This document shows, piece by piece, positions 1 to 64,000 of a stretch of 64,000 nucleotides of DNA. Each line of letters begins with the position of its first letter. Positions within the stretch are counted from its first letter, which is position 1. This stretch comes from Cyanobacteria bacterium J06642_2 (GTDB lineage: Bacteria > Cyanobacteriota > Cyanobacteriia > Thermostichales > PCC-7336). The position numbers and the translations under genes were made by a program. The stretch is from the NCBI GenBank assembly GCA_039817845.1, contig JBCBVC010000003.1, positions 7,067 to 71,066 on the forward strand, written 5' to 3'. Under the pieces are notes generated by a model, which saw only the letters and a program-made list of their open reading frames with translations, ran no database searches and had not been told where the DNA came from.

Positions 1-608
1 CGTCCACTAAACTGCTTGACTTGGGCGCATTTACGTTTGATGGGGGCACGATTTTGTTTCCCCTCAGCTATATCTTCGGGGATATTTTGACCGAGGTATA
101 CGGCTACAATCGCTCTCGCAAGGTCATTTGGCTGGGGTTTATCTCAGCATTACTGATGTCGGTTACCTTTATCGCAGTAGGTGCTTTGCCTCCGGCGGCA
201 GATTGGCCCCATCAAGAGTCGTATCAGGCAATTTTAGGTCTTACTCCGCGTATTGTTGTGGCTAGTTTGATTGCCTTTTTCGCTGGCGAATTTTCTAATT
301 CATTTACGCTTGCGCGCCTGAAAGTCATGACGCAAGGCCGCCTTTTGTGGGTGCGCACCATTGGTTCGACACTAGTGGGTCAATTGATTGATACGCTGCT
401 GTTCGTCGCGATCGCTTTCGCAGGGTTGTTCCCAAACGATGTCATCGTGGCAATTGTGATTTCAAACTACGTCTTTAAATGCGGCGTTGAGGCTCTGTTT
501 ACGCCCTTCACCTACTGGATATCGAGTTGGCTAAAACAGCAAGAGCAGGTGGATCACTACGATATCGGTACCAATTTCAACCCGTTTCACTGGTCGGGGG
601 CGAATTAG
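1..608 (+). CDS. yhhQ: Queuosine-precursor transporter family membrane protein (YhhQ / DUF165), 5' end cut by window edge
   Basis: Track ORF 21..608. The same frame stays open back to nt 3, so the gene starts upstream of the window. FPLSYIFGDILTEVYGY and FAGEFSNS motifs plus several TM helices match my memory of YhhQ-type proteins. Confidence 0.7.
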   Translation, partial: STKLLDLGAFTFDGGTILFPLSYIFGDILTEVYGYNRSRKVIWLGFISALLMSVTFIAVGALPPAADWPHQESYQAILGLTPRIVVASLIAFFAGEFSNSFTLARLKVMTQGRLLWVRTIGSTLVGQLIDTLLFVAIAFAGLFPNDVIVAIVISNYVFKCGVEALFTPFTYWISSWLKQQEQVDHYDIGTNFNPFHWSGAN

Positions 609-795
609 GGTCGAGCTGCACGAGCCAGCTTTGACCAGCGAGGCTGACGCGATCGCCTTCAGCCAACTTTTTGCGGCGTCGCGTCTCCACCTCACCATTG
701 AGCGTAACTGCGCCACTTTGAATCAGCATTTTGGCTTGTCCGCCGGTGCCCGTGGCCCCGACAACCTGTAGGAACTGGCCTAGCTCCATGGGCAT
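577..795 (-). CDS. Small S4-domain RNA-binding protein (YbcJ-like)
   Basis: 72 aa. LGQFLQVVG..GGQAKMLIQSGAVTLNGEVETRRRKKL..GDRV is the classic S4/YbcJ pattern. Convergent 32-nt overlap with the yhhQ 3' end. Confidence 0.7.
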   Translation of the reverse strand: MPMELGQFLQVVGATGTGGQAKMLIQSGAVTLNGEVETRRRKKLAEGDRVSLAGQSWLVQLDPNSPPTSETG

Positions 796-845
796 TGTCC
801 GCGAGCTTGCGCGTCATTAACGTTGCAGGCGAGAAGAAGCATCTT

Positions 846-1154
846 CTATTTCTTTGCCAAGTTATTCTCGACTGAAAAGCGTTCCATAAAACGCATAAAC
901 CGATCCCACTCTTCAGGCGATTTCATCTCATAAATGGCCTCGATGTACTTGAATTTGCCATCTGCAAACTTGACCCGCACTTCGCGAGTCATCATCTCCC
1001 CCTCTTCATCCGTCATGGTCATGCCCAGGAACTCTTGCGCCACTGGCTCTTCGAACTCGAACACCGCCGCACCGCGATTACCCGTCTTCGATCGCTTGAG
1101 ACGAACGTTGGAGGGCACCTCGGTCGTACCGGGGGTGAATTCGATACTTGCCAT
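846..1154 (-). CDS. psb28: Photosystem II assembly factor Psb28
   Basis: 102 aa. DEEGEMMTREVRVKF and SPEEWDRFMRFMERF match the conserved Psb28 core as remembered from Synechocystis Sll1398. Confidence 0.85.
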   Translation of the reverse strand: MASIEFTPGTTEVPSNVRLKRSKTGNRGAAVFEFEEPVAQEFLGMTMTDEEGEMMTREVRVKFADGKFKYIEAIYEMKSPEEWDRFMRFMERFSVENNLAKK

Positions 1155-1375
1155 TGTAAAGTTCCATTAAGCGAATGATTACTCAATCATAAGGCATTAG
1201 GGCTGCTCTTTCTGCGAGATCGCGATCGCTGGCAGTGCCTGCTGATACTACATTACAGAAGACATTTCGCTCTTTCGCTCTTGCAGGACCATTCAGAATA
1301 CGTTACATAAACTAAGGGGAAGTATTGCGAAATGTAAAATAGCAGCTTCGCCATGCTGCCGTTGCGAGTGCATTT

Positions 1376-2848
1376 ATGACTGTCGCTGTTCCGAACCAGG
1401 CTTCCTACACCAGGGCTGACTGGTGTATGGGCTACGAGTCGCTCAAAACCGAGCATTCTTACTGGATTGACGATATTGACGGTCGGCTTCCTCCCGATTT
1501 GGTCGGAACTCTCTTTCGCAACGGACCTGGGCAGTTAGATGTGAACGGTTGTCCTTACAGTCATCCATTCGACGGCGATGGCATGGTTTCGGCAATTACG
1601 TTCACGGGCGATCGCGCGCACTTTCAAAATCGCTATGTCCGCACCCCCGAATTTGAAGCCGAGCAAAAGGCCGGACGTATCCTCTATCGCGGCGTCTTCG
1701 GCACGCCCAAACCCGGAGGCTGGCTAGCCAATGTTTTCGACTTGCGCACCAAAAATTTGGCGAACACTAACGTCGTTTACCAAGGGGACAAACTGTTGGC
1801 GCTGTGGGAAGCTAGCGCCCCCTACAGTCTCTCTCCCGACACCTTAGCGACCCTTGGTGAAGAGACTTTCGACGGCGCGTTGGCTTCCGGCCAATCTTTC
1901 ACTGCCCACCCCCGCCGCGACCCCGAGACGGGAGATTTGATCGCGTTCGGCGTCAAACCGGGACTGTCCTCAACCATTTATCTCTATCGCGTGGACGATC
2001 GCGGTCAACTCGTTGAGCAAACGTCGCATCAGGTGCCAGGGTTCTGCTTTCTGCACGACTTCGTCATCACGCCGAATTACCGCATCTTTTTCCAAAATCC
2101 GGTCTCTTTCAACGCCTTACCCTTCGTGTTCGGTCTCAAATCGGCTGGCAGTTGCGTCGTCCTCGACCCGAAAGCAAAGACGCAAATCCTGTTATTCGAT
2201 CGCCAAGGTAATCTGCACCGCCTTGAAACCGATCCGTGCTTCATCTTTCATCACGTCAATGCCTACGAAGCCGACGCGAACACGCTCGTGGTTGAGTCCA
2301 TTTGCTACGAAGATTACCCCTCACTCGAATCGGGCAGCGATTTTCGAGGCGTGAACTTCGCCAAAGTGCCCCCTGCCTTCGTTTACCGCTTCACGCTCGA
2401 TTTAAAGCGCGATCGCGTTAGCAAAAAACTGATCTTCGAGCGCTCCTGTGAGTTCCCTACCGTTCACCCTGACAAAGTGGGACACGAGCATCGCTACACG
2501 TATTTGGGGTCAATTGCGTCTGGCGATCGCAACGCGCCGTTGCAAGCCATTACCAAAATCGATGGCGTCTCGGGCGAGACCGAATCCCACAGTTTCGCTC
2601 CGCGCGGCTTCATCAGCGAGCCTCTCTTCATTCCTCGTCCCGAGGGTCGGGCGGAAGATGACGGTTGGGTCGTCACGGTCATTTTCGATGCTGCTCACAA
2701 CCGTTCCGACGTGGTCATCCTCGACGCACAAAACATTGCCGACGCACCTGTAGCAACGCTTCATCTCAAGCATCACATTCCCTACGGACTCCACGGCTCG
2801 TTTACAACCGAGGTGTTTGGCGATCGCCAACGGGATTCAGACACGTAA
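1376..2848 (+). CDS. Carotenoid cleavage oxygenase (apocarotenoid-15,15'-oxygenase-like)
   Basis: 490 aa. Four His contexts (FTAHPR, FLHDF, FHHVNAY, HIPYGLHG) are typical of the carotenoid oxygenase / RPE65 family. Confidence 0.85.
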   Translation: MTVAVPNQASYTRADWCMGYESLKTEHSYWIDDIDGRLPPDLVGTLFRNGPGQLDVNGCPYSHPFDGDGMVSAITFTGDRAHFQNRYVRTPEFEAEQKAGRILYRGVFGTPKPGGWLANVFDLRTKNLANTNVVYQGDKLLALWEASAPYSLSPDTLATLGEETFDGALASGQSFTAHPRRDPETGDLIAFGVKPGLSSTIYLYRVDDRGQLVEQTSHQVPGFCFLHDFVITPNYRIFFQNPVSFNALPFVFGLKSAGSCVVLDPKAKTQILLFDRQGNLHRLETDPCFIFHHVNAYEADANTLVVESICYEDYPSLESGSDFRGVNFAKVPPAFVYRFTLDLKRDRVSKKLIFERSCEFPTVHPDKVGHEHRYTYLGSIASGDRNAPLQAITKIDGVSGETESHSFAPRGFISEPLFIPRPEGRAEDDGWVVTVIFDAAHNRSDVVILDAQNIADAPVATLHLKHHIPYGLHGSFTTEVFGDRQRDSDT

Positions 2849-2850
2849 CA

Positions 2851-3438
2851 TCAGCTTCTGTGGCAATTGAGTAACGTCTCAACCAAGTCTTGTGCTGTTC
2901 TCAGTCGCTCAGGATCGTCAGATCGTGCGACCCAAGCAGCCAACTCATTCAGCGAACCATTGACTAAGTGGGCAAATCCCTCCGCATCAATCGTCTTGAG
3001 TTGACCTTTGTTGAAAGCAATCTGAATTGCCTCGTAGAGCAGATCGAATCCATAGCGATCGATTTCAACGAGGTCGTCTGCCGCCAAAACAGCAGGAGCC
3101 TCGACGAATACTAAGCGTCGTACCTCATCCTGTTGAGCGACTTCTAAGAATGCCTTGCAGCCAACGATCAACTGCTGCCAGTTGTCATCTAGCGGTCGGA
3201 CCTGAGCTTGAATGTAGTCCGTAATTTCAGCATAGGCTTCCACAATGACCGCTTTGAAGACCCCAACCTTGTCGTGGAATTGGTGATATAACGCTCCACG
3301 TGTAATCCCTAATTCACTGATAATTTCTTCCGTCCCTGTCGCTGCATATCCTTTCGTGGCGAATAGATGACGCGCCCGATCGAGGATGGAGCGGCGGGTA
3401 CGGCGAGTTTGCTCGGCTTTAGTGAGCTTTACAGACAT
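2851..3438 (-). CDS. TetR family transcriptional regulator
   Basis: 195 aa. N-terminal HTH RSILDRARHLFATKGYAATGTEEIISELGITRGALYHQF. Divergent from the GNAT-SDR pair. Confidence 0.85.
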   Translation of the reverse strand: MSVKLTKAEQTRRTRRSILDRARHLFATKGYAATGTEEIISELGITRGALYHQFHDKVGVFKAVIVEAYAEITDYIQAQVRPLDDNWQQLIVGCKAFLEVAQQDEVRRLVFVEAPAVLAADDLVEIDRYGFDLLYEAIQIAFNKGQLKTIDAEGFAHLVNGSLNELAAWVARSDDPERLRTAQDLVETLLNCHRS

Positions 3439-3468
3439 CGAACATCCTTAAAGATAAACATTCAGACA

Positions 3469-3522
3469 GTATGTATCTTGACAGGCTTTGTCTCGCCGCC
3501 TAGGATACATACAGACTGTATC
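3469..3522 (+). promoter_or_regulatory. Candidate sigma70-type promoter (TTGACA-N17-TAGGAT) with overlapping palindromic TetR-type operator
   Basis: TTGACA at 3478-3483 and TAGGAT at 3501-3506, with a 17-nt spacer. The palindrome GATACA-N7-TGTATC at 3504-3522 overlaps the -10 box. GTATGTATC at 3469-3477 is the inverted partner of GATACATAC at 3504-3512. Confidence 0.35.
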
Positions 3523-3553
3523 TTTGGTTGAGATCTTTCTCGGAGGGAATCTG

Positions 3554-4228
3554 ATGTCAGCCACGTTGAGTACGCGTAAAGCGAAAACTGCAGATATTTC
3601 GTTTCTTGCCAAGATTGAGTACGAAGCCTCCCTGCCACCTCTAAATCACTGTTTCTGGGAAGACGTGTTGCAAGGTACGGGAACTGGTGCTTTGCCGTTT
3701 ATCGAGGCGGAACTCAAAACAGATGCTTCGAATTGGGGTAAGGTATCTGATTTCATCATTTTGGAAGCGGAAGGTAAGCCCGTTGCAGCGGCAGCAGGTT
3801 ATGTCCCGAACGCGGAAGATTACTGTCCGTTGGATTTATCGCGTCTAGAAGCGATCGCGCAGGAATTGCAGTGGTCGCCAGAAACCACAACCCTCTTTCG
3901 CGATCGCTATATGGAACTTTGGGGAAACGATTTGCGACCGCCCTTTCTCACGCCTCAAGCCACCTGGATTATTGAAAATGTTGCCGTTATGCCGGAATCG
4001 CGAGGGCGAGGTTTTGGGAAAGTATTGCTCAGAGCAGTGTTAGAGGAAGGGCGATCGCGGCAGCATTCTCGTGCCGGAATTATGGTTATCAACGGGAATG
4101 ATGTGGCTCAACATACCTATGAATCTATTGGGTTCAAGCCTTATCAAACTTTTCACGCAGATTACTTCTCCGATCTGTTTGATATCGACTTTCCTGGTGT
4201 TACGAAATTGGGTCTGCGTCTAAACTAA
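3554..4228 (+). CDS. GNAT family N-acetyltransferase
   Basis: Track ORF 3488..4228. I prefer the ATG at 3554, which is preceded by GGAGGG. Acetyl-CoA motif VMPESRGRGFGKVLL. Confidence 0.7.
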   Translation: MSATLSTRKAKTADISFLAKIEYEASLPPLNHCFWEDVLQGTGTGALPFIEAELKTDASNWGKVSDFIILEAEGKPVAAAAGYVPNAEDYCPLDLSRLEAIAQELQWSPETTTLFRDRYMELWGNDLRPPFLTPQATWIIENVAVMPESRGRGFGKVLLRAVLEEGRSRQHSRAGIMVINGNDVAQHTYESIGFKPYQTFHADYFSDLFDIDFPGVTKLGLRLN

Positions 4229-4242
4229 ACAGGAGAAAATCC

Positions 4243-4938
4243 ATGTCATTTAAGACTATTCTTGTCGCAGGAGCCAGTCGCGGTATCGGACTGGCAGTAG
4301 CGGAACATTTAGTGTCTAAGTGCGAGCGTTTATTAGCTGTCTCTCGCACGAAAGCTCCCGTTGGCGAATGGATTCGTGCAGATTTATCCGACCTGACAGG
4401 AGTAGAAGCGGTGTTTGAGGCGATTGGAGACGATTGTTTAGATGCCTTGCTTTACATGGGTGGAACGTGGGAAACGCATGCGTTTACTAGCCAATATCGC
4501 TTTGAAGACTGTTCTGATGAAGATATTTCCCGCGTGATTGCCGTTAACTTAGTTGCTCCCATTCGATTAGTTAAAGCGTTATTACCTGCCCTGCGACGAT
4601 CGGACAATCCGAAAATGATTTTCATGGGCTCGCTCTCAGGACGAGATAATTTCCCAGGCAGAGAAGTTGCGAATAGTGCGTCTAAATTTGGATTGCGGGG
4701 TGTGGTACATTCCTTGCGAGAAGAATTGCGATCGCAGCAGATAAGTGCAACAGTGATTAATCCCGGTAATGTGGGAACACCTGAAGTTTTGGCAGACCTC
4801 GCTGCAGATAATTTAATCGGTGGCGAGGCAATTCCTCTAACAGATCTTTTGAGCATTATCGATTGCGTTCTTTCATTATCGAGAGGTACGTGTATTAAAG
4901 AGATTGATGTGCCTGCAATGTTAGGAGCAGGAGCTTAA
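4243..4938 (+). CDS. Short-chain dehydrogenase/reductase family protein (non-canonical active site)
   Basis: 231 aa. The Rossmann motif VAGASRGIGLAV and an AGGAG Shine-Dalgarno before the ATG are present. The expected YxxxK reads NSASK (see findings). Confidence 0.8.
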   Translation: MSFKTILVAGASRGIGLAVAEHLVSKCERLLAVSRTKAPVGEWIRADLSDLTGVEAVFEAIGDDCLDALLYMGGTWETHAFTSQYRFEDCSDEDISRVIAVNLVAPIRLVKALLPALRRSDNPKMIFMGSLSGRDNFPGREVANSASKFGLRGVVHSLREELRSQQISATVINPGNVGTPEVLADLAADNLIGGEAIPLTDLLSIIDCVLSLSRGTCIKEIDVPAMLGAGA

Positions 4939-5262
4939 GCATTTCTGCGTTCATATATTCAAATGAAATAACGGTCGGCTTTAGGCTGCGCAGATATGTA
5001 TGTTCGGGCACTAAAAACTATAGTGATGTCTTCACAATATGTGGTTTCTAGGCTTCTAATCAATGTCTCATTTTTGAGTTGGGTAAACCGCACTCAACCG
5101 CACTTGTGAACCCAAAAAGCAGAGTGCCATACTTTTAATAGAAGACAGGGAGTACAGAGGTCGCTAGCTCAACAAGCCATCATCGAGAAACGTAGAGAGT
5201 TTCGTTTCTTGCTTCTGGCTGGAGCTGTAGTCACTCTTCTCTGCCATTTTGGGAGCATTATC

Positions 5263-5643
5263 ATGACGGATTCTAACCCTAACCCCACTAATTACTTACC
5301 TGGCTTTGAGGGCACGCAGGCTCCGGGGCCTGACAACGAGCTTTGGCAGTATATGCAGTCTCAAGCACCTGAGACATTTCAAAATATTGCTAAATCCTCT
5401 TCCCCTGAGGTCATGGAAATTCTCAGCCACAACATTCGCAGCTTGGTGGGCAACTTACCGCCCGATCAGTTTGGAGTACAAATTGTTACGAACCGCGAGA
5501 ACTTAGCACGCATGTTGTCAGGTGCAATGATGGGTGGCTACTTTCTCAAAACGCTGGAACAGCGTTTAGCCTTAGAGCAAGCGATGGCAGGGAAAACGCC
5601 TCCCAGCTTAAGTGAAGCAGACGACAATACTGAGTCTCGGTGA
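5263..5643 (+). CDS. DUF760-type conserved cyanobacterial/plant protein
   Basis: Track ORF 5209..5643. The internal ATG at 5263 gives MTDSNPN... The stretches SSPEVMEILSHNIRSLVGNLPPDQFGVQI and LSGAMMGGYFLKTLEQRL match my memory of DUF760. Confidence 0.65.
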   Translation: MTDSNPNPTNYLPGFEGTQAPGPDNELWQYMQSQAPETFQNIAKSSSPEVMEILSHNIRSLVGNLPPDQFGVQIVTNRENLARMLSGAMMGGYFLKTLEQRLALEQAMAGKTPPSLSEADDNTESR

Positions 5644-6030
5644 CTTCGTGCTGTGTTGTGAAATCGGTCTAAGCGTATCAGCTGTAGCTGCAGGACGTTT
5701 TGGAAATGGCGTGGTTAATCCATGCTGGAGTCACGAGCAGACATGACTTAACAGACGAGTGAGGAAGAAATTGGCAGGTAGTCCATCCAACATTAGAGCA
5801 TCGCCCCCGGAGAACATATGTCGGTAGCCTCAGTACGGAGACAACACTTGCATCGCCTGCTGAAACTCAGAGCGTCGTAGGAAGAAATTGCAGAAGGTGC
5901 GCCGCAGAAAGCCACAGTCACAGCGGAACTGCAACTACCCTGTTTAGACAACAATCGCGTGCATGGTTTGGCCCAGTTCGTGCCGAAGTATAGTGTGACG
6001 AAATTAGTGACGATCTTGCAGTCGGTCAGC

Positions 6031-6141
6031 TCAACTCGAAGGTTCGCGCTCAATCCATAGAAATAAAGATACGATCGCAACAGCAGGCAGCACGAGACCC
6101 ACAATCATAACCAGATAGGGTGGCAGGAAGGCGGCGGTCAT
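6031..6141 (-). CDS. psaI: Photosystem I subunit VIII (PsaI), 36 aa, below the ORF-track cutoff
   Basis: My translation of the minus strand is MTAAFLPPYLVMIVGLVLPAVAIVSLFLWIEREPSS followed by a stop. FLP...VG...P...LFLxIERE matches cyanobacterial and plastid PsaI as I remember it. It is a single TM helix. Confidence 0.75.
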   Translation of the reverse strand: MTAAFLPPYLVMIVGLVLPAVAIVSLFLWIEREPSS

Positions 6142-6216
6142 TACAGGTCCCCAAACAAAACAGTGCCCAAACTTTATCATGGCGATCGCGTCGCGACGGC
6201 ATCCGAGCAATCGAGC

Positions 6217-6855
6217 TTAACGTTGAGAGTTGAATTGCTCGGGATAGCGATTGATAATCTCCTGACGGCGAAAGCAGGTTAGAGCGTGATCGTTGACTAA
6301 ACCTGTGGCCTGCATGTAGGCATAGCAGATGGTTGAACCCACAAATTTAAAGCCGCGCCGTTTCAGATCTCGGCTGAGAGCGTCAGACTCGGGCGTCGTG
6401 GCTGGGTAGTCAGTGAGAGTCTGCCAGGCATTGACAATTGGGCGACCGCCGCCGAATTGCCAAATGTAATCGGTAAAGCTACCACACTCGGACTGAATGT
6501 CGAGAAAGAGGCGGGCATTGAGTATTGCTGCTGCAATTTTGCGACGATTGCGGACGATACCGGCATCCTGCAGGAGCGAGTTCGCTTTTGCGTCGTCATA
6601 TCGCGCCACTTTCACAGGATCGAAACCGTCAAAAGCCCTACGGTAGGCTGCTCTTTTCCTGAGAATGGTGTACCAACTCAATCCCGCCTGAGCAGATTCG
6701 AGGATGAGGAATTCAAACGCGAGGCGATCGTCGAAGACCGGCACGCCCCACTCGAGATCGTGATAGGCAACATAGTCGGGCTTGCTCAGATCGACCCACG
6801 GACAACGTGAGCGCGCGTCCGATGACACGGAAATATTAGAAATATCAATTGTCAT
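6217..6855 (-). CDS. tag: DNA-3-methyladenine glycosylase I
   Basis: 212 aa. RCPWV..YHDLEWGVPV.DDR.LFEFL.LE..QAGLSW layout and C-terminal HxxxC typical of Tag. Confidence 0.9.
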   Translation of the reverse strand: MTIDISNISVSSDARSRCPWVDLSKPDYVAYHDLEWGVPVFDDRLAFEFLILESAQAGLSWYTILRKRAAYRRAFDGFDPVKVARYDDAKANSLLQDAGIVRNRRKIAAAILNARLFLDIQSECGSFTDYIWQFGGGRPIVNAWQTLTDYPATTPESDALSRDLKRRGFKFVGSTICYAYMQATGLVNDHALTCFRRQEIINRYPEQFNSQR

Positions 6856-6955
6856 GCCAGCTAAACCTCCGGCTAAAGATCTTGCCGCCTATCCAGTCTA
6901 TGGGTCTGCCAAGATAGGTTGAGTTCTTGCAATCAACTGCCAAAGGAATAGCTCT

Positions 6956-8311
6956 ATGGTGTCACCTAGTTCTGCGGCTGCGCCCGAGATGCTCGACGAG
7001 GATCGCGCTCTTTCTCTGGTAGAAGAAGCGATCGCTGCCTCAGATGCCGACGGAGTATTCGTCAGTGTAGAAGCAGGCACGTCGGCACTCAGCCGCTTTT
7101 CGGACAATCAGATGACTCAGAATCTGAGCCGGACGCGCTTTTCGCTATCCATAACCAGTTATGTCGGCGAGCGCAGCGCCACCACTACCACTACTGAACT
7201 GAATGGCGATGCAATCCGCGCTACGGTGCAAAGATCGCGCGAACTAGCTGAGATTGCTCCCATCGATCCCGAATGGGTTCCTCTTTTAGGCCCTCAAACG
7301 TATCCTCAGTACGAGTCGGGCTTTGACGAAGCCACAGCAACGTGTTCGGCACGACAACGAGGCGAGCGGGTACACCGCAGCTGCGAACTCAGTCAACGAG
7401 CTGGAGTGGCGGGTTCGGGGTCACTTAGCACCGACGAGAAGTTGACTGCCATCGGAAACTCAACGGGGCTGAGAGCTAGCGATCGCCGTACCGAGGCTGA
7501 ATTTAGCTTTACTGCTCGTATCGATGACGGTACGGGTTGGCATCAACGCACGGCCTGGAATCTTGGCGCACTGCCGATTGAGGCTCTCGTCCGTGACGCG
7601 ATCGCTCGCGCTCAGGCCTCTTGCCATCCACGTCCTATTGCTCCCGCAACTTACCCCGTCATCATGACGCCCGCCGCTGTGGCCGAATTGGCGAGCTGGA
7701 TAATGTGGAACTTAGACGCACGGGCAGCGGATGAGGGGCGATCGTTCATGTCGCGAGTTTCGACGGCTGAGGCTCCAGCGGGAAATCGGTTGGGGGAACA
7801 ATTGTTCAGTCCTCTGGTACAGATCCGTCGCGATTCCAGCCATCCGCTCTTGCGTCTCTGCCCGTTTTTCCGCAACGGTTTACCCAATAGTGACCTCGAT
7901 ATCGTGCGCGATGGCATTCCAAGCGCACTTTCCTACAGCCGTTACTGGGCGATACAAACGCAAAGCGTACCTACTGGCCCGATGAGTCCATTCGTGATGA
8001 AAGGAAGCGATCGCTCTTTAGATGATTTGATTGCTCAAACCGAACGCGGCATTTTGATCAATCGCGCTTGGTACGTGCGCTACGTCAATCCCAAAACGCT
8101 GGAAGTGACGGGTATGACTCGCGACGGCACGGCTTGGATCGAGGACGGCAAAATCGCCTACCCCATCCAAAACTTGCGCTTCAATCAGAGCCTGCCTAAC
8201 TTATTTCGAGACATTGACGCCCTCGGCACGGTTGAGCGTCACGGCAATTGCGTGGTGCCCAGCGCGCGATCGCGCGGTCTCCGATTCGATAGCGTTACCG
8301 ACAGTATTTGA
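6956..8311 (+). CDS. pmbA: TldD/PmbA family metalloprotease modulator (PmbA/TldE-like)
   Basis: 451 aa. C-terminal GMTRDGTAWIEDGKIAYPIQNLRFN is typical of the family. It lacks the HExxxH seen in the TldD paralog at 40337..41743. Confidence 0.75.
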   Translation: MVSPSSAAAPEMLDEDRALSLVEEAIAASDADGVFVSVEAGTSALSRFSDNQMTQNLSRTRFSLSITSYVGERSATTTTTELNGDAIRATVQRSRELAEIAPIDPEWVPLLGPQTYPQYESGFDEATATCSARQRGERVHRSCELSQRAGVAGSGSLSTDEKLTAIGNSTGLRASDRRTEAEFSFTARIDDGTGWHQRTAWNLGALPIEALVRDAIARAQASCHPRPIAPATYPVIMTPAAVAELASWIMWNLDARAADEGRSFMSRVSTAEAPAGNRLGEQLFSPLVQIRRDSSHPLLRLCPFFRNGLPNSDLDIVRDGIPSALSYSRYWAIQTQSVPTGPMSPFVMKGSDRSLDDLIAQTERGILINRAWYVRYVNPKTLEVTGMTRDGTAWIEDGKIAYPIQNLRFNQSLPNLFRDIDALGTVERHGNCVVPSARSRGLRFDSVTDSI

Positions 8312-8808
8312 TGAGCTGGCAACTTTAGCCGTGTTAACGCTAACCCAGAAGCTTCCTACATATCCGCAAACATGTATGGTGGAGGGGTTCAATGGATACC
8401 TCTGGTTAGAGATTGTTCAAGGACTTGATAGCGAGAGCGTCAACGCGATAAGTTACTACTTCTGCTGACTTGGCCGAGTAAACGTCCCAATACATCTCAC
8501 TAACTTGCTTAGAGAGCCTAGCAAAACATATGTAAACATCGTGATTGCCAATATCGTAGCAGTGGGGGAATCTCCATGCTCGAGGATGGACTGTAAATCG
8601 ACAGTTACAGGTCCCACTGCTTGGGAAGTGATTGTGTTTGTCATTGATATGTCTCAAACTCGATGTCATCATCATCACCTTTAAAACTTGAACTCATGTT
8701 TCATATCTGCTTCATCTTTTCAGTTCATTCAAAGTGAATTGTCACTGATGCGATGTGAACCATGACTGAACTAAAACTGTTTTCACGGTCCAGATTCAGC
8801 CAATTAAT

Positions 8809-9903
8809 ATGCCGGCAACAATACGAGCATCCTCAGAAGGGCTCAGATTAATCGACAAAGCTCGTAGAGTTAAAGGCTGGGCAAAGAGAGATAAAGTTTG
8901 GGCGGATCTTGTTCCAACGTCCCTGTCAACCTTAGGTCGTTTCTGGCTAGGATTTAATGTTCAGCAAGAAACATTTCAAGGTATATGTAACGCTGTTGGC
9001 ATTGAAGATTGGCAGTCAATCGCAGACTTTGATGGCACCAGATATTTCTCAAAAAAAATTTACACTGAAAGACTAAGTTTTGCAATTCAAGGCAGTATAG
9101 AAAAAATTGATAAACATAGGCTTGAATCTATATCGGCCTTACTTCAGCAGATAACGGGAGATACTGAGATCGTGATTTTAGATGTAGAGGAAGGTAGCAT
9201 TAAATTGACTTTAGGTGGCTCTCCAGAATCGCTTAGGAGAATTGAAACTCTGTATAATTCGGGAAAACTAACAGAAGTACTAGGAATCTCTGTTCTAGAT
9301 GTTCATATTCTTGAAAAGAATGAGCTCATTCAATCAATAAAAAACAATTCCGATTCTGTTTTGACTCTCAGTGGGGCCAACCTCAGTGGAGTTGACCTCA
9401 ATGGGACCAACCTCAGTGGGTCCGACCTCATTATGTCCGACCTAAGTGGGTCTGACCTAAGTGGGTCTGACCTAAGTGGGGCCGACCTCCGGTGGGCTGA
9501 CCTCAATGGGGCCAACCTCAGAGAAACCAACCTTTGTGGGGCTGACCTCGGTGGGGCTGACCTCAGTGAGGCTGACCTTAGGGGGGCCAACCTCAGTGAG
9601 GCTGACCTTAGGGGGGGCGACATCAGTAGGGCCAACCTCAGTAGGGCCAACCTCAGTTGGACCATTCTCAGAAATGCCTTCTTTATTGGAGCCAACTTCA
9701 GAAGGGCCAACCTCAGCCAAGCCAATCTCAGTGGGGCCAACCTCAGCGAGGCCAACATCGATGAGGCTGATGTTGTCAGAAATGCAGTTTTTATATCCGT
9801 TGAAGGTGTTTCTGTTCAAGTCAAGAGAAGTTTGCAGAAAAGAGGTGCAATATTTAATGATCCTCCCCCCCCGGAAGAAAGGGGATTGTATCGAGTCAGC
9901 TAA
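8809..9903 (+). CDS. Pentapeptide-repeat protein with N-terminal HTH-like module and a middle linker domain
   Basis: 364 aa. About 27 consecutive A(D/N)LxG pentapeptides span aa 186-322. The N-terminal SSEGLRLIDKARRVKGW...LSTLGRFWLG resembles the HTH head common on cyanobacterial multidomain proteins. Confidence 0.85.
   Translation: MPATIRASSEGLRLIDKARRVKGWAKRDKVWADLVPTSLSTLGRFWLGFNVQQETFQGICNAVGIEDWQSIADFDGTRYFSKKIYTERLSFAIQGSIEKIDKHRLESISALLQQITGDTEIVILDVEEGSIKLTLGGSPESLRRIETLYNSGKLTEVLGISVLDVHILEKNELIQSIKNNSDSVLTLSGANLSGVDLNGTNLSGSDLIMSDLSGSDLSGSDLSGADLRWADLNGANLRETNLCGADLGGADLSEADLRGANLSEADLRGGDISRANLSRANLSWTILRNAFFIGANFRRANLSQANLSGANLSEANIDEADVVRNAVFISVEGVSVQVKRSLQKRGAIFNDPPPPEERGLYRVS
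9364..9775 (+). repeat. 15-nt periodic coding repeat (pentapeptide repeats)
   Basis: Repeated GGGGCCAACCTCAGT / GGGGCTGACCTCAGT-like units. These explain the long spurious ORFs in the other frames and on the other strand. Confidence 0.9.
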
Positions 9904-9935
9904 ATCATCTTGATGTTTATTGCTAACGGAATTTT

Positions 9936-11594
9936 TTAAAGTCCTAACTCTGCTCTAGCTAATTCTGCCGCTGTAAACACGTCAACATCAGAAGCTTCAG
10001 TCCAGTCTGGCTCACCGATATCGCGGTAAAACGTTTCGTCGTATGGGCGTGTTTGTACGACCACAGGCATGGGAACGGCGTGCCCTAAAATCAGCGCTTG
10101 CTGCTTAGTATCTAGCTTGGCTAAAACTGTTTTGAGGTTCTGACCACCCGAGACACCTGTAAACACGGCATCGATATCTTTATCGTCATTCAGCAGCGCC
10201 GTAATGCGCGTGCCCACCTGCGACATCACTTCACTATCGATCCCCGAAGGTCGCTGATCGACCACGAGTAACGTGACGAAATATTTCCGCATTTCGCGGG
10301 CGATCGTGCCGTAAATGGTTTGTTTGACCGTCTGGGGCGCGAGAAACCGATGCGCTTCTTCAATGCAAATTACGAGCTGACGCGGTTTATCTGCCGGGTC
10401 TTTGCTATGTAAAAACTTTTCGGCTTTGTACACATATGCCTGGTGAATGCGACGCGTGATGACGTTACTCGCCAGCATGTAAGACAACAGATTCGCTTGC
10501 GAGCCAAATTCAACAATGACGTGTTTGCCCGCTTCTAGCGATTCTAGAATGTGATTGATGTAGTTATGGGGAACGGCAGGCTTGATGTATTTGAGGTCGT
10601 CCAAGCGGGTTAGCTTACGCTGAAGCGCCATCATTGAAGCCTTATGACCCATGCGCTGCTCGCAGAATTCTTGAATGTCGGAATTGGACATATTGAGCAA
10701 CTGCACGATCCAGTTGCGTCCGAATTCATTGCGCAGAATGATGGCATTTTCCAGGCTGGTTTCCGAGAGATTGAGTTCGTCTCTCAGTAACGCCAAGTCT
10801 TCTACTTCAATTTGGCCGTAGCTGATATACAAATCCAACGCATCGCGGACGCCTCGCCTGCGAGTTGAGTCAGGATCGAGAGTGTAGATTTGCACTTGGC
10901 TAGGAAAAAGTTGCCGCAATCCTTTGACAGTATGAGCGTAGCTGCCTTCTGCAGCTGCCTCCCAGCCGTATTCCGAATGCATGTCAAAAATCAGATTGAC
11001 AGCGGCCTGCTTGCGAATAATTCCGGCCAGGAGCAGTCGCGTTAGAAACGATTTCCCCGTCCCCGACTTCCCAAAAATACCGTTGCTGCGTTCGACAAAG
11101 CGATCGAGATCGATACAGATGGGCACGTCCATATCGAGGGGATTGCCGATCGCAAAATTGCGCTTACCGCGATCGCTTTCTAGCCCAAATACTGCCTGAA
11201 AGTCAGTGCGATCGGCTTCGTAGACTTGCGAGAAATGAGCTGGAATCGTTTTAACAGGAAGTAACTGCGTTTCCCCCGCGTTTCCACTCGTATCCTCAGC
11301 ATCTACCAGCATCAACATAGGGGCGATCGCCACCGTGCCAAATGTTCCTGTCCCAGCCAAAACTTCGCGCAAAAACTGTTCTTCAGGTCGGGGAGGATTC
11401 AACAAAATTTGAGGGCTGGTCGTTTCTAGCGCCACATCCGTTAGCAAACCAAAAAAACGGGTACGCTGACCGCGTACGACTGCAAACTTTCCAACCCGCA
11501 TCTCTTCAACAGAGACACCAGGATTGAGTCGAGCCTCCAGCCCTTGGGTCAGCGATCCTTGGGTGATGGTGGCCAGAGCATGTGAATAAGTCAT
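9936..11594 (-). CDS. HerA-like / DUF87 P-loop ATPase
   Basis: 552 aa. It has a Walker A (GIFGKSGTGKSF), a Walker B-like LVICIEEAHRF, and an N-terminal barrel-like region before the P-loop, as in HerA/FtsK-class ATPases. Confidence 0.7.
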   Translation of the reverse strand: MTYSHALATITQGSLTQGLEARLNPGVSVEEMRVGKFAVVRGQRTRFFGLLTDVALETTSPQILLNPPRPEEQFLREVLAGTGTFGTVAIAPMLMLVDAEDTSGNAGETQLLPVKTIPAHFSQVYEADRTDFQAVFGLESDRGKRNFAIGNPLDMDVPICIDLDRFVERSNGIFGKSGTGKSFLTRLLLAGIIRKQAAVNLIFDMHSEYGWEAAAEGSYAHTVKGLRQLFPSQVQIYTLDPDSTRRRGVRDALDLYISYGQIEVEDLALLRDELNLSETSLENAIILRNEFGRNWIVQLLNMSNSDIQEFCEQRMGHKASMMALQRKLTRLDDLKYIKPAVPHNYINHILESLEAGKHVIVEFGSQANLLSYMLASNVITRRIHQAYVYKAEKFLHSKDPADKPRQLVICIEEAHRFLAPQTVKQTIYGTIAREMRKYFVTLLVVDQRPSGIDSEVMSQVGTRITALLNDDKDIDAVFTGVSGGQNLKTVLAKLDTKQQALILGHAVPMPVVVQTRPYDETFYRDIGEPDWTEASDVDVFTAAELARAELGL

Positions 11595-11690
11595 TCGGGT
11601 AATAAAGCGTTAGCAGCTATCTTATCTCTCTACTTTTCCGTACTCCAAATTCTCTCTAAAAAAGCTTCAGTTTTGATGCATTATCAACCA

Positions 11691-12068
11691 TTAGTTTCTG
11701 CTAGTTTCTGCCAAAGCGATCGCGGCTAGCGGCACGTTGCGTTCGAGTGTTTGCAACTGATGCGAATGCGCCTGCAGAGTTTCAATCAATGACTCACAGG
11801 CACGATCGGGCCGGACGCTGTCCCCACAAGTGAAAACATCGACAGCCGCATAGTGCGATTCCGGCCACGTATGGATAGATAAATGGGATTCCGCCAGCAA
11901 CCCCAGCACCGTAACCCCGTGTGGATGAAACTGATGCGCCATAACCTTCAGTACGGTGACATTGGCCCGTTCTGCAGCATGCTGCATCGCAGCTTGCAGA
12001 AAGTCAGCATCGTCCAACAAGTCAGGCGGACAGCCGTACAGGTCCAAAATGCAGTGAGTACCCACCAA
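11691..12068 (-). CDS. speH: S-adenosylmethionine decarboxylase proenzyme (small prokaryotic type)
   Basis: 125 aa. ILDLYGC and the autoprocessing motif AESHLSIHTWPE. The start codon is TTG or GTG. Confidence 0.85.
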   Translation of the reverse strand: MVGTHCILDLYGCPPDLLDDADFLQAAMQHAAERANVTVLKVMAHQFHPHGVTVLGLLAESHLSIHTWPESHYAAVDVFTCGDSVRPDRACESLIETLQAHSHQLQTLERNVPLAAIALAETSRN

Positions 12069-12120
12069 ATTTAGCTCTATTGCTCGTAATCATGAGGCAT
12101 ACGCAAGTCTATCTCGGGGG

Positions 12121-12678
12121 TCAATGCAGTAATGATAGCTGGCCGGTCTCAGACTTCGGCTCCACGGTACCCGCTGGCAATAACGCGCCTTCGTGGTGCA
12201 GTAACCATCGCTTGCGCTCGATGCCGCCAGCGTACCCCGTGAGCTTTCCATTGGCTCCAATCACGCGGTGACAAGGCAGCGCAATTGAGATTGGGTTCAA
12301 TCCATTGGTTCTGCCTACGGCTCGGCAGGCATCAGGATGACCCAGTCGAGCAGCCAGCTCCCCATATGACAGCGTTTGGCCGGCTGGAATCGCGCGCAAT
12401 GATTGCCATACTTGCTGCTGAAATTTCGACCCGTCCGTTCGCACGAGTACGTCGTCAAAGCTCGTCAAGTCACCGTTGAAATAAGCGCGCAGGCGATCGC
12501 TCAATCCCGTAGGATTCGGGGTAGGAATCAAGTTAACTGTCTCGAAGCGTTTGTGCAGAAGCGTCCGAAAGCGGCGATCGCAATCGACAAAATCGAGGGC
12601 ACACAGATGCGTACCGTCCGTAACGAGGTAGATGTCCCCAATTGGAGATGGGACTGTGTCGACCAATAATTCCATCAC
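12121..12678 (-). CDS. ogt: Methylated-DNA--protein-cysteine methyltransferase
   Basis: 185 aa. Active site IALPCHRVIG and TLSYGELAARLG helix. The start abuts the stop of the upstream bolA-like gene. Confidence 0.85.
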   Translation of the reverse strand: MMELLVDTVPSPIGDIYLVTDGTHLCALDFVDCDRRFRTLLHKRFETVNLIPTPNPTGLSDRLRAYFNGDLTSFDDVLVRTDGSKFQQQVWQSLRAIPAGQTLSYGELAARLGHPDACRAVGRTNGLNPISIALPCHRVIGANGKLTGYAGGIERKRWLLHHEGALLPAGTVEPKSETGQLSLLH

Positions 12679-12972
12679 TCAGGACTGATACGCTTCAGCT
12701 TCCCACTGTTCGGGCGTGTAAGTTTTGAGCGCGAGGGCGTGAATAGACGATTTCATCTGGTCTGCTAATGCGTCGTAAACCATGCGGTGCTGTTTAAGCA
12801 TTAACTTACCGGCAAAGTCAGGTGAAACGACGATAACGCGAAAGTGGCTGCCGCCTGTATTGCCGGCATGGCCAGCGTGGAGATGACTTTCATCTTCAAC
12901 ATAGACATAGGTGGTATGCAGCTCTTCCTTCAGACGTCGTTCGAGGTCAGCGCTCGCGATCGCAGCAGTCAT
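12679..12972 (-). CDS. BolA family protein
   Basis: Track ORF 12679..13149. The BolA-like part starts at the internal ATG at 12972 (MTAAIASADLERRLKEEL...SHFRVIVVSPDFAGK...HRMVYDAL). The longer N-terminus would run into the divergent gene. Confidence 0.65.
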   Translation of the reverse strand: MTAAIASADLERRLKEELHTTYVYVEDESHLHAGHAGNTGGSHFRVIVVSPDFAGKLMLKQHRMVYDALADQMKSSIHALALKTYTPEQWEAEAYQS

Positions 12973-13062
12973 AATTTGATGGAAAACAACGGCATTTTCG
13001 GTGTACAGCTTTCGCGCCCGACTGGCAACCCTGGTAGATTTGACGGTTAAAATCGAGAGCAC

Positions 13063-13866
13063 GTGGCTCGCGTATTGACGCGCTGTCCTCCACACTTTTC
13101 TTTTCCAGGTCGCTCCCCCGTGAAACAAGTTCTCGTCATCGTTCATCAAGAAACTTCAGATCCCGGACGCATCGGCGAGTTGCTGCGATCGCGAGGATAT
13201 CAACTCGACATGCACTACCCTTGCCTGGGCCAAGCCTTACCTGAAACCCTCGAACAGCACGAGGCCACAGTGGTATTTGGCGGACCCATGAGCGCCAACG
13301 ACGATGGCGAACTTCCTTTTATTCGCGCCGAACTGGATTGGATTCCTCTCGCCCTAGAATCGGGCAAGCCCTTTTTAGGAATTTGCTTGGGAGCGCAGTT
13401 ACTGGCGCGCGTCTTGGGCGCATCCGTGCATCCCCACTCCGAAGATGTGACAGAAGTCGGGTACGTGCCGATCTCGCCGACCGCAGCAGGAGCATCGCTA
13501 TTTGGCGACCTCACCCACGTATACCAGTGGCATCAGGAAGGATTCGATCTCCCGACAGACGCGACGTTGCTGGCAACCAGCGCGGACTATCCTCATCAGG
13601 CATTTCACTACGATCGCGCCATTTATGGCCTGCAATTTCATCCTGAAGTCACTTGCAGCATGGTAGACCTATGGACAACTCGTGCGGCAGAAAAGTTGGC
13701 ATGGAAAGGCGCGCAATCCAAAGCCGAACATTTACAAAAGTGCCCTCTATTCGATCCCGCGATCGCGCAATGGACTAGCAATTTTATCGATATCTGGCTG
13801 AGTGCATCTCCAGCAATATCTCCATCGCCACTGCCAGACTATCGCAGCGTTTGCGGAGCAGCTTAA
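13063..13866 (+). CDS. Class I glutamine amidotransferase-like protein
   Basis: 267 aa. The nucleophile elbow is GICLGAQLLA, and the His/Glu region is GLQFHPE. The start is uncertain, with the GTG at 13120 as an alternative. Confidence 0.7.
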   Translation: MARVLTRCPPHFSFPGRSPVKQVLVIVHQETSDPGRIGELLRSRGYQLDMHYPCLGQALPETLEQHEATVVFGGPMSANDDGELPFIRAELDWIPLALESGKPFLGICLGAQLLARVLGASVHPHSEDVTEVGYVPISPTAAGASLFGDLTHVYQWHQEGFDLPTDATLLATSADYPHQAFHYDRAIYGLQFHPEVTCSMVDLWTTRAAEKLAWKGAQSKAEHLQKCPLFDPAIAQWTSNFIDIWLSASPAISPSPLPDYRSVCGAA

Positions 13867-13872
13867 CTGGCC

Positions 13873-14694
13873 TCAACGAGTCACGATCTGTTCGTAGGTG
13901 TTGCTGCGAAACCAGCGGTCGATTTCGCGAGCGCGCAGGACGGGGACGGGGTGCGATCGCCCAGCAGTTTGCATTTGCTTGAGCATCACTTGCCACTGAT
14001 CGCGATCCAGGTCGGCGTAGGTACGTGCTTGCTCGAGAAACGCATCGACATTAAGCTGTTTCGCCAGTTGAGGAGAACCGCCGCAGAGTTTCATTAGCAC
14101 AGAAACCACTGTGCGCGCGTCTTGACTGACCAAAAGAGCCGCGCGATCGCAACTAAATTCAGCGCACTGCACCCACTGCATTAGTTGTTCTTGCAACGAC
14201 TGCTGCAAGAGCGTCCCCAAAGGTAGCAGGCTAGCCGACAGCATCAGAATATTGGCCATAGTTAAGTACACGCCGTGGTTGCACTTGAGGTGGCCCAGCT
14301 CGTGAGCTATGACGGCCTGAATTTCTTTGGGTTCGAGCAAATCCAGCAGTGACGTGTGAACGACCACAAATGGCTGCTTGCCCCGCATCGCGAAGGTGTA
14401 AGCATTTGGCGTCGGATTTTGCTTCACGTAGAGCTGGGGTGGCTCAATATCCAAAATCTGGCAGGCTTCGAGCAACAGTTCGTGCAAATCGGGCAATTGC
14501 TTCGCACTGACCTGAATGCTGGAGGCAATGTTGTCGAGGTAAAACACTTGTTCGGCTGTAGGGGCAAGGAGGTTTTGAATCACCATGCCCAGACCGGGAA
14601 CTTGTTGCAGCGAGCGCGTGGCGCGTTCGTCGATAGGATGGCGAAAATGTTCGGCCCGCAGTCCGTACAGCGTTTGGCGACTCAATGCTTCCAT
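13873..14694 (-). CDS. M48 family zinc metallopeptidase
   Basis: 273 aa. HELGHLKCNH (HExxH). No obvious signal peptide. Confidence 0.8.
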   Translation of the reverse strand: MEALSRQTLYGLRAEHFRHPIDERATRSLQQVPGLGMVIQNLLAPTAEQVFYLDNIASSIQVSAKQLPDLHELLLEACQILDIEPPQLYVKQNPTPNAYTFAMRGKQPFVVVHTSLLDLLEPKEIQAVIAHELGHLKCNHGVYLTMANILMLSASLLPLGTLLQQSLQEQLMQWVQCAEFSCDRAALLVSQDARTVVSVLMKLCGGSPQLAKQLNVDAFLEQARTYADLDRDQWQVMLKQMQTAGRSHPVPVLRAREIDRWFRSNTYEQIVTR

Positions 14695-14881
14695 GCCCGT
14701 TCTCGCGCGAAAGTACTGTCTAGATTGACTACTCCAATTATAGAGATCGCACCTTCAGCCATTGCGATTTCGGTAAAGCGAGTCTGGCTCAAACAACAGG
14801 TTCGAGTTCGGAAACAGCGATCGCGTTTGCGGCAGCGCGCAGATAGAATTACCACTGGCGATAGACAGGTACTCCGCTCCA

Positions 14882-15868
14882 TTGTTTAGGCTAGAAGATA
14901 GCGTTGGATACCTCACCATGCTCTTGAAGCAATCTGTCACTATTCCAGAACGGAGTTGCGCGCGCAATTTAGGCTGGCGCCGGGCTTTGGCCAGCAGCGT
15001 CGCGATTGCCAGCCTCGTTCTAGGTGGTGTTGCTCCGGCAGCATCGGCACTAGATGTGGGGAGTTTGCTGTTCCAAGGACTACGAGTGTTGCAGCTCTCT
15101 AACGTTTCAGATAGTCAAGACGTGCAATTGGGCCAACAGATTCACGCGCAGCTGATGGAAAGCGGCGATGTCACACTGTCTCAGAATCAGCAGTTGAATG
15201 CTTACGTGCGCGAGATCGGCCAGCGTTTGGTGCAGAACTCTTCGCGAGCCAAATTGCCATTTCAATTCTTCGTGGTCGAGAACAAAGCTATCAATGCATT
15301 TGCCACGACAGGCGGATTTGTTTACATCAATACTGGCACGATTGACGCAGCCGAGACCGAAGATCAAATTGCCTCAGTACTTGCCCACGAAATCGCTCAC
15401 ATCACCGAAAAGCACGTACTCGAAAACCTGCAGCAGTCGGCTATCATTCGCGGCGGCGCGCAGGCGATTGGGGTGGGCAATAGCAATGTGGCGGGAGCCG
15501 CAGCAGAGCTGGCCTTACGTCGACCCAAAAGCCGCGACGCCGAATATGAAGCTGATGCGACAGGACTAGGGATCCTGTACCGCTCGGGCTACGATCCCCA
15601 GGCAATGCCGCAGTTCTTGACCAAGCTGTTGAAGCTGGGTCGCAATGCGCCCACGATATTTAGCACGCACCCGCCGTCGAGCGATCGCATCTCCCGCGTC
15701 AATCAGCTCATTGCAGCCAACAGTTTGGTTGCATCCAGCCCCCAACGTCCCAAATTTTCCGGTTATCAGACTCAAGTTCAGCGTCTGGAACCGGCTGAGG
15801 ACGTGCAGACTTTACCCGTACTGCCTTCCCAATCTCAGGTGCAAACTCTGCCTGTGCTGGATAATTGA
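14882..15868 (+). CDS. M48 family zinc metallopeptidase, exported
   Basis: 328 aa. HEIAHITEKH is present, and there is a hydrophobic N-terminal segment, ALASSVAIASLVLGGVAPAASA. The start is uncertain. Confidence 0.75.
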   Translation: MFRLEDSVGYLTMLLKQSVTIPERSCARNLGWRRALASSVAIASLVLGGVAPAASALDVGSLLFQGLRVLQLSNVSDSQDVQLGQQIHAQLMESGDVTLSQNQQLNAYVREIGQRLVQNSSRAKLPFQFFVVENKAINAFATTGGFVYINTGTIDAAETEDQIASVLAHEIAHITEKHVLENLQQSAIIRGGAQAIGVGNSNVAGAAAELALRRPKSRDAEYEADATGLGILYRSGYDPQAMPQFLTKLLKLGRNAPTIFSTHPPSSDRISRVNQLIAANSLVASSPQRPKFSGYQTQVQRLEPAEDVQTLPVLPSQSQVQTLPVLDN

Positions 15869-15907
15869 GGCGAAGTGCTCCAGCCTTCTGCAAATAACCA
15901 ATAACTA

Positions 15908-15938
15908 ATGCCTCTTTGCTTTTGTGGCAAGGAGGCAT
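15908..15938. terminator. Hairpin between convergent genes (possible bidirectional terminator)
   Basis: ATGCCTCTTTGC-ttttgtg-GCAAGGAGGCAT forms a 12-bp stem with one G-U pair. There is no clear U-run. Confidence 0.35.
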
Positions 15939-16002
15939 ATTGCTTGGAGTGATTCATGCTGAAGATTCCGTCCATGCGCTCGGTTTTTCTACAACCTACT
16001 CG

Positions 16003-16494
16003 CTATGACTCAGTGGCTCCAGAGATGAAGTCTTTGGGGCTGACATCTCGGAGAAACTCGCGAAATTCCTCTTGCTCGGCAGCATCAGCATCTCGGTCGA
16101 TTGGAATGGATGCTTCCGAAATCACTTCTTCCATGGCCCAAATCGGAGCGTCAGCTCGCAGGGCAATCGCGATCGCGTCGCTAGGACGGCAGTCGATCTC
16201 CTTTTTCTCTCCCTCGCGCACGGTGGTGATGATGGCATAGAACGTATCGTCTCGCAGAGCGCAAATGACAATGCGCTCAACTTCAATGCCCCATTCCGTC
16301 CACGAGTTCAAAATTAAGTCGTGGGTCATGGGTCGTGCAGGCCGCTCTGACTCCAACGCTTTCAAAATGGCGCTGGCTTCTGCTTTCCCTACCAAAATTG
16401 GAATGGCTCGCCGCTCAGCCAAGTCTCGCAAAATGACAATGGGTACTTTATTCACAGCTTCTAGGGCAATACCAGCAACTTCCATCTCGACCAT
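16003..16494 (-). CDS. Bifunctional nuclease family protein (DUF151)
   Basis: 163 aa. PIVILRD...RAIPILVG..EA.AI......ERPARPMTHDL pattern typical of BFN/DUF151. Confidence 0.75.
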   Translation of the reverse strand: MVEMEVAGIALEAVNKVPIVILRDLAERRAIPILVGKAEASAILKALESERPARPMTHDLILNSWTEWGIEVERIVICALRDDTFYAIITTVREGEKKEIDCRPSDAIAIALRADAPIWAMEEVISEASIPIDRDADAAEQEEFREFLRDVSPKDFISGATES

Positions 16495-16677
16495 TGCATT
16501 GCTCCTAGACGTCTAACTGTATCGATCCTACCACCCCGCTTCGGTTTGACAAGCAGCCTCTATCCCGCTCGTACCGGACGTTTCCGCACTTCTGAAAAGG
16601 GTCGATCGCGTGCCTCGATGCCTCATCTCAACGCGATCGCGCACAATGAAGACACCCCTTGCCACTGCTGTCTTACC

Positions 16678-17340
16678 ATGTTTACTGGATTGGTCGAAGC
16701 TTTAGGAATTGTTGAAGATTTAGGCGCAAGTCGCGTCCGGGTTCGCTGGCTCGATCCCAATCCAGCCACGCTTGCCGACCTCGCGTTGGGTGACAGCGTC
16801 GCGGTCGACGGCGTGTGTTTGACCGTGGCTGAAACCAAAGCTGATGGATTTACGGCTGATATCTCTCCTGAAACCCGTCGCCGCTCTACTCTCGATACGG
16901 GTACAGGTCGTCACGTCGCGAATTTAGAGCGATCGCTACGGGCGGGCAGCAAAATTGGCGGTCATTTCGTGACCGGCCACATTGACGGCGTCGGTTATTT
17001 GGAATCATCGCGAGAAACCGATAATGCCTGGGAGATGAACTTTCGCGTTCCAGACAAGATCGCTCGGTATGTCGTGCCCAAAGGCAGTATTGCCATTAAC
17101 GGCATTAGCCTGACCGTCGCAGCAGTAGACGAGTCTGGCGCTTGTTTTCAAGTTGCTGTCATTCCTCACACGTACCACGCTACAAATCTCTCCCGATTGC
17201 GACCCAGCGATTGCGTCAATCTCGAAGGCGACATTCTGGGTAAGTACGTTGAAAAACTACTCATGAGCTCTCCGGCCGCATCCGCACCAACGAATCCCGA
17301 GCTCAGCCTCAGCTTCCTGTCTCAGCATGGCTATCTGTGA
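16678..17340 (+). CDS. ribE: Riboflavin synthase alpha chain
   Basis: Track ORF 16546..17340. The canonical start MFTGLVEALG is at the ATG at 16678. There are two lumazine-binding repeats (GDSVAVDGVCLTV, GSIAINGISLTV). Confidence 0.85.
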   Translation: MFTGLVEALGIVEDLGASRVRVRWLDPNPATLADLALGDSVAVDGVCLTVAETKADGFTADISPETRRRSTLDTGTGRHVANLERSLRAGSKIGGHFVTGHIDGVGYLESSRETDNAWEMNFRVPDKIARYVVPKGSIAINGISLTVAAVDESGACFQVAVIPHTYHATNLSRLRPSDCVNLEGDILGKYVEKLLMSSPAASAPTNPELSLSFLSQHGYL

Positions 17341-17391
17341 TTCGGTCCTGAAGTTGCTCGATACTCTAGACCTCTCGTACGTGAAGCATCT

Positions 17392-18111
17392 ATGGCACTG
17401 GCAGGGACGGGCACATTGGTAAATATCGTGGCGATCTCCATCGGTTCGGGCCTCGGCTCGCTGGTGGGGCAGCGCTTGCCGCCGCGACTCAACGAAAGTT
17501 TATTGCGGGCAATCGGGCTTGTTACCGTTGTCGTTGGCATTCAAATGGGATTGACGGCACAGACAGCACTGCAATCTGTGGTCGTCTTGTTGGCTATGGC
17601 TATTGGCGTCAGCATTGGTGAAGCGATCGATATCGAGCGTGGCCTGATGTGGCTCGGCCACACCTTAGAAATTCAGGCAAAACAGTGGCTGGGACCGAGC
17701 CGGATTACCCGAGCATTCGTCACGTCCAGCATCGTTTTTTTAGTGGGACCCATGGCCATCCTCGGTTCCATCCAAGATGGCTTGGGCGACCCATCTTTAT
17801 TGCTGATTAAGTCGGGATTGGATGGCGTCGCATCCATTGCCTTTACTGCTAGTCTCGGCATCGGGACGTTCTTTTCTTTACTGCCTGTGGCAGTTTATCA
17901 GGGCATTCTAACGCTGTTGGCATCCCAGTTACAAGGAGTGATGACTGATGCAGTGGTTGAAGCCCTGACGGCTGTGGGAGGCTTGTTAGTGCTCGCCGTA
18001 GGACTTAACTTGCTAGAGATCGCGCGGCTGCGATTGGGCAATTTTTTGCCGGCTCTGCCCCTGGCCGCGGCATTGACCGCGTGGCTGCCACTGTGGACAA
18101 CCGAGTTCTGA
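17392..18111 (+). CDS. DUF554 family membrane protein
   Basis: 239 aa and polytopic. The N-terminus GTLVNIVAISIGSGLGSLVGQRLP is as in YdfK/YqgA-like DUF554 proteins. Confidence 0.7.
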   Translation: MALAGTGTLVNIVAISIGSGLGSLVGQRLPPRLNESLLRAIGLVTVVVGIQMGLTAQTALQSVVVLLAMAIGVSIGEAIDIERGLMWLGHTLEIQAKQWLGPSRITRAFVTSSIVFLVGPMAILGSIQDGLGDPSLLLIKSGLDGVASIAFTASLGIGTFFSLLPVAVYQGILTLLASQLQGVMTDAVVEALTAVGGLLVLAVGLNLLEIARLRLGNFLPALPLAAALTAWLPLWTTEF

Positions 18112-18121
18112 CTCACCTACC

Positions 18122-18685
18122 TCACGCGACAGGAGGAGGCGATTGACGGCGCAATGCCATCGCGAGTTGCTGCTTCAAATCTCGACAGCGCAGGGCTGTC
18201 AGCTGAATTGAAGGTCGGGAGTCGCTCTCTCGGTTTGGGAGAGGTGTTTGCAGGCGATCGCAAAAGAGCAATCCCTCTGCTTTGCCCAGCGCCAAACCCA
18301 GCCACAAGATGCGCAGTACCTCTAGCTCCACCACTTCCAATGCATCAGCATGTATCTGCTGAGAGGGAGCATTGCGGGTATTGGCACGGACTTGTAACGC
18401 CGTAGCTGCCTCTCTATGACTGTAGGCTGCTAACCAGGTACCTGGTTGTAGAGCGGACTCCTGCGGCGCTACGGTGCTCCACTCGAATACGCCCCATCCA
18501 CCGGCGCGATCGCGCAGGACAAAGTACCGCAAACTACCAAGCTGACGTGCGAGTTCGCCGAGCATGTCAACCGCGATCCCGATAGCTTGAGGCGGCAGTC
18601 CAGTAGGAGGCTGCTGCTGCAGGAGCGATAGCTCCTGTTGGTCAAGGGAGCGAACCATATCCACGAAAAAAAATTTCAGCTGCAA
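18122..18685 (-). CDS. Hypothetical protein
   Basis: The 187-aa ORF fills the gap between neighbours. I recognise no motif, and the start is uncertain. Confidence 0.45.
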   Translation of the reverse strand: MQLKFFFVDMVRSLDQQELSLLQQQPPTGLPPQAIGIAVDMLGELARQLGSLRYFVLRDRAGGWGVFEWSTVAPQESALQPGTWLAAYSHREAATALQVRANTRNAPSQQIHADALEVVELEVLRILWLGLALGKAEGLLFCDRLQTPLPNRESDSRPSIQLTALRCRDLKQQLAMALRRQSPPPVA

Positions 18686-18829
18686 GACGCGATCGCCACT
18701 AGCTTATAGTAACCACCACGTTTTCTGAACATCTCGGTCTGCCATCGCCATGCCAAGAACCCTCTTTTTGGCTCAACTGCCAAAGCACCCGAGAGCGAGA
18801 TGGAGATGCAGAAATGTCCAGACGTCAAT

Positions 18830-18859
18830 TTGACATTGTACGGAGTCAAAGAACATAAT
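18830..18859 (+). promoter_or_regulatory. Candidate promoter of tRNA-Asp (TTGACA-N18-CATAAT)
   Basis: TTGACA at 18830-18835 and CATAAT at 18854-18859. The tRNA 5' end lies about 19 nt downstream of the -10 box. Confidence 0.45.
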
Positions 18860-18877
18860 GGAGGCCGCTCTGCAGCT

Positions 18878-18951
18878 GGGACTGTAGTTCAATTGGTTAG
18901 AGCACCGCCCTGTCACGGCGGAAGTTGCGGGTTCGAATCCCGTCAGTCCCG
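18878..18951 (+). tRNA. trnD: tRNA-Asp (anticodon GUC)
   Basis: GGGACTG/CAGTCCC acceptor stem, CCGCC/GGCGG anticodon stem, loop CTGTCAC, T-arm GCGGGTTCGAATCCCGT. CCA is not encoded. Confidence 0.9.
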
Positions 18952-19022
18952 TACCCCAAGTTTTACATAGTTCTCCCACGGCAAGGTGACTCGAAGAGTT
19001 CGGGGACTATTTAAGGCATCAA

Positions 19023-19934
19023 TTACTCAACTCGATGATTATCAGTGGGAATGTGAATGCGGGTCCCAGCCCATTGCAACTTTTCTCGCAAGGTGCGGAA
19101 GTAAGACACGCCGCGCTCGAGCATGACAAACTGCGCGGAGCAATCAGCCCGCTGCACCTCGACGTTCTCTCCCGGATTGACCGACCGCGCCAGCAAGCCA
19201 TCCGTCCACAACCGTGTCAATCCGTCTCCGTCTGCCAGCGGCCAAATTTGTACGCGCGATTGCCCGCCAATCACAATCGGGCGACTGGCCAAACTGAGGG
19301 GGCAGATGGGGGTAATCGTAATTGCCTCCAAGCCAGGAGCAATGATGGGACCGCTGGCAGCTACTGTATAAGACGTAGTCCCCGTTGGTGTAGCCACGAG
19401 TAAACCGTCACCGTGATATTGATCGACAATCTCGCCGTCCACCTCAATTTCTAAGAGAGAAGCAGGCAAACGGGCCTGGGTTACTGGCTTGACGCAAATT
19501 TCGTTGAGACAAAAAAAATCATCGCTCTGAGCGTTTCCATCCACATTCAGGATGCGCGCTCGCAGCATCATGCGAGATTGCAGACTGAAGTCATCCTCAA
19601 CTAGTCGGTCCCACGGAGCATCTTCCAGCACCCGGACGGACTGGGCTAGGAATCCGAGATGCCCTCCGGCCTTAATCGACAGAATAGGAACTCCGTACGG
19701 CGACAGGTGACGCGCAGCAGCCAACGTCGAGCCGTCTCCACCAAGCACGATCGCCAAATCTAGCGGCTGCTCTACGGCCTCAAGAAAGACGGGGTAGGGA
19801 TTATGCTGCATACCTGTCGGCGCTGTCAGCACGGTAATGTGCCGCGCTCGCAGAGCTTCGGCACAGCGCTCGCAGACAGCCTTACTGACGCGATCGCTTT
19901 CTTTGTAGGCGATCGCCACCTGACGCAGTTGCAC
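19023..19934 (-). CDS. nadK: NAD(+) kinase
   Basis: 303 aa. GGDGSTL, NEICV and TPTGTTSYTVAASGPI motifs. Confidence 0.9.
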   Translation of the reverse strand: MQLRQVAIAYKESDRVSKAVCERCAEALRARHITVLTAPTGMQHNPYPVFLEAVEQPLDLAIVLGGDGSTLAAARHLSPYGVPILSIKAGGHLGFLAQSVRVLEDAPWDRLVEDDFSLQSRMMLRARILNVDGNAQSDDFFCLNEICVKPVTQARLPASLLEIEVDGEIVDQYHGDGLLVATPTGTTSYTVAASGPIIAPGLEAITITPICPLSLASRPIVIGGQSRVQIWPLADGDGLTRLWTDGLLARSVNPGENVEVQRADCSAQFVMLERGVSYFRTLREKLQWAGTRIHIPTDNHRVE

Positions 19935-20004
19935 GATATCCCTCGCAAGGTACGACTCGTGTATGAAACGACGAAAGGTGCTGACCCATCAAGTCGACAA
20001 CACG

Positions 20005-20047
20005 CAAAAAATGCCTAGGAAACTCGTGAACTACTGCGAGTTTCCTA
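20005..20047 (-). terminator. Intrinsic terminator downstream of the cyAbrB gene
   Basis: A perfect 11-bp stem TAGGAAACTCG / CGAGTTTCCTA (20016-20047) has a 10-nt loop. On the minus strand it is followed by GGCATTTTTTG. Confidence 0.55.
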
Positions 20048-20078
20048 AGTACGAGATAGTGAAACGCGACAAAACTGG

Positions 20079-20465
20079 CTAGCTCTCAGCCTTGCCATTG
20101 GCAACTTGCTTGAGATGAATGTGCTTGTAACCTAGCTGAATTTCGAATTCATCACCGGGGTTGAGATTCATTTTTTTTGTGTAGGCCGAGCCGATGATCA
20201 ATTGGCCATTCTTATGCACGGTGACGCGATAAGTTGGCTCGCGACCGCGACCGTCGCGAGCGAGACCAGGCGAGAGTTCTACTCCATTCGCCGCCAAAAT
20301 TGCATCGTAAAAACCAGTTAAATTTACCCGAGACTTATTACTATTCTTGGATTGAGTGATATAGCCGCATTGGCGAGCGCGTTCGCGACGCGAGAGATGA
20401 TTGAGGGACTCTATTTTTTGCAACAGAGCCTTGCCGGTCAAAGGAGGAGAAGGAATGTCAGCCAT
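20079..20465 (-). CDS. Cyanobacterial AbrB-like transcriptional regulator (cyAbrB)
   Basis: 128 aa. The C-terminal AbrB/SpoVT-type segment is VTVHKNGQLIIGSAYTKKMNLNPGDEFEIQL. The N-terminal half resembles the Sll0359/Sll0822 class. Confidence 0.8.
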   Translation of the reverse strand: MADIPSPPLTGKALLQKIESLNHLSRRERARQCGYITQSKNSNKSRVNLTGFYDAILAANGVELSPGLARDGRGREPTYRVTVHKNGQLIIGSAYTKKMNLNPGDEFEIQLGYKHIHLKQVANGKAES

Positions 20466-20936
20466 TGGTAGCTCGTATGTTTTACTTTCTACTATTAGGA
20501 TAGTTCATCCATTGACCTAATGGGCAAGTCGTGAATCCATATTTTGATAAATTTCTTAGAAGAACAGCATGAGACGATCTCGATTAAACTTATGGCCTTC
20601 AAGGACTAGCTTTGCTGGAGGTGAATGACTCAGTCAGCAGGCATGGAATGGCATTTATCTGAACGTACCTCTGTCATATATCGAACCGATCTGACATCCC
20701 ACCTCTTTAGATTTAACAGGCAGATTGAACTGCTGGCAAAACAGACTCAGCATTGATTTGCCTGTGGATTGTTGATTAGCGAAAGCAGGGACCGTAAAAC
20801 GTAAATCGCCTAACAGACGCGATGGTGGCAGGTATGAAGCATAAATGTCTACCGAGACTTCTATATCCTGAGCTTTTTACCTCAACGTGGTGGTCGTGAA
20901 GTAGGTAGGACAGTTTCAGATAGAATATGGCAGTCG

Positions 20937-22250
20937 TTGCAGCAGGGTTCACCTTTGATCGAACGCTACACGTTGCCCGAAATGGGTCAGTTATGGACGG
21001 ATGCCGCTAAGTTTGAGGCGTGGATGCAGGTAGAAATTGCGGTCTGCGAAGCTCAAGCCCAACAGGGATTAGTTCCAGCAACGGCTCTCGCTGAAATTAA
21101 GGAAAAAGCTCAATTCTCTGTCGAGCGGGTGTTAGAGATCGAAGCTGAGGTTCGTCATGACGTCATTGCGTTTCTGACCAATATCAATGAATATGTTGGC
21201 CATGCAGGCCGCTACATTCATAAAGGGTTAACGAGTTCGGATGTTCTAGATACCGGCTTGTCATTACAGTTAGTAGCTTCGTTAGATGCCATTCTAAGTC
21301 AATTGGAAACCCTCATCCAAGCAATCCGCTTTCAATCTCAACAACATCGTTACACCCTAATGGTGGGTCGTACCCACGGAATTCATGCCGAACCCATCAC
21401 GTTTGGATTTAAGTTGGCCGGCTGGTTAGCAGAGTGTTTGCGGCATCGAGAACGCTTGGTTCAGTTGCGTCGAATAGTTGCCGTCGGCAAAATTTCGGGT
21501 GCGGTAGGAACCTATGCAAATGTCGCTCCCATCATTGAGAAATTAACCTGCGAACAATTGGGTTTAACTCCAGACACGGCATCAACACAAGTCATTTCTC
21601 GCGATCGCCACGCTGAGTACGTGCAAGCCTTGGCGTTATTAGCTGCCTCTATCGAGCGATTCGCGGTTGAAATTCGCAATTTACAGCGGACGGACGTGCT
21701 GGAGTTGGAAGAATTTTTTGCTAAGGGTCAGAAAGGCTCGTCTGCTATGCCCCACAAGCGCAATCCCATTAAGTCAGAACAATTAACCGGATTGGCACGG
21801 CTGCTGCGCGGTCATGCAGTGGCAGCACTAGAGAATGTGGCGTTATGGCACGAGCGGGATATTTCTCACAGTTCGGTCGAACGCGTAATTTTGCCAGATG
21901 CTTCAATTATTTGTCACTACATGCTGGTACAGATGACGCAACTGGTCAGTCAGTGGCAGGTCCATGCTGACAATATGACGCGCAATCTCAATATCTACGG
22001 GGGTGCGATTTTTAGTCAGCAAGTGTTGCTCGCCTTAGTTAACAAAGGCTTGAGTCGCGAAGACGCATATGCACTCGTGCAGCGCAATGCTCACGCTGCT
22101 TGGAATCAGCCAGAGGGAGACTTCAAGCGCAATCTTCTCCAAGACCCAGACGTCACGAGTCAGCTCAGTCCAGACGAGATTGCCGCCTGTTTCGATCCTC
22201 AACACCACCTCAAACATCTAGATATCGTGTTCGATCGCCTCGATATTTAA
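20937..22250 (+). CDS. purB: Adenylosuccinate lyase
   Basis: 437 aa. IERYTLPEM start region and GSSAMPHKRNP signature. The true start is possibly the TTG at 20955. Confidence 0.9.
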   Translation: MQQGSPLIERYTLPEMGQLWTDAAKFEAWMQVEIAVCEAQAQQGLVPATALAEIKEKAQFSVERVLEIEAEVRHDVIAFLTNINEYVGHAGRYIHKGLTSSDVLDTGLSLQLVASLDAILSQLETLIQAIRFQSQQHRYTLMVGRTHGIHAEPITFGFKLAGWLAECLRHRERLVQLRRIVAVGKISGAVGTYANVAPIIEKLTCEQLGLTPDTASTQVISRDRHAEYVQALALLAASIERFAVEIRNLQRTDVLELEEFFAKGQKGSSAMPHKRNPIKSEQLTGLARLLRGHAVAALENVALWHERDISHSSVERVILPDASIICHYMLVQMTQLVSQWQVHADNMTRNLNIYGGAIFSQQVLLALVNKGLSREDAYALVQRNAHAAWNQPEGDFKRNLLQDPDVTSQLSPDEIAACFDPQHHLKHLDIVFDRLDI

Positions 22251-22330
22251 ACCTCAATACTTGAGAAACGTTGGGATGTCGATGCAGAATATGTAGAACT
22301 CCATGCCTGCAAGGGCTAGAAGCTTCCGCG

Positions 22331-23734
22331 TTAGCGATTCATCAGAATCAGCCTGGCGAGGAAAAATCCATCCCTACCGCTAACGTGTGGCCAAATAGTT
22401 TGAGGCGAGGCGTCTGGGTCGAGCCGCCATTCGGGATGGCAAGCGAGGAAGCGATCGAGCTGCTGTTGATTTTCCTCAGGATGCATTGTGCAAGTGGCAT
22501 AGACGAGAACGCCTCCCGGTTTCACCCAAGCCGCAGCACGCTCTAACAGTCGGGTTTGGAGGGCGACCAGCTCTGTAATGCGTTCGGGGGACTGTCGCCA
22601 GCGAGCATCGGCATGACGGTGCAGAGTTCCCAAGCCCGAACAGGGGGCGTCGAGCAAGACGCGATCGCTCGTCCCCCAAGCTGGTAGTTCTAATCCTTCG
22701 GGGTCAAACTGAGGCGCGGCCAGGTCCACCGCACGGGTTTGAATCGATTGCAGTTGCAACCTAGCAGCATTGGCCTGCAGGCGTTTGAGGCGATGGACAT
22801 GGCGATCGAGGGCCCAAATCTCGGCTCGGTCTTCCGTAAGTTCGGCTATATGTGTCGTCTTACCACCGGGAGCCGCACAGCAATCAATGATGAGTTCGCC
22901 AGGCTGGGGATCGAGGAGTCGGGCAACCTGTTGCGCACTGCTGTCTTGCACCGACCACCAGCCCTCGCGATAGCCCGGCAGATCGGAGATCGCTCCCACA
23001 GAACGACTCAGGCGCAGAGCTTCTGGTGCTTCCGATACGAGAACCGTTGAGATTGATGCTTGCTGCAGAGCATCCCGAACTGATTCGACCGTACAGCGAA
23101 AAGTATTAACCCTCAGGTCGATGTGGGGTGCTCGATTAAACCAGCGGCACAGTTCTTCAGTTGCTGTCGGCCCCAATTGTTGCCACCACAATTGCACCAG
23201 CCACGAAGGATAGCTTTGTGCGATCGCTAATTGCTCAATCGGATCGTCAAGCTGCGGCAGCCGCTCGTCAGGATTGCAGCGTAGGTAGGCTCGAAGAATA
23301 CCATTGACAACACCAGACAATTTACCCAAGCGGCAAGACCGAGCGAGTTCGACCGTCTCGTGGACGGCCGTGTGCTCGGGCACGCGATCGAGGCAATGCA
23401 GTTGATACAGACCAATCTGTAGCACCAGGCGCAAATTAGGAGGTTGACGGTCGGCTGATTTGCGGCTGAAGCGATCGATCAAGGCATCCAAGGTGCGGCG
23501 GCGGCGGGTCACCCCATAAACCAATTCGGTAACTAATCTGCGATCGCCGTCAACCACCTCCGCGTTAGCTAACACTCGTTCCAGAGCAATATCAGCAAAA
23601 GCCTGCTGGCGATCGACTTGACGCAGCGCTAACCAGGCCAAATATCGAGCTGAAAGGGTCTTTTGCACGTGTTTGATGCGATCGCTTTTCGATGAATTTT
23701 CGCGGGTTGGCAATGCTTTCATAATGGTTGCCAA
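22331..23734 (-). CDS. rsmB: 16S rRNA (cytosine967-C5)-methyltransferase
   Basis: 467 aa. An NusB-like N-terminus is followed by the SAM site DCCAAPGGKT and the catalytic motifs DAPCSGLGT and TCT..PEEN. Confidence 0.85.
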   Translation of the reverse strand: MATIMKALPTRENSSKSDRIKHVQKTLSARYLAWLALRQVDRQQAFADIALERVLANAEVVDGDRRLVTELVYGVTRRRRTLDALIDRFSRKSADRQPPNLRLVLQIGLYQLHCLDRVPEHTAVHETVELARSCRLGKLSGVVNGILRAYLRCNPDERLPQLDDPIEQLAIAQSYPSWLVQLWWQQLGPTATEELCRWFNRAPHIDLRVNTFRCTVESVRDALQQASISTVLVSEAPEALRLSRSVGAISDLPGYREGWWSVQDSSAQQVARLLDPQPGELIIDCCAAPGGKTTHIAELTEDRAEIWALDRHVHRLKRLQANAARLQLQSIQTRAVDLAAPQFDPEGLELPAWGTSDRVLLDAPCSGLGTLHRHADARWRQSPERITELVALQTRLLERAAAWVKPGGVLVYATCTMHPEENQQQLDRFLACHPEWRLDPDASPQTIWPHVSGRDGFFLARLILMNR

Positions 23735-24066
23735 ACGTGAACTGACTGTGACAATCGATAGCCCTTGCGGGTCTCAAATCTATCGCAGTTAACAATATTG
23801 AAAGCGCGCATTTCAGATTGGATGCGTCAGCTGCTATGGACTGGAACCGCCAAATCCGGCAAAATCCGGCATGGATGTTTGCTCAATCTCGATTCTGCTC
23901 GTGATAGCAACATTCGTTACGGGTCAACTGGTTGCGCTCAGCAAAGGTGCTGGCACGATAGAGGAAAGCGGGCAAACTAGAGTCTGGATGTCACGCGATC
24001 GCGAACTCGCTTGCCAGGTGGGTAGGGCAGAGCGACAATCAAAGGCTGTACGAGGAAACGAGCTCA

Positions 24067-24783
24067 ATGACGGCGAACAGTCCCGTGCCGCAACTCTCGG
24101 CATTAGAACAGTTAACCATACCGGAGCAGGGTGATTCTGCGGCTAAAGCAGTCATTAAATGTCGCTTGGACTTCATGTTTTGTGCCCTAGAAGCTCTCAG
24201 CGACGATAGCTCGGCGGCGGCCCTCGACGCGGCTAAAGCTTTGGGCGTAGACGGCTGGATTGGCGATCGCGTTGCCTTTTGGCGTCTGCGCAATGCCAAT
24301 CCGCTGCGTCGCAGTGATGGCGGTCGCAAAAAACTCGACATTGACGAAGTCCGCGCCCTCGTGCTGACTATTTGTTTGCTGGCTAAACAGCATCAGGCTG
24401 CTATCCGCGCCACACTCGAACGAGTTGAAGCTGCAACCCATGCAGAGCGCGACCTGTCAGCAGAGCCCCAGGTCGCGGATTACTTAGACGGATTTCACGG
24501 CCAATATCGCGAGCGCATGATTGACGGCGATCTCCTATCCGGCGAAAGCATTTCTGAATTGGCGATCGCATTGCTGGTCGATCTAATGCTGTGTAGCGGT
24601 CGTGAAGGTCCACATCGCTTGTGGCAGGCTTTGCTCGTGCGGCCCGAAATGAACGTTCCTGAAATTGCAACCGCTGCCGATACCGCGACTGGAGCGAGTA
24701 CGGTGACAACAGCAGGAACGGCTGCCTCAACGACTTCTGCCGATATTTCGCCTACGTCTACTGCCGATACGTCACCGTCCTAA
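24067..24783 (+). CDS. Conserved cyanobacterial protein, DUF3038-like
   Basis: 238 aa. LDFMFCALEAL...RVAFWRLRNANPLRR...EVRALVLTICLLA resembles DUF3038 as I remember it. This is unverified. Confidence 0.5.
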   Translation: MTANSPVPQLSALEQLTIPEQGDSAAKAVIKCRLDFMFCALEALSDDSSAAALDAAKALGVDGWIGDRVAFWRLRNANPLRRSDGGRKKLDIDEVRALVLTICLLAKQHQAAIRATLERVEAATHAERDLSAEPQVADYLDGFHGQYRERMIDGDLLSGESISELAIALLVDLMLCSGREGPHRLWQALLVRPEMNVPEIATAADTATGASTVTTAGTAASTTSADISPTSTADTSPS

Positions 24784-24792
24784 CTTCGAGCC

Positions 24793-25866
24793 ATGGCTAG
24801 TACCCCCATTTCCCGTATTTATCAACAGTCCACCTGTACCTTGACAGTGACAGGTCAAACGACTCAGCCTGAGGATTTGAGCGCCATCTCGGGCAATCTC
24901 AATTGTCAACTCGACCTCAAGGACACCCGTGGTTCGCAACAGCTCACCGGCGATTTGGCCCTGCTCCAAGATTTAGCCGCCGTGTTGGAACGCTATGCCC
25001 AATCCCTACTGAGCGGTCAACCCCAAGGGACCTTTAGCGGTACGGTAGCAATACGGCCTTTGGCTTATATCGTCCACCGCATGACCGTACGACAAGGCAC
25101 TGGCATCGGCCAAGCAGACTTAAGCGCCTCGCAGCTCTTCGACCTGACGGAAGCCCTCGCAGAACTGCGCGCGACGGTCCCTCACCTAAATGAGTTGAAG
25201 TTGACGCAGCCTAAATCCTGGTACGCTCAACCGACAGGTATTGCCGCACTGCTGGTGGGTGGCGTGGGCGTTGCTGCCGCGATCGCCGTATTAGCAACAG
25301 GAGGGGGTGAAACCACTCTGCGCCAGCAGGAAAGCAGGGCTGACTCGAACGGCTCTGAGATCGCATTGAGCGAATCAACTCTCCCTGCGGCCCCCGATGC
25401 GCGCCGCGGAACCCTACCAGAGGGGACACCGCAAGGTAGTGACGAGCAGGATGGCGACGTTGCCAGATTGAGCGCCGACAGCGAACTGTCAGATAATGCA
25501 GCCCGTAGTGATACATCACCAGCTCGGCCAGCTGCACCACCAGCTCTCTCAGCTGCTCTAGAAAATCCCGACCAACCAGAAAGACCGAGTGATAGCGATC
25601 GCGGCGAAGCCCTCCGGCAAGAATGGGAAGAAGCTTGGGTTGCTCCCACCGAGTTGGATGTGGATTGGGCTTACACGGTTGTCATCGAACCCGACGGAGC
25701 CATTGTCAGCGCTCTGCCCATAGACGAGGCAGCGGCTGCAGGTAAAGAGCAAACCCCCTTTGCTGAGGTTCCCACCACATCGCCAGCAACACTACCTGCC
25801 GAAGCCCAGATCTTCACCGTTACCTTTAGCCCTGACGGTAGCGTCACCACAGCTGCAGCAGAATAA
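24793..25866 (+). CDS. Conserved cyanobacterial protein, DUF4335-like, with low-complexity acidic/Pro-rich C-terminal half
   Basis: 357 aa. It has the N-terminal STCTLTVTGQ motif and one TM-like segment, IAALLVGGVGVAAAIAVLA. The family assignment is from memory only. Confidence 0.5.
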   Translation: MASTPISRIYQQSTCTLTVTGQTTQPEDLSAISGNLNCQLDLKDTRGSQQLTGDLALLQDLAAVLERYAQSLLSGQPQGTFSGTVAIRPLAYIVHRMTVRQGTGIGQADLSASQLFDLTEALAELRATVPHLNELKLTQPKSWYAQPTGIAALLVGGVGVAAAIAVLATGGGETTLRQQESRADSNGSEIALSESTLPAAPDARRGTLPEGTPQGSDEQDGDVARLSADSELSDNAARSDTSPARPAAPPALSAALENPDQPERPSDSDRGEALRQEWEEAWVAPTELDVDWAYTVVIEPDGAIVSALPIDEAAAAGKEQTPFAEVPTTSPATLPAEAQIFTVTFSPDGSVTTAAAE

Positions 25867-25911
25867 CCTGGGAAATATTGAGTACGCTGCGCCAGCGAGG
25901 ACCGGAGTTTC

Positions 25912-26238
25912 ATGCACGCTTTGTCATTACCGACCTGGTTCATCCATATTGCTAGCGTAGTCGAGTGGATCGCAGCCATCGCTCTGATATGGCAGTTTGG
26001 TCGCGATCTTCCGCAGTGGCGCTGGTTGGCATGGGGGATGCTACCCGCATTGGTCGGAGCAATGTCGGCATTGACGTGGCACTTTTTTGATAATGCTCCA
26101 GCACTGGAATGGATTGTGACAGTGCAAGCCAGCATGACGCTGATTGGCAACTGTACGATGGCGATCGCAGCCTATCTCATTTGGTCGAAGAGCGTCAGCT
26201 CCACTCAGCCTGACGAGGGAGGGGGCAAGCGTGGCTAA
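25912..26238 (+). CDS. DUF2499 (Ycf49-like) membrane protein
   Basis: 108 aa. PTWFIHIASVVEWIAAI and MLPALVGAMSALTWHFFDN match Ycf49-type proteins. Confidence 0.65.
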   Translation: MHALSLPTWFIHIASVVEWIAAIALIWQFGRDLPQWRWLAWGMLPALVGAMSALTWHFFDNAPALEWIVTVQASMTLIGNCTMAIAAYLIWSKSVSSTQPDEGGGKRG

Positions 26239-26545
26239 TTTATTTGCCTTATCGCTCTTCCCCTACTTAATTTTTTTGGGCTTTTTGACGCGCACGCCTG
26301 AAACCCCCCGTTTGGCGTTAGTTGGGTTCTACTTGCTGCTGCTATTCGTCGTCATCACCATCCCTGCCGGACTATACGCACAGACGCACTACCACACCTC
26401 ACTAGCCAACGTGGATTGGCTGCACGGCAGCGCTGAAGCCTTTTTGACGCTCTCCAATGTCGTTGTCGTGTTGGGATTTAAGCAAGCTCTGATGCGTCGA
26501 GAGGCCGAAGAACCTGATAATCGAACTGAGTTCGACTTAGGCTGA
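26231..26545 (+). CDS. DUF3593 membrane protein
   Basis: Track ORF 26144..26545. I prefer the GTG at 26231 (VANLFALSLFPYL...). It overlaps the upstream stop by 8 nt (GTGGCTAA). TSLANVDWLHGSAE matches DUF3593. Confidence 0.6.
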   Translation: MANLFALSLFPYLIFLGFLTRTPETPRLALVGFYLLLLFVVITIPAGLYAQTHYHTSLANVDWLHGSAEAFLTLSNVVVVLGFKQALMRREAEEPDNRTEFDLG

Positions 26546-26620
26546 GATTCTCAGCTAGGATGCTAATAGGCGTCACTAGGCGTCCGCCCGCAATTTCACG
26601 AGCTGCTGCAAATCACTCCC

Positions 26621-27187
26621 ATGGCTTCTGCATCCATATCCGTTCCCAAAAAAAAAGTAGCTAAACCGCCTCTCGACATTCACACCATGGGCGATCGCGT
26701 CTTGCGCCAAGATGCCAAGCGGGTATCGCAGGTCAATGACGAGATCCGACAGCTCGTGCGAGACATGCTGCAAACCATGTATAGTGCCGATGGCATTGGG
26801 CTAGCCGCACCGCAAGTAGGAGTTCACAAGCGGCTAATTGTGATCGATCCCGACCCGCAAAACACCTCTACACCCCCATTAGTGTTGATCAACCCCGAGA
26901 TTCGCGGGTACGGCAACGATATTGTCTTGGCCCAGGAAGGCTGCCTGAGCATCCCTGACGTCTACCTCGACGTGAAGCGACCGGAAGCTATTGAAGTGAC
27001 CTTCAAAGACGAACGCGGCCGCCCTCGCCGCGCCAAGATGAACGGCTTAGCCGCCCGCGTCGTTCAGCACGAGATCGATCATCTCGAAGGGGTTCTATTC
27101 GTGGATCGCGTCGAGAACGCCATCTTGCGCGATCGCGAGCTCAAACAATATGGGTTCAACAGCCGCGATGTTATCCCACTAACTTGA
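26621..27187 (+). CDS. def: Peptide deformylase
   Basis: 188 aa. GIGLAAPQVG, EGCLSIP and HEIDHLEG motifs. Confidence 0.9.
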   Translation: MASASISVPKKKVAKPPLDIHTMGDRVLRQDAKRVSQVNDEIRQLVRDMLQTMYSADGIGLAAPQVGVHKRLIVIDPDPQNTSTPPLVLINPEIRGYGNDIVLAQEGCLSIPDVYLDVKRPEAIEVTFKDERGRPRRAKMNGLAARVVQHEIDHLEGVLFVDRVENAILRDRELKQYGFNSRDVIPLT

Positions 27188-27239
27188 CGTCTTTAGCTTT
27201 TTCCTACCAAGCTCGATGTGCAACAACTTCAATAACTAA

Positions 27240-27265
27240 AGGCCTACCACAGCTGTGATAGGCCT
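27240..27265. terminator. 26-nt near-perfect palindrome between convergent genes
   Basis: AGGCCTACCACAG/CTGTGATAGGCCT forms a 13-bp stem with one mismatch. It lies between the def stop and the 27320 stop. Confidence 0.35.
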
Positions 27266-27319
27266 CAGTAATAAGAGAACTAAACTGAATCTAATTGAGA
27301 CGCGAACTCGACATCACTA

Positions 27320-27673
27320 CTATTTCGCAAGACGCTGTGAAAGTAACTGCTCCTCAAGTGCAGCAATGCGGTTATAAGCAGCCGTCAGTTGGGCAGTCAA
27401 ACGTTGTACCTGAGCCTCAGGAGCCATTTCTTGTCCAGCAGTCATGCGGGAACTAGAATCAGCTGCTAGACCCTCGTCAATCAGAATATCGCGAATGTCG
27501 TCTTCAATTTGACCGTAATTGAGTGCGTGAGACTTAACAGGTGCAAGTGCTTCCACCTGAGGAATGCGATTAGACACTTCGGCTGCCACTAGGGAGGGCA
27601 ATCGCTCCACAGCTAGCCTGAGCGTCTCAATCTGATGATGTAGCTCTTGGACTTGCTCTTTTAAGGCTTCCAT
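27320..27673 (-). CDS. Hypothetical coiled-coil protein
   Basis: 117 aa. Heptad-like N- and C-terminal segments (EQVQELHHQIETLRLAVERL; RLTAQLTAAYNRIAALEEQLL). No family recognised. Confidence 0.5.
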   Translation of the reverse strand: MEALKEQVQELHHQIETLRLAVERLPSLVAAEVSNRIPQVEALAPVKSHALNYGQIEDDIRDILIDEGLAADSSSRMTAGQEMAPEAQVQRLTAQLTAAYNRIAALEEQLLSQRLAK

Positions 27674-28626
27674 ACCGAGGGCACCGTATTTCTATTTAAA
27701 GACTAAAAACAAGTTATGGAAAAAGCTTGTCTTCCCCTAGTTTATTTAAGCTTCTTGACAAAGTTTGTACTGGTTCGATCTCCCTTAGTTTGCCATTCAA
27801 ACGAGCCTAGCCACCATCACCTCATCATTCGCAACACTTTTTTCTCAATGACTGTCCGGGCGCACCAAGCTAATCAAGTCCGAATAGAGTCGCCCTTACG
27901 CCAAGTGCAACTGGGATCGCGTAGAAGTAAAACCAGTCCCGTCTCTTGAGAGTGTTTCCAGAGGAAATGCTTAGTCCTCAACCCAAAATGACTCAAAGCA
28001 ACACCCTAAAAACGCAATAAAGAACCCCAATCCGAAAGTAACTGGTAGCAAGAAGTAGCAGGCTCGGCTATCGTTGCTTCGCACGCCAATCTGCTCGTGA
28101 AAATCGAGCACTGAGCCCCAGATTCATTGCCATAACTTCCAAGTTGTGGGTCACCTGCGGGCCAGAGTCATGGGTGGCCGCGATCGCAGCAACCGCGATA
28201 CTTGACTAGAACTCTTGCAATAAATGCTCCGGTGGAATGGAAGTTTCAGACTTCAGAATGGCATTCGTGAAAAAAGTCCACTTTTGAGTTAAAACAATTT
28301 GGTATAAACAATCGAAAGCAGGTCTGGCCTCGATTTGGGGCGCGGAGAGATTTAGTCCGACTTGATAATTGCCTATCCGAGATACGTTCCTTCCAACGCT
28401 ACGGGAAGCAGTGATAGTATCTTTACAGAAATCACATAATAACTTCGTTGCAGCAATATGTGATGTAGTAGCCTGACTCCTTTGAGGTCAGTTGGACGTC
28501 ACTCAGAAAACCCACCGTCGGACGCGTCCGGTAGCTGCGGCAAGGTCTGTACTAGTGCTTGAGGGGGTGGCGAGCGGCTGATGTATTGCAGACAACAGAT
28601 GAAAGCTTAGCATTATTGGCAGGGGA

Positions 28627-29268
28627 ATGCTGGTGAGCAGTAACTCGAAGAAAAATACAGCGACAGACGGTCTCGGGAATCTCAGCCAAATTCGCGATAT
28701 TCTGTTTGGCCAGCAAATGCGCGAGTTTGGCGATCGCTTCGCGCGAATCGAGGCAGATTTAGCCCAAGGGCGGCAAGACATGTTGGAGCGTATCGAGCAG
28801 GTTCGCGAGTCCATGGCATTAGAGCTGCGAGCGGCCACAGATGCAACCGACAAAAAGTTCAACTCCCTCAGCGTAGAAACGCGCGAAGCGCGGGCCGACT
28901 TGGAGCAAGAGCTCTATCGCTCTCGCGATAAGCTCTCCAACACGCTGGCAGTACTGGACGAAGCTCTCGACCGACAAACGTCTTCCATCCGCACCGATTT
29001 ATTGCGGGGGCAAGAGCGCCTCCAGGATGATATTCGAGAACTAAAAGCCAATATTGTCAGTCAGCTCGAAGACTATGTTGCGAACTTACAAGATGCCAAA
29101 GTGTCGCGGGATGCCATGGCCGAGCTATTGTTCGAGATGGGAGTGCGGTTGAAAGGCTTAGATGTGGTCCCTGAGTTGCAGGCGGCCAATCTAACCGATG
29201 CTCTGGTGCAGGAGCTCGCCCAGGAAGCTACAGATGCTAGCGAGAATTCAACTGCGCCAGTGGATTGA
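28627..29268 (+). CDS. Coiled-coil protein, first gene of the GTPase-associated locus
   Basis: 213 aa and almost entirely heptad-like. The N-terminal motif IRDILFGQQMREFGDRF is echoed in the next gene. Confidence 0.6.
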   Translation: MLVSSNSKKNTATDGLGNLSQIRDILFGQQMREFGDRFARIEADLAQGRQDMLERIEQVRESMALELRAATDATDKKFNSLSVETREARADLEQELYRSRDKLSNTLAVLDEALDRQTSSIRTDLLRGQERLQDDIRELKANIVSQLEDYVANLQDAKVSRDAMAELLFEMGVRLKGLDVVPELQAANLTDALVQELAQEATDASENSTAPVD

Positions 29269-29460
29269 GATCGAGTATGTATCGCGTCTCGATGACACTA
29301 TTCGCCTTACTTAGGCAACTTTCGTCAGACTTCGATTACAATCGCTCAACAATATCCAAGTTCGCTCGCTTAATGCGGATTTGAGTCTCACACTTAAATT
29401 AGCGCAGCTTGAATTGGCAACACCTAGCGGGTTGCAGCACGTGCAGCCACGATCTGGCCT

Positions 29461-31461
29461 ATGTCTTCCTCCTCTTACGATGCAATTGAACGCGAAGTTT
29501 TGAAGGCACGACAGCACGGTGCTAGTGTTGACGCCAATCGATCTTTAACACCTTCAGAGTCATCTGATGATGCGGTAGAACATCTGCGCGATTTGCTCCT
29601 GGAGCCGCGTTTGTTTCAAATGCGCCAGCAAGGCCAGGCGCTGGAACGTCAACTGAACGACATCGAGCATCAAATCGCAGACCCCGATCGGCACAATGAG
29701 TGGGTGAGATCGGTATTGACTAGCGCGTTATCGAGCGAGGCTCGCTATTCAGCAGAGGCACTAGCCCAAGCCATTGCTCCCATCGTTGCCGAGGCTCTCT
29801 CCGAACGCATCGGCCAGTCCCCGGAAGAATTGGGGCGTGCGATCGCGCCAGAGATGGCAACCGCGCTGCGGGAGCAGGTTCGTCTCGAACCCGATGCTAT
29901 TGCCAACGCGATCGCTCCAGAAATGGGCAAAGCGATTAAAGACCAAATTGTTATGGAACGCGACGCCATGGTGGACGCGCTCTATCCCGTGATCGGTAGC
30001 ACCATCGCCAAATACTTGGCGGCGACCTTAGAAAATATCAACCGCAAGCTGGAAGAAGCCCTCAGCGTGGAGGGAGTGAAGCGTAAAATTCGGGCGCGCC
30101 TTCAGGGAATTTCAGAAGCTGAGCTACTGTTGCGCGAGTCAGTGCCGTTTTTCGTCCAAAACGTATTTTTAATTCACAAAAACTCGGGATTGGTAATTGC
30201 CGAAGCTCAACAGGCTGAAGGACCGATGTTGGAATCGGACATGATCGCTGGCATGCTGACCGCCATCCGCAGCTTTGTCAATGAATATATCGCCCAGTCC
30301 GGCGATATGTCGGAGCTAGACGATATCAAATACGGCAACTCAGAGGTCATGTTGGAAGTGGCTGGGTACTGTTATCTAGCTGTCGTCGTGCAAGGGCAAC
30401 CACCGCAAGCATTTGCTCGAGATGTGAGCCGGACGCTCAGTCGCATCATTCAGACCTACGGGGATGCAATCGAAGCTTTTACCGGCGATCTTGACGAGGT
30501 TCCTAGCGATGTCAAGGCATCACTAGACCAGCTTTGCGATCGCTACACTCCTGCTCTCAACGAACCTGAATCCTTGCCGGTGCAGCGAGGCCGTTCTGCT
30601 CTAACTATCGGGGTCACAGCACTGGCGATCGTGCTTTTATTGTGGGGAACTGGCAGTTGGCTCAGTCATCGCCTCGAAATGGCAGCCGAACGCGCTCTAT
30701 TTAGCAATCCCGAGTTATCGGTGTATCGCCTCGAAGCCGACGCTCAACGAGGCTTATTTCATCCTCACGGTACGCTGACGCTGACGGGTCGCGTACCCGA
30801 TGCTTACCTACAGCAGAAAGCCGCAAGTGTAGCGAGCACAGTTGTTTCCGCTCGGGCTCGTATTGCTAATGAAATCTTAGCTGTCGAAACGCCAACCAAT
30901 CCGGTGCTTACTGCTGCTGAGGTCGAGCGCGTTACGGCCGTCCTCAATCGTCAAGATAGCGTCGATATTTCGACAACGTTAGATGCTGGACGAGTCACTG
31001 CACGCGGCACGGTGGAAAAAGTTGCAGACGCTGATGCGATCGCCGCAACCCTAGCCGCAATTCCAGGGGTGCGATCCGTAACTAACGTAACGATGTTGAC
31101 GCCCCTAACCCTACCAACGCGGATTTACTTTAAGGCGAATTCAGCTCAGATACCTACCACCTTACTCAACAGCAAGCTCGAACCCGTGCGGGCATTTTTG
31201 GAGCAATATCCTGACACTCGCCTGCGCATTATCGGCCACAGTGACACCAGTGGGGTGCCACAAACGAACCAATTGCTAGCCTTACGGCGCGCTCAAACAG
31301 TTAAATATGCACTAGAGCTAATCGGAATCGAGCCTACTCGTTTAGAGGTAGTTGGTATTGGCGAGCCGCCCCGTGGTGTCGACACTAGCCAGCCCAATTG
31401 GCTGAGTCGGTGCGTTCGGTTCGAACCATTACGGCCGTTACGCGCTCCGCAATTGCACTAG
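29461..31461 (+). CDS. Membrane protein: cytoplasmic repeats + Roadblock/LC7-like domain, one TM helix, two BON-like modules, OmpA/MotB-type peptidoglycan-binding domain
   Basis: 666 aa. aa 226-340 show an alternating Roadblock-like pattern. The TM helix is at aa 379-401 (ALTIGVTALAIVLLLWGTGSWL). The OmpA signature is RIIGHSDTSGVPQTNQLLALRRAQTV. Confidence 0.75.
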   Translation: MSSSSYDAIEREVLKARQHGASVDANRSLTPSESSDDAVEHLRDLLLEPRLFQMRQQGQALERQLNDIEHQIADPDRHNEWVRSVLTSALSSEARYSAEALAQAIAPIVAEALSERIGQSPEELGRAIAPEMATALREQVRLEPDAIANAIAPEMGKAIKDQIVMERDAMVDALYPVIGSTIAKYLAATLENINRKLEEALSVEGVKRKIRARLQGISEAELLLRESVPFFVQNVFLIHKNSGLVIAEAQQAEGPMLESDMIAGMLTAIRSFVNEYIAQSGDMSELDDIKYGNSEVMLEVAGYCYLAVVVQGQPPQAFARDVSRTLSRIIQTYGDAIEAFTGDLDEVPSDVKASLDQLCDRYTPALNEPESLPVQRGRSALTIGVTALAIVLLLWGTGSWLSHRLEMAAERALFSNPELSVYRLEADAQRGLFHPHGTLTLTGRVPDAYLQQKAASVASTVVSARARIANEILAVETPTNPVLTAAEVERVTAVLNRQDSVDISTTLDAGRVTARGTVEKVADADAIAATLAAIPGVRSVTNVTMLTPLTLPTRIYFKANSAQIPTTLLNSKLEPVRAFLEQYPDTRLRIIGHSDTSGVPQTNQLLALRRAQTVKYALELIGIEPTRLEVVGIGEPPRGVDTSQPNWLSRCVRFEPLRPLRAPQLH

Positions 31462-31491
31462 CTCAATACTGTCACTCTGATCTGGATTCGC

Positions 31492-32013
31492 GTGAAGCTG
31501 GTCTCTAAAAAAATTTGCCTGATTGGCGATTACGGCGTGGGCAAGACCAGTCTGATTCGTCGCTTTGTCGAACGTCAATTCAGCGATCAGTATCTATCTA
31601 CAGTGGGAGTTAAAATCTCTCGTAAAACTTTGCAAATACCTGGTTCTGAAGCGAGCAGCGATCGCGAACTAAAACTGTTGATTTGGGATTTAGAAGGTCG
31701 ACAGAAATTTAAAGCTATCTCGCCTCAATATCTACAGGGAGCTAGCGGTGCCATTGTCGTAGCCGACGTCACGCGAGTAGAAACTCTTGCTAGTCTTGTC
31801 GGCCACATTCGCATGTTTTTAACTGTCAATTCAACCGGAACAATAGCAATTGCTTATAACAAAGTAGACCTAATAGATGAAAGCCAAGCTGCTGATTGTT
31901 TAAATCGGGTTCATCTCGATGGTTTAGGAAAAACTATCCCTGTCTATTTAAGTTCAGCCAAAACAGGACTTAATGTCGATACAATCTTCGCACAGCTGGG
32001 CGAGCGACTGTGA
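31492..32013 (+). CDS. Ras/Rab-like small GTPase
   Basis: 173 aa with a GTG start 30 nt after the upstream stop. The G boxes are G1 GDYGVGKTS, G2 YLSTVGV, G3 WDLEGRQ, G4 NKVD and G5 SAK. Confidence 0.85.
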   Translation: MKLVSKKICLIGDYGVGKTSLIRRFVERQFSDQYLSTVGVKISRKTLQIPGSEASSDRELKLLIWDLEGRQKFKAISPQYLQGASGAIVVADVTRVETLASLVGHIRMFLTVNSTGTIAIAYNKVDLIDESQAADCLNRVHLDGLGKTIPVYLSSAKTGLNVDTIFAQLGERL

Positions 32014-32303
32014 AACGCGAACGTCTCTACATGAATTATTATGAACTATTCCGATTCTCCCCGCATGATTGGCAGAATTGTTAGCAAATACTAAACTTCC
32101 CATGGCAGATGTCAGCTTCGTCTCCTTCCCGAGTTTTTTACTTTCACCGATTATCTTAGATTGTAGGTAGAGTCAGGAAAATATGTGACACATAAGGGCT
32201 TAGATTGCCCTATTTTTGTCACGTTGTAAAAACTGATTTCCCGTTGAATTAAGAGTTTTATTCGATACGCTATCGAATACATCTTGTGTGTTGATTGGCG
32301 TGA

Positions 32304-33065
32304 TTGATGCGAGGTTTTGCCATGATTAAGTTGTTTTTGACGACTGGTGCTGTTCTAGGTGCAGTTGTTTTTTCTCAGGTTTGGGTTTTGGCTCAGGAAG
32401 AGCTCCCAGGCACTGCTCCTATCGATTCTGTTGAGATTGACGATCCTGCCTCTGAGATGTTGGAATCGGGGCCAGTAGAGGCTGTCGACCCGACGCTTGA
32501 AGATACAGGTTCCGCGTTGGAAGCAGCCGACCCAGTGGTCGAGGAAACAGCTCCTGCTTTGGAAGCAGCCGATCCATTAGTTGAGGACGCCGATCCCGCT
32601 CTGGAGGCAGCCGATCCTGCTGTTGAGTGGGAAGATCCTCCTCTGGAGGCTGTAGACGTTGAAGCGGAAGGCTCGGGAGCCACTGTCGAGGTGAGTGACG
32701 CACAGCTGGAGCAGGTTGCTGGCACATTGTCGAAGCTACAGGTTGTTGAAGAAGATACGAAGGCTCAGATTACGGAGGCAATCGCGGGTCAAGGATTGAC
32801 CGAAGAACGGTTTATGGAAATCTCTACCGCGAAGCAGGCTGCTCCTGATGCTGAAGTTCAGGCTGAGGTTTCTCCAGTTGAGGATCAGCAGTACGAACAA
32901 GCCTTGGCAGAAATAGAGACGATCGATTCGGCTGCCTTACAACAGCAGGAAGAAATCATTCAAGCTGAAGGCTTCGATATCGAAGAGTTTAACCAGATGT
33001 TAGGCACAATTCAGAGCGATCCAGAACTGTACGAGAAAGTGCGAAATATGACATCGGACAGCTAA
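32304..33065 (+). CDS. Secreted acidic protein with tandem repeats and DUF4168-like C-terminal domain
   Basis: 253 aa. The signal peptide is MIKLFLTTGAVLGAVVFSQVWVLAQ, so the start is probably the ATG at 32307 or 32322. The C-terminus EEIIQAEGFDIEEFNQMLGTIQSDPELYEKV resembles DUF4168. Confidence 0.6.
   Translation: MMRGFAMIKLFLTTGAVLGAVVFSQVWVLAQEELPGTAPIDSVEIDDPASEMLESGPVEAVDPTLEDTGSALEAADPVVEETAPALEAADPLVEDADPALEAADPAVEWEDPPLEAVDVEAEGSGATVEVSDAQLEQVAGTLSKLQVVEEDTKAQITEAIAGQGLTEERFMEISTAKQAAPDAEVQAEVSPVEDQQYEQALAEIETIDSAALQQQEEIIQAEGFDIEEFNQMLGTIQSDPELYEKVRNMTSDS
32475..32657 (+). repeat. About 42-nt tandem coding repeat (ALEAADPxVEExxP units)
   Basis: Three full units run from 32514 (ALEAADPVVEETAP / ALEAADPLVEDADP / ALEAADPAVEWEDPP), with degenerate flanking units on each side. 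Confidence 0.8.
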
Positions 33066-33191
33066 TTTCCTTTGTTATCTGAGGGTAGAGGAAATGGGAT
33101 TGATATCCTGGACTTTATCCTCAGGCATGCTCTTTATCGAGTAGTCAGATGTTGACTTGGCATTCATTAGTCATATTCCAGGAGGTTAAAG

Positions 33192-33359
33192 ATGTTTTAC
33201 CAAGTTGCAAATTCCTTTAAAGTTTTCGGCCTCATGATTTTGGCTGGAGCTGCGTTTGCTTTGACCGCATGCGAGCCGACAGATACAGAAACCCCTGATG
33301 CTCCTCTAGAGGACAATGGAGAAACCATACCTGAAAGCTTTCCGCCGCCGTCTGAGTAA
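33192..33359 (+). CDS. Small putative lipoprotein (55 aa), below the ORF-track cutoff
   Basis: GGAGG lies 6 nt before the ATG. My translation is MFYQVANSFKVFGLMILAGAAFALTACEPTDTETPDAPLEDNGETIPESFPPPSE, with a signal peptide plus lipobox LTAC. A terminator follows. Confidence 0.5.
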   Translation: MFYQVANSFKVFGLMILAGAAFALTACEPTDTETPDAPLEDNGETIPESFPPPSE

Positions 33360-33419
33360 GGCGGACACCGCATCACTTTTGAGTTTTGTGCAGTTAGTTC
33401 TGAGTTTTGTGCAGTTGAG

Positions 33420-33453
33420 GCGTACGTAGCTAGTGCTGCGTGCGCTTTTTTTT
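33420..33453 (+). terminator. Intrinsic terminator
   Basis: GCGTACG-N12-CGTGCGC forms a 7-bp stem with one G-U pair. It is followed by T8 at 33446-33453. Confidence 0.55.
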
Positions 33454-33646
33454 CACAACCTCGGGTATTGTCCTGATGACATTAGCAGAAACGGACTGTG
33501 CTACGGTGTTTGATGAATTTGGGTGTCGCCGATGGCGCACTGAGGACACATAACAGTTGTCAAGCGGCTCTTGACGTTTGAGTTATCCAGACCTCAGTCG
33601 TAGTTAGTGCTGCAACGTCAAAACTCAAAAACGTCAAGAGCAACAG

Positions 33647-34627
33647 GTGAGTTCGCAACCGATGATTGAAGTCGAACATTTGAGTAAAACCTACGGTGAC
33701 TTCGCGGCGATTCACGACCTCACGTTTCGAGTCGAACGCGGCGAGATTTTGGGTTTTTTGGGACCGAATGGAGCTGGAAAAACCACGTCGATGCGGATTC
33801 TGACGGGATATTTGCCAGCCACCTCCGGTACGGCAAGGGTGGCTGGGTTTGACGTGAACGAGCAGTCTATGGCGGTACGGCAGCGCATCGGTTATTTGCC
33901 GGAAACACCACCGCTATATGCCGACATGACGGTGGCAACTTACCTGCACTTCGTAGCTGAAATTAAGCGCGTGAGTGCTGGCGATCGCGCTGCTTGCGTG
34001 GATCGAGTCATCGACCGCTGCAATCTAACAGAAAAGCGCTATTCTCTCATTCGCAAACTGTCTAAAGGCTTCAGGCAGCGGGTTGGCATCGCCCAAGCCC
34101 TCGTCCACGATCCGCCCGCTATTGTCCTCGACGAACCCACTGTTGGTCTCGATCCCAAGCAAATCATTGACGTTCGTAATTTGATCAAAAGTTTGGCAGG
34201 CGAGCATACTATCGTGCTTTCCACCCACATCCTGCCGGAAGTCAGCATGACCTGCGATCGCGTAGTGATCGTCAATCGCGGCCGCATGGCCGCTACAGGC
34301 ACCCCAGCTGAATTGACCCAGCAACTAGCTGGATCGCAGCAGGTATCGTTGGAAATTGGAGGCGAGCAGCAAACTATCGTTGCTGCGATTCACAGGATCT
34401 CGGGTATTAATCTTCAGCAACTAGAAAAGCTGCCTACGGATACCAATGTTGACCGTTGGACCGCACGAGTGAACAAGACTGGTACTGACGATGCCTGGAT
34501 TAAAGATTTAGCTGCTATTCTCGTCAAAGCTGGCTTAGATCTTTATGAAATTCAACGATCGCAAGCGTCTCTCGAGGACATTTTCTTGCAGCTGACTACG
34601 GAGGAAACCTCCGGCCGAGCCGCTTGA
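33647..34627 (+). CDS. ABC transporter ATP-binding protein (ABC-2 exporter type)
   Basis: 326 aa. It has a Walker A (GPNGAGKTT), the signature LSKGFRQRV and a Walker B (IVLDEPTVGLD). The start is probably the ATG at 33662 (MIEVEHLSKTYG). Confidence 0.9.
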   Translation: MSSQPMIEVEHLSKTYGDFAAIHDLTFRVERGEILGFLGPNGAGKTTSMRILTGYLPATSGTARVAGFDVNEQSMAVRQRIGYLPETPPLYADMTVATYLHFVAEIKRVSAGDRAACVDRVIDRCNLTEKRYSLIRKLSKGFRQRVGIAQALVHDPPAIVLDEPTVGLDPKQIIDVRNLIKSLAGEHTIVLSTHILPEVSMTCDRVVIVNRGRMAATGTPAELTQQLAGSQQVSLEIGGEQQTIVAAIHRISGINLQQLEKLPTDTNVDRWTARVNKTGTDDAWIKDLAAILVKAGLDLYEIQRSQASLEDIFLQLTTEETSGRAA

Positions 34628-34678
34628 GCCGAGCGTACTTATGTTTTATTCTCAAATCAACTTTGTCTGGAACTCGTT

Positions 34679-35470
34679 ATGCTACGCGGCACCATTGCCA
34701 TCTTGCGGAAAGAACTGCGCAGTTATTTTGCGTCCCCCATTGCCTATATTGTTGCAGCGGTATTTTGGTTGCTGGCTGGTTTCTTTTTCATCCGAATCTT
34801 GGATGCAGTCGTGGCAAACTCGCTCCAGGCAGATGCGTTAGCCGAACAATTCGGTCAGTCGCAGTCTTTTGATGCTGGAACATTATTGCTTCAGCAGTTT
34901 CTCAGTTTACTGGGTACGCTCTCATTATTTATCTTACCTATGTTGACCATGGGACTATATACCGAAGAACGACGGCGCGGCACGATGGAGCTATTAGCTA
35001 CGTCTCCTCTGTCAAATGTGGCTGTGGCTTTGGGCAAATGGTTAGCAGCTCTGGTGTTTTTCGTCACACTCCTGTTGCCACTGTTGGCATGTCAGGTCTT
35101 AGCCTTCAGCAGCACCAATCCTGGCATGAATTACGCTCACGTCGCGATCGCCCACTTCGGTCTCATCTTGCTTGCGGCGAGTGTTATGGCTTTGGGCATG
35201 TTTATTTCGTCCTTGACTGACAACACCCTGATCGCTGCCATCAGTACATTTGGCTTGCTTCTGCTGCTGTGGGTGATTGACTCTGCCGCCGGAGATGGTA
35301 CTGGGGCGATCGCTGCGGGATTGCGCCACCTATCGCTATTACAGCATTTCGAGACTTGGATTCAGGGAACGGTTAGCTCTAGCAGCTTTGTTCTGTTTGC
35401 TAGCTTATGCGGGTTGGGAATTTTCTTAACCGCGCAGTCCGTCGAAGCCATGCGCTGGCAGTCGCGGTGA
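34679..35470 (+). CDS. ABC-2 family transporter permease
   Basis: 263 aa with six predicted TM segments. It follows the ATPase after 51 nt. Confidence 0.8.
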   Translation: MLRGTIAILRKELRSYFASPIAYIVAAVFWLLAGFFFIRILDAVVANSLQADALAEQFGQSQSFDAGTLLLQQFLSLLGTLSLFILPMLTMGLYTEERRRGTMELLATSPLSNVAVALGKWLAALVFFVTLLLPLLACQVLAFSSTNPGMNYAHVAIAHFGLILLAASVMALGMFISSLTDNTLIAAISTFGLLLLLWVIDSAAGDGTGAIAAGLRHLSLLQHFETWIQGTVSSSSFVLFASLCGLGIFLTAQSVEAMRWQSR

Positions 35471-35509
35471 GTTGCACAAATTTTTGGAAAACAAACTGTC
35501 AAAGCAAAC

Positions 35510-35529
35510 AGGAGCGGCGCACCGCTCCT
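35510..35529. terminator. Perfect GC-rich hairpin between convergent genes
   Basis: AGGAGCGG-cgca-CCGCTCCT forms an 8-bp stem with a 4-nt loop. Confidence 0.5.
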
Positions 35530-35559
35530 GATGTAGATTTTAGAAATAAAAACTCTCGG

Positions 35560-36255
35560 CTAACGAGTGCCTTGGACTAGATTCAGTGCGGAAGAATAGC
35601 TGTAATCTTCTGCATTTTTCTTCAGCAAGCTAGCACCACCAGGCAGACACAGCTGGTTTTGATCTAAAACTTTAACGAACCCTTTCGAACGCAGCGTTCC
35701 CAGCGATCGCGTTACCGTAACCCGCGTCGCGCCAATCGCATCGCCAATCTGAGAATGCGTCAGCGTCCAGGGCAAAACCACACCCTCGGGGCAAGGCTCT
35801 CCATACTCTTCGATCAGCAAGCTTAAAAAGCCTTTCAATCGATCGATCGCTCGTCGCTGACCCAAGTTCCCCAGCCAAAGCAGTTTGCGCTGCAGCTGCT
35901 GGCGGAATACGGACTGAACGCGCTCGTAAAGGCGCGGCCACTGTTGCAAATCCTTCCAGTAAAACCACATAACCGTCGTGTAGTCGGTGTGGCTATACGC
36001 TTGAACCTGGAAGCGATCTTGATCGACCACCTCGAACGGAGTACCGCTAACGACAAAGCCGACAAACACTTCGCGACGCTCGGGAGTAATACTCACTAAC
36101 CGCACCACGCCTTCCTGGGTGATGTAAACCAACCCCGGACGCGTGGGAATCTGCTCGTCGCGACTAAACGTACGCGAATGAAAGTGCTGCTCGGCCCACT
36201 GACACACTTCCCCCCATTCTTGAACTTGATTAACCGATAAAATCGACGATGCCAT
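35560..36255 (-). CDS. Crp/Fnr family transcriptional regulator
   Basis: Track ORF 35560..36333. I prefer the ATG at 36255 (MASSILSV...). It has a cNMP-binding-like barrel and the C-terminal HTH SQIGDAIGATRVTVTRSLGTLRSKGFV. It is not NtcA by eye. Confidence 0.85.
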   Translation of the reverse strand: MASSILSVNQVQEWGEVCQWAEQHFHSRTFSRDEQIPTRPGLVYITQEGVVRLVSITPERREVFVGFVVSGTPFEVVDQDRFQVQAYSHTDYTTVMWFYWKDLQQWPRLYERVQSVFRQQLQRKLLWLGNLGQRRAIDRLKGFLSLLIEEYGEPCPEGVVLPWTLTHSQIGDAIGATRVTVTRSLGTLRSKGFVKVLDQNQLCLPGGASLLKKNAEDYSYSSALNLVQGTR

Positions 36256-36799
36256 GACAAACCTCAGTAACTTGGCGAGAAGGTGAAGTACGGCGTTTTG
36301 AGGCTTTGTTGCAAAGGATGCACGTAAAGGCAATGTCCTCTGGCATAAAATTCAACTCAGCTTACCGCTGTTGGACGTTCGCTGCAATGGCCCCCAAGAG
36401 ATAACACGGGCAATAAAGACAAGTAAGCACTATGATAACGTACTTAACTTGACTCAATGAGCCTCCGGTAACTACCTCTACACGTCAAAAAAGTGATGCG
36501 ACTCCTCAAAAAAATGATGCGATCGCCGTAATTGCACGGCATTATTGCCTGATTCAGACGACATATTCATACCATCTTTATATATTAAATGCAACAAAAA
36601 TGGCTCATCAGGAGCTCAACACTCATGAATTTGAATAATTCACTGCTAGAAACCGAAGTTCTCTGGGATTTTTTCGTACAGAACGAGGTAATTGTTCATA
36701 AACTCGATGACTTCAGGCGAGAAACCGATCGCCAAGTCAATTCAGCCAGAGACAGGGGCGATCCCTACTCGATGCGTTCGGCTTTCCGACTGAGCGCGC

Positions 36800-38359
36800 G
36801 TGACATGGCTTCATACACTGATGGAGAGGGTAAGTCGTAAGTTGGCAGTTTTGCCGCTCAAGTGCGCTATGAGCAGTCGGTTTTACACTTCTTTGGCCGC
36901 AGTTCTCTGGGCTGATTCGCCCGCTCCAGAATGGTTGTCTGGAGCCGGGCGATTGGCATGGCAACGTGCAGTAGCAGCACTTTATCAACTGTGGTGGGAT
37001 ACAGGTGCCGAGGGGGTCGAAATTGTTGGAGCTGAAGGCGGCTGGTTAGCTCCCGTTCGGCATCCCCGAGCACACGATCGAGAAACAGTCGAGGTCGATG
37101 CCCCTGACTTGCAATCGTCCGACAAACACAATCAGACCGCTGGCACGATTGAGATTGAGACGCTGCAGACAACTGCCTCAGCTCCACAATGGCTCTTTAC
37201 GTCCGATTTGTCCGCTCCGACTCTGGCACCGCCGGATCGCGTCGTTATTCCTTTACTATCGCGCGATCCTCTTCTCACAGAGTCATTTATTATCATCCGA
37301 ACGTCTGAGTTCGCTGCAATTGTTGCTCGGGTAGATCGACCCGATACTGAACGGCCTGGGGTTGCTTATTCTTTCGAGCCAGAACTCATTCAGCGGGTGT
37401 GGCAGGGGTTGCTGGTGCGCCTGCAGCAGGTTCGCCCCGACTGTGTTGAACGATGGCACGACCTCGATCGCCGTTTCCCTTTAGTAGAACCGTCATATCG
37501 CCTACTCTCTCGATTTAGCAGTTGGGTGATGATGGCGGCTCAGTCTGCCTGGGCGCGGCAAGAAGGCGCAGCTGCAACTCCGCCGCAGACCTTGTTGCCC
37601 GCTTCAGCTTCTTCCGAGCGGCGATCGCCAAAAGTGGTCATCACTGCGCCTGAAGACACTACCGATACGTTGTCCGAAACAGATTTACTGAAAGCCATTG
37701 CTCACGAAGTGCGCACGCCGTTGGCAACCATTCAAACCTTAACGCGACTGATTTTGCGTCGTTCCGATATTCCTGCACCCGTGCGGCGATATCTAGAAGG
37801 TATCGAGCGAGAATGTAAAGAGCAAAGCGAGCGCTTTGGCTTATTTTTCCGAGCCACAGAGTTCAGTCCCGATCGCGTTCACCTGCAAACCACATCACTG
37901 ACCGAACTGTTGGAGCAGAAGTTGCCACTTTGGAAGCAACAGGTAGAACGACGTGGGTCTACGCTGGAGCTGAAGGCACCGGCGGACGTACCGACTGTCG
38001 TGAGCGATCCGGCCACCCTGGATGCAGTATTGTCAGGCGTGATCGATCGCGTCGCTCGCGGTGTGCCGGCCGGCAGCCACGTTAAGGCTGAGGTCGTCAC
38101 GGCTGGAGAGCAGGTGAAACTGCAGTTCCGCATTATCAACCCTGAAGGCAAATCATCACACCTCTGCGGAGACGCGTCACCTACCCAATCATTGGGCCAA
38201 CTTTTGGCCTTTCAGCCAGATACTGGAGCGCTGAGTTTAAGTATTCCGATGACGCAAACGCTATTTCGGGCTCTAGGAGGTTACTTCACTGTTCGCCAGC
38301 AAGCCCAACGCGGTGAGACGCTGACTATCTTTTTACCGCGTCAACCGCACACGTCTTAG
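36800..38359 (+). CDS. Histidine kinase-like protein with intact H-box but degenerate ATP-binding domain
   Basis: 519 aa. The H-box is LLKAIAHEVRTPLATI. The positions of the N, G1 and G2 boxes read VIDRVARGVP, INPEGK and TGALSLSI. The start is uncertain, with the ATG at 36869 as an alternative. Confidence 0.7.
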   Translation: MTWLHTLMERVSRKLAVLPLKCAMSSRFYTSLAAVLWADSPAPEWLSGAGRLAWQRAVAALYQLWWDTGAEGVEIVGAEGGWLAPVRHPRAHDRETVEVDAPDLQSSDKHNQTAGTIEIETLQTTASAPQWLFTSDLSAPTLAPPDRVVIPLLSRDPLLTESFIIIRTSEFAAIVARVDRPDTERPGVAYSFEPELIQRVWQGLLVRLQQVRPDCVERWHDLDRRFPLVEPSYRLLSRFSSWVMMAAQSAWARQEGAAATPPQTLLPASASSERRSPKVVITAPEDTTDTLSETDLLKAIAHEVRTPLATIQTLTRLILRRSDIPAPVRRYLEGIERECKEQSERFGLFFRATEFSPDRVHLQTTSLTELLEQKLPLWKQQVERRGSTLELKAPADVPTVVSDPATLDAVLSGVIDRVARGVPAGSHVKAEVVTAGEQVKLQFRIINPEGKSSHLCGDASPTQSLGQLLAFQPDTGALSLSIPMTQTLFRALGGYFTVRQQAQRGETLTIFLPRQPHTS

Positions 38360-38381
38360 CTACATATCGCTACCAGCTACT

Positions 38382-39122
38382 ATGCCCGAATCGCGTTCCA
38401 CTACCGAGCAGCCAAGTGTCGAGCCAACCGATCCGCTCGACACGCTGCTCCACCAACTTCGCAATCCCCTAACGGCGATGACAACCCTAGCTAAGCTGTG
38501 GCAAAAGCGAACTGAGCCAGACGATCCTAATGCCTGGATTGCCGATCGCATTGAGCAAGAATGCCAACACGTGCGTGTATTGCTGGAACAGTTCGAGCGC
38601 CAGACTCTAGGTAGCGATCTTCAGGCTAGTCTCCCAGTTGAGGTGAACCTGTACGAGTTCATTCAACAGCTCTGGCCGACCTATGCTGCGCTTGCCAGCC
38701 AGCGTCACATCAACCTGAAGCAGCATTTACCTGCAAATATCCCCACCTTGCAACTCGATCCGGCCAAGTTGCGAGAAGTATTGGACAACTTGCTCGACAA
38801 CGCGCTGAAATACACTCCAACTGGTGGCGCGATTGCGGTCACTTTAGCAGCAGAAACAGAAGCAGTGGAGATTGCCATTAGCGATTCCGGTCCCGGTATT
38901 GCGGCGATGGATTTACCACTTATTTTCGAGCCGCACTATCGCGGTGATATGGGCGAGCGTGGTCCAGCAGGTAGCGGTTTGGGCCTGGCGATCGCCAGAG
39001 AATTGACAACTCAGATGGGTGGTAGCATCGAAGTGAGCAGCCAGCCGGGACGAGGCACGACCTTTACCGTACGGCTCCCGGTCCCTAAATCTTTGCATCA
39101 TGAGTCACGTCCTATTAGTTGA
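38382..39122 (+). CDS. Small soluble sensor histidine kinase (DHp + canonical HATPase only)
   Basis: 246 aa. The boxes are H-box LLHQLRNPLTAM, N box LLDNALKYTP, G1 SDSGPGI and G2 GSGLGLAIA. Confidence 0.85.
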   Translation: MPESRSTTEQPSVEPTDPLDTLLHQLRNPLTAMTTLAKLWQKRTEPDDPNAWIADRIEQECQHVRVLLEQFERQTLGSDLQASLPVEVNLYEFIQQLWPTYAALASQRHINLKQHLPANIPTLQLDPAKLREVLDNLLDNALKYTPTGGAIAVTLAAETEAVEIAISDSGPGIAAMDLPLIFEPHYRGDMGERGPAGSGLGLAIARELTTQMGGSIEVSSQPGRGTTFTVRLPVPKSLHHESRPIS

Positions 39123-39801
39123 TGACGAACCCGGTTTGAGAGAGGCCGTACAGGCTTATCTCGAAGACAGCGGGTTGACGGTGTCGGCGGCGGCAAATGT
39201 ACCGTCAGCCATGCAGCATCTGCAGAGACAAAAGCCCGATTTAATCGTCTCCGATATCATGATGCCGCAGGTGGACGGCTATCAGTTTTTGGAGCAGGTC
39301 CGTCAAGAAGATGCCTATCGTCACATTCCGTTCGTGTTCTTGACGGCCAAAGGCATGACGGGCGATCGCATCCAGGGCTACGATGCTGGCGTAGATGCCT
39401 ATTTGCCCAAGCCGTTCGACCCAGACGAGCTGGTGGCGATCGTCAAAAACTTGCTCAATCGAGCGACCAACGCTCCCGATACAGCCACCGTCGCCCGCGA
39501 GCTCGCTGAAATTAAAGCCTTGCTACAAGAACGTGCCGAAGCCCCCGCTACGAACTCAGCTGCGACCGCTCCATCCTTCACCCCCGAACCGCCTCCCATT
39601 CGCGTACAGCTAACTCCGCGCGAGAAAGAAGTGCTGGAGTTGGTATCCGAAGGATTGATGAATAAAGAAATTGCCAAACAGCTTGAAACCAGCATTCGCA
39701 ATATCGAAAAATACGTCACCCGCTTGCTGAATAAGACGGGAACGAGCAGCCGCACTGAACTGGTTCGTTTTGCCATCACTTATGGTTTAGTTCAGTTATA
39801 G
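39100..39801 (+). CDS. NarL/LuxR-type response regulator (Ycf29/Rre1-like)
   Basis: 233 aa. The receiver is LLVDDEP...DLIVSDIMMPQVDGY...LTAKG, and the C-terminal HTH is LTPREKEVLELVSEGLMNKEIAKQL. The start overlaps the upstream kinase by 23 nt. Confidence 0.9.
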   Translation: MSHVLLVDDEPGLREAVQAYLEDSGLTVSAAANVPSAMQHLQRQKPDLIVSDIMMPQVDGYQFLEQVRQEDAYRHIPFVFLTAKGMTGDRIQGYDAGVDAYLPKPFDPDELVAIVKNLLNRATNAPDTATVARELAEIKALLQERAEAPATNSAATAPSFTPEPPPIRVQLTPREKEVLELVSEGLMNKEIAKQLETSIRNIEKYVTRLLNKTGTSSRTELVRFAITYGLVQL

Positions 39802-39886
39802 GAGTGTTTTCTCTCACCACTCCAAAATTAAATGCGTGGGAAATGATTCCATTTCTCATAACACCAATTAAGTTGAGGATGAGAAT

Positions 39887-40234
39887 TTGAATTCTATTAC
39901 AGTCATACATCCCTATAAGTACGAGAACATGTGGGTCTTTGATGATGAAAAAGTGGGTTTATTGCAAGAACCCTTTGTGGCGGGAGCAGATACAATCATC
40001 GATTCAATGGTACGAAACATACCGAATGCCCAGTCAGGATTTAGTCTATTATTTTCTACCAATCCATTTCCTGGTTATCAATTTAAATTTAATTGGCGTA
40101 GAGAGGAATACGGCGGCAACTGGTATTACATCGCTTCGATTGACCGAGAAGGATGGCTTTGTCCTGCATTGCTAAAGTATTTCGATCGAGCTCCGCCAGA
40201 ACTTTATGTTCAGTGTAAAGCTTGCTCTAGATAA
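39887..40234 (+). CDS. Small conserved hypothetical protein in an AT-rich patch
   Basis: 115 aa with a TTG start after GAGGATGAG. HPYKYENMWVFDD...PFVAGADTIID...GGNWYY...EGWLCPALLKYF looks like a widespread small family (possibly DUF6717, unverified). Confidence 0.5.
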   Translation: MNSITVIHPYKYENMWVFDDEKVGLLQEPFVAGADTIIDSMVRNIPNAQSGFSLLFSTNPFPGYQFKFNWRREEYGGNWYYIASIDREGWLCPALLKYFDRAPPELYVQCKACSR

Positions 40235-40336
40235 AACAATCGTGCCTATCGACATCCAGCCAAACAGATAGAGCGACGATCGGTTGTCAGATGGCATAAG
40301 ACTATTGAAAGCTGACCCCAAACAATCGCTACCCTA

Positions 40337-41743
40337 CTAAACCGCTTCACCACCGATCGCTACGTCTCGTATTCTCAAGCTCGGCCCACCACACCCTACG
40401 GGCAGACCGCTTTGGCCACCTTTGCCGCACCCACCGGATTCGTCCCACGCAAAGTCATCTCCGATCGCTTCGATATTGGCTAACGTTTGGAATACATTGC
40501 CCGAGAGCGTGACATCGCGCACGGGTTCGGCCAATTCTCCGTTGCGAATGAGGCGGGCTTCCCCCGCCGTAAAGGTAAACATTTCGCCGTTAGTCATGCC
40601 GCCCAGCCAGTTGCTGGCATAGATGCCTTCATCAATCCCGCGAATCAAGTCGGCCACGGGAGTCGTACCGCGTTCGATCCAAGTATTCGTCATGCGGACG
40701 ATGGGAGTGTAGTGATAGCTGAGACAGCGGGCATTTCCAGTCGGCGCTTCTCCCAACACGCCAGCAGTCTCGCGGGAATGCAATCGCCCCACGAGACAAC
40801 CATTGTGGATGAGCTGCGTAGATGTTGCGGGCGTACCTTCGTCATCAAAGGCGTAGCTGCCGCGATGCCCTACAGGTGATGCCCCATCCCAAATCTGCAA
40901 AAACTCTGGCCCAAACTGACGTCCCATGCTCATCGATTCCAGTAAGTCAGGATTTTCGTAGGCCATGTCAGCTTCAGACAGATGACCGAAAGCTTCGTGC
41001 ACGAACAGTCCGGTCAAAATCGGATCGATAACTGCGACGTACGAGCCGCCTTTAACTACAGGCATGGAAAGTGCCGCGATCGCTCGTATCCCCGCACCTC
41101 TAATATGCTCTTCCAGTCCTTCTAAGTCTTCAAACCCTTGCCGCGAACCGCTGGTCTCGCGGCCCGTTTGTACTAAGTCAGCGCGTCGAGCTGTAGCAAA
41201 CGCTCGTAGTTCCGTATCAGCCCAAGACTGTGCGATCGCCGTTCCGTCAGACGTGGCCATCCACACCTGTTGCACGACATCGCCATAACGTACGCCACTA
41301 GAGACAATCTCATCCCCCGCCGAGCGCAGTGCTTCGACGTAGGTTTCACACAATCGCTTTTTTCGCGCCAAAGGAACCTGACGCGGATCGGTATCAGAAA
41401 GGGTCAAAGGTACAATCGCTCGCTGTGCCTCGACCGGAGCCAAACAGGTGCGATCGCAGCCCACCCAACGCGCCGCAGAAATCGCGTCTTCCACCCGCGC
41501 CTCTAAGTCCTCAAGAGTATTGAAGCTGGCAAATCCCCAACCTCCGTCGTGACAGGCCCGCACGTGACCGCCTGTCGACAGCGTTTCGCTCAAGGTTTCA
41601 ACCTGGCGATCGCGCAGGAAAATGTCGGTTCCTTCGGAAGTCTCCAGCCGAATCGAGAGAAAGTCCACGCGATCGCGAAATCGTGCAATCAGCGATTCGA
41701 GATGGTCCAGAGGATCAGAGAGCATTATGGAAGGAGCATTCAT
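40337..41743 (-). CDS. tldD: TldD family metalloprotease
   Basis: 468 aa. The metal site is VHEAFGHLSEAD, and the C-terminus is the Gly-rich GGCGKGGQSGLPVGCGGP. Confidence 0.85.
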   Translation of the reverse strand: MNAPSIMLSDPLDHLESLIARFRDRVDFLSIRLETSEGTDIFLRDRQVETLSETLSTGGHVRACHDGGWGFASFNTLEDLEARVEDAISAARWVGCDRTCLAPVEAQRAIVPLTLSDTDPRQVPLARKKRLCETYVEALRSAGDEIVSSGVRYGDVVQQVWMATSDGTAIAQSWADTELRAFATARRADLVQTGRETSGSRQGFEDLEGLEEHIRGAGIRAIAALSMPVVKGGSYVAVIDPILTGLFVHEAFGHLSEADMAYENPDLLESMSMGRQFGPEFLQIWDGASPVGHRGSYAFDDEGTPATSTQLIHNGCLVGRLHSRETAGVLGEAPTGNARCLSYHYTPIVRMTNTWIERGTTPVADLIRGIDEGIYASNWLGGMTNGEMFTFTAGEARLIRNGELAEPVRDVTLSGNVFQTLANIEAIGDDFAWDESGGCGKGGQSGLPVGCGGPSLRIRDVAIGGEAV

Positions 41744-41758
41744 GAATCGAGTCTGCGG

Positions 41759-42991
41759 TTAGGTAGTGTACTCGGCATTGATGCGAACGTAGTCGTAGCT
41801 GAGATCGCAGCCCCAAGCAAGGCCGCTGGCTGTGCCTCGATGCAGATCGACCGAGATCGTCAGCGTGTCGTGCTCTTTCATGTAGAGCGCCGCCGTCGCG
41901 CGATCGAAGTCGAGGGGGGTTCCCGCTTGCATGAGCACAAAATCTCCGAGCGCAATGTCGAGCTTGGTTTGGTCGAAAACAACCCCGGCTTTGCCCACGG
42001 CCATAGCAATCCGGCCCCAGTTTGGATCGCAGCCGTAAGCAGCTGTTTTCACCAAAGGCGAACAGGCTACAACCCGAGCAATGTGGCGAGCGTCGGTGGG
42101 TGTCGCAGCTCCGGCGACGCGGATTTCTAGAAGCTTGGTAGCCCCTTCGCCATCTTGCGCAATGGCTTTAGCTAAGTGAATGCACACTTCATCGAGTGCG
42201 GCCTGCAACTGCTCTGCCTGCGGGGTGTTAGCGGCGATTTCCGGTGCAGATGATCGCCCGTTTGCTAAAGCAAGCAGCATGTCGTTGGTACTGGTGTCGC
42301 CATCCACCGTAATTTGATTGAAACTAACATTGGCAGCGCGGCGCGTCATGGTTTGCCACAGGTTAGAAGCTATACGCGCGTCGCAGGTGACAAACGCTAG
42401 CATCGTTGCCATGTTGGGATGAATCATACCCGAGCCTTTAGCAATGCCGCCGAGGCGAATGGGATGGCCGTCAATGTCTGTCTCGATCGCAATGCTTTTG
42501 GGGGCTAAATCGGTGGTGAGAATAGCTTTTGAGGCCAAGTCAGCCCCTTGTTCGCGGTCGAGCGATCGGGCGAGTTCGACGAGATCGGGCATGGCGCTGG
42601 CGAATTTATCGACCTCAAAACGCTGACCGATGACTCCAGTCGAAGCCGTGAGAATGAGATCGGCATCAATCCCGAGGGCACTGGCAGTCAGGTCGGCAAC
42701 AGCTTGGTTGTCGCGATCGCCATCAGCTCCCGTACAGGCGTTGGCTTGTCCGGCATTGCACAAGATGGCACGGGCGCGAGGATTGGCAGCCAGTTGAGCT
42801 TGCCCGTAAGTAACGCAAGCCGCGCGGACTTGATTAGTAGTGAATACTCCTGCGGCGATCGCCTCATCGTCAGACACGATCAGCGCTAGATCCAAATCGC
42901 CAGAAGGTTTTAATCCAGCGGCAACCCCAGCTGCTCGAAATCCCAACGGAGCCGCAATGCTTCCGGGAATGACGTGCCAATTCTCACTCAC
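41759..42991 (-). CDS. argJ: Bifunctional glutamate N-acetyltransferase / amino-acid acetyltransferase
   Basis: 410 aa. GSGMIHPNMATMLAFVTCD contains the autoprocessing Thr. Confidence 0.9.
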   Translation of the reverse strand: MSENWHVIPGSIAAPLGFRAAGVAAGLKPSGDLDLALIVSDDEAIAAGVFTTNQVRAACVTYGQAQLAANPRARAILCNAGQANACTGADGDRDNQAVADLTASALGIDADLILTASTGVIGQRFEVDKFASAMPDLVELARSLDREQGADLASKAILTTDLAPKSIAIETDIDGHPIRLGGIAKGSGMIHPNMATMLAFVTCDARIASNLWQTMTRRAANVSFNQITVDGDTSTNDMLLALANGRSSAPEIAANTPQAEQLQAALDEVCIHLAKAIAQDGEGATKLLEIRVAGAATPTDARHIARVVACSPLVKTAAYGCDPNWGRIAMAVGKAGVVFDQTKLDIALGDFVLMQAGTPLDFDRATAALYMKEHDTLTISVDLHRGTASGLAWGCDLSYDYVRINAEYTT

Positions 42992-43178
42992 GGCTGTCTC
43001 TCAACGCGCTCCTCATACTGTAATCGCTCGTTTCGTCGAAACAATAGACGGTAAAACCTTTCCACAGTTATATCTACGGAACTAAGTTTTTCAACGAGGC
43101 TATCGCGATCTCGGACAATTGCGGACGATACTGACATCATCATCGAATGCAGCACCGCTGGCGAGGAGTGCACCAGCT

Positions 43179-45290
43179 ATGAACGAACGAGGGGTAGCTC
43201 TCAAGCACTACAGACTGGCAATTTGTCTGGGAGGCATCGCATGGATTGCAGCCTGCGGAACGAATTCGAACTCGCCGGTAACCCTCGCCCCCTCATCAGC
43301 CACTCCAACCATCACTCAAAGCACGACAACTCGGCTCGTATTTCAGGAAGGAGACGAAGGCGCAACCGTCACTGACGTGGCTCTAGCGGCGGCAGTGCAA
43401 AATTTACCGGTTGAGGCTCGCGATCGCGACACGCTGGCAGCGGCTGCGACTCAACTTTTACGAAGCAGTACCAATATCGATCCGACTACTCTAACCCCAG
43501 TCCCCACGGCTACTAGCATTAATTTTGCTACTCCTGCCGACATGCTCGACACTACCGATCTCGCCGTTTTGCTGGCGGGCAGTCTGGTGGCAGAAGAGGA
43601 GGCAGAGGCGATCGCTGCTGCTGCTACGCAAATCTTAGGTGAAACCGAAACTGTTCGAGCTGAAGATCTCCTAGGTATTCCCGGCCAGACTTTCCCTGAC
43701 AATCGTGGCGATATTGGAGGCGGAGCCTTATTGGTTCGAGACGACGCTGGAGTTAACCGGGCCAGTAACGCCGCTGACATTATCGACGAGTTACCCAGCA
43801 GCACTCCTGCCGGAGGTAATGTTTTCTTCCCGCCCGGAACTGAAATCCTCTTTCCCACAGCCCCCGATCCGGCGCAAGCCCTACGTGTTAGCTACGAGCC
43901 CCCTCTAACAGCGGCGAGAAATGATACTTCATCCATCACCTCTGGAGAAACATGTACGCAGGGTATATGTCTGACCCCGGATTTTAGCGACTCAATACTG
44001 TTCACCGCTGGAGATTTGGGATGCTCGCGGGATGGGACGTGCATGGTGCCAGATCTGACTTTCGTCGTTCCACAAAGCTTTGTCGCAGAAGAAGACAATT
44101 ATCGCGTTACCTATCGATTCACTGCACAAAATGGCAACGAAACTGTTATCGAGCGCGCGCTGAGCATTACTTCTAAAGAATCTCTAGACCTGGCATCGAG
44201 TCTTGGAGCCGCTGTGCAGAGGATGTTCATCTTTGGTCCCGGTGAATCGCTAACCACCGCTACTATTTCTGGAACACTCGGTCTCGACCTGTCTGACTCA
44301 AGTCTTACTTCGGTGCGAGGTATATCTGCTTTTACAGCCTTGCAAGAATGGATTGCAAACGATAATTCTATTTCAGATTTGAGTCCATTTGCTGAATTTG
44401 GTTCCAATCCTCCGCTGCAGTCTTTCATCATGGGAAATAATGAACTGAGCGATCTAACGCCACTCGCAAATTTCACTAATCTCACTAATGTTTTTCTATC
44501 GGGCAACAATATTTCAGATATTTCGCCACTAGCAGGATTGAGCAAAATTGGTACGTTGTTCCTCGATCGCAATCTAATTCAGGACCTCTCGCCAATTGCG
44601 AACCTTACTCAAATCACCGAATTGCAAGCTCGCGAGATAAGAAGCAGTGGGTCTGCATTGGATGTCAGCCCTGTTGCTAGCCTATTCAACATAGATCGAC
44701 TGGACCTGAGTGCTAACAACATTAACGATCTCACTCCGTTAAGCAACTTAAGCCAATTACGAATTCTTGCTTTAGGCAATAATCAGATCGGCAACCTCTC
44801 TGCTATTGCAAATCTTACAAATCTTGAGGCTCTCGGCTTACCCAATAATCAAATCGAAGATATCGAACCTCTTGCAAATTTAACTAATTTGTTTAGTCTA
44901 GTGATTTTTGACAATCAAATACGCGATATCCAGCCGTTAAGTGGACTAATTAATTTGCAAGATCTGCAAATTGCAAACAGTCAAATTGAGGATTTTAGGC
45001 CGCTTGCCAATTTAACCAATTTGACTCAACTCGCTGTTGAAGGAACAGGCATTAGCGATCTGACCCCCTTGATCCCGCTCGAGAATATCAGCGTGCTCGA
45101 TCTGGCCTTCAATAATATTGAATCGATCGCACCTCTACTCAACAATCCCGGCCTCGGTTCGGGAGATTGCGTTGATTTGAATGAAAACCCTCTTGACGAC
45201 GAATCCATTAATGTGTCGATACCAGAATTGCGATCGCGAGGGGTTCAGGTGGCCTTTTCTCAGAATGACAGACCCTGCGAGCTGCGGTAA
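43179..45290 (+). CDS. Leucine-rich-repeat lipoprotein (paralog 1)
   Basis: Track ORF 43119..45290. The ATG at 43179 gives a signal peptide with the lipobox IAAC. About 13 LRRs of 22 aa (LxxLxLxxNxIxDIxPL) are followed by the cap motif LLNNPGLGSGDCVDLNENPLD...IPELRSRG. Confidence 0.8.
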   Translation: MNERGVALKHYRLAICLGGIAWIAACGTNSNSPVTLAPSSATPTITQSTTTRLVFQEGDEGATVTDVALAAAVQNLPVEARDRDTLAAAATQLLRSSTNIDPTTLTPVPTATSINFATPADMLDTTDLAVLLAGSLVAEEEAEAIAAAATQILGETETVRAEDLLGIPGQTFPDNRGDIGGGALLVRDDAGVNRASNAADIIDELPSSTPAGGNVFFPPGTEILFPTAPDPAQALRVSYEPPLTAARNDTSSITSGETCTQGICLTPDFSDSILFTAGDLGCSRDGTCMVPDLTFVVPQSFVAEEDNYRVTYRFTAQNGNETVIERALSITSKESLDLASSLGAAVQRMFIFGPGESLTTATISGTLGLDLSDSSLTSVRGISAFTALQEWIANDNSISDLSPFAEFGSNPPLQSFIMGNNELSDLTPLANFTNLTNVFLSGNNISDISPLAGLSKIGTLFLDRNLIQDLSPIANLTQITELQAREIRSSGSALDVSPVASLFNIDRLDLSANNINDLTPLSNLSQLRILALGNNQIGNLSAIANLTNLEALGLPNNQIEDIEPLANLTNLFSLVIFDNQIRDIQPLSGLINLQDLQIANSQIEDFRPLANLTNLTQLAVEGTGISDLTPLIPLENISVLDLAFNNIESIAPLLNNPGLGSGDCVDLNENPLDDESINVSIPELRSRGVQVAFSQNDRPCELR

Positions 45291-45427
45291 TCAGATAAAT
45301 ACAGAGAACCCGTACATTTATTTGTGCCGATGCATCTTCCCAGAACTCTGGTCGGAGACTCGGGTGCGAAATGGGCAGGTTGTATGTTTTGCTACGGTAG
45401 TGGACCTGCTTGGCAGGGAGGTGTGGG

Positions 45428-47731
45428 GTGAGACTTAGCTTCAAAGGAGTGCGGATATGGAGCTGGATTTGCCTGGCGTTCGCCATAGAAGCGTGTGGTT
45501 CGGAGTCCGGCTCATTGACTGCCGTTCCTAGTCAAACTCGGGCCGACACGACCCAATCCATAGCATTGTCGGCACGGGACAGTTCGACAACTCCTACAAG
45601 CAGCGTCTCAGCCGCCTTTCTCAACGACCCTACGCGCGTTACGGTTGACGATGCTGCCATTGCTCTAGCGATTGCAAACTTACCGGCAACCGCCCGCTCC
45701 GACGCGAACATTGCCTCGGCGGGCAGCTCGATCTCAAATCGTACTCAACCCTTTGCCAATCTCAGCAACGATTTGGTCGAGACGGTGGCAGGTCTGACTC
45801 GACCGACAGATACAGCAACGCTCTCGGATGCCGCCTTGACGTTGTCGACGGCTAGGTCCACTGAACCTCTAACCCCTCAGAATCTAGTCGACGACGTGCG
45901 CAGGCTGATGGGCAATACTTTTTCCGTCAACGACATAGTTGCCTTCCCCGGCCGCATCCCCAACGTAGGCGGTGAAGCAGTCGTAGTTCAGGATATCGAT
46001 CCGCAGTTTGCTGCAAACGTTGCAAGTGTGGTGAACGAGTTACCCAGCAGCGTCGCTTTGGGGATCGACGTTTCTTTTCCGCCCGCGGCAGAAATATTGT
46101 TTCCTTCAGCACCCGATCCCGAACAAGCCTTGCGCGTGAGCTTCGAGCCGCCGCTAACCCCTGCTCGCAATAATCCCGAGCCCTACAACGCTGCAGATTT
46201 GGGCTGCGAAGGTAATGTCTGTCGCTTTCCAAATGCGATCGACGTCATTCCGTTTCAGTTTTTGCCAGAGACGGATGACTATCGGGTTATCTACGAATTG
46301 AGAGATGCAACCGGAACCACAATCGTTTCTCGGTTCGTGACGATACGCCCGCGCGAAGACTTACCGATCGCGAGTTCGGGATTGCTCGACGCCATTAGCG
46401 AATCCCTGCGGATTCCAGTTGCCGACCTCAACACGGCAGATGCATCTCAAATCATCTCTCTGGATGCGTCGAGCCGGAGTATTGGCTCATTAGTTGGCAT
46501 TGAAGTGCTATCGACCGCAAGCAGTCTCGATCTCGGCAGCAATCAAATCGCCGAAGCTGCTCCCATTGCAGCGCTGACCAATCGGCTTACCGATCTCGAT
46601 CTTGCTAACAACACTATTTCGGACATTACCCCCCTGACTTCATTAGCTGCATTGCGCACTGTCGATTTGACTGACAATCAAATTACCGACCTCACACCCC
46701 TGCTAGATAACCCCGGATTAGACGGAAGTGGAGGCGATCGCGTCGATGTCGGTAACAACCCAATTGATGAGAATTCTTTGAATGTCGTCATTCCCGAATT
46801 GCAGCAACGGGGTAGCGGCATTCCTATCGTGTTTGATGTCCCATTCGCAGACGAAGCCCTCAAAAACGTCATCCGCAGCAGTTTGAGACTGTCACCTGCT
46901 AGTTCGATTAGCAATATTGACGCTCGCAGCATCATCAGTCTGAATGCATCTGATGTCGGTATTCAATCGATTGATGGTGTGGAAGCCTTGGGATCGAGCA
47001 GCATTGACTTATCAAATAATCAGATTACTGACATCAGCGCGTTTGCCGCGACACCGCCTTATTTACAAGGTACGAGCTTTGTCCAAAGCGATACGGCTCT
47101 GCTGAAAGAGAATGTAACTACCCTCGATCTGTCGAATAATCCCATTACCGAGATTGCCGCTCTGGCTGAATTACCGGTATTGCGCGTACTGACTATGACA
47201 AGCACGCAGGTCAGCGACCTCAGCCCTTTACTCGATAATCCCGGCCTAAATGGGATTGGGGGCGATCGCATTGATGTCAGCAACAACGTCCTCGATACGA
47301 ACACCTATCAAATTGTTATCCCCGAAATTCAGCAAAGGCAGGTCCCTATCACTTTTGATGTTCCCATTGCTGACCCTAATCTCGCCGCTGCCCTTCGCGA
47401 TAGTAGGGGCTTAGGCTCGGATGAACCGATCACAAATCTGGAAGCATTCCTAGTGACTCGCGTTGAGGCATCAAATCGCGATATTACATCCCTTGAAGGC
47501 ATCGAAGCTTTAGGGGCAGACACGCTCGATCTGTCCGACAATCAAATCTCCGATCTCAGCCCCTTGCTGGAAACACAACCCTACTTACCTGGAACAATTC
47601 TCAGTCGTACCACCACTCTCAGAGACAATTTGACAAGCGTTAATGTTAGTGGCAATCCTCTCGACGACAATTCTCTAGAAACTGTCATTCCCCAACTCGA
47701 GAGCCTGGGAATTGAAGTTACGTTAAATTAA
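45428..47731 (+). CDS. Leucine-rich-repeat exported protein (paralog 2)
   Basis: Track ORF 45410..47731. The GTG at 45428, after GGGAGG, gives a hydrophobic leader ending AIEAC. The N-terminal domain is alignable with paralog 1. There are three LRR blocks, each with a cap motif. Confidence 0.8.
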   Translation: MRLSFKGVRIWSWICLAFAIEACGSESGSLTAVPSQTRADTTQSIALSARDSSTTPTSSVSAAFLNDPTRVTVDDAAIALAIANLPATARSDANIASAGSSISNRTQPFANLSNDLVETVAGLTRPTDTATLSDAALTLSTARSTEPLTPQNLVDDVRRLMGNTFSVNDIVAFPGRIPNVGGEAVVVQDIDPQFAANVASVVNELPSSVALGIDVSFPPAAEILFPSAPDPEQALRVSFEPPLTPARNNPEPYNAADLGCEGNVCRFPNAIDVIPFQFLPETDDYRVIYELRDATGTTIVSRFVTIRPREDLPIASSGLLDAISESLRIPVADLNTADASQIISLDASSRSIGSLVGIEVLSTASSLDLGSNQIAEAAPIAALTNRLTDLDLANNTISDITPLTSLAALRTVDLTDNQITDLTPLLDNPGLDGSGGDRVDVGNNPIDENSLNVVIPELQQRGSGIPIVFDVPFADEALKNVIRSSLRLSPASSISNIDARSIISLNASDVGIQSIDGVEALGSSSIDLSNNQITDISAFAATPPYLQGTSFVQSDTALLKENVTTLDLSNNPITEIAALAELPVLRVLTMTSTQVSDLSPLLDNPGLNGIGGDRIDVSNNVLDTNTYQIVIPEIQQRQVPITFDVPIADPNLAAALRDSRGLGSDEPITNLEAFLVTRVEASNRDITSLEGIEALGADTLDLSDNQISDLSPLLETQPYLPGTILSRTTTLRDNLTSVNVSGNPLDDNSLETVIPQLESLGIEVTLN

Positions 47732-47760
47732 CGTACCTGACGTGTCACGCACCAGACATG

Positions 47761-49512
47761 TTATCGAGAGATCTGCTCGCTTACGGTTGGCGGATCGCCT
47801 ATGTCAGTGTTGTGCAAGCTGCCGCTTGCAGTGGCGATCGCAGGTTCGTCATCGACCTGCAAAAGGGGAATAAAAAAGGTTACGGTTGACCCTTTCCCCT
47901 CGCCCGCACTGTAGAACTCGATCGTGCCCGACATGGCTTCAATCAGTCGTTGGCTAATGGCAAGCCCTAAACCCGTACCGCCATATTGACGCGTCATTGA
48001 ACCATCTGCCTGCGTAAAAGGTTGGAACAAGCGAGCCTGCTTCTCCGGCGAAATGCCAATCCCCGTATCCTTGACAGAAACTTTAACTTGGCCGTCAACG
48101 ATTTCAGCCTGTACCTTAATGTGACCTGACGGCGTAAATTTAATCGCATTACCTACTAAATTGAGCAAAATCTGCATTAAACGCTGCCGATTACCCATGA
48201 TCGTAATGGGGAATGGCCTTTTGGGTAGAGAGAACTGGAGGTCGAGCCGTTTCTGGGCAGCCTGCAGCCGCGTTTTAATTTCAACGTCAGCAAAAATTGC
48301 ATTCAGCTCTTGGGGAGATAGATCGATCTGCATTTTTCCAGCTTCGATCTTTGCGATATCGAGTACGTCGTTAATGAGATCTAGTAAGTGCAGAGCAGAC
48401 TTGCGAGCTTCACGCAAAAATTCTTGTTCTTCAGCTTCATCGCTGGCAATACCGTCCATCAACAGTTGAATAAAGCCAATAATGGCATTGAGAGGCGTGC
48501 GCAGTTCGTGAGATGTATTCGCGAGAAACTCGCTCTTGAGGCGGTTGGCAGATTCAGCCTGCATGCGCGCAAGCTGTAATTCTTCATTTCTTTTAAGCAA
48601 CATGCGATTGTTTTTTTGCAGGCGCGGTGCAATTTGTTGACTGCGATTGACGACCTCAGAATGCGCGATGAAGTTGCCGAGATATAGAGCCGTAAGTTCG
48701 ACATCTCGGCGGATACGGGTAAGTTTTTCCGCGGGCTGCGTGTCCGGTTGAAATTCTAAACACAAGAGGCCGTTAATTTGATGTTGAAAACGAGTAGGAG
48801 CGATTGCCGTATCGTCTTGAATTTCTATCGCTTGCTGCTTGAGCACTCGAACGTACAACGGGGCATCAACTAGGGCAATGGTCTGGTTTAACCAACTCGA
48901 CGTATCGCGATCGCATCGATATTCAGCTGCAACCAACAACGAATCATGGCCTAATTGATACAGTGCTAAAAAACAACGACTGCAGTTGAAGAATGAACCC
49001 AGAACCTCTACGGCACGCTGACACCAGGCTTCAATCCCAGTGTTGTGAAGCTGAATCTCAATCAACTGCTCCAATAAATCCACCGAAGGAGATGAGGATG
49101 CCGCCGCAATATCGACTTCGGCCACACTGTCAGCTTCTGGCGCGGGGATATTAAAACCACTGACTAATTCGGAGGTGGGGAGCACGTCTAGAACTTGAGC
49201 CGCGATCGCCACAGCCAAGATTGAACCGCTAGGTGCAACTACGGGGCTGAGCGTCAGTTGGAGATGGAGAAGATACCCTTGTGTGAGTATGTGAGTCAGA
49301 CATTGATGAGGAGCACGGGCATCCGCAACTTTCTGCATGACATCGAAATACTGATGCGGGTTGATAGGTACCCAGGTGGCTTGGCCGCTAACGATCTCGG
49401 CTGGGTTGATGCCATATTCATCCGCACCAGCCCAGTGGAACGTCCACAAACGTCCCTGCAGGTCCTGGGTGAAGAAGAGCGTACTCGCTGTTGAGTTACT
49501 CGGCGCGGACAT
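47761..49512 (-). CDS. Sensor histidine kinase with N-terminal PAS/GAF-like sensory region
   Basis: 583 aa. The H-box is [14 protein letters not shown], with [16 protein letters not shown] and GTGLGLAIS also present. There is no receiver domain. Confidence 0.85.
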
Positions 49513-49804
49513 AGACTCGGTGAAGCCCTCAATTTCAGGATAGAAGAGTCATGGCATACCTGGCGATGATGCCCACAGTTTCTCCACAAGATTGAGAGTT
49601 ACTCCTGTTGAGGACATCGAATCGCGATTGCATTCCTGCTCCTTTTTATCCCAAGTTTTTTGCCATCATCTCAGTACGTGCAATATTCGAGTATGTTGCT
49701 CGTGCTACGTCATGCAAATTTAGAGTCGGCGAATGGCCTGCTGATGCGCGAGCTAGCAAAGCATCGTCTAGACTGAGGCTAAATACGGTTCAAGTTTTGT
49801 AACA

Positions 49805-50335
49805 ATGCCTGACCGCTTCAGTGCCTTTGATGAAAGCATTCCGGACCTGTCTGCTTCCCATCCCGTACCGGAAGAGCAGCAACCGATGCAGGAGTACGAG
49901 CAGTTGCGTCAGTCCGGCTTCTTTCGGTGGGCCACATTGGCCCTGTTCGCGTATCTGCGTGGTGCTGTATGGGTTTGGATGGTGGCCTTTGCCTTGGCAA
50001 CACCACTGACGGCTTCCGTGTTCCCCCTCGGTCGGGAACCACTCCATTTCTTATTGTCGACAGGAGCCAGCGCTTCTTTGGTGCTGAGTCTGGCAGTTGC
50101 GCGGCTGTTCTTGGGGTGGTCATACGTGCGTCAACGTTTATACAAGGCTGCAATTGTCTATGAAGAGAGCGGTTGGTACGACGGTGAGGTCTGGGTCAAA
50201 CCAGCAGAAGAACTGGCCAAAGACCGGTTGGTAGTGGACTATCAAATCCGGCCGATTATGCGGCGTCTGTATCGCACGATTGGCGTACTGGTTGCTGTCA
50301 ATGCCCTGGGCGCTGCTATCTGGTGGGCATTTTGA
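49805..50335 (+). CDS. DUF1230 / Ycf36 (CGLD27) family membrane protein
   Basis: 176 aa. PMQEYEQLRQSGFFRWA and YEESGWYDGEVW motifs are typical of Ycf36-like proteins. Confidence 0.7.
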   Translation: MPDRFSAFDESIPDLSASHPVPEEQQPMQEYEQLRQSGFFRWATLALFAYLRGAVWVWMVAFALATPLTASVFPLGREPLHFLLSTGASASLVLSLAVARLFLGWSYVRQRLYKAAIVYEESGWYDGEVWVKPAEELAKDRLVVDYQIRPIMRRLYRTIGVLVAVNALGAAIWWAF

Positions 50336-50435
50336 CTTGTCGCGAGTCCGATCGCCGAGATCGAACAGGAGCAAAGATGCGTTATCGTTTCGTTCCCTGT
50401 CAGTCTGCTCGTCGAGCGCTTAGTACAGTCGGTTT

Positions 50436-51413
50436 GTGGAGCTGGCTGTGCGCGTAATCCGCAATCTCGACCGAGTCATGCGACCTGCGGCGGTAGCTAT
50501 AGGCAATTTTGACGGCGTCCACAGCGGACACCAGCGCGTCATTCAGCCCATTTTGTCGTCAACCTGTGGGATCAGCACGGTGCTGACCTTCGATCCGCAT
50601 CCGCGTGAAGTGTTTGAAGAGAAGGCGCTGCCCTTTCTGACTCCTTTACCGGAGAAATTAGCTCTGTTGGAGGAAATGGGCATCGAGCAGGTGGTTTTGC
50701 TGCCTTTCAGTCGAGAGTTTGCCAGTCGCGACCCACAAGCTTTTGTCTCCGACATTTTGGAACGAGGTTTAGCAGCCTGCCACGTTAGCGTCGGGTGGGA
50801 TTTCTGCTTTGGCTACCAGCGATCTGGTAATGCCGACACGTTGCGAGCCTGGGGCGAAGTCCATCAGATCCCGGTCGATATTGTGTCTGAATGGCAAGTA
50901 GTAGGCGCGCGGGCCAGCAGTTCTGCCGTTCGACAAGCTTTAGCGGTGGGTGATTTGGTCCGGGCAAACGCCATTCTGGGTCGTTGCTATCAATTACAGG
51001 GGTTAGTGGAAACGGGCGATCGCCGGGGTCGTCAAATTGGCTTTCCGACAGCCAACATGCGCGTGTCTGGGCGCAAAGTTCTACCTTGCGATGGCGTCTA
51101 TGGTGCCCGTGCTTACTGGCAAAGCCGGGAGGGTCAAACCGAATATGCGATCGCTGTCCTCAACATCGGCTGTCGTCCCACATTTTCTGGTACGACCCGT
51201 ACTGTCGAAGTTCACCTACTCGATTGGTCGGGAGATTTATACGGTCGCGTGCTGCACGTCGAACTGGAGCATTTTCTCCGACCAGAACGTAGATTTGCCG
51301 GGATTGAAGAGCTCCGCACCCAACTCCAACAGGACTGTCAGCTCGCGCGTCAGCTCGCACCTACTCTTGCTACTTCCCCATCATCTCCACTGTGTGGTTC
51401 GACTTTTTCTTGA
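50436..51413 (+). CDS. ribF: Bifunctional riboflavin kinase / FMN adenylyltransferase
   Basis: 325 aa. The motifs are AIGNFDGVHSGHQ, GRQIGFPTAN and VEVHLLDWSGDLYG. Confidence 0.9.
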   Translation: MELAVRVIRNLDRVMRPAAVAIGNFDGVHSGHQRVIQPILSSTCGISTVLTFDPHPREVFEEKALPFLTPLPEKLALLEEMGIEQVVLLPFSREFASRDPQAFVSDILERGLAACHVSVGWDFCFGYQRSGNADTLRAWGEVHQIPVDIVSEWQVVGARASSSAVRQALAVGDLVRANAILGRCYQLQGLVETGDRRGRQIGFPTANMRVSGRKVLPCDGVYGARAYWQSREGQTEYAIAVLNIGCRPTFSGTTRTVEVHLLDWSGDLYGRVLHVELEHFLRPERRFAGIEELRTQLQQDCQLARQLAPTLATSPSSPLCGSTFS

Positions 51414-51652
51414 ACGAAGGATGTGCCTGACTTTTTACCCATATCGCAATATCAAGTAATGTCTGTAAACATATATTTACTCTTCTTAGGCAAAAGTGGC
51501 GGTTGTGCCCATTGCTATTGTTCAGAAGAAAGCGATCGCGCCACAATGTAATGAGAGCGCCATCCATCCCGTTCGGTCGCGCGTGCTAAGTGTTGCTTCT
51601 TCCAGAAGCACGACGTTGGCCTAACCCACGAACTCGGTGGTGTTGAGGGTTT

Positions 51653-52294
51653 ATGTTGAGTTACTTTCGAGATCGCCATCCTTTGGGTAGCATCCTCACG
51701 GACTTGCTGCGTGTGGAAGAAGGTATTTACGTCGTCAAGGCTCAAATTGTTGCCAACGGCATCGTGCTGGGTACCGGCATGGCAGGCTCCACCACAGTGG
51801 AAGAGGCCGAAGACGCCGCAATCTCCCGCGCACAGCGAGTGGCAGGATACGATGCGGCTCAATTGGCCCGCGTTTCCGGCGAATTTCAAAGAAATATCAT
51901 TCCGGCACTCTCACTGTCGAGCGCGGCCCCTAACGGTCATACTGTGACCAACGGCACGAGTGCACCATTAGCTGCGGATAGCTTTGGGAGTGATGGGCCC
52001 ACGGCTGACTGGTCGCCCCCTGTCGATCCCGAACCGCCGAGCGACTCTACGCCCGCAGCCAGTCAAACCACGCTGCTTGAAATCGAGCCCGAAGATCTCT
52101 CAGACATCATTGCCCAGTCTGATGTCGAACTCAAACGCATCGGATGGGGGCCGAAAGAAGGTCGTAAATATCTGGAATCAACATTTAAGAAGCGATCGCG
52201 TCAACAGCTTGATGAGAAAGAGCTCCGCAAGTTTCTCGCTCATCTCAAAAAACAACCTACGCGTTTAGTCGTCGAGGCTGAAGAGGCATTCTAG
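51653..52294 (+). CDS. Hypothetical protein (conserved-looking N- and C-termini, low-complexity middle)
   Basis: 213 aa. No family recognised. Confidence 0.45.
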   Translation: MLSYFRDRHPLGSILTDLLRVEEGIYVVKAQIVANGIVLGTGMAGSTTVEEAEDAAISRAQRVAGYDAAQLARVSGEFQRNIIPALSLSSAAPNGHTVTNGTSAPLAADSFGSDGPTADWSPPVDPEPPSDSTPAASQTTLLEIEPEDLSDIIAQSDVELKRIGWGPKEGRKYLESTFKKRSRQQLDEKELRKFLAHLKKQPTRLVVEAEEAF

Positions 52295-52368
52295 CCATAC
52301 GGACTCGGACTATTCGAGCTGGCCGACTCATCTGGATCTACCAACCGGAATGACTGGTTAAAGCAGGA

Positions 52369-52854
52369 TTACTCGTTAAATATCGACCGCTGTCCCTCGG
52401 GACTGACGCCAATGATGGTGAGCTGACAATCGAGTACTTTAAAGCCGTGTTTAGCTGCAACTTTTTGGCTGATGTTGAGGATAGAGCTGTTTTTGAACTC
52501 GATGACCTGATTAGTTTTGACGCAAACCAAGTGATGGTGGTGGTGGGGATACGGTTGATTGAGTTCGTAGTGCTTGTGGCCTTCAGCTAGCTCTAGCTCC
52601 CGGAGAATGCCCATACGAGCCATCATCTTGACCGTGCGATAAACAGTCGACAAACTGATAGACTCGCCACCTTCTACCAAACGCTCGTGTAACTCTTCAG
52701 CGCTGAGATGCTCGCCTTCAGGTAAGTTCTGAAACGTGGAGAGAATGGTTTCTCGTTGGGGAGTCAGCCGCCATCCTTTCGCATGCAGTTCGGCTCTGAA
52801 TGCATCGGGCGAGTACTGGCCGGAAGATAGCGTCACGTCATTGTCAAGAAGCAC
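52369..52854 (-). CDS. fur: Fur family transcriptional regulator
   Basis: 161 aa with a GTG start. It has a winged helix (TPQRETILSTF...LSTVYRTVKMM) and the metal site HHHHHLVC. Confidence 0.85.
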   Translation of the reverse strand: MLLDNDVTLSSGQYSPDAFRAELHAKGWRLTPQRETILSTFQNLPEGEHLSAEELHERLVEGGESISLSTVYRTVKMMARMGILRELELAEGHKHYELNQPYPHHHHHLVCVKTNQVIEFKNSSILNISQKVAAKHGFKVLDCQLTIIGVSPEGQRSIFNE

Positions 52855-53009
52855 TGTTTATTGATAATAGCTTGGAATGTCACTTTTTTCAGTAGCTATA
52901 GGAACGGGAGGATACAGAAACACGCGGACACCATTGTAGCTACACGGACAGAGAAAAATTTCACAGGTATGAGCGTGAGCGTAGACTGAAGGTGTCAGCT
53001 AATCCAGGC

Positions 53010-53041
53010 TTGCAGCGCATTTCAATTGCAGCGCATTTCAA
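53010..53041. repeat. Perfect 2 x 16-nt tandem duplication TTGCAGCGCATTTCAA in the fur-aas intergenic region
   Basis: Read directly: 53010-53025 and 53026-53041 are identical. Confidence 0.9.
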
Positions 53042-53086
53042 GATTTAAAGCAAATCTGTCTTCTACCGTTATGATAACGCGGAGGT

Positions 53087-55078
53087 TTGAGGTATCCAGC
53101 TATGACTGCAACTGCTTCACTACCTAATGCATCGGCCTCCACAGTCCTCAGCGACATCTGGCGCGCTAATGCCGAACGCTTTGGCAATACCCTGGCGCTG
53201 TGGAATCCTCACTCCAAACCAGAAGAGCAGTTCAGCTATCGCGAGTTGTATGATGCGATCCAAGATTTTGCTGGCGGGCTGCAGGCATTGGGTGTAGGAG
53301 CCGGAGCTCGCGTCGCGATTGTGGCTGACAACTCGCCGCGTTGGTTTGTGGCCGACCAAGGCAGTTTGATGATGGGGGCTGTCAATGTGCCGCGCGGTGC
53401 CACCGCTCCTGTGAGCGAGTTAGCGTACATTCTCGAACATAGCGGCAGCAGCGCGATCGTTGCCCAGGATCCAGCAACGCTTCAGCCTCTGATCGATTCC
53501 ATTCAACGTTTGGGGATCGAACTGGCTATTCTGCTGTCGGACGAATCAACCGACGCATTGCCCGAGCTAGATGCTGTCAAATGGATGACCTACCGAGAAG
53601 TCTTGGAACTAGGGACGGCACGAAAGTTCGCGCCGGTTGACATCAAGAGGTCGCACCTGGCCACCATCATCTATACTTCCGGCACAACAGGCAATCCCAA
53701 AGGGGTCATGCTCAGCCACGGAAATTTGATGCATCAGGTCGAAAATTTACGTCCTGTCGTGAATCCCGACGTGGGAGATCGCGTCTTGACTATCCTGCCC
53801 ACCTGGCATTCCTACGAGCGATCCGGCGAATATTACTTACTGTCACGGGGCTGCACGCAAATCTACACGACCCGTCGCTACATCAAACAAGATTTGCAGC
53901 AGTACTCGCCTAGCTACATGATCGCAGTACCCCGCATTTGGGAAACCGTGTACGAGGGCGTGCAGCGCCAACTGCGTGAAGCCAAACCTTTCATGCAAAA
54001 ACTGGTGAAGTGGTTTTTGACTCGGAGCGAACGCTGGGTACTGCTGCGCCGACAGCTGCAAGGACGATCGCTCGTTCGGGACCGACTCTCACCAGTGGAC
54101 ACATTCCTCGCGCGCTTACAATGGCTATTCCTCACTCCTATTCATTTTTTGGGCGATCGGATTGTTTACCGCAAAATTCGCCAAGCAGTCGGTTCTAAGT
54201 TCAATCATGCTATCAGTGGTGGTGGCGCTCTACCGCCCTATCTGGATGCGTTCTATGAAATTGTCGGAATAGACATTTTGGTAGGCTACGGTCTAACAGA
54301 AACGTCACCCGTCCTGAGCGCCCGCCGGCCCGAACGCAACGTCCGCGGCACGTCAGGACCGCCGGTGCCCTACACCGAACTGCAAATTTGTCATCCGGAC
54401 ACCCTGCAACCGCTACCTCGCGGCACCACCATGTTGGAATCGCGCAATTATCAGGGACTGATTCGAGCGCGAGGGCCGCAGATCATGCAGGGCTACTATC
54501 GCAATCTTGAAGCAACAGAAAAGGCGATCAATGCTGAAGGCTGGTTCAACACTGGCGATTTGGGTTGGTTAACCCCTGATGGTGACATCGTCATCACCGG
54601 ACGTGTCAAAGATGTCATTGTCCTGACTAATGGCGAGAATATCGAGCCACAGCCAATTGAAGATGCGTGCAGTCAAAGCGAATCGATCGATCAAATTGTC
54701 CTCGTGGGTCAGGACCAAAAACGATTGGCCGCGCTCGTGTATCCCAATGTCAAGACTCTCCTCGGTGTCCACCGCGATCGCCTCGCCCCAGCTGCGACTA
54801 AACTTACCTCAAACGACGATCTCGACGCCTGGGTTCAGCATCCCGAAATCATCTCGGTTTTAGCTGCAGACTCCGAAACGAGATCGCAAGTACTCAACGA
54901 ACTTCAAACCTTGATCAAAGCCCGTCCGGGTTATCGGCCTGATGACCTCATTGGCGATCTGCGGTTCATTCCCGAACCCTTAACGATGAATAACGGCCTC
55001 ATGACGCAAACTTACAAAATTCGTCGCAATCGCGTGGCCGAACGCTACGTCGATCTGATTGCCGAACTCTACTCCTAA
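53087..55078 (+). CDS. AMP-dependent long-chain fatty acid ligase (cyanobacterial acyl-ACP synthetase Aas-like)
   Basis: 663 aa. It has the AMP-binding motif YTSGTTGNPKGVMLSHGNL, plus TGDLGW. The start is uncertain, with the ATG at 53102 as an alternative. Confidence 0.85.
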   Translation: MRYPAMTATASLPNASASTVLSDIWRANAERFGNTLALWNPHSKPEEQFSYRELYDAIQDFAGGLQALGVGAGARVAIVADNSPRWFVADQGSLMMGAVNVPRGATAPVSELAYILEHSGSSAIVAQDPATLQPLIDSIQRLGIELAILLSDESTDALPELDAVKWMTYREVLELGTARKFAPVDIKRSHLATIIYTSGTTGNPKGVMLSHGNLMHQVENLRPVVNPDVGDRVLTILPTWHSYERSGEYYLLSRGCTQIYTTRRYIKQDLQQYSPSYMIAVPRIWETVYEGVQRQLREAKPFMQKLVKWFLTRSERWVLLRRQLQGRSLVRDRLSPVDTFLARLQWLFLTPIHFLGDRIVYRKIRQAVGSKFNHAISGGGALPPYLDAFYEIVGIDILVGYGLTETSPVLSARRPERNVRGTSGPPVPYTELQICHPDTLQPLPRGTTMLESRNYQGLIRARGPQIMQGYYRNLEATEKAINAEGWFNTGDLGWLTPDGDIVITGRVKDVIVLTNGENIEPQPIEDACSQSESIDQIVLVGQDQKRLAALVYPNVKTLLGVHRDRLAPAATKLTSNDDLDAWVQHPEIISVLAADSETRSQVLNELQTLIKARPGYRPDDLIGDLRFIPEPLTMNNGLMTQTYKIRRNRVAERYVDLIAELYS

Positions 55079-55255
55079 AGGGAGGGTACTCCAAGTCATA
55101 AGATCTCTATAGAGCTCTACTACTCAACGGGACTGCTTCAGAATTGAACCGAAAACCGAGGGCGATCGTGCGGAAACTGACGCAGGTAAGGTAGTCTGAT
55201 TAAGGTATCTAACTGATTCTTAAGTTTTACTGCTGAGGAGCTGCTGTTTCCGATC

Positions 55256-55708
55256 ATGGCCGATCTCACCTCCGATTCCTTGCTGCTCAAACGTAATGTC
55301 ACCATCCGCGTGGTCGTTACCGAACGCTGGAAAACTGAAATGCAGGAGAATCTGCAAAAGCAGACCCAGAACATTGACGCTCAGATGCAACAGCTAGAAT
55401 TTCAGGGCAAACGCGCGATCGCCGAAATTGAAAAGCGAACCATTCAGCCAGCAGGTCCGGAAGCTTCGCAGCAAATTCAGTCCGTCACCGCCCAAGTGAA
55501 TGCACAGAAAGGCAAATTGTTGGAACAAAAGAATCAAGCCCTGCAACAGCTCAATCAACTGTCTAATGTTGAGATGGGTCAAGAGGTTATTCAGGGTAAC
55601 GTCGAGAGCTTTTTTACGATTGCCCAAGGTGACAACCTGATTGAAAAAATGCAGGTGGAGCTGTTGCTTGAAGACGGCGTTGTAAAGGACATTCGCGGCA
55701 AGATTTAG
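55256..55708 (+). CDS. YlqD family protein
   Basis: 150 aa. LLLKRNVTIRVVVTERWK...QQLEFQGKRAIAEIEK...MQVELLLEDGVVKDIRG matches cyanobacterial YlqD-like proteins as I remember them. Confidence 0.6.
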   Translation: MADLTSDSLLLKRNVTIRVVVTERWKTEMQENLQKQTQNIDAQMQQLEFQGKRAIAEIEKRTIQPAGPEASQQIQSVTAQVNAQKGKLLEQKNQALQQLNQLSNVEMGQEVIQGNVESFFTIAQGDNLIEKMQVELLLEDGVVKDIRGKI

Positions 55709-55818
55709 TGTCTTTCTGCACAGTCGGTCGCAGATAGCTAGCCGAAGTGCGCGACAGCAGGCAATGCGATCGCAGGCTCGGACCCATTCAGCATACTCAC
55801 CTTTGGTATCTATCCCCC

Positions 55819-57204
55819 ATGTTTGCGGAGTCGGAAGCATCCTCCATAGAGACCCCCATTGAAACCTTGTCGGAGCGGCGGCGCTTTAAAGCCAGCCTCG
55901 TACTTTTAACCGTATGGCTGCTGGTCGTTGCCCTGCACGTTTTTCCGGTCGCCCGTTGGGCTGTAGTTGGCTTGGCAGCGGTCATGGCCGTTTATGCCGT
56001 GCGGTTTATTGCTATGCTACCGGTCGTGCCGCCTACGACGCTACCTGCATCAAGCGGTACGCCTGCGGCTCCGAACTCGACGACAACGGCCGAGGTTCCC
56101 CTAATTTCGCTGCTAGTTCCAGCCAAAAATGAAGGGGCAGTGCTACCGGCGCTGCTGCAGACTCTCTCCCAATTGGACTATCCTGCCGAGCGCTTTGAAG
56201 TTTGGGTCATTGACGACGCCAGTACTGACCATACAGCTGAATGTGTGGCTGCGTGGCAAACACGCTTTCCTCAGTTGCACGTCTATCGACGCGAGGCCGG
56301 AGCTTCGGGCGGGAAATCGGGAGCTTTGAACGAAGTATTACCGCTGACGCAGGGTGACATTATCGGCGTGTTTGATGCTGATGCGGCTGTACCTGTCGAT
56401 TTATTGCAGCGCTCGCTGCCCCTATTTGAGTCAGAAGCAGTGATGGCGGTGCAGGTACGCAAAGCGATCGCCAATCGCGATGTCAATATTTGGACTTGGG
56501 GCCAATCAATCGAGATGGCTCTGGATAGCTATTTCCAACAGCAACGAGTTGCGGTCGGGGGCTTGAGCGAGCTGCGGGGTAACGGTCAATTGGTCCGACG
56601 CTCGGCTCTGGAGAAAGTTGGAGGCTGGAATGAAGCAACGGTCACCGACGATTTGGATTTAACTCTGCGGTTACACCTGCTCGGTGGCGATATTGCCTTT
56701 TTAGTGACGCCGCCAGTCTTAGAAGAAGGCGTCACCGATGGTGTTAGCCTTTGGCATCAACGCAACCGTTGGGCTGAGGGCGGATATCAACGCTACTTAG
56801 ATTACTGGCCCAGCATTCTCAACAATCACCTGGGTACGGCCAAAACCTTAGATTTAACGCTATTTCTGTTCATTCAATATCTTCTACCCATCGCGATCGT
56901 ACCGGACTTCTTGCTGACGGCATTCCGCACCCATCAACCTGCCCTGTGGCCGCTGAGCTTAGTGTTCGCTGTGATGACCTTGGTAGCTTTATCGATGGGG
57001 TCGCGGCGCGCCCTCGGGCTGCGGGGCACATCTCTGGGGCTAGCCATTGTCGGCGGCTCGATTTACATGCTGCACTGGATTCCAGTTATGGTGGCAACGA
57101 CCGCGCGCATGTGCGTGCGACCCAAGCGGCTCAAGTGGGTGAAAACGCTGCACGAAGGCGGCTATTACGACTTGGCTGACGATGTAGAAGTCGCCGAGGT
57201 GTAG
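55819..57204 (+). CDS. Membrane-bound family 2 glycosyltransferase (monoglucosyldiacylglycerol synthase-like)
   Basis: Track ORF 55747..57204. I prefer the ATG at 55819. The motifs are LVPAKNE, VIDDASTD, VFDADA and QRNRWAEG (QxxRW), with TM helices flanking the catalytic domain. Confidence 0.75.
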   Translation: MFAESEASSIETPIETLSERRRFKASLVLLTVWLLVVALHVFPVARWAVVGLAAVMAVYAVRFIAMLPVVPPTTLPASSGTPAAPNSTTTAEVPLISLLVPAKNEGAVLPALLQTLSQLDYPAERFEVWVIDDASTDHTAECVAAWQTRFPQLHVYRREAGASGGKSGALNEVLPLTQGDIIGVFDADAAVPVDLLQRSLPLFESEAVMAVQVRKAIANRDVNIWTWGQSIEMALDSYFQQQRVAVGGLSELRGNGQLVRRSALEKVGGWNEATVTDDLDLTLRLHLLGGDIAFLVTPPVLEEGVTDGVSLWHQRNRWAEGGYQRYLDYWPSILNNHLGTAKTLDLTLFLFIQYLLPIAIVPDFLLTAFRTHQPALWPLSLVFAVMTLVALSMGSRRALGLRGTSLGLAIVGGSIYMLHWIPVMVATTARMCVRPKRLKWVKTLHEGGYYDLADDVEVAEV

Positions 57205-58481
57205 CCACCAAGGGTACGAGGAGGAATGACACCATCGCTTACGCCAAAATATTTGGCGTAGTGATGCAACGTACGCGTCAGTAATTGTCTGTCTCCCAGC
57301 TGCATGGGACGTTCGGGTGCACGAGGCTCGACGTCAAGCGCTTTGAGAATCTCAGTGGCTACGGCGCGGGCTAATTGCGGTGGGACGGAATTGCCAATCT
57401 GTCGAAACCCGTGCCACTTGGTGAAATGAAAGCGAAAGCAGTCGGGATAGGAATGCAGCCGTGCGGCCTCACGCACGGTAATGCAGCGATCGCGAGCGTA
57501 ATGTATGGGTCGGGGAGACGTAAATGCCCCGCGCGTGCGAGCCGTTCCAGCGCGCAACGTGGTAGAAATGCCCTCCGGATGCAGTTTGAAAAAGCGACTG
57601 ATGGGTTCGCGTTCGCCAGGGAGCGTTTCGGCAAAGCGGCGTCGGGTTTTGGGCGAATGTCGAGTGCGAATGCTGCTGGTCAGCAGGTGAGGCTCAAACG
57701 GGCGGATGTAGCCGTAATGCTGGATAGGCGTTAATCCTCGTAGTGCCGCGCTGTAGGAGCTGGGTTGGCCGAATTCGGCGATCGCTTCGTCCGAGTCCCA
57801 CAGTTCGGGAAAATTTTCTGCATCGGGAATATCGGCGATCGCGTCACGAACGGTCGGGCCCGGAGGAAGTCCTGATGAAGAGATGGTGGCGCGTTTAGGA
57901 TCGGCAGGTCGTGTAAGGGGTAGGGGATAGTGGGGCAAGGGCAAACCGCGACGACATCCAAGCAAAAATAATCGTTGGCGGTTCTGCGGTACGCCATAGT
58001 CGGCGGCATTAAGCACGCGATACTGGCGTTCGACCTCGTACCCACTTTCCTCGAAAACCTCGATCGCGCGCTCTAGATATGTGCGGTGTTCCCCTACGGT
58101 CATCCCCCGTACGTTTTCCATGATGAAATAGTTGGCTTCTAGCTCCCGGACCAGTCGCGCGAACTCGAACAGCAAATGATTGCGTGGATCGTCCAATTCG
58201 CGCTTGCCCATAAATGAAAACCCTTGACAAGGAGGGCCACCGAAGACGACATCAACCGGGCGATCGCCAATGGCCGACCGCTGTCGAATTTCGGCCCCGG
58301 TTACGTCCCTGATGCTGCAACACAATATTGTCCAGTCAGGGAAATTAAAGGCGTGGGCTGCGCAGTGAACAGGATCGAGTTCTACGGCTGCTAGCACGTC
58401 AAACCCGGCCTGCTCGAAGCCGAGGCTCATACCACCAACTCCAGCAAACAAATCCACACCAATGGGGCGCGTTTGCATCAT
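57165..58481 (-). CDS. dcm: DNA (cytosine-5)-methyltransferase
   Basis: 438 aa. It has motif I DLFAGVGGMSLGF, motif IV GGPPCQGFS, motif VI ENV, motif VIII QNRQRLF and motif X GNSVPP. No nuclease-like ORF is adjacent. Confidence 0.9.
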   Translation of the reverse strand: MMQTRPIGVDLFAGVGGMSLGFEQAGFDVLAAVELDPVHCAAHAFNFPDWTILCCSIRDVTGAEIRQRSAIGDRPVDVVFGGPPCQGFSFMGKRELDDPRNHLLFEFARLVRELEANYFIMENVRGMTVGEHRTYLERAIEVFEESGYEVERQYRVLNAADYGVPQNRQRLFLLGCRRGLPLPHYPLPLTRPADPKRATISSSGLPPGPTVRDAIADIPDAENFPELWDSDEAIAEFGQPSSYSAALRGLTPIQHYGYIRPFEPHLLTSSIRTRHSPKTRRRFAETLPGEREPISRFFKLHPEGISTTLRAGTARTRGAFTSPRPIHYARDRCITVREAARLHSYPDCFRFHFTKWHGFRQIGNSVPPQLARAVATEILKALDVEPRAPERPMQLGDRQLLTRTLHHYAKYFGVSDGVIPPRTLGGYTSATSTSSAKS

Positions 58482-58708
58482 CCAGATGTTCCAGAGCGTG
58501 CTTGCAGGCTTCTTTCCACCGAAATTTCCACCGAAATAAGGTGTCGCTGAACGTCTCTCGATTGCCAGCGGTGAATTACAGAAACGCGCCGACAGTCCCG
58601 CACGGCTAAGCCGAACGCTGTCGCTCCCTTTCGAACCGAGCGCAAAAGGAGCCCAACCTTTGCAAACCCTTCCAGCAGCATCGCGCCGCTAGTCTCGGAA
58701 TCAATCAT
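58478..58708 (-). CDS. Possible small coupled ORF (76 aa) between the coiled-coil gene and dcm
   Basis: The ORF spans exactly from the upstream stop to the dcm start, with ATGA overlaps at both ends (58705-58708 and 58478-58481). No recognisable motif. Confidence 0.35.
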   Translation of the reverse strand: MIDSETSGAMLLEGFAKVGLLLRSVRKGATAFGLAVRDCRRVSVIHRWQSRDVQRHLISVEISVERSLQARSGTSG

Positions 58709-59493
58709 CCGCGAGATACGAGCGGGCGGCGCTGCACGAACGCCGGCAAATCCACCTGTGGTCGGTTAGCGGTTTGCGCGGCAGTTGTGGGTGGCTGAGG
58801 TGAAGCTGGCGATTTGATCCTGGCGGCAACGTGTTCCGCTGAAGCCGCTACCATTTCCTGAATTCGGCGATCGCCAATATGCCGACCCGTCTCATTCTCG
58901 AACTCCCCCAAAGGGGATAAAGCAATCTCAGGATCTATACCTGCCTCCGTAACTGCTGGTGCGAAAATCTCACCCGCCGGGATGAGGGGATTACCATCAG
59001 GAATTGCGATCTCGCCTGTCGGGATGCCGACCCGCGCAGCCGTGCGGTATTCCTGACATTCCGCTAGACACTTGTCCAGCGTTGCTTTGAGCTGAATGTT
59101 TTGACGTTCGACGGCGTAGAGGCGTTCTTTCAGCTCTTGCCTGGCTGCTTCCAATTCCTGTTTGTTCTCCTCCAATTCAGCGAGCTCGCGTTCCTGAGTT
59201 TGCGAGTAGGAACGAGCCTCGGCACATTCGCGCTCTAGTTCCACCACGCGCTGCTGTAAACCAGCATGCTGGCGTTTAAGGACCAGATGATGGGCTTCTG
59301 CAATTTCCTGTTTGCGTTTAGCTTCCTGCAGCTGCTCGGCATTTGGTCGCTGCGTTAGGTCCCGCTCGAACTGCTGCTGCACTTCTTCGAACTCCGACCA
59401 CGACGGCCGCCGTTCTAACTCAGCCATCAGTTGTTGCTCGCGAGCTTGGGCTGCAGCAATTTGCTGTTTTAGGGTCTCAATGTCCGGTGCCAT
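58705..59493 (-). CDS. Coiled-coil protein, first gene of the dcm operon
   Basis: 262 aa. About 150 aa of heptad-rich sequence (QQIAAAQAREQQLMAELE...ELEENKQELEAARQELKERL) are followed by a Pro/Gly/Ala-rich tail. Confidence 0.6.
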   Translation of the reverse strand: MAPDIETLKQQIAAAQAREQQLMAELERRPSWSEFEEVQQQFERDLTQRPNAEQLQEAKRKQEIAEAHHLVLKRQHAGLQQRVVELERECAEARSYSQTQERELAELEENKQELEAARQELKERLYAVERQNIQLKATLDKCLAECQEYRTAARVGIPTGEIAIPDGNPLIPAGEIFAPAVTEAGIDPEIALSPLGEFENETGRHIGDRRIQEMVAASAEHVAARIKSPASPQPPTTAAQTANRPQVDLPAFVQRRPLVSRG

Positions 59494-59736
59494 CGCTTTC
59501 GAACTACCTCACAAATGCACACTTCAGAACGCGGTGCTTTCCCAGCTCTTGCCGGCACAATACCCGCACGAGCCTTGTGGAGCTAAATCCGCATTTCGAA
59601 CGAATTCAACGTTCTCTGACCCTATATATAGCGAATTTTTTTCGAATAGGGGCGTACTCAACTCTACATTTAGATTTATCTCTTCGATTGGAACTTTGAA
59701 GCGAAATGCTTCCATGTCACCACCGGTGGCAAATTT

Positions 59737-60609
59737 CTATGCGGCTAGAGCCGCGATCGCCGGGAAGGGTAAGCTGCTCGTGACTCGACCGATACGGCAA
59801 ATGCGTTGGCGATACTGTGTGCCGATGGGGTCGTCAGCTGTACTTTCAGCCAGCTCGGGTACTACATAGTCCCAACCAAACCCATTACGGCCATTTTCGG
59901 GGCCGGAACTGTGCAAGTAGCGCCCGTCACCCCAATATATGGCGACGTGATCGACTCGGTGGCCGAACTGAAAAAAGATTAAGTCTCCTGCTCGTAGGTG
60001 AGCGAGTTCGTCCGGTCTGGGGACTCGATTGAGGAGTGGTTCGCAAAAGTCAGCTTGTTGATAGGAATCACGCGGAACGCGAATATCTTGGCTGGCAAAA
60101 CTGCGCTGGACGATGCCGGAACAATCGAAATTTGGCCCGATTGTACCTCCCCACAAGTAGTGATTGGGCTGCTGCGCGGCAGTTTCTGCATAGCTCAGGA
60201 TAGCGGGCAGGCGATCGCGAATGTCGTTTGGCGTCAGCAGCTGGGTCGAGTTGGGCAAACTAGTGACGAGTCGGATTTGCAGGCGATCTCGAGCGTTTAT
60301 CTCCAGGTTGTGCGCGGGTACAAAGCCTTCGTAGCCGTCGTCGAGCAGCTGGATGCGAGCTGTGGATGTCTCTGACTGGAGAGCGAGAACTCGACCGTAG
60401 CGGCCCACCCACATTTGGGTCGCCAGGCGTCGACAATCAGCCGCATCAAATAGGTCCAGGCTGGTTAGACTTTGGAAGAGGGTGCCAGGGGAAATGGAGG
60501 GGGTCATGGAGGCGGTGATGGACGCTACCAGGGATACTAGCCCAGATTTGCAGCGGCAAGTGGACGATGGAGTCGTCATGCTCGTCGAGCGCTTTGGGTT
60601 CGCAGCCAA
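59737..60609 (-). CDS. NlpC/P60 (C40) family cell-wall peptidase
   Basis: 290 aa. The catalytic Cys is in YLWGGTIGPNFDCSGIVQ and the His in DHVAIYWGDGRYLHSSG. The start is uncertain, with internal ATGs at 60579 and 60507. Confidence 0.8.
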   Translation of the reverse strand: MAANPKRSTSMTTPSSTCRCKSGLVSLVASITASMTPSISPGTLFQSLTSLDLFDAADCRRLATQMWVGRYGRVLALQSETSTARIQLLDDGYEGFVPAHNLEINARDRLQIRLVTSLPNSTQLLTPNDIRDRLPAILSYAETAAQQPNHYLWGGTIGPNFDCSGIVQRSFASQDIRVPRDSYQQADFCEPLLNRVPRPDELAHLRAGDLIFFQFGHRVDHVAIYWGDGRYLHSSGPENGRNGFGWDYVVPELAESTADDPIGTQYRQRICRIGRVTSSLPFPAIAALAA

Positions 60610-61429
60610 AGATATCGCGATCGCGCTGGTGGACCTGGCCCCCCAGCCCAGCGCGTGGGCGCACCATCAAGGCGATCGCTTGTTTTACCCGGCTAGTATT
60701 ATTAAGCTCTTCTACGCTGCTGCAGTACGCATTTGGGAATCGGCCGGGAAGTTAGTTGTCACTCCAGAAATTGAGCGCGCTCTGAGAGACGCTATCGTCG
60801 ACTCCAGTAATGACGCGACGAGCTTGTTGGTGGATGTTTTGACCGGTACTCACTCCGGCCCCGAGCTGAATGACCTCGCGTTTCACCACTGGCAAGAGCG
60901 TCGTCAGGTCATTACTCGCTACTTCAATCACGTCAATATTCCGGGTAATTTCAGCCAAAAAACCTGGACGGACGGACCCTATGGCCGCGATCGCCAGTCC
61001 TACGGCCCCAATAATGAGAATCGCAACGCCCTGACAGCTTCTAGCACGGCTTGGCTGATTCATTCTTTAGCTGCCGGACAAGTAGTATCGCCAGCGCGAT
61101 CGCGCAAGTTACTTCAGTTGATGCATCGCGATCTCGATCCCACGACGTATCGCGACGACCCTGACAATCAAATTCAAGGCTTTTTGGGCGAAGGATTGCC
61201 CCGCAGTGCGCAACTGTGGTCAAAGGCAGGAGAAACCAGCTTCAGCCGTCACGATAGCGCCATGATTCAGCTGGCCGGACGCGCGCCCTACATTGCCGTC
61301 GTCTTCGGTAACGGCCCCGAATATTTCAACAATATGGAATGGATGCCAGAACTTTCTCGTTACTGGGTCCAACAGTTTTCACAACACCAGTCAGAACCCT
61401 CACTATCAACCTCTTCATTAGCTGTTTAA
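60482..61429 (+). CDS. Class A beta-lactamase-fold serine hydrolase
   Basis: 315 aa. It has SxxK (ASIIK), SxN (SSND) and a KTG-like KAG. The start is uncertain, with ATGs at 60494/60506/60518. Confidence 0.7.
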   Translation: MPGEMEGVMEAVMDATRDTSPDLQRQVDDGVVMLVERFGFAAKDIAIALVDLAPQPSAWAHHQGDRLFYPASIIKLFYAAAVRIWESAGKLVVTPEIERALRDAIVDSSNDATSLLVDVLTGTHSGPELNDLAFHHWQERRQVITRYFNHVNIPGNFSQKTWTDGPYGRDRQSYGPNNENRNALTASSTAWLIHSLAAGQVVSPARSRKLLQLMHRDLDPTTYRDDPDNQIQGFLGEGLPRSAQLWSKAGETSFSRHDSAMIQLAGRAPYIAVVFGNGPEYFNNMEWMPELSRYWVQQFSQHQSEPSLSTSSLAV

Positions 61430-61495
61430 TACACCACTCACCGACCACTGGCGTTCATCCAAGCCAAGCCGTGCTCTACCTGTCAACGCTGCCTA

Positions 61496-61531
61496 GCCAA
61501 CACCAATCGACCGTCCCCGCTTGGTGTTGGC
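61496..61531. terminator. Perfect 11-bp hairpin between convergent genes
   Basis: GCCAACACCAA-N14-TTGGTGTTGGC. There is no U-run. Confidence 0.3.
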
Positions 61532-61662
61532 CCGCGATCGCCTTCTTCACCTATAGCTCTTTTAGTTTGGCCATGAAAACACCCACTGCGACTGGGTTCT
61601 GGGTAGCTAAAGCGTCCTAAGCAGCTTGATGGCTGCTATGGAACGAGATTGAGAACCAGGCA

Positions 61663-62610
61663 CTATTCCAGTTGGGGTTGCCCCAAAGCTCCTGGCGCAC
61701 CTACCAGCGTTCGCTTGGGCGAGCACGTTACCGTCATGATTGCCAACGTCAGAATATACGGCGACGCATTCCAGAGATAGTAAAACGACTCCACCCCCAC
61801 CGACTGCAACGCTGGTCCAATCGCCTGCGCTCCACCGAACAGTAATGAAGCGTACAAGCAGTGCATCGGCCTCCACCGGGCAAAAATCACCAGTGCCACT
61901 GCCATTAACCCTTGCCCGCTAGAAATGCGCTCGTTCCAACTACCGGGATACACCAACGACAAATACGCGCCCCCAATTCCTGCCAACACACTGCCGATGA
62001 CAATTGCGTAAGCCCGCACCTGCTTCACTGACACTCCCATTGCCTTTGCCGCCGCCGGACTATCCCCCGCCGCTCGCACGAACAGTCCCCATCGAGTGGC
62101 TTTGAAAAACCACTGCATCAGCGGTGCGACAAGAAGACCCAGCAAGAAAAGAGGGCTAACACTGAAGGCCGAGCGTACTTGCGGCAAATCGCTCCAATTC
62201 CCCAGTGGCAAGGTGGGTAACTGGGGTGCAGGCGGCTGAATGAAAGGCTTGCCGAAGAAAAAAGCAATGCCGCTGCCGAAGATAATCATGGCGATCCCCA
62301 CCGCCACGTCGCTCACCTGCGGTTTTTGCGCCAGCCAGCTATGCAGCAGCCCTAGCAGTCCGCCCGCCACTCCTGCGACGATGACACCTAACCACGGCCC
62401 GACTAGTGGAGAGTCTCGTAAGTAGTAGGAAGTGGCGTAGGCTGTCATCGCCCCCGTCAGCAGCGCCCCTTCCAAGCCGAGATTGATTTTGCCGCTCTTT
62501 TCAGTCAGACACTCCCCCAAGCTAACGAACAGAAAAGGCGCACTGCCCCGCAAAGCTCCCCCCGCGATCGCCAGCGGCAGGCCCCACCATCCCAATGCTT
62601 CTGCTGCCAT
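61663..62610 (-). CDS. ABC transporter permease (BMP/nucleoside-sugar type, second permease)
   Basis: Track ORF 61663..62691. I prefer the ATG at 62610, which is preceded by GAGGAGG and lies after the upstream stop at 62621. The protein is polytopic. Confidence 0.85.
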   Translation of the reverse strand: MAAEALGWWGLPLAIAGGALRGSAPFLFVSLGECLTEKSGKINLGLEGALLTGAMTAYATSYYLRDSPLVGPWLGVIVAGVAGGLLGLLHSWLAQKPQVSDVAVGIAMIIFGSGIAFFFGKPFIQPPAPQLPTLPLGNWSDLPQVRSAFSVSPLFLLGLLVAPLMQWFFKATRWGLFVRAAGDSPAAAKAMGVSVKQVRAYAIVIGSVLAGIGGAYLSLVYPGSWNERISSGQGLMAVALVIFARWRPMHCLYASLLFGGAQAIGPALQSVGVESFYYLWNASPYILTLAIMTVTCSPKRTLVGAPGALGQPQLE

Positions 62611-62620
62611 GCGTACCTCC

Positions 62621-63727
62621 TCAACGAGCGGGAGCAGATTGCTCGGACTTCTGACTGAAGGCGATCGCTGCTTTCGGTTCCGGTTCTGCAAACCACGCGA
62701 ACTTACCGTAAAGCGACTCGCTAAACAGCACCACCAAAAACACCAGCCCTTGAAACACCAACACGGTCGAATCCGGCAGGTCGTGAACCCGCTGCAAAAT
62801 ACCGCCGCTGGCCAAAATGCCCCCTAACAAAAATGACACCAACGTCACCGCTAGCCCATTGCTGCGAGCGATGAACGCCACCAAAATACCGCTATAGCCG
62901 TAGTTTGCATTCAGTGACGCATTCGCCACCCCATGAACCGCCGCGATTTCCACCATGCCCGCCAGGCCAGCGCACGAACCGGCCAGAAAACAAATGGCTA
63001 GTGTCAACGTACCGACAGGTAATCCCGCCAAACGGGCAGCGCGGATGTTCCCGCCTGTGGTTCGGACTGCAAATCCAAATGTGGTGCGCTGAATGAGGAC
63101 ATAGGCGATCGCGCAAGCCACCAACCCGTAAATCAACCCGTAATGTATCCGCGTCCCTGGAATCATCCCCAGTCTCGATGCGGCCAACAGCGGAAAACTG
63201 GAAGGCTTATTCAATGAGCTAGGATCGCGCATCGGCCCTTCCACCAAGTGATTGAGAATAGCGATCGCGATTGCGTTCATCAACAAACTGCTAATCGTCT
63301 CATTGACACCGCGCCAGTGCCGCAACGCTCCCACTGCCGTAATCCAGAGACCGCCAAATAAGAGGCTAGAGAGTGCCATCGCAAACACGACGAGCGTTGG
63401 CGGTAGTGAATCTTGCAGCGCCAGACCAGAAATAATTGCTCCTAAGCCCCCCATCACCAGCGCGCCTTCATTGCCGATGATGACCAGCCCCAATTTTGCG
63501 GGCAGCGCCGTACAAAGCGCCGTTAGCATCAGTGGCGATGCCAAAATTAGCGTTCCTTGCACCCGACTGGCGCTGCCGAACGCCGCCTTATAGATCGAGT
63601 TGTAAACGCCGAATGGATTCGCCCCCGCCAGCGCGCAAAAGATACCGAATAGGAACAAAGCAACCAATACCGCACCGCAGGGCAGACAGACGGACTCCAA
63701 GATCCTGCGCCAACTGCGATCGCCCAT
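62621..63727 (-). CDS. ABC transporter permease (BMP/nucleoside-sugar type, first permease)
   Basis: 368 aa and polytopic. AGGAG precedes the ATG. Confidence 0.85.
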   Translation of the reverse strand: MGDRSWRRILESVCLPCGAVLVALFLFGIFCALAGANPFGVYNSIYKAAFGSASRVQGTLILASPLMLTALCTALPAKLGLVIIGNEGALVMGGLGAIISGLALQDSLPPTLVVFAMALSSLLFGGLWITAVGALRHWRGVNETISSLLMNAIAIAILNHLVEGPMRDPSSLNKPSSFPLLAASRLGMIPGTRIHYGLIYGLVACAIAYVLIQRTTFGFAVRTTGGNIRAARLAGLPVGTLTLAICFLAGSCAGLAGMVEIAAVHGVANASLNANYGYSGILVAFIARSNGLAVTLVSFLLGGILASGGILQRVHDLPDSTVLVFQGLVFLVVLFSESLYGKFAWFAEPEPKAAIAFSQKSEQSAPAR

Positions 63728-63766
63728 CTTTTGCTCCTAATGTTTGTGGTTGCAACCGGCCTCCAA

Positions 63767-64000
63767 TTATCCGATGCGACCTTCCACGCCTTCCACTAAA
63801 TAATCCATTTGCTCCAAAATCGGATCTTGCTGACCCAATTCCTCGCCCGCAGCGATGGCGACGTTGCCTTCGTTATCTTTCAGCTCGCCCTTGTAAATCG
63901 TCACGCCAGTTGATTGAAACTGAGCGACCACCTCATCTGCAGCAGCCTTTGCTTCGTCTGAAACCGCATCCCCGTAGGGCGAAAGCTTGCAAAATCCTTC
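63767..64000 (-). CDS. BMP family ABC transporter substrate-binding protein, C-terminal 77 aa only (cut by window edge)
   Basis: My minus-strand translation ends ...GVTIYKGELKDNEGNVAIAAGEELGQQDPILEQMDYLVEGVEGRIG followed by a stop. This tail is typical of Med/PnrA-like BMP lipoproteins. Confidence 0.65.
   Translation of the reverse strand, partial: EGFCKLSPYGDAVSDEAKAAADEVVAQFQSTGVTIYKGELKDNEGNVAIAAGEELGQQDPILEQMDYLVEGVEGRIG

What the first reader, a model, noticed from the sequence alone, without database searches (positions are those of the whole stretch)
28627..32013. Ras-like GTPase apparently operonic with a transmembrane Roadblock-BON-BON-OmpA protein and a coiled-coil partner
Three co-directional genes make up the locus. 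The first (28627..29268) encodes a 213-aa protein that is almost pure coiled coil. The second (29461..31461) encodes 666 aa. The third (31492..32013) starts 30 nt later and encodes a 173-aa small GTPase with all five G boxes. Reading the 666-aa protein: aa 97-187 are four AIAPE-type repeats. aa 226-340 (VQNVFLIHKNSGLVIAEAQ...DMIAGMLTAIRSFV...SEVMLEVAGYCYLAVVVQG) have the strand/helix alternation of a Roadblock/LC7 (MglB-like) domain. aa 379-401 form one TM helix with Arg residues on the N-terminal side. aa 415-546 are two BON-like modules, and aa 552-650 are an OmpA/MotB peptidoglycan-binding domain. Roadblock proteins are the established partners of prokaryotic Ras-superfamily GTPases (MglA/MglB, actinobacterial conservons), but there they are small soluble proteins. 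Here the putative GTPase-regulator domain is fused across the inner membrane to a cell-wall anchor. That would tether a cytoplasmic GTP switch to a fixed point on the sacculus, like a stator or a spatial landmark. I cannot assign this architecture to a described system.
Basis: partly seen in the sequence, partly recalled or inferred. Interest (0 to 1): 0.8.

Follow-up and report, generated by a model that had tools for sequence, protein, structure and literature searches.

The report
Wall-anchored Ras-like GTPase signalling module
This is a real, widely conserved three-gene bacterial module (helical protein, cell-wall-anchored membrane protein, Ras-like GTPase) that was catalogued by genome comparison in 2014 as a "Group 1 Rup" system but never studied experimentally; what is added here is that the membrane protein's unnamed cytoplasmic domain has the Roadblock/longin fold typical of small-GTPase regulators.

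Summary
Three co-directional genes encode a 213-aa amphipathic-helical protein, a 666-aa bitopic membrane protein and a 173-aa Ras-like GTPase. The 666-aa protein has helical 23-aa repeats, an α/β domain, one TM helix, two BON modules and an OmpA domain. The GTPase has all five G boxes but no catalytic Gln. The GTPase sits next to the OmpA gene in 80 of 80 related genomes, and the helical protein in 76 of 80.

AlphaFold2 plus Foldseek places aa ~219-361 in the Roadblock/longin fold (Mon1-Ccz1, Ykt6, MglB, Rag C-terminal domains). No sequence model detects this.

The architecture is not undescribed. Wuichet & Søgaard-Andersen (2014) tabulated exactly "DUFY>DUFX:OmpA>Rup>" as the Group 1 Rup neighbourhood, in cyanobacteria and other phyla, usually followed by a fourth signalling-output gene. 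That fourth gene (N-domain, PAS, then kinase or cyclase) is present in 75 of 80 related loci but absent from this window.

Most likely this is an envelope-linked GTPase signalling module, not a stator. No MotA/ExbB partner is present and the TM helix has no Asp.

Novelty is modest: a new member of a known but uncharacterised kind, plus a fold assignment for "DUFX" that I did not find in the literature.

The parts
28627..29268 (+). Gene for the 213-aa cytoplasmic amphipathic-helical (coiled-coil-like) protein, 'DUFY' of the Group 1 Rup neighbourhood. Its family motifs are LGNIDQIRDIIFGxQLREY (N-terminal) and KVSxDDMAExLFELGMRLKG (C-terminal).
   Evidence: ORF. Only sub-threshold coiled-coil Pfam hits. 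Found upstream of the OmpA gene in 76 of 80 loci. Family consensus. Helical periodicity z = 3.0. The Mesorhizobium counterpart hits the family HMM at 2.4e-19.
29461..31461 (+). Gene for the 666-aa bitopic inner-membrane protein, 'DUFX:OmpA'.
   Evidence: ORF. More than 1,500 homologues, all annotated only as 'OmpA family protein'. Full-length AlphaFold2 model with pLDDT 75.
29746..30021 (+). Four 23-residue helical repeats (aa 96-187, xxxxhxxAIAPxhxxAhxxQhxh). Copy number varies among homologues.
   Evidence: Self-score 128 at offset 23, against a shuffle maximum of 33. Repeat-sized indels in alignment A1. Helical in the model.
30115..30543 (+). Roadblock/longin-fold domain (aa 219-361). Together with the preceding helix (aa ~150-218) it is the most conserved part of the protein and the core of 'DUFX'.
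   Evidence: AlphaFold2 of aa 196-372: pLDDT 82.5, pTM 0.73. Foldseek against PDB: Mon1-Ccz1 1e-4, Ykt6 longin, AP sigma subunits, MglB 5.6e-4, RagA/C, Asgard Roadblock. Invariant residues. No Pfam or PDB sequence hit.
30595..30663 (+). Single transmembrane helix (aa 379-401), N-in/C-out.
   Evidence: Kyte-Doolittle 1.98. Positive-inside bias across 121 homologues. Helix 381-415 in the model.
30733..31098 (+). Two periplasmic BON modules (aa 425-474 and 481-546).
   Evidence: Pfam BON 7.5e-9 in two stretches. NCBIfam ArfA_OmpATb_N at aa 437-540. Two α/β modules in the model.
31111..31431 (+). OmpA/MotB-type peptidoglycan-binding domain (aa 551-657). Arg610 is invariant.
   Evidence: Pfam OmpA 1.9e-12. 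NCBIfam YiaD/Pal/YfiB-type hits. Invariant R610 and G592.
31492..32013 (+). Gene for the 173-aa Ras-superfamily GTPase of the Group 1 Rup (Rup1) type. G1-G5 are intact. Tyr14 is at the Ras-G12 position and Arg70 at the Ras-Q61 position.
   Evidence: Pfam Ras/Roc. Best PDB sequence matches are Rab22A, Ypt7, Rab1 and Rab5. Motif conservation over 80 orthologues. Orthologues are annotated 'Rab family GTPase' by NCBI.
32195..32211 (+). Terminator-like hairpin followed by a T-run, downstream of the GTPase gene. It is the possible end of the transcription unit.
   Evidence: Consensus scan. This is weak evidence, because the number of such sites does not exceed the shuffle expectation.

Best explanation
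The locus is a cyanobacterial member of the 'Group 1 Rup' (Rup1) small-GTPase system.

Shown:
- The 666-aa protein is an inner-membrane protein.
- Its C-terminal BON-BON-OmpA part matches periplasmic peptidoglycan-binding modules.
- Its N-terminal half is cytoplasmic and carries a Roadblock/longin-fold domain.
- The Ras-like GTPase and a helical protein are co-conserved with it across cyanobacteria and in an alphaproteobacterium.

Inferred mechanism:
- The Roadblock/longin-fold domain probably acts as a dimer held together by the long N-terminal helices. It is the docking and regulatory platform for the Rup GTPase at the membrane.
- The periplasmic domain ties this platform to the sacculus. 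The state of the cell wall or envelope could then be relayed through the single TM helix.
- The GTPase has no catalytic Gln, and it has a bulky Phe/Tyr where an arginine finger would enter. Its intrinsic and Ras-GAP-type hydrolysis should therefore be poor. The switch must be driven by exchange or sequestration on the platform, in the way longin/Roadblock GEF platforms work, or by a catalytic residue supplied in trans.
- GTP-bound Rup then acts on effectors. In most genomes the effectors are encoded immediately downstream, as proteins with a shared N-terminal domain, a PAS domain, and a histidine kinase, hybrid kinase or nucleotidyl cyclase output.
- In this window that output gene is missing in cis, so the effector here is unknown or is encoded elsewhere.
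- The helical protein is a scaffold or adaptor. It may pair with the N-terminal helix of the membrane protein through a shared motif.
For: - Identity of the system: the gene order and domain content match PMC4316618 text and Table S2, 'DUFY>DUFX:OmpA>Rup>'. The defining lack of the G3 Gln holds for the window and for 80 of 80 orthologues.
- Cross-phylum conservation: a Mesorhizobium plasmid carries hypothetical > OmpA family > Rab family GTPase > adenylate/guanylate cyclase. Its GTPase is 38% identical (8e-35), its DUFX core matches at 7e-28, and its DUFY hits the family HMM at 2.4e-19.
- Co-conservation in cyanobacteria: 80 of 80 and 76 of 80 loci.
- Fold. The DUFX core is the most conserved region of the protein. 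The domain family has 4,587 representatives at 50% clustering.
- Topology.
- Signalling outputs adjacent in 75 of 80 loci, with HisKA/HATPase, REC-Hpt or Guanylate_cyc domains.
- Established knowledge: Roadblock/longin domains serve as GAP, GEF or platform for small GTPases (MglB, Ragulator, Mon1-Ccz1, TRAPP, DENN). Ras G12 and Q61 substitutions abolish GAP-stimulated hydrolysis.
Against: - No sequence-level homology to Roadblock or longin families. There is no Robl_LC7 hit, and Fuz_longin_1 appears only at E = 0.021 in 2 of 34 members.
- Foldseek TM-scores are moderate (0.4-0.6) and cannot separate Roadblock from longin, or homology from convergence.
- No physical interaction was predicted or measured.
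- The fourth gene, on which the signalling reading leans, is absent from this 64-kb window.
- The published hypothesis puts the trans-acting Gln in that fourth protein, not in DUFX.
- No experimental data on any member were found.
Confidence: 0.6

Rival explanations
1. Spatial landmark or stator. The peptidoglycan-anchored protein fixes a GTPase switch at a defined point of the sacculus, to organise a motility, polarity or division machine. This would work like MglA/MglB polarity modules or MotB-type stators rather than as a signalling relay.
For: - An OmpA/MotB-type anchor on a bitopic inner-membrane protein.
- Roadblock-fold partners of MglA control polarity (fold hits to MglB).
- A filament-like helical protein is co-encoded.
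- Many of the carriers seen here are gliding filamentous cyanobacteria.
- This window itself has no signalling output gene in cis.
Against: - No MotA/ExbB/TolQ-like partner among the neighbours, and no conserved fourth gene of that type in 80 loci.
- The TM helix (SALTIGVTALAIVLLLWGTGSW) has no acidic residue, which MotB/TolR/ExbD-type stators need.
- The conserved downstream genes are kinases and cyclases.
- The system also occurs in unicellular cyanobacteria, rhizobia, Alteromonas and Nitrospira.
- The GTPase is not of the MglA type, because the G3 Asp is present.
Confidence: 0.15
2. Inside-out control of the envelope. The GTPase is the input and the OmpA/BON protein is the effector. The nucleotide state of Rup would change the oligomeric state of the membrane protein, and with it peptidoglycan or outer-membrane tethering, for example during stress, desiccation or differentiation.
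For: - BON domains are associated with osmotic and envelope stress proteins (NCBIfam hits to OsmY-like PRK11023 and ArfA/OmpATb).
- The three-gene core is conserved even where the output genes differ or are absent.
- The PAS-containing neighbours could be sensors acting upstream of the GTPase.
Against: - In Bacteroidetes and Chloroflexi, DUFX lacks the OmpA domain yet stays coupled to Rup and DUFY. The conserved function therefore lies in the cytoplasmic core, not in the wall-binding part.
- There is no precedent for a small GTPase regulating an OmpA-type anchor.
Confidence: 0.12
3. The Roadblock/longin-like fold is only a dimerisation or scaffold module, or a convergent α/β sandwich. On this view the direct partner and regulator of the GTPase is the helical protein or the N-terminal domain of the output proteins, as proposed in 2014 (invariant Gln supplied in trans).
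For: - No sequence homology to Roadblock or longin and moderate TM-scores.
- PMC4316618 assigns the putative catalytic Gln to the fourth protein.
- The consensus of that N-domain contains conserved Gln residues ('TerMvleQsL.Q').
Against: - All 50 listed Foldseek hits belong to the longin/Roadblock class, most of them from GTPase-regulator complexes.
- The domain is the most conserved part of the protein, and helix α2 is nearly invariant. This argues for a conserved binding surface rather than a mere spacer.
- This window and Table S2 show the three-gene core persisting without the fourth gene.
Confidence: 0.13

Closest known systems
Group 1 Rup (Rup1) GTPase neighbourhood, Wuichet & Søgaard-Andersen 2014 (PMC4316618)
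   Same: - Same gene order and content: coiled-coil DUFY, then DUFX-TM-OmpA, then a small Ras-like GTPase lacking the G3 Gln.
- Cyanobacterial examples are listed (Ava_0879, Npun_F1891, cce_4705, AM1_2998).
- A Mesorhizobium example is homologous to the window's three proteins.
   Different: - The window lacks the 'highly conserved' fourth signalling-output gene in cis.
[quoted passage not shown] Here the DUFX core is assigned a Roadblock/longin fold.
- In cyanobacteria the outputs are kinases and class III cyclases, not the GGDEF/EAL proteins emphasised there.
MglA/MglB polarity module (Myxococcus, Thermus)
   Same: A small Ras-superfamily GTPase is encoded next to a protein with the αββαβββ Roadblock fold. 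MglB structures are among the best fold matches (3t12, 1j3w, 6h5b).
   Different: - The GTPase is not MglA-type: it keeps the G3 Asp and lacks the Gln that MglB repositions.
- The fold-bearing protein is a 666-aa membrane and wall-anchored protein, not a ~16-kDa soluble dimer.
- There is no Robl_LC7 sequence signal.
Actinobacterial conservon (CvnA-D; MfpA-E)
   Same: A multi-gene signalling cassette that combines a small GTPase, a Roadblock-fold protein, a membrane component and a histidine kinase. The analogy was already drawn in PMC4316618.
   Different: - In the conservon the kinase is the membrane component and the Roadblock protein is soluble. Here the Roadblock-fold protein is the membrane component, and the kinases or cyclases, where present, are soluble PAS proteins.
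- There is no DUF742/CvnC equivalent.
- The GTPase belongs to a different family (Rup rather than MglA Group 2).
Eukaryotic longin/Roadblock GTPase platforms (Mon1-Ccz1, TRAPP, Ragulator-Rag, DENN)
   Same: - The best structural match is the Mon1-Ccz1 longin heterodimer bound to Ypt7 (5ldd).
- The GTPase's best sequence matches in PDB are Rab22, Ypt7/Rab7, Rab1 and Rab5.
- There is a faint Fuz_longin_1 hit.
- These platforms act at membranes.
   Different: Similarity is at the fold level only (11-18% identity, TM 0.4-0.6). No exchange activity has been shown. Membrane attachment here is by an integral TM helix plus a peptidoglycan anchor, which has no eukaryotic counterpart.
ArfA/OmpATb (Rv0899) and YiaD/Pal-type BON/OmpA envelope proteins
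   Same: The periplasmic half (TM, then BON, then OmpA-like peptidoglycan-binding domain) follows this layout. NCBIfam hits: ArfA_OmpATb_N, YiaD, Pal, YfiB.
   Different: Those proteins have no large cytoplasmic domain and no linked GTPase. All NCBIfam scores are far below the equivalog cutoffs.

Membership tests
Group 1 Rup (Rup1) GTPase system | Small (<240 aa) single-domain Ras-superfamily GTPase with eukaryote-like G1-G5 motifs, including the G3 Asp | tested here: met
   173 aa. Ras 5e-26. G1-G5 read directly and invariant in 80 orthologues, D66 present.
Group 1 Rup (Rup1) GTPase system | Absence of the catalytic Gln in G3 (DxxGQ) | tested here: met
   The window has DLEGR. Across 80 sequences the position is H48/S27/N3/R1, with no Gln among the residues tallied. 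The Mesorhizobium member has DLAGE.
Group 1 Rup (Rup1) GTPase system | Adjacent gene for a cytoplasmic coiled-coil protein (DUFY) | tested here: met
   The 213-aa gene lies upstream. It is present in 76 of 80 loci. Helical periodicity. Homologous to the Mesorhizobium DUFY, 2.4e-19.
Group 1 Rup (Rup1) GTPase system | Adjacent gene for a protein with a conserved unknown domain (DUFX), often followed by a TM helix and an OmpA domain | tested here: met
   The DUFX core matches the Mesorhizobium protein at 7e-28. Table S2 lists 'DUFX:OmpA' in cyanobacteria.
Group 1 Rup (Rup1) GTPase system | Fourth adjacent gene: a signalling output (kinase or cyclic-nucleotide enzyme) with a conserved N-terminal domain carrying an invariant Gln | tested here: not met
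   An HMM of that N-domain, built from 103 proteins, finds nothing in the six-frame translation of the whole window. The gene after the GTPase is a DUF4168 protein. The fourth gene is present in 75 of 80 related loci. Table S2 defines the neighbourhood by three genes only, so I do not treat this as excluding membership.
Roadblock/LC7 (Pfam PF03259; MglB-like) | Significant match to the Robl_LC7 sequence profile or to Roadblock proteins of known structure | tested here: not met
   No hit at E <= 1 for the full protein. None at E <= 10 for 34 family members. The profile search of PDB sequences gave only noise.
Roadblock/LC7 (Pfam PF03259; MglB-like) | α-β-β-α-β-β-β(-α) sandwich fold | tested here: met
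   Secondary-structure order H-E-E-H-E-E-E-H-H in two independent models. Foldseek hits to MglB, LC7 and Asgard Roadblock with probability 1.00 and TMt 0.5-0.64.
Roadblock/LC7 (Pfam PF03259; MglB-like) | Forms dimers and binds or regulates a small GTPase | not testable with these tools
   No multimer prediction was available. The only evidence is genomic coupling.
Longin domain (Mon1/Ccz1/Fuz, SNARE longin, AP sigma) | β-β-α-β-β-β-α-α fold with two C-terminal helices | tested here: inconclusive
   The top Foldseek hits are longin domains (5ldd 1e-4, 3bw6, 2vgl_S), and the model has two C-terminal helices. It also has the N-terminal helix typical of Roadblock, and the TM-scores do not discriminate.
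Longin domain (Mon1/Ccz1/Fuz, SNARE longin, AP sigma) | Sequence match to a longin profile | tested here: inconclusive
   Fuz_longin_1 in 2 of 34 members, best E = 0.021, well below significance.
OmpA/MotB peptidoglycan-binding domain (PF00691) | Profile match above the gathering score, with the conserved Arg of the peptidoglycan-binding site | tested here: met
   47.8 bits against a cutoff of 27.2. R610 is invariant in 18 and in 50 homologues. Actual peptidoglycan binding was not tested.
BON domain (PF04972) | Profile match above the gathering score | tested here: met
   36.2 bits against a cutoff of 27, in two stretches. Two α/β modules in the model.
MglA family GTPases | G3 without the Asp (TxxGQ type), an intrinsic Arg finger, and coupling to an MglB gene | tested here: not met
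   D66 is invariant and there is no G3 Gln. No Robl_LC7 gene in the neighbourhood.
MotB/TolR/ExbD-type stator | A MotA/TolQ/ExbB partner gene and a protonatable Asp in the TM helix | tested here: not met
   No such Pfam family among the neighbours or among the conserved flanking clusters. The TM sequence has no D or E (direct reading).
Known anti-phage defence systems (PADLOC) | Match to a defence-system protein model | tested here: not met
   Only noise-level coiled-coil and P-loop hits, E >= 0.003.

The most novel reading that the evidence does not exclude
Rup1 is the bacterial GTPase group that clusters with eukaryotic Rab/Ras/Rho/Ran. In 2014 it was reported as not coupled to MglB-like proteins. 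On this reading, Rup1 is in fact universally partnered with a divergent Roadblock/longin-fold domain, and that domain is built into a membrane protein that in many phyla is also anchored to peptidoglycan. The GTPase-longin/Roadblock partnership that organises eukaryotic membrane traffic (Mon1-Ccz1, TRAPP, DENN, Ragulator) would then already exist in the Ras-like branch in bacteria, at a membrane. It would also represent a new way of coupling cell-wall state to a GTP switch.
Probability: 0.45. Interest if true: 0.65.

Novelty: new member of a known kind. Interest (0 to 1): 0.45.

Why it matters
Rup1 GTPases are the closest bacterial relatives of eukaryotic Rab/Ras/Rho/Ran. As far as I could find, no member of the system has been characterised experimentally.

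Assigning a Roadblock/longin fold to the conserved partner gives a concrete, testable hypothesis for how the switch is regulated. It revises the published view that Rup GTPases lack Roadblock-type partners. It also extends the Ras-like GTPase plus Roadblock/longin pairing to a membrane- and wall-anchored format.

Both catalytic positions of the GTPase are substituted: the Gln is absent and an aromatic residue sits at the G12 position. This predicts an unusual hydrolysis or exchange mechanism that would be worth measuring.

For annotation, thousands of 'OmpA family protein' entries could be given a more informative description.

Tried and rejected
1. The 519-aa HisKA protein at 36800-38359 as the missing fourth component. 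Rejected: its N-terminal part has no relative in any of the 80 loci, and it is unrelated to the fourth-gene N-domain.
2. Sequence-level homology of aa 196-372 to Roadblock or longin. The PDB profile search gave only noise (TolR 0.54). Pfam at E <= 10 gave no Robl_LC7.
3. A DNA-level tandem repeat underlying the 23-aa repeats. None found.
4. An RNA element, or conserved sequence, in the ~870 nt upstream of the first gene. No Rfam hit, and no conservation with the 70%-identical relative beyond the neighbouring 117-aa gene.
5. A defence-system assignment. None.
6. A shared N-terminal motif between the 213-aa protein (aa 19-54) and the 666-aa protein (aa 39-74). hhalign aligns exactly these segments, but only at P = 0.0023 and probability 12.7%. 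I keep this as a lead, not a finding.
7. The cyanobacterial fourth-gene N-domain HMM against the Mesorhizobium cyclase. No hit, so I could not confirm homology of the output N-domains across phyla.
8. Literature on experimental work. Searches for Rup, Rup1, locus tags, and Roadblock/longin with cyanobacteria returned nothing beyond the 2014 paper and phylogenetic mentions of Rup1.
9. The non-cyanobacterial members of the domain family could not be listed. The representative search shows only its best 150 hits, all of them very strong.

Full report
**1. What is in the sequence**

The three ORFs are exactly as reported:
- 28627-29268 (+), 213 aa
- 29461-31461 (+), 666 aa
- 31492-32013 (+), 173 aa, GTG start

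The gaps between them are 192 nt and 30 nt. No terminator-like site lies between the genes, and one follows the last gene at 32195-32211. The number of such sites in the region does not exceed the shuffle expectation. No Rfam family matches the region.

Pfam assigns BON (two stretches) and OmpA (aa 556-644) to the 666-aa protein, and nothing to its first 400 residues. It assigns Ras/Roc to the 173-aa protein. NCBIfam gives only sub-threshold OmpA-lipoprotein and ArfA/OsmY-type hits to the C-terminal third.

The 213-aa protein gets only sub-threshold coiled-coil-type hits. It is Pro-poor and shows significant amphipathic-helix periodicity: z = 3.0, 4 of 500 shuffles reach the observed value, and the peak is at 3.6 residues.

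The 'AIAPE' repeats are four 23-residue units at aa 96-187. The self-score at offset 23 is 128, against a maximum of 33 in shuffles.

The only strongly hydrophobic stretch is aa 379-401. Over 121 homologues the 15 residues before it carry a mean net charge of +1.74, against -0.06 after it. There is no N-terminal signal-like segment. The N-terminal 378 residues are therefore cytoplasmic and the BON-BON-OmpA part is periplasmic. This is an inference from the positive-inside rule and from where OmpA domains act.

**2. The GTPase**

All five G boxes are present, and they are invariant in 80 orthologues. Two catalytic positions are unusual.
- The Ras-G12 position is aromatic: Phe in 78 sequences and Tyr in 2, including the window.
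- At the Ras-Q61 position no Gln appears among the residues tallied: His 48, Ser 27, Asn 3, Arg 1 (the window).

The window and its closest relative read DLEGRQ, a lineage-specific variant. The best PDB sequence matches are Rab22A, Ypt7, Rab1 and Rab5, at E about 1e-25 to 1e-19. NCBI annotates orthologues as 'Rab family GTPase'. The G3 Asp is present, so this is not an MglA-type protein.

**3. The cytoplasmic domain**

Alignment of homologues shows that the most conserved part of the 666-aa protein is neither OmpA nor BON. It is aa ~150-345.

I cut aa 196-372 out of 34 non-redundant family members (A2). AlphaFold2 gave a confident model with pLDDT 82.5 and pTM 0.73. The element order is H-H-E-E-H-E-E-E-H-H. 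The same elements appear in the separate full-length model.

Foldseek against the PDB returned 14 hits at E <= 1e-3. All 50 listed hits belong to the longin/Roadblock class:
- Mon1-Ccz1 bound to Ypt7 (1e-4)
- Ykt6 and Sec22b longin domains
- AP and COPI small subunits
- MglB (5.6e-4)
- RagA/C C-terminal domains
- TRAPP subunits
- Asgard and dynein Roadblock proteins

Target-normalised TM-scores are 0.45-0.64.

It is not right at the level of sequence family. There is no Robl_LC7 hit at E <= 1 for the protein or at E <= 10 for any of 34 members. The only related signal is Fuz_longin_1 (the FUZ/MON1/HPS1 longin) at E = 0.021 in 2 members. A profile search of PDB sequences found nothing meaningful.

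I therefore call it a Roadblock/longin-fold domain and do not file it under either family. The domain family is large: 4,587 representatives of 50%-identity clusters at E <= 1e-3, and 2,566 at E <= 1e-10.

**4. Conservation**

More than 1,500 homologues of the 666-aa protein were found. The named ones among the 120 listed are almost all cyanobacterial, and they are annotated only as 'OmpA family' or 'BON domain' proteins. The window's own protein is 99% identical to one from 'Cyanobacteria bacterium P01_D01_bin.123'.

A scan of species-representative genomes found at least 461 genomes with a relative. In the 80 loci fetched:
- the GTPase is adjacent in 80 of 80 (79 on the same strand, directly downstream);
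- the helical protein is upstream in 76 of 80, and the other four loci have too little upstream DNA;
- the window's other neighbours (DUF4168, peptide deformylase, ABC transporter) are not conserved with the module.

Unbiased clustering of all flanking ORFs revealed a fourth conserved gene in 75 of 80 loci. It follows the GTPase directly and often comes as two tandem paralogues. It has a shared N-terminal domain of about 145 aa with no Pfam match, then a PAS domain, then variable outputs: HisKA-HATPase, a hybrid kinase with REC and Hpt, GAF-PAS-nucleotidyl cyclase, or a ~1,780-aa multi-PAS/GAF kinase. Most of the loci without it end at a contig edge.

An HMM of that N-terminal region finds nothing anywhere in the 64-kb window. 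The HisKA protein at 36800-38359 is unrelated. The same arrangement, without the fourth gene, is seen in the NCBI assembly of this organism. The 70%-identical relative has two tandem GTPase genes, and its contig then ends.

**5. Comparison with what is known**

The architecture has been described. Wuichet & Søgaard-Andersen (Genome Biol Evol 2014, PMC4316618) split prokaryotic Ras-superfamily GTPases into MglA and Rup families. They define Group 1 Rup by the missing G3 Gln and by a conserved neighbourhood of:
- a coiled-coil cytoplasmic protein;
- a signalling output protein whose N-terminal region has an invariant Gln.

Their Table S2 lists 'DUFY>DUFX:OmpA>Rup>' for Anabaena variabilis, Nostoc PCC 7120, N. 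punctiforme, Cyanothece 51142 and Acaryochloris. It lists the same for Nitrospira and for several classes of Proteobacteria. OmpA-less DUFX versions appear in Bacteroidetes and Chloroflexi.

I confirmed the cross-phylum link directly. A Mesorhizobium plasmid carries hypothetical > OmpA family protein > Rab family GTPase > adenylate/guanylate cyclase. Against the window's proteins:
- its GTPase is 38% identical (8e-35), with GGFAVGKT and DLAGED;
- its DUFX core matches at 7e-28;
- its first gene hits the helical-protein HMM at 2.4e-19 and carries the same IRDLLFGNQM motif.

The window's locus therefore meets every defining feature of the Group 1 Rup system except the fourth gene in cis.

Later papers mention 'Rup1' only in phylogenies, where it clusters with eukaryotic Rab/Ras/Rho/Ran and Asgard RasL. 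I found no experimental study and no statement that DUFX has a Roadblock/longin fold. The library does not hold most subscription-journal papers, so this absence is not proof. [quoted passage not shown] The fold assignment qualifies that statement.

**6. How it most likely works**

Shown:
- the domain content, the topology signals and the fold;
- co-conservation of the three genes across phyla;
- adjacency to kinase and cyclase genes in most cyanobacteria;
- the substituted catalytic positions of the GTPase.

Inferred:
- The Roadblock/longin-fold domain is the membrane-proximal docking and regulatory platform for Rup. It probably works as a dimer, as such domains usually do, with the long N-terminal helices (aa 36-215 in the model) contributing.
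- The aromatic residue at the G12 position should block an arginine finger, and there is no intrinsic Gln. This rests on established Ras biochemistry. MglB-type repositioning of intrinsic residues cannot be the whole mechanism. Either the platform controls exchange or sequestration, as longin/Roadblock GEF platforms do, or a catalytic residue comes in trans. The source could be the output protein's N-domain, as proposed in 2014, or one of the invariant residues Q215, Q250 or R270 of the membrane protein.
- The periplasmic BON-BON-OmpA part ties the platform to the sacculus and could report envelope state.
- GTP-bound Rup would then modulate PAS-kinase or cyclase outputs. In this organism the effector is not encoded in cis.

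I give this model 0.6.

The stator or landmark reading gets 0.15. There is no MotA/ExbB/TolQ partner, the TM helix has no acidic residue, and the conserved neighbours are signalling enzymes. The system also occurs in organisms with very different motility.

Inside-out control of the envelope gets 0.12. It is weakened by the OmpA-less DUFX versions.

A purely scaffolding or convergent fold gets 0.13.

**7. Verdict**

The Roadblock idea is supported as a fold. The claim that the architecture is undescribed is wrong.

The locus is a new member of a known, computationally defined but experimentally untouched system. It has two small twists: no output gene in cis, and a lineage-specific DLEGRQ G3 motif.

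The added value is the fold assignment for DUFX and the resulting testable mechanism. Interest is moderate (0.45).

Noticed in passing
window 28681-28788 and 29575-29682: The N-terminal segment of the 213-aa protein (aa 19-54, LSQIRDILFGQQMREFGDRFARIEADL...) and a segment of the 666-aa protein (aa 39-74, VEHLRDLLLEPRLFQMRQQGQALERQL...) look alike. hhalign aligns exactly these two segments, but weakly (P = 0.0023, probability 12.7%). The motif is also present in the Mesorhizobium counterpart. It may be a shared interaction or pairing helix.
   Followed up: partly
L081 4812-5564 and 5619-6140: The closest relative of the locus (70% identity, Logan SRR27352961) has two tandem Ras-like GTPase genes after the OmpA gene. 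One is 173 aa, like the window's. The other is 250 aa, with a ~35-residue insertion after switch I and a ~45-residue C-terminal tail. Its G3 motif is DLEGRT.
   Followed up: partly
L001-L080, directly downstream of the GTPase gene (e.g. L001 2823-4385, L003 8854-11637): The fourth-gene family shares an N-terminal domain of about 145 aa with no Pfam match. Its consensus includes FPEL.G.E, LYfD and eD.TerMvleQsL.Q.aNEa, and a PAS domain follows. The domain is fused to at least four different outputs, and two paralogues often sit in tandem. Its fold and its relation to the Mesorhizobium cyclase N-terminus are unresolved.
   Followed up: partly
window 27320-27673 (-): A divergently oriented 117-aa coiled-coil-like protein with no family assignment. 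It is conserved at 79.5% nucleotide identity in the 70% relative (L081 626-1060) but absent from the 80 more distant loci. About 870 nt of non-conserved, ORF-poor sequence lies between it and the module.
   Followed up: partly
window 32304-33065 (+): A DUF4168 protein with an N-terminal signal-like hydrophobic segment and a run of acidic repeats (…DP.LE..…ALEAADP.VE…) before the DUF4168 domain. It takes the place that the signalling-output gene occupies in other genomes.
   Followed up: no
window 36800-39124 (+): The histidine kinase appears to be split. A 496-519-aa protein has a long unassigned N-terminal region and only a HisKA domain. A separate ~246-aa HATPase_c protein follows, and then a REC-GerE response regulator. 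It is not linked to the Rup module in other genomes.
   Followed up: partly
window 24067-26545 (+): A run of cyanobacteria-typical genes of unknown function: DUF3038 (238 aa), DUF4335 (357 aa, with a Pro/Ala/Ser-rich tail), and then the overlapping small membrane proteins DUF2499 and DUF3593.
   Followed up: no
window 29461-29745 versus homologues (alignments A1, A3): The N-terminal region of the family is highly variable in length: 650 to over 1,600 aa in total. The window's protein is among the shortest. It lacks the conserved extreme N-terminal 'L..LL.LL..L.I' segment and several 23-aa repeat copies that most homologues have.
   Followed up: no

Follow-up and report, generated by a model that had tools for sequence, protein, structure and literature searches.

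The window, a 64,000-nucleotide stretch of DNA from Cyanobacteria bacterium J06642_2, carries three consecutive minus-strand open reading frames that raise the question of whether a DNA methyltransferase is translated here together with two upstream genes, and what such an arrangement would mean for the enzyme. The earlier note read them as a translationally coupled operon of a coiled-coil protein, a 76-aa product and an orphan C5-cytosine methyltransferase. The frames themselves are present as described, together with one intergenic region.

58705-59493, minus strand: coiled-coil gene, 262 aa
58478-58708, minus strand: 76-aa ORF, carried by the 223-nt spacer 58482..58704 (minus strand)
57165-58481, minus strand: C5-cytosine DNA methyltransferase gene, 438 aa
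59494..59736, no strand assigned: intergenic region 5' of the coiled-coil gene, of lower G+C

An ATGA stop/start overlap is indeed found in the sequence at both junctions, between the coiled-coil gene and the 76-aa ORF and between the 76-aa ORF and the methylase. The methylase and the coiled-coil gene are flanked by a convergent GT2 glycosyltransferase and by a peptidase with NlpC/P60 and SH3 domains, so the flanks are free of a nuclease or a Vsr protein, as had been noted. The region 59494..59736 has a G+C content of 0.45-0.47, against 0.54-0.62 for the genes and 0.56 for the 223-nt spacer downstream of the coiled-coil gene, and GAGGTAG stands 12 nt ahead of the ATG of the coiled-coil gene. 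A search of this region for a consensus sigma-70 match found none; the promoter from which the coiled-coil gene (and the methylase) is transcribed probably lies here.

The 76-aa ORF is probably not a functional gene, to judge from its sequence and its distribution, but an open frame in a fast-evolving spacer. It is confined to the species: we found no homologue in the two nearest relatives (loci L001 and L002), in any other locus examined or elsewhere in the genome, and there was neither a family match in Pfam and NCBIfam nor a paralogue. The spacer cannot be aligned with those of relatives, and the nearest two have 56 and 181 nt of unrelated sequence. With a codon score of 0.024, the ORF falls in about the lowest 2.3% of real 76-codon chunks (below 97.8% of them), and 15.6% of spurious frames score higher. 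Two of the three sense frames of the spacer are open, and an open frame across 223 nt is unremarkable because the methylase frame also stays open for 69 codons upstream of its start. The first ATGA consists of a conserved Gly codon, GGA, and the TGA stop of the coiled-coil gene, which makes its ATG a by-product of that ending; L002 has the same ATGA with no ORF behind it. The spacer gave no signal of RNA structure (z = +0.48) and no Rfam hit. We therefore consider the ORF unlikely to be a third gene, on the strength of its restriction to one species, its poor codon usage, the unalignable spacer and the second open frame.

These observations also bear on an alternative that we consider unlikely, namely that the ORF encodes a real, very young small protein, coupled through ATGA and feeding ribosomes into the methylase start. 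The overlaps at both ends of the ORF are exact, gene callers also predict it, and two other assemblies of the species retain it unbroken and encode the same product. It is likewise kept in a 98.8%-identical strain, where both substitutions in the spacer are synonymous in the 76-aa frame (about p = 0.06 by chance), two changes being too few for significance. A short repeat in the spacer also leaves the frame in register.

58513..58537, no strand assigned: 12-nt tandem duplication, perfect, 2.1 copies, 100% match (Tandem Repeats Finder)

Weighed against these points are the absence of the ORF from the nearest relatives, its codon usage and the origin of its first ATG. We prefer the reading of the ORF as a spacer frame and not a third gene, on which the double ATGA is no evidence of translational coupling. 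Coupling is not a property of the gene pair either, because the distance from the coiled-coil stop to the methylase start in relatives is 56-315 nt. The proposed three-gene coupled operon is thus not supported.

The methylase is a regular member of its enzyme class. Its 438-aa product matches PF00145 (E = 2e-67, positions 4-324 of 324) and TIGR00675 (E = 6e-56), and the alignment contains DLFAGVGG, PPCQGFS, ENV, QNRQR, REAARLHSYPD and GNSVPP; motifs I, IV (PCQ), VI (ENV), VIII (QxRxR), IX and X follow the canonical order and are invariant in alignment A2, in agreement with the earlier assignment of all canonical m5C motifs. Two parts of the gene are of particular importance.

58227..58229, minus strand: codon of the catalytic Cys85 in PPCQGFS (motif IV); alignment A2 shows no variation at P84, C85 or Q86
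57489..57956, minus strand: target-recognition domain, residues 176-331, between motifs VIII and IX

M.Ssp6803I and DmtC are orphan m5C methyltransferases specific for CGATCG, and slr0214, alr2276 and M.XorII are experimentally proven enzymes. Over its full length, the window methylase is 57-63% identical to hundreds of cyanobacterial proteins, which form one pan-cyanobacterial family. The target-recognition domain holds an invariant TLRAGT...GAFTSPRPIH block and is collinear with that of members drawn from other families of cyanobacteria, locus L084 included, to which it aligns over 155-156 of its 156 positions at 48-56% identity. Identity in this domain rises to 64-70% with the two closest relatives, L001 and L002, and is only 17-20% with the two other m5C methylases of the genome. 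The strains of slr0214 and alr2276 are absent from the best 80 genome loci for the methylase, and the orthologue group shared with M.Ssp6803I and DmtC was judged through the list of Elhai 2015. The link is L084 (NZ_KK073768.1 4710622-4711884), which is 57% identical to the window methylase overall and 49% in the collinear target-recognition domain. Its coordinates coincide with those of the CGATCG methylase of Scytonema hofmanni UTEX 2349 (4710605-4710622|4710622-4711902; Elhai 2015, Table S4), and the DmtD orthologue of that strain is located elsewhere. Elhai 2015 places these m5C enzymes in a single group together with the Synechocystis enzyme and DmtC, which is proven. Family membership, the conserved target-recognition domain, this coordinate match and the co-occurrence with HIP1 described below support the assignment of the window methylase to the DmtC/M.Ssp6803I family as a putative orthologue of slr0214 and alr2276, and the suspected equivalence with M.Ssp6803I is upheld to that extent. 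From this orthology, the predicted methylation target is the first C of CGATCG. The enzyme resembles both M.Ssp6803I (slr0214, Synechocystis PCC 6803) and DmtC/M.AvaVIII (alr2276, Anabaena PCC 7120) in Pfam family, similar length, motif order and target-recognition domain, and in being a solitary gene of a HIP1-saturated genome with the HIP1 core as predicted target.

The methylase is solitary, without a cognate restriction endonuclease. Neither Vsr (PF03852) nor an Eco29kI-type nuclease (PF09517) was found across the whole assembly, which is 92.7% complete, so that a nuclease could be missing from it; the Eco29kI-type nuclease is also absent from five of the six other genomes of the PCC 7336 family. 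We regard it as very improbable that the enzyme recognises a target different from CGATCG, or that it supplies the modification activity of a split restriction-modification system with its nuclease elsewhere. Its specificity is assigned by orthology, some members of the methylase family, for example that of Stigonema (L007), are paired with an Eco29kI-type nuclease, and the enzyme comes from an early-branching lineage, for which Elhai 2015 points mostly to m4C enzymes at CGATCG, as for other lineages outside groups A and B. The target-recognition domain nevertheless aligns collinearly throughout the family, a CGATCG-assigned member included, at about 50% identity, and a CGATCG nuclease would meet about 7000 HIP1 sites in this genome, yet the presence of the methylase tracks HIP1 abundance.

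This abundance shows already at the scale of the window, where HIP1 (GCGATCGC) occurs in 106 copies against 2.7 expected, so that the saturation remarked on earlier is real. The 4.48-Mb assembly contains 6915 copies, against 128 for a reversed-pattern control. Within the order, all seven methylase-bearing genomes are rich in HIP1 (1644-10948 copies) and all 23 methylase-free genomes are poor in it (29-394 copies), a co-occurrence that represents one phylogenetic split and not many independent events. The sister family, Thermostichus and relatives, has neither the methylase nor HIP1.

The earlier note overlooked that the coiled-coil protein belongs, in truncated form, to a family found throughout the order and bearing an FtsZ-like tail. 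The protein is 77% and 67% identical to the corresponding upstream genes of L002 and L001, and a profile search extended the family to relatives of 314-941 aa that share an EAxRRQExAEAHHxV...ELExEC core and the C-terminal tail; the 262-aa protein is a short member without the N-terminal half. All 30 genomes of the order carry the family, and a 400-genome sample of the phylum yielded it in no other order. In the AlphaFold2 model, helices span residues 2-28, 32-47 and 52-155, mostly with pLDDT >90, followed by a disordered stretch (156-205), a further helix (206-223) and a disordered Pro-rich linker. The protein is a probable dimeric rod, continued by a disordered linker and ending in an FtsZ-like C-terminal peptide.

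58723..58755, minus strand: C-terminal peptide VDLPAFVQRRP, residues 247-257 of the coiled-coil protein, FtsZ-like

The tail, DLPAFVQRRP, resembles the FtsZ tail of this genome, DIPDFLRKRRPR, and FtsZ itself ends in LDIPDFLRKRRPR. Among 6796 ORFs of at least 80 aa in the genome, only the coiled-coil protein and FtsZ match [DE][ILV]PxF[LVI][RQK][RK][RK], a stringent pattern designed around the two tails, and both matches lie within 6 residues of the C-terminus. In the coiled-coil family the tail is kept in all members, with L249, P250 and F252 invariant. Family members end in [VI][DE]LPxFV[QR]RR(P) after a disordered Pro-rich linker, as FtsZ across the order ends in LDIP[DE]FLR[KR]RR(P), with Leu for Ile and Val for Leu; the window protein accordingly has the D/E-[ILV]-P-x-F-[LV]-basic pattern at its C-terminus, behind a linker that AlphaFold2 predicts to be disordered. 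Unlike in FtsZ, the peptide is borne by a coiled-coil rod and not by a tubulin-like GTPase. The conserved C-terminal peptide of FtsZ (CCTP/CTC, D-I-P-x-F-L-R-K/R) docks FtsA, ZipA, SepF and other partners (PMC7766704). Because the coiled-coil protein carries such a peptide, it probably docks on a binder of the FtsZ tail, SepF or ZipN in cyanobacteria, a prediction made from the motif. In this order there are two coiled-coil families, seemingly unrelated, whose members terminate in a near-identical version of the FtsZ tail. Like the cyanobacterial CCRPs (HmpF/Slr1301/CypS, ZicK/ZacK), the present family consists of long Gln/Glu/Arg-rich coiled coils without enzymatic domains and is often annotated as 'chromosome segregation ATPase'; it differs in being restricted to one order and in having its own EAxRRQExAEAHH core and FtsZ-like tail. 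There is no detectable sequence relation between the two, the named CCRPs being set apart by description.

In every PCC 7336-family genome with an intact methylase, the gene immediately 5' of it, on the same strand, is the coiled-coil gene. The nine loci (the window, L001/G402, L002, PCC 7336, L088/89, L090, G404, G405 and G406) span four sublineages and have at least five different genes on each outer flank, and only 5 of 29 other neighbouring gene pairs of those loci are adjacent in the window genome. The coiled-coil-linked methylases, the window's included, form one clade (SH-aLRT 95). Synteny of the two genes is thus conserved, but only within the Synechococcus PCC 7336 family: at 80 other cyanobacterial loci the methylase stands beside lpxB, znuA or other genes and no coiled-coil gene, and 23 genomes of the order keep the coiled-coil family without an orthologous methylase. 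Because each family occurs without the other, the two proteins are not obligate partners. The persistence of the adjacency while the flanks changed suggests that the two genes may be co-transcribed; they share a strand, are adjacent in nine loci and have no terminator-like site in the spacer between them, whose G+C is similar to that of coding sequence. The 56-315 nt that separate the genes in relatives would leave room for a promoter of the methylase's own.

Our best overall explanation, to which we assign a probability of roughly 0.65, is a solitary CGATCG methylase behind an order-specific, FtsZ-tailed coiled-coil gene, with a spurious 76-aa ORF between them. The methylase would act alone, with no cognate nuclease, on the first cytosine of CGATCG, the HIP1 core. 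It would flip the target cytosine out, form a covalent intermediate with Cys85 and methylate the base with S-adenosylmethionine as donor, and its substrates would be the roughly 7000 HIP1 sites of the genome. In the ancestor of the Synechococcus PCC 7336 family, it would have been placed directly downstream of a core coiled-coil gene and stayed there, most likely retained by read-through from the coiled-coil promoter on a two-gene transcript.

A stronger interpretation of the same adjacency, which we regard as quite improbable, is that the two genes form a functional module in which the FtsZ-tailed protein, located at the nucleoid or the divisome, brings in the methylase or sets the timing of its expression. 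CcrM of Caulobacter is an orphan methyltransferase with cell-cycle-regulated expression, and by analogy with it HIP1 methylation might be coupled to the cell cycle, though we would give this small odds. CcrM is an N6-adenine enzyme of another family and is relevant only as a model for such coupling; cell-cycle control of the window methylase would be purely by analogy. In all nine loci the junction has stayed intact despite rearrangement on both outer sides, the tail of the coiled-coil protein imitates the docking peptide of FtsZ, and in G401, the sole family member with the pair separated, the methylase is internally deleted (about residues 149-315). The adjacency has a single origin, however, and G401 is a single case; moreover, both families occur apart from each other, as described above, and the methylases of the family have no extra domain or insert for docking. 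It is accordingly doubtful that the PCC 7336 family maintains a selected two-gene unit through which the division machinery times or positions methylation of about 7000 HIP1 sites; such a unit, if real, would give the first functional clue to the retention of HIP1 and its methylase in cyanobacteria.

The solitary methylase behind the coiled-coil gene is in itself ordinary. With it, the DmtC/M.Ssp6803I family reaches into the lineage of Synechococcus PCC 7336, which branches early, and the contrast within the order between genomes with and without methylase and HIP1 is relevant to an old question, namely what keeps HIP1 in place. The ATGA-linked 76-aa 'gene' is removed as a false lead. The coiled-coil family is the more interesting by-product, as the tails suggest that several proteins share or compete for FtsZ-tail docking sites in these cyanobacteria, and PCC 7336, a strain available in culture, would allow this docking idea to be tested.

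The three minus-strand open reading frames (ORFs) described in the earlier note were located in the window as follows.

58705-59493, minus strand: coiled-coil gene, 262 aa; no Pfam or NCBIfam family above threshold
58478-58708, minus strand: 76-aa ORF; no Pfam or NCBIfam family above threshold
57165-58481, minus strand: complete C5-cytosine methyltransferase (methylase), 438 aa; PF00145 (E = 2e-67) and TIGR00675 (E = 6e-56)

ATGA is read at both ORF junctions, and the octamer HIP1 (GCGATCGC) occurs in 106 copies in the window against 2.7 expected, so that the initial description of three ORFs, two ATGA overlaps, an m5C methylase and HIP1 saturation was borne out. Flanking the three ORFs are a GT2 glycosyltransferase gene, convergent with the methylase, and a gene for an NlpC/P60 + SH3 peptidase. 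At their 3' ends, the methylase and GT2 genes overlap by 40 nt (57165-57204); in L002, one of the two closest relatives, the methylase is shorter and does not overlap the GT2 gene. Upstream of the coiled-coil gene, a lower-G+C intergenic region contains a 63-aa ORF (59524-59715, minus strand) with a weak codon score, which is a gene call in one public assembly (L133) and had no match in a family search.

The reading of these ORFs as a translationally coupled operon of three genes was not supported. Both closest relatives (L001 and L002) keep the coiled-coil gene and the methylase, but the sequence between them is unrelated, comprising 56 nt in L002 (methylase 78% identical) and 181 nt in L001 (71%). 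No homologue of the 76-aa ORF was found by tblastn at E = 10 in any fetched locus or elsewhere in the genome. Its codon score of 0.024 per codon is below that of 97.8% of 76-codon pieces of real genes, and is exceeded by 15.6% of spurious open frames that are comparable in length. Because the methylase frame also runs open for 69 codons before the methylase start, the spacer between the coiled-coil gene and the methylase (58482-58704) is open in two of its three sense frames. The first ATGA is formed by a conserved Gly codon (GGA) and the TGA that ends the coiled-coil gene, and it is also present in L002. The spacer contains a perfect 12-nt tandem duplication; an Rfam search (E <= 1) gave no match and its fold z-score of +0.48 indicates no significant RNA fold. 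A repeated or mobile element was rejected because the spacer is unique in the genome. Two further assemblies of the species carry an intact 76-aa ORF, and both substitutions in a 98.8%-identical assembly are synonymous in its frame (p ~ 0.06, from only two changes). That it is a young real gene seems unlikely to us; judged from these comparisons, it is probably a spurious frame.

The methylase was suggested as a possible equivalent of the Synechocystis enzyme M.Ssp6803I (slr0214), and this suggestion was supported by the family identity, the target-recognition domain and a coordinate match to a listed CGATCG methylase. Its cyanobacterial homologues number in the thousands and are about 57-63% identical over the full length. 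The target-recognition domain (between motifs VIII and IX) aligns without length change among family members and shows long invariant blocks such as TLRAGT...GAFTSPRPIH. In this domain, the two closest relatives are 64-70% identical and members found in other families of cyanobacteria 48-56%; the genome's own two further m5C methylases reach only 17-20%. Synechocystis 6803 and Anabaena 7120 are not among the best 80 loci of our genome-contig scan, and the link to the family of slr0214 and alr2276 (DmtC of Anabaena) was made through a family member of Scytonema hofmanni UTEX 2349 (L084; NZ_KK073768.1, 4710622-4711884). The coordinates of this locus coincide with the CGATCG methylase listed for that strain at 4710605-4710622|4710622-4711902 (Elhai 2015; PMC4390886, Table S4), and the strain's rCCGGy enzyme, DmtD, lies at another place. 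The m5C CGATCG enzymes, orthologues of the proven Anabaena DmtC and the Synechocystis enzyme, form a coherent group (Elhai 2015; PMC4390886), and slr0214 encodes M.Ssp6803I, with m5CGATCG specificity and a weak mutant phenotype (Hagemann et al. 2018; PMC6105098). By its sequence, the methylase is a new member of this well-known DmtC/M.Ssp6803I family.

The orphan status assigned to the methylase also held: its flanks hold the GT2 gene on one side and the coiled-coil and NlpC/P60 genes on the other, and neither a Vsr nor an Eco29kI-type nuclease was found in the whole assembly (4.48 Mb in 404 contigs, 92.7% complete). The contexts of the genome's two other m5C methylases differ from that of the window methylase. 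One of them, next to smpB on contig C9 (about 40.7-42.8 kb; L004, 1501-2556 and 2538-3611), is a 351-aa methylase whose gene overlaps a downstream 357-aa ORF without a Pfam match; the two are probably a conventional restriction-modification pair. On the Synechococcus PCC 7336 chromosome (about 2.014 Mb; L101), an Eco29kI-type (GIY-YIG) nuclease gene with an internal TGA in its frame (4969-5427, plus strand) is convergent with an N6_N4-type methylase (5429-6778, minus strand). Elhai's CGATCG entry for PCC 7336 (SYN7336-RS9770) probably corresponds to this methylase; since it could not be mapped to the methylase linked to the coiled-coil gene, we left it out of the support for the window methylase. 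In Stigonema ocellatum, an Eco29kI-type nuclease (L007, 2789-3433) lies directly upstream of a DmtC-family methylase. These two pairings suggest that the Eco29kI-type nuclease subfamily includes CGATCG cutters.

The suggested link of the methylase to HIP1 gained support from 30 genomes of the window's order, with the reversed pattern as a control (10-181 copies). Only the seven genomes of the window's family carry the orthologous methylase, and they have 1644-10948 copies of HIP1; the sister family (Thermostichus and relatives) is represented by 23 genomes, all without it and with 29-394 copies. As this co-occurrence represents one phylogenetic split, it is supportive and not independent proof. 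HIP1 is still modestly over-represented in two sister-family genomes that lack the orthologous methylase, G407 (394 copies; control, 16) and G410 (367 copies; control, 35). In G401, a genome of the window's family, the orthologous methylase (L099, 4438-5355; contig C29, about 27.4-28.4 kb) has lost about residues 149-315, with motif VIII and the target-recognition domain, through an internal deletion that keeps the frame, and the gene before it encodes a Rieske oxygenase and not the coiled-coil protein. HIP1 is sparser in G401 (1644 copies in 2.7 Mb) than in any other genome of the family, and this genome may show a decaying methylase together with erosion of HIP1.

The coiled-coil protein belongs to a family for which Pfam and NCBIfam gave only sub-threshold coiled-coil noise. 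A word-index search found four related proteins, and a full HMM profile search of 1.84 billion representative proteins gave 21 matches at E <= 0.001. The better-scoring matches are longer proteins (314-941 aa) that share the core EAxRRQExAEAHHxVxKxQ...ELExEC and a C-terminal tail, while the weakest match over short stretches only, confining core and tail to the former. Compared with these long members, the window protein is missing their conserved N-terminal half; its identity to the counterparts that precede the methylase is 77% in L002 and 67% in L001. All 30 genomes of the order encode a member of the family, and a wider spread was rejected because true matches in a phylum sample of 400 genomes came solely from this order. 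AlphaFold2 predicted helices at 2-28 and 32-47, one 104-residue helix at 52-155 (mostly pLDDT >90), a disordered stretch (156-205), a short conserved helix (206-223) and then a Pro-rich disordered linker and the tail.

This tail, VDLPAFVQRRP, resembles the end of FtsZ from the same genome, LDIPDFLRKRRPR. Among the genome's 6796 ORFs with at least 80 aa, the motif [DE][ILV]PxF[LVI][RQK][RK][RK], written after both tails had been seen, matches these two proteins only, in both cases <=6 residues from the C-terminus. All members of the coiled-coil family end in [VI][DE]LPxFV[QR]RR, and all FtsZ proteins of the order in LDIP[DE]FLR[KR]RR. A second coiled-coil family of the order has a tail of the same kind: its member in this genome (contig C34, 13294-14505, plus strand; 403 aa), directly upstream of murC-murB, ends in GIDLPKFVGRHHGST, with IDLPxFLR at the end of its homologues from Thermostichus and relatives. 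We also considered a beta-clamp-binding motif and rejected it because the tail has no leading Gln and the FtsZ peptide fits far better. Membrane tethers and regulators are known to dock on the C-terminal peptide of FtsZ, and cyanobacteria, in which FtsA and ZipA are absent, use ZipN and SepF instead (PMC7766704). Judging by its tail, the coiled-coil protein probably docks on ZipN or SepF, either for recruitment or in competition with FtsZ. A mechanistic link between this FtsZ-tailed protein and HIP1 methylation would be a long shot.

The methylase lies directly downstream of the coiled-coil gene, on the same strand, in every genome of the window's family with an intact methylase (the window, L001 of G402, L002, L087 of Synechococcus PCC 7336, L088/89, L090, G404, G405 and G406). 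The outer neighbours vary both upstream (NlpC/P60, adenylate kinase, CobW, M24 peptidase, aminotransferase) and downstream (GT2, Kelch, nucleotidyltransferase, permease, others), and as a background, 5 of 29 other neighbouring gene pairs of those loci are adjacent in the window genome. Of the coupling to a coiled-coil protein proposed earlier, it is this adjacency that stood, conserved in the window's family, and not the three-gene coupled operon. Separate acquisition of the methylase beside the coiled-coil gene in different lineages was rejected, as the linked methylases group in a single clade (SH-aLRT 95). Since the methylase tree also roughly tracks the species tree, the phylogeny indicates that the arrangement arose once and was then retained. 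Neither a minus-strand terminator nor a sigma-70 consensus was found in the spacer, whose G+C content is 0.56 versus 0.45 upstream of the coiled-coil gene. From the order kept through repeated rearrangement of the flanks, the lack of a terminator and the coding-like G+C of the spacer, we infer that the two genes are probably co-transcribed, although spacers of 56-315 nt could hold a promoter. Many Nostocales (L010, L042, L044, L048 and others) have a DmtC-family methylase directly after lpxB (384-392 aa, PF02684), itself often preceded by a 272-aa ORF; this context fits the position of alr2276 directly behind the lpx cluster of Anabaena PCC 7120. The pair is no obligate partnership, since each gene is found without the other: the sister family has the coiled-coil gene and lacks the methylase, and at 80 other cyanobacterial loci the methylase follows lpxB, znuA, heme oxygenase or other genes. 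The coiled-coil gene is a real gene-order neighbour of the methylase, conserved at the level of the family, probably through co-transcription.
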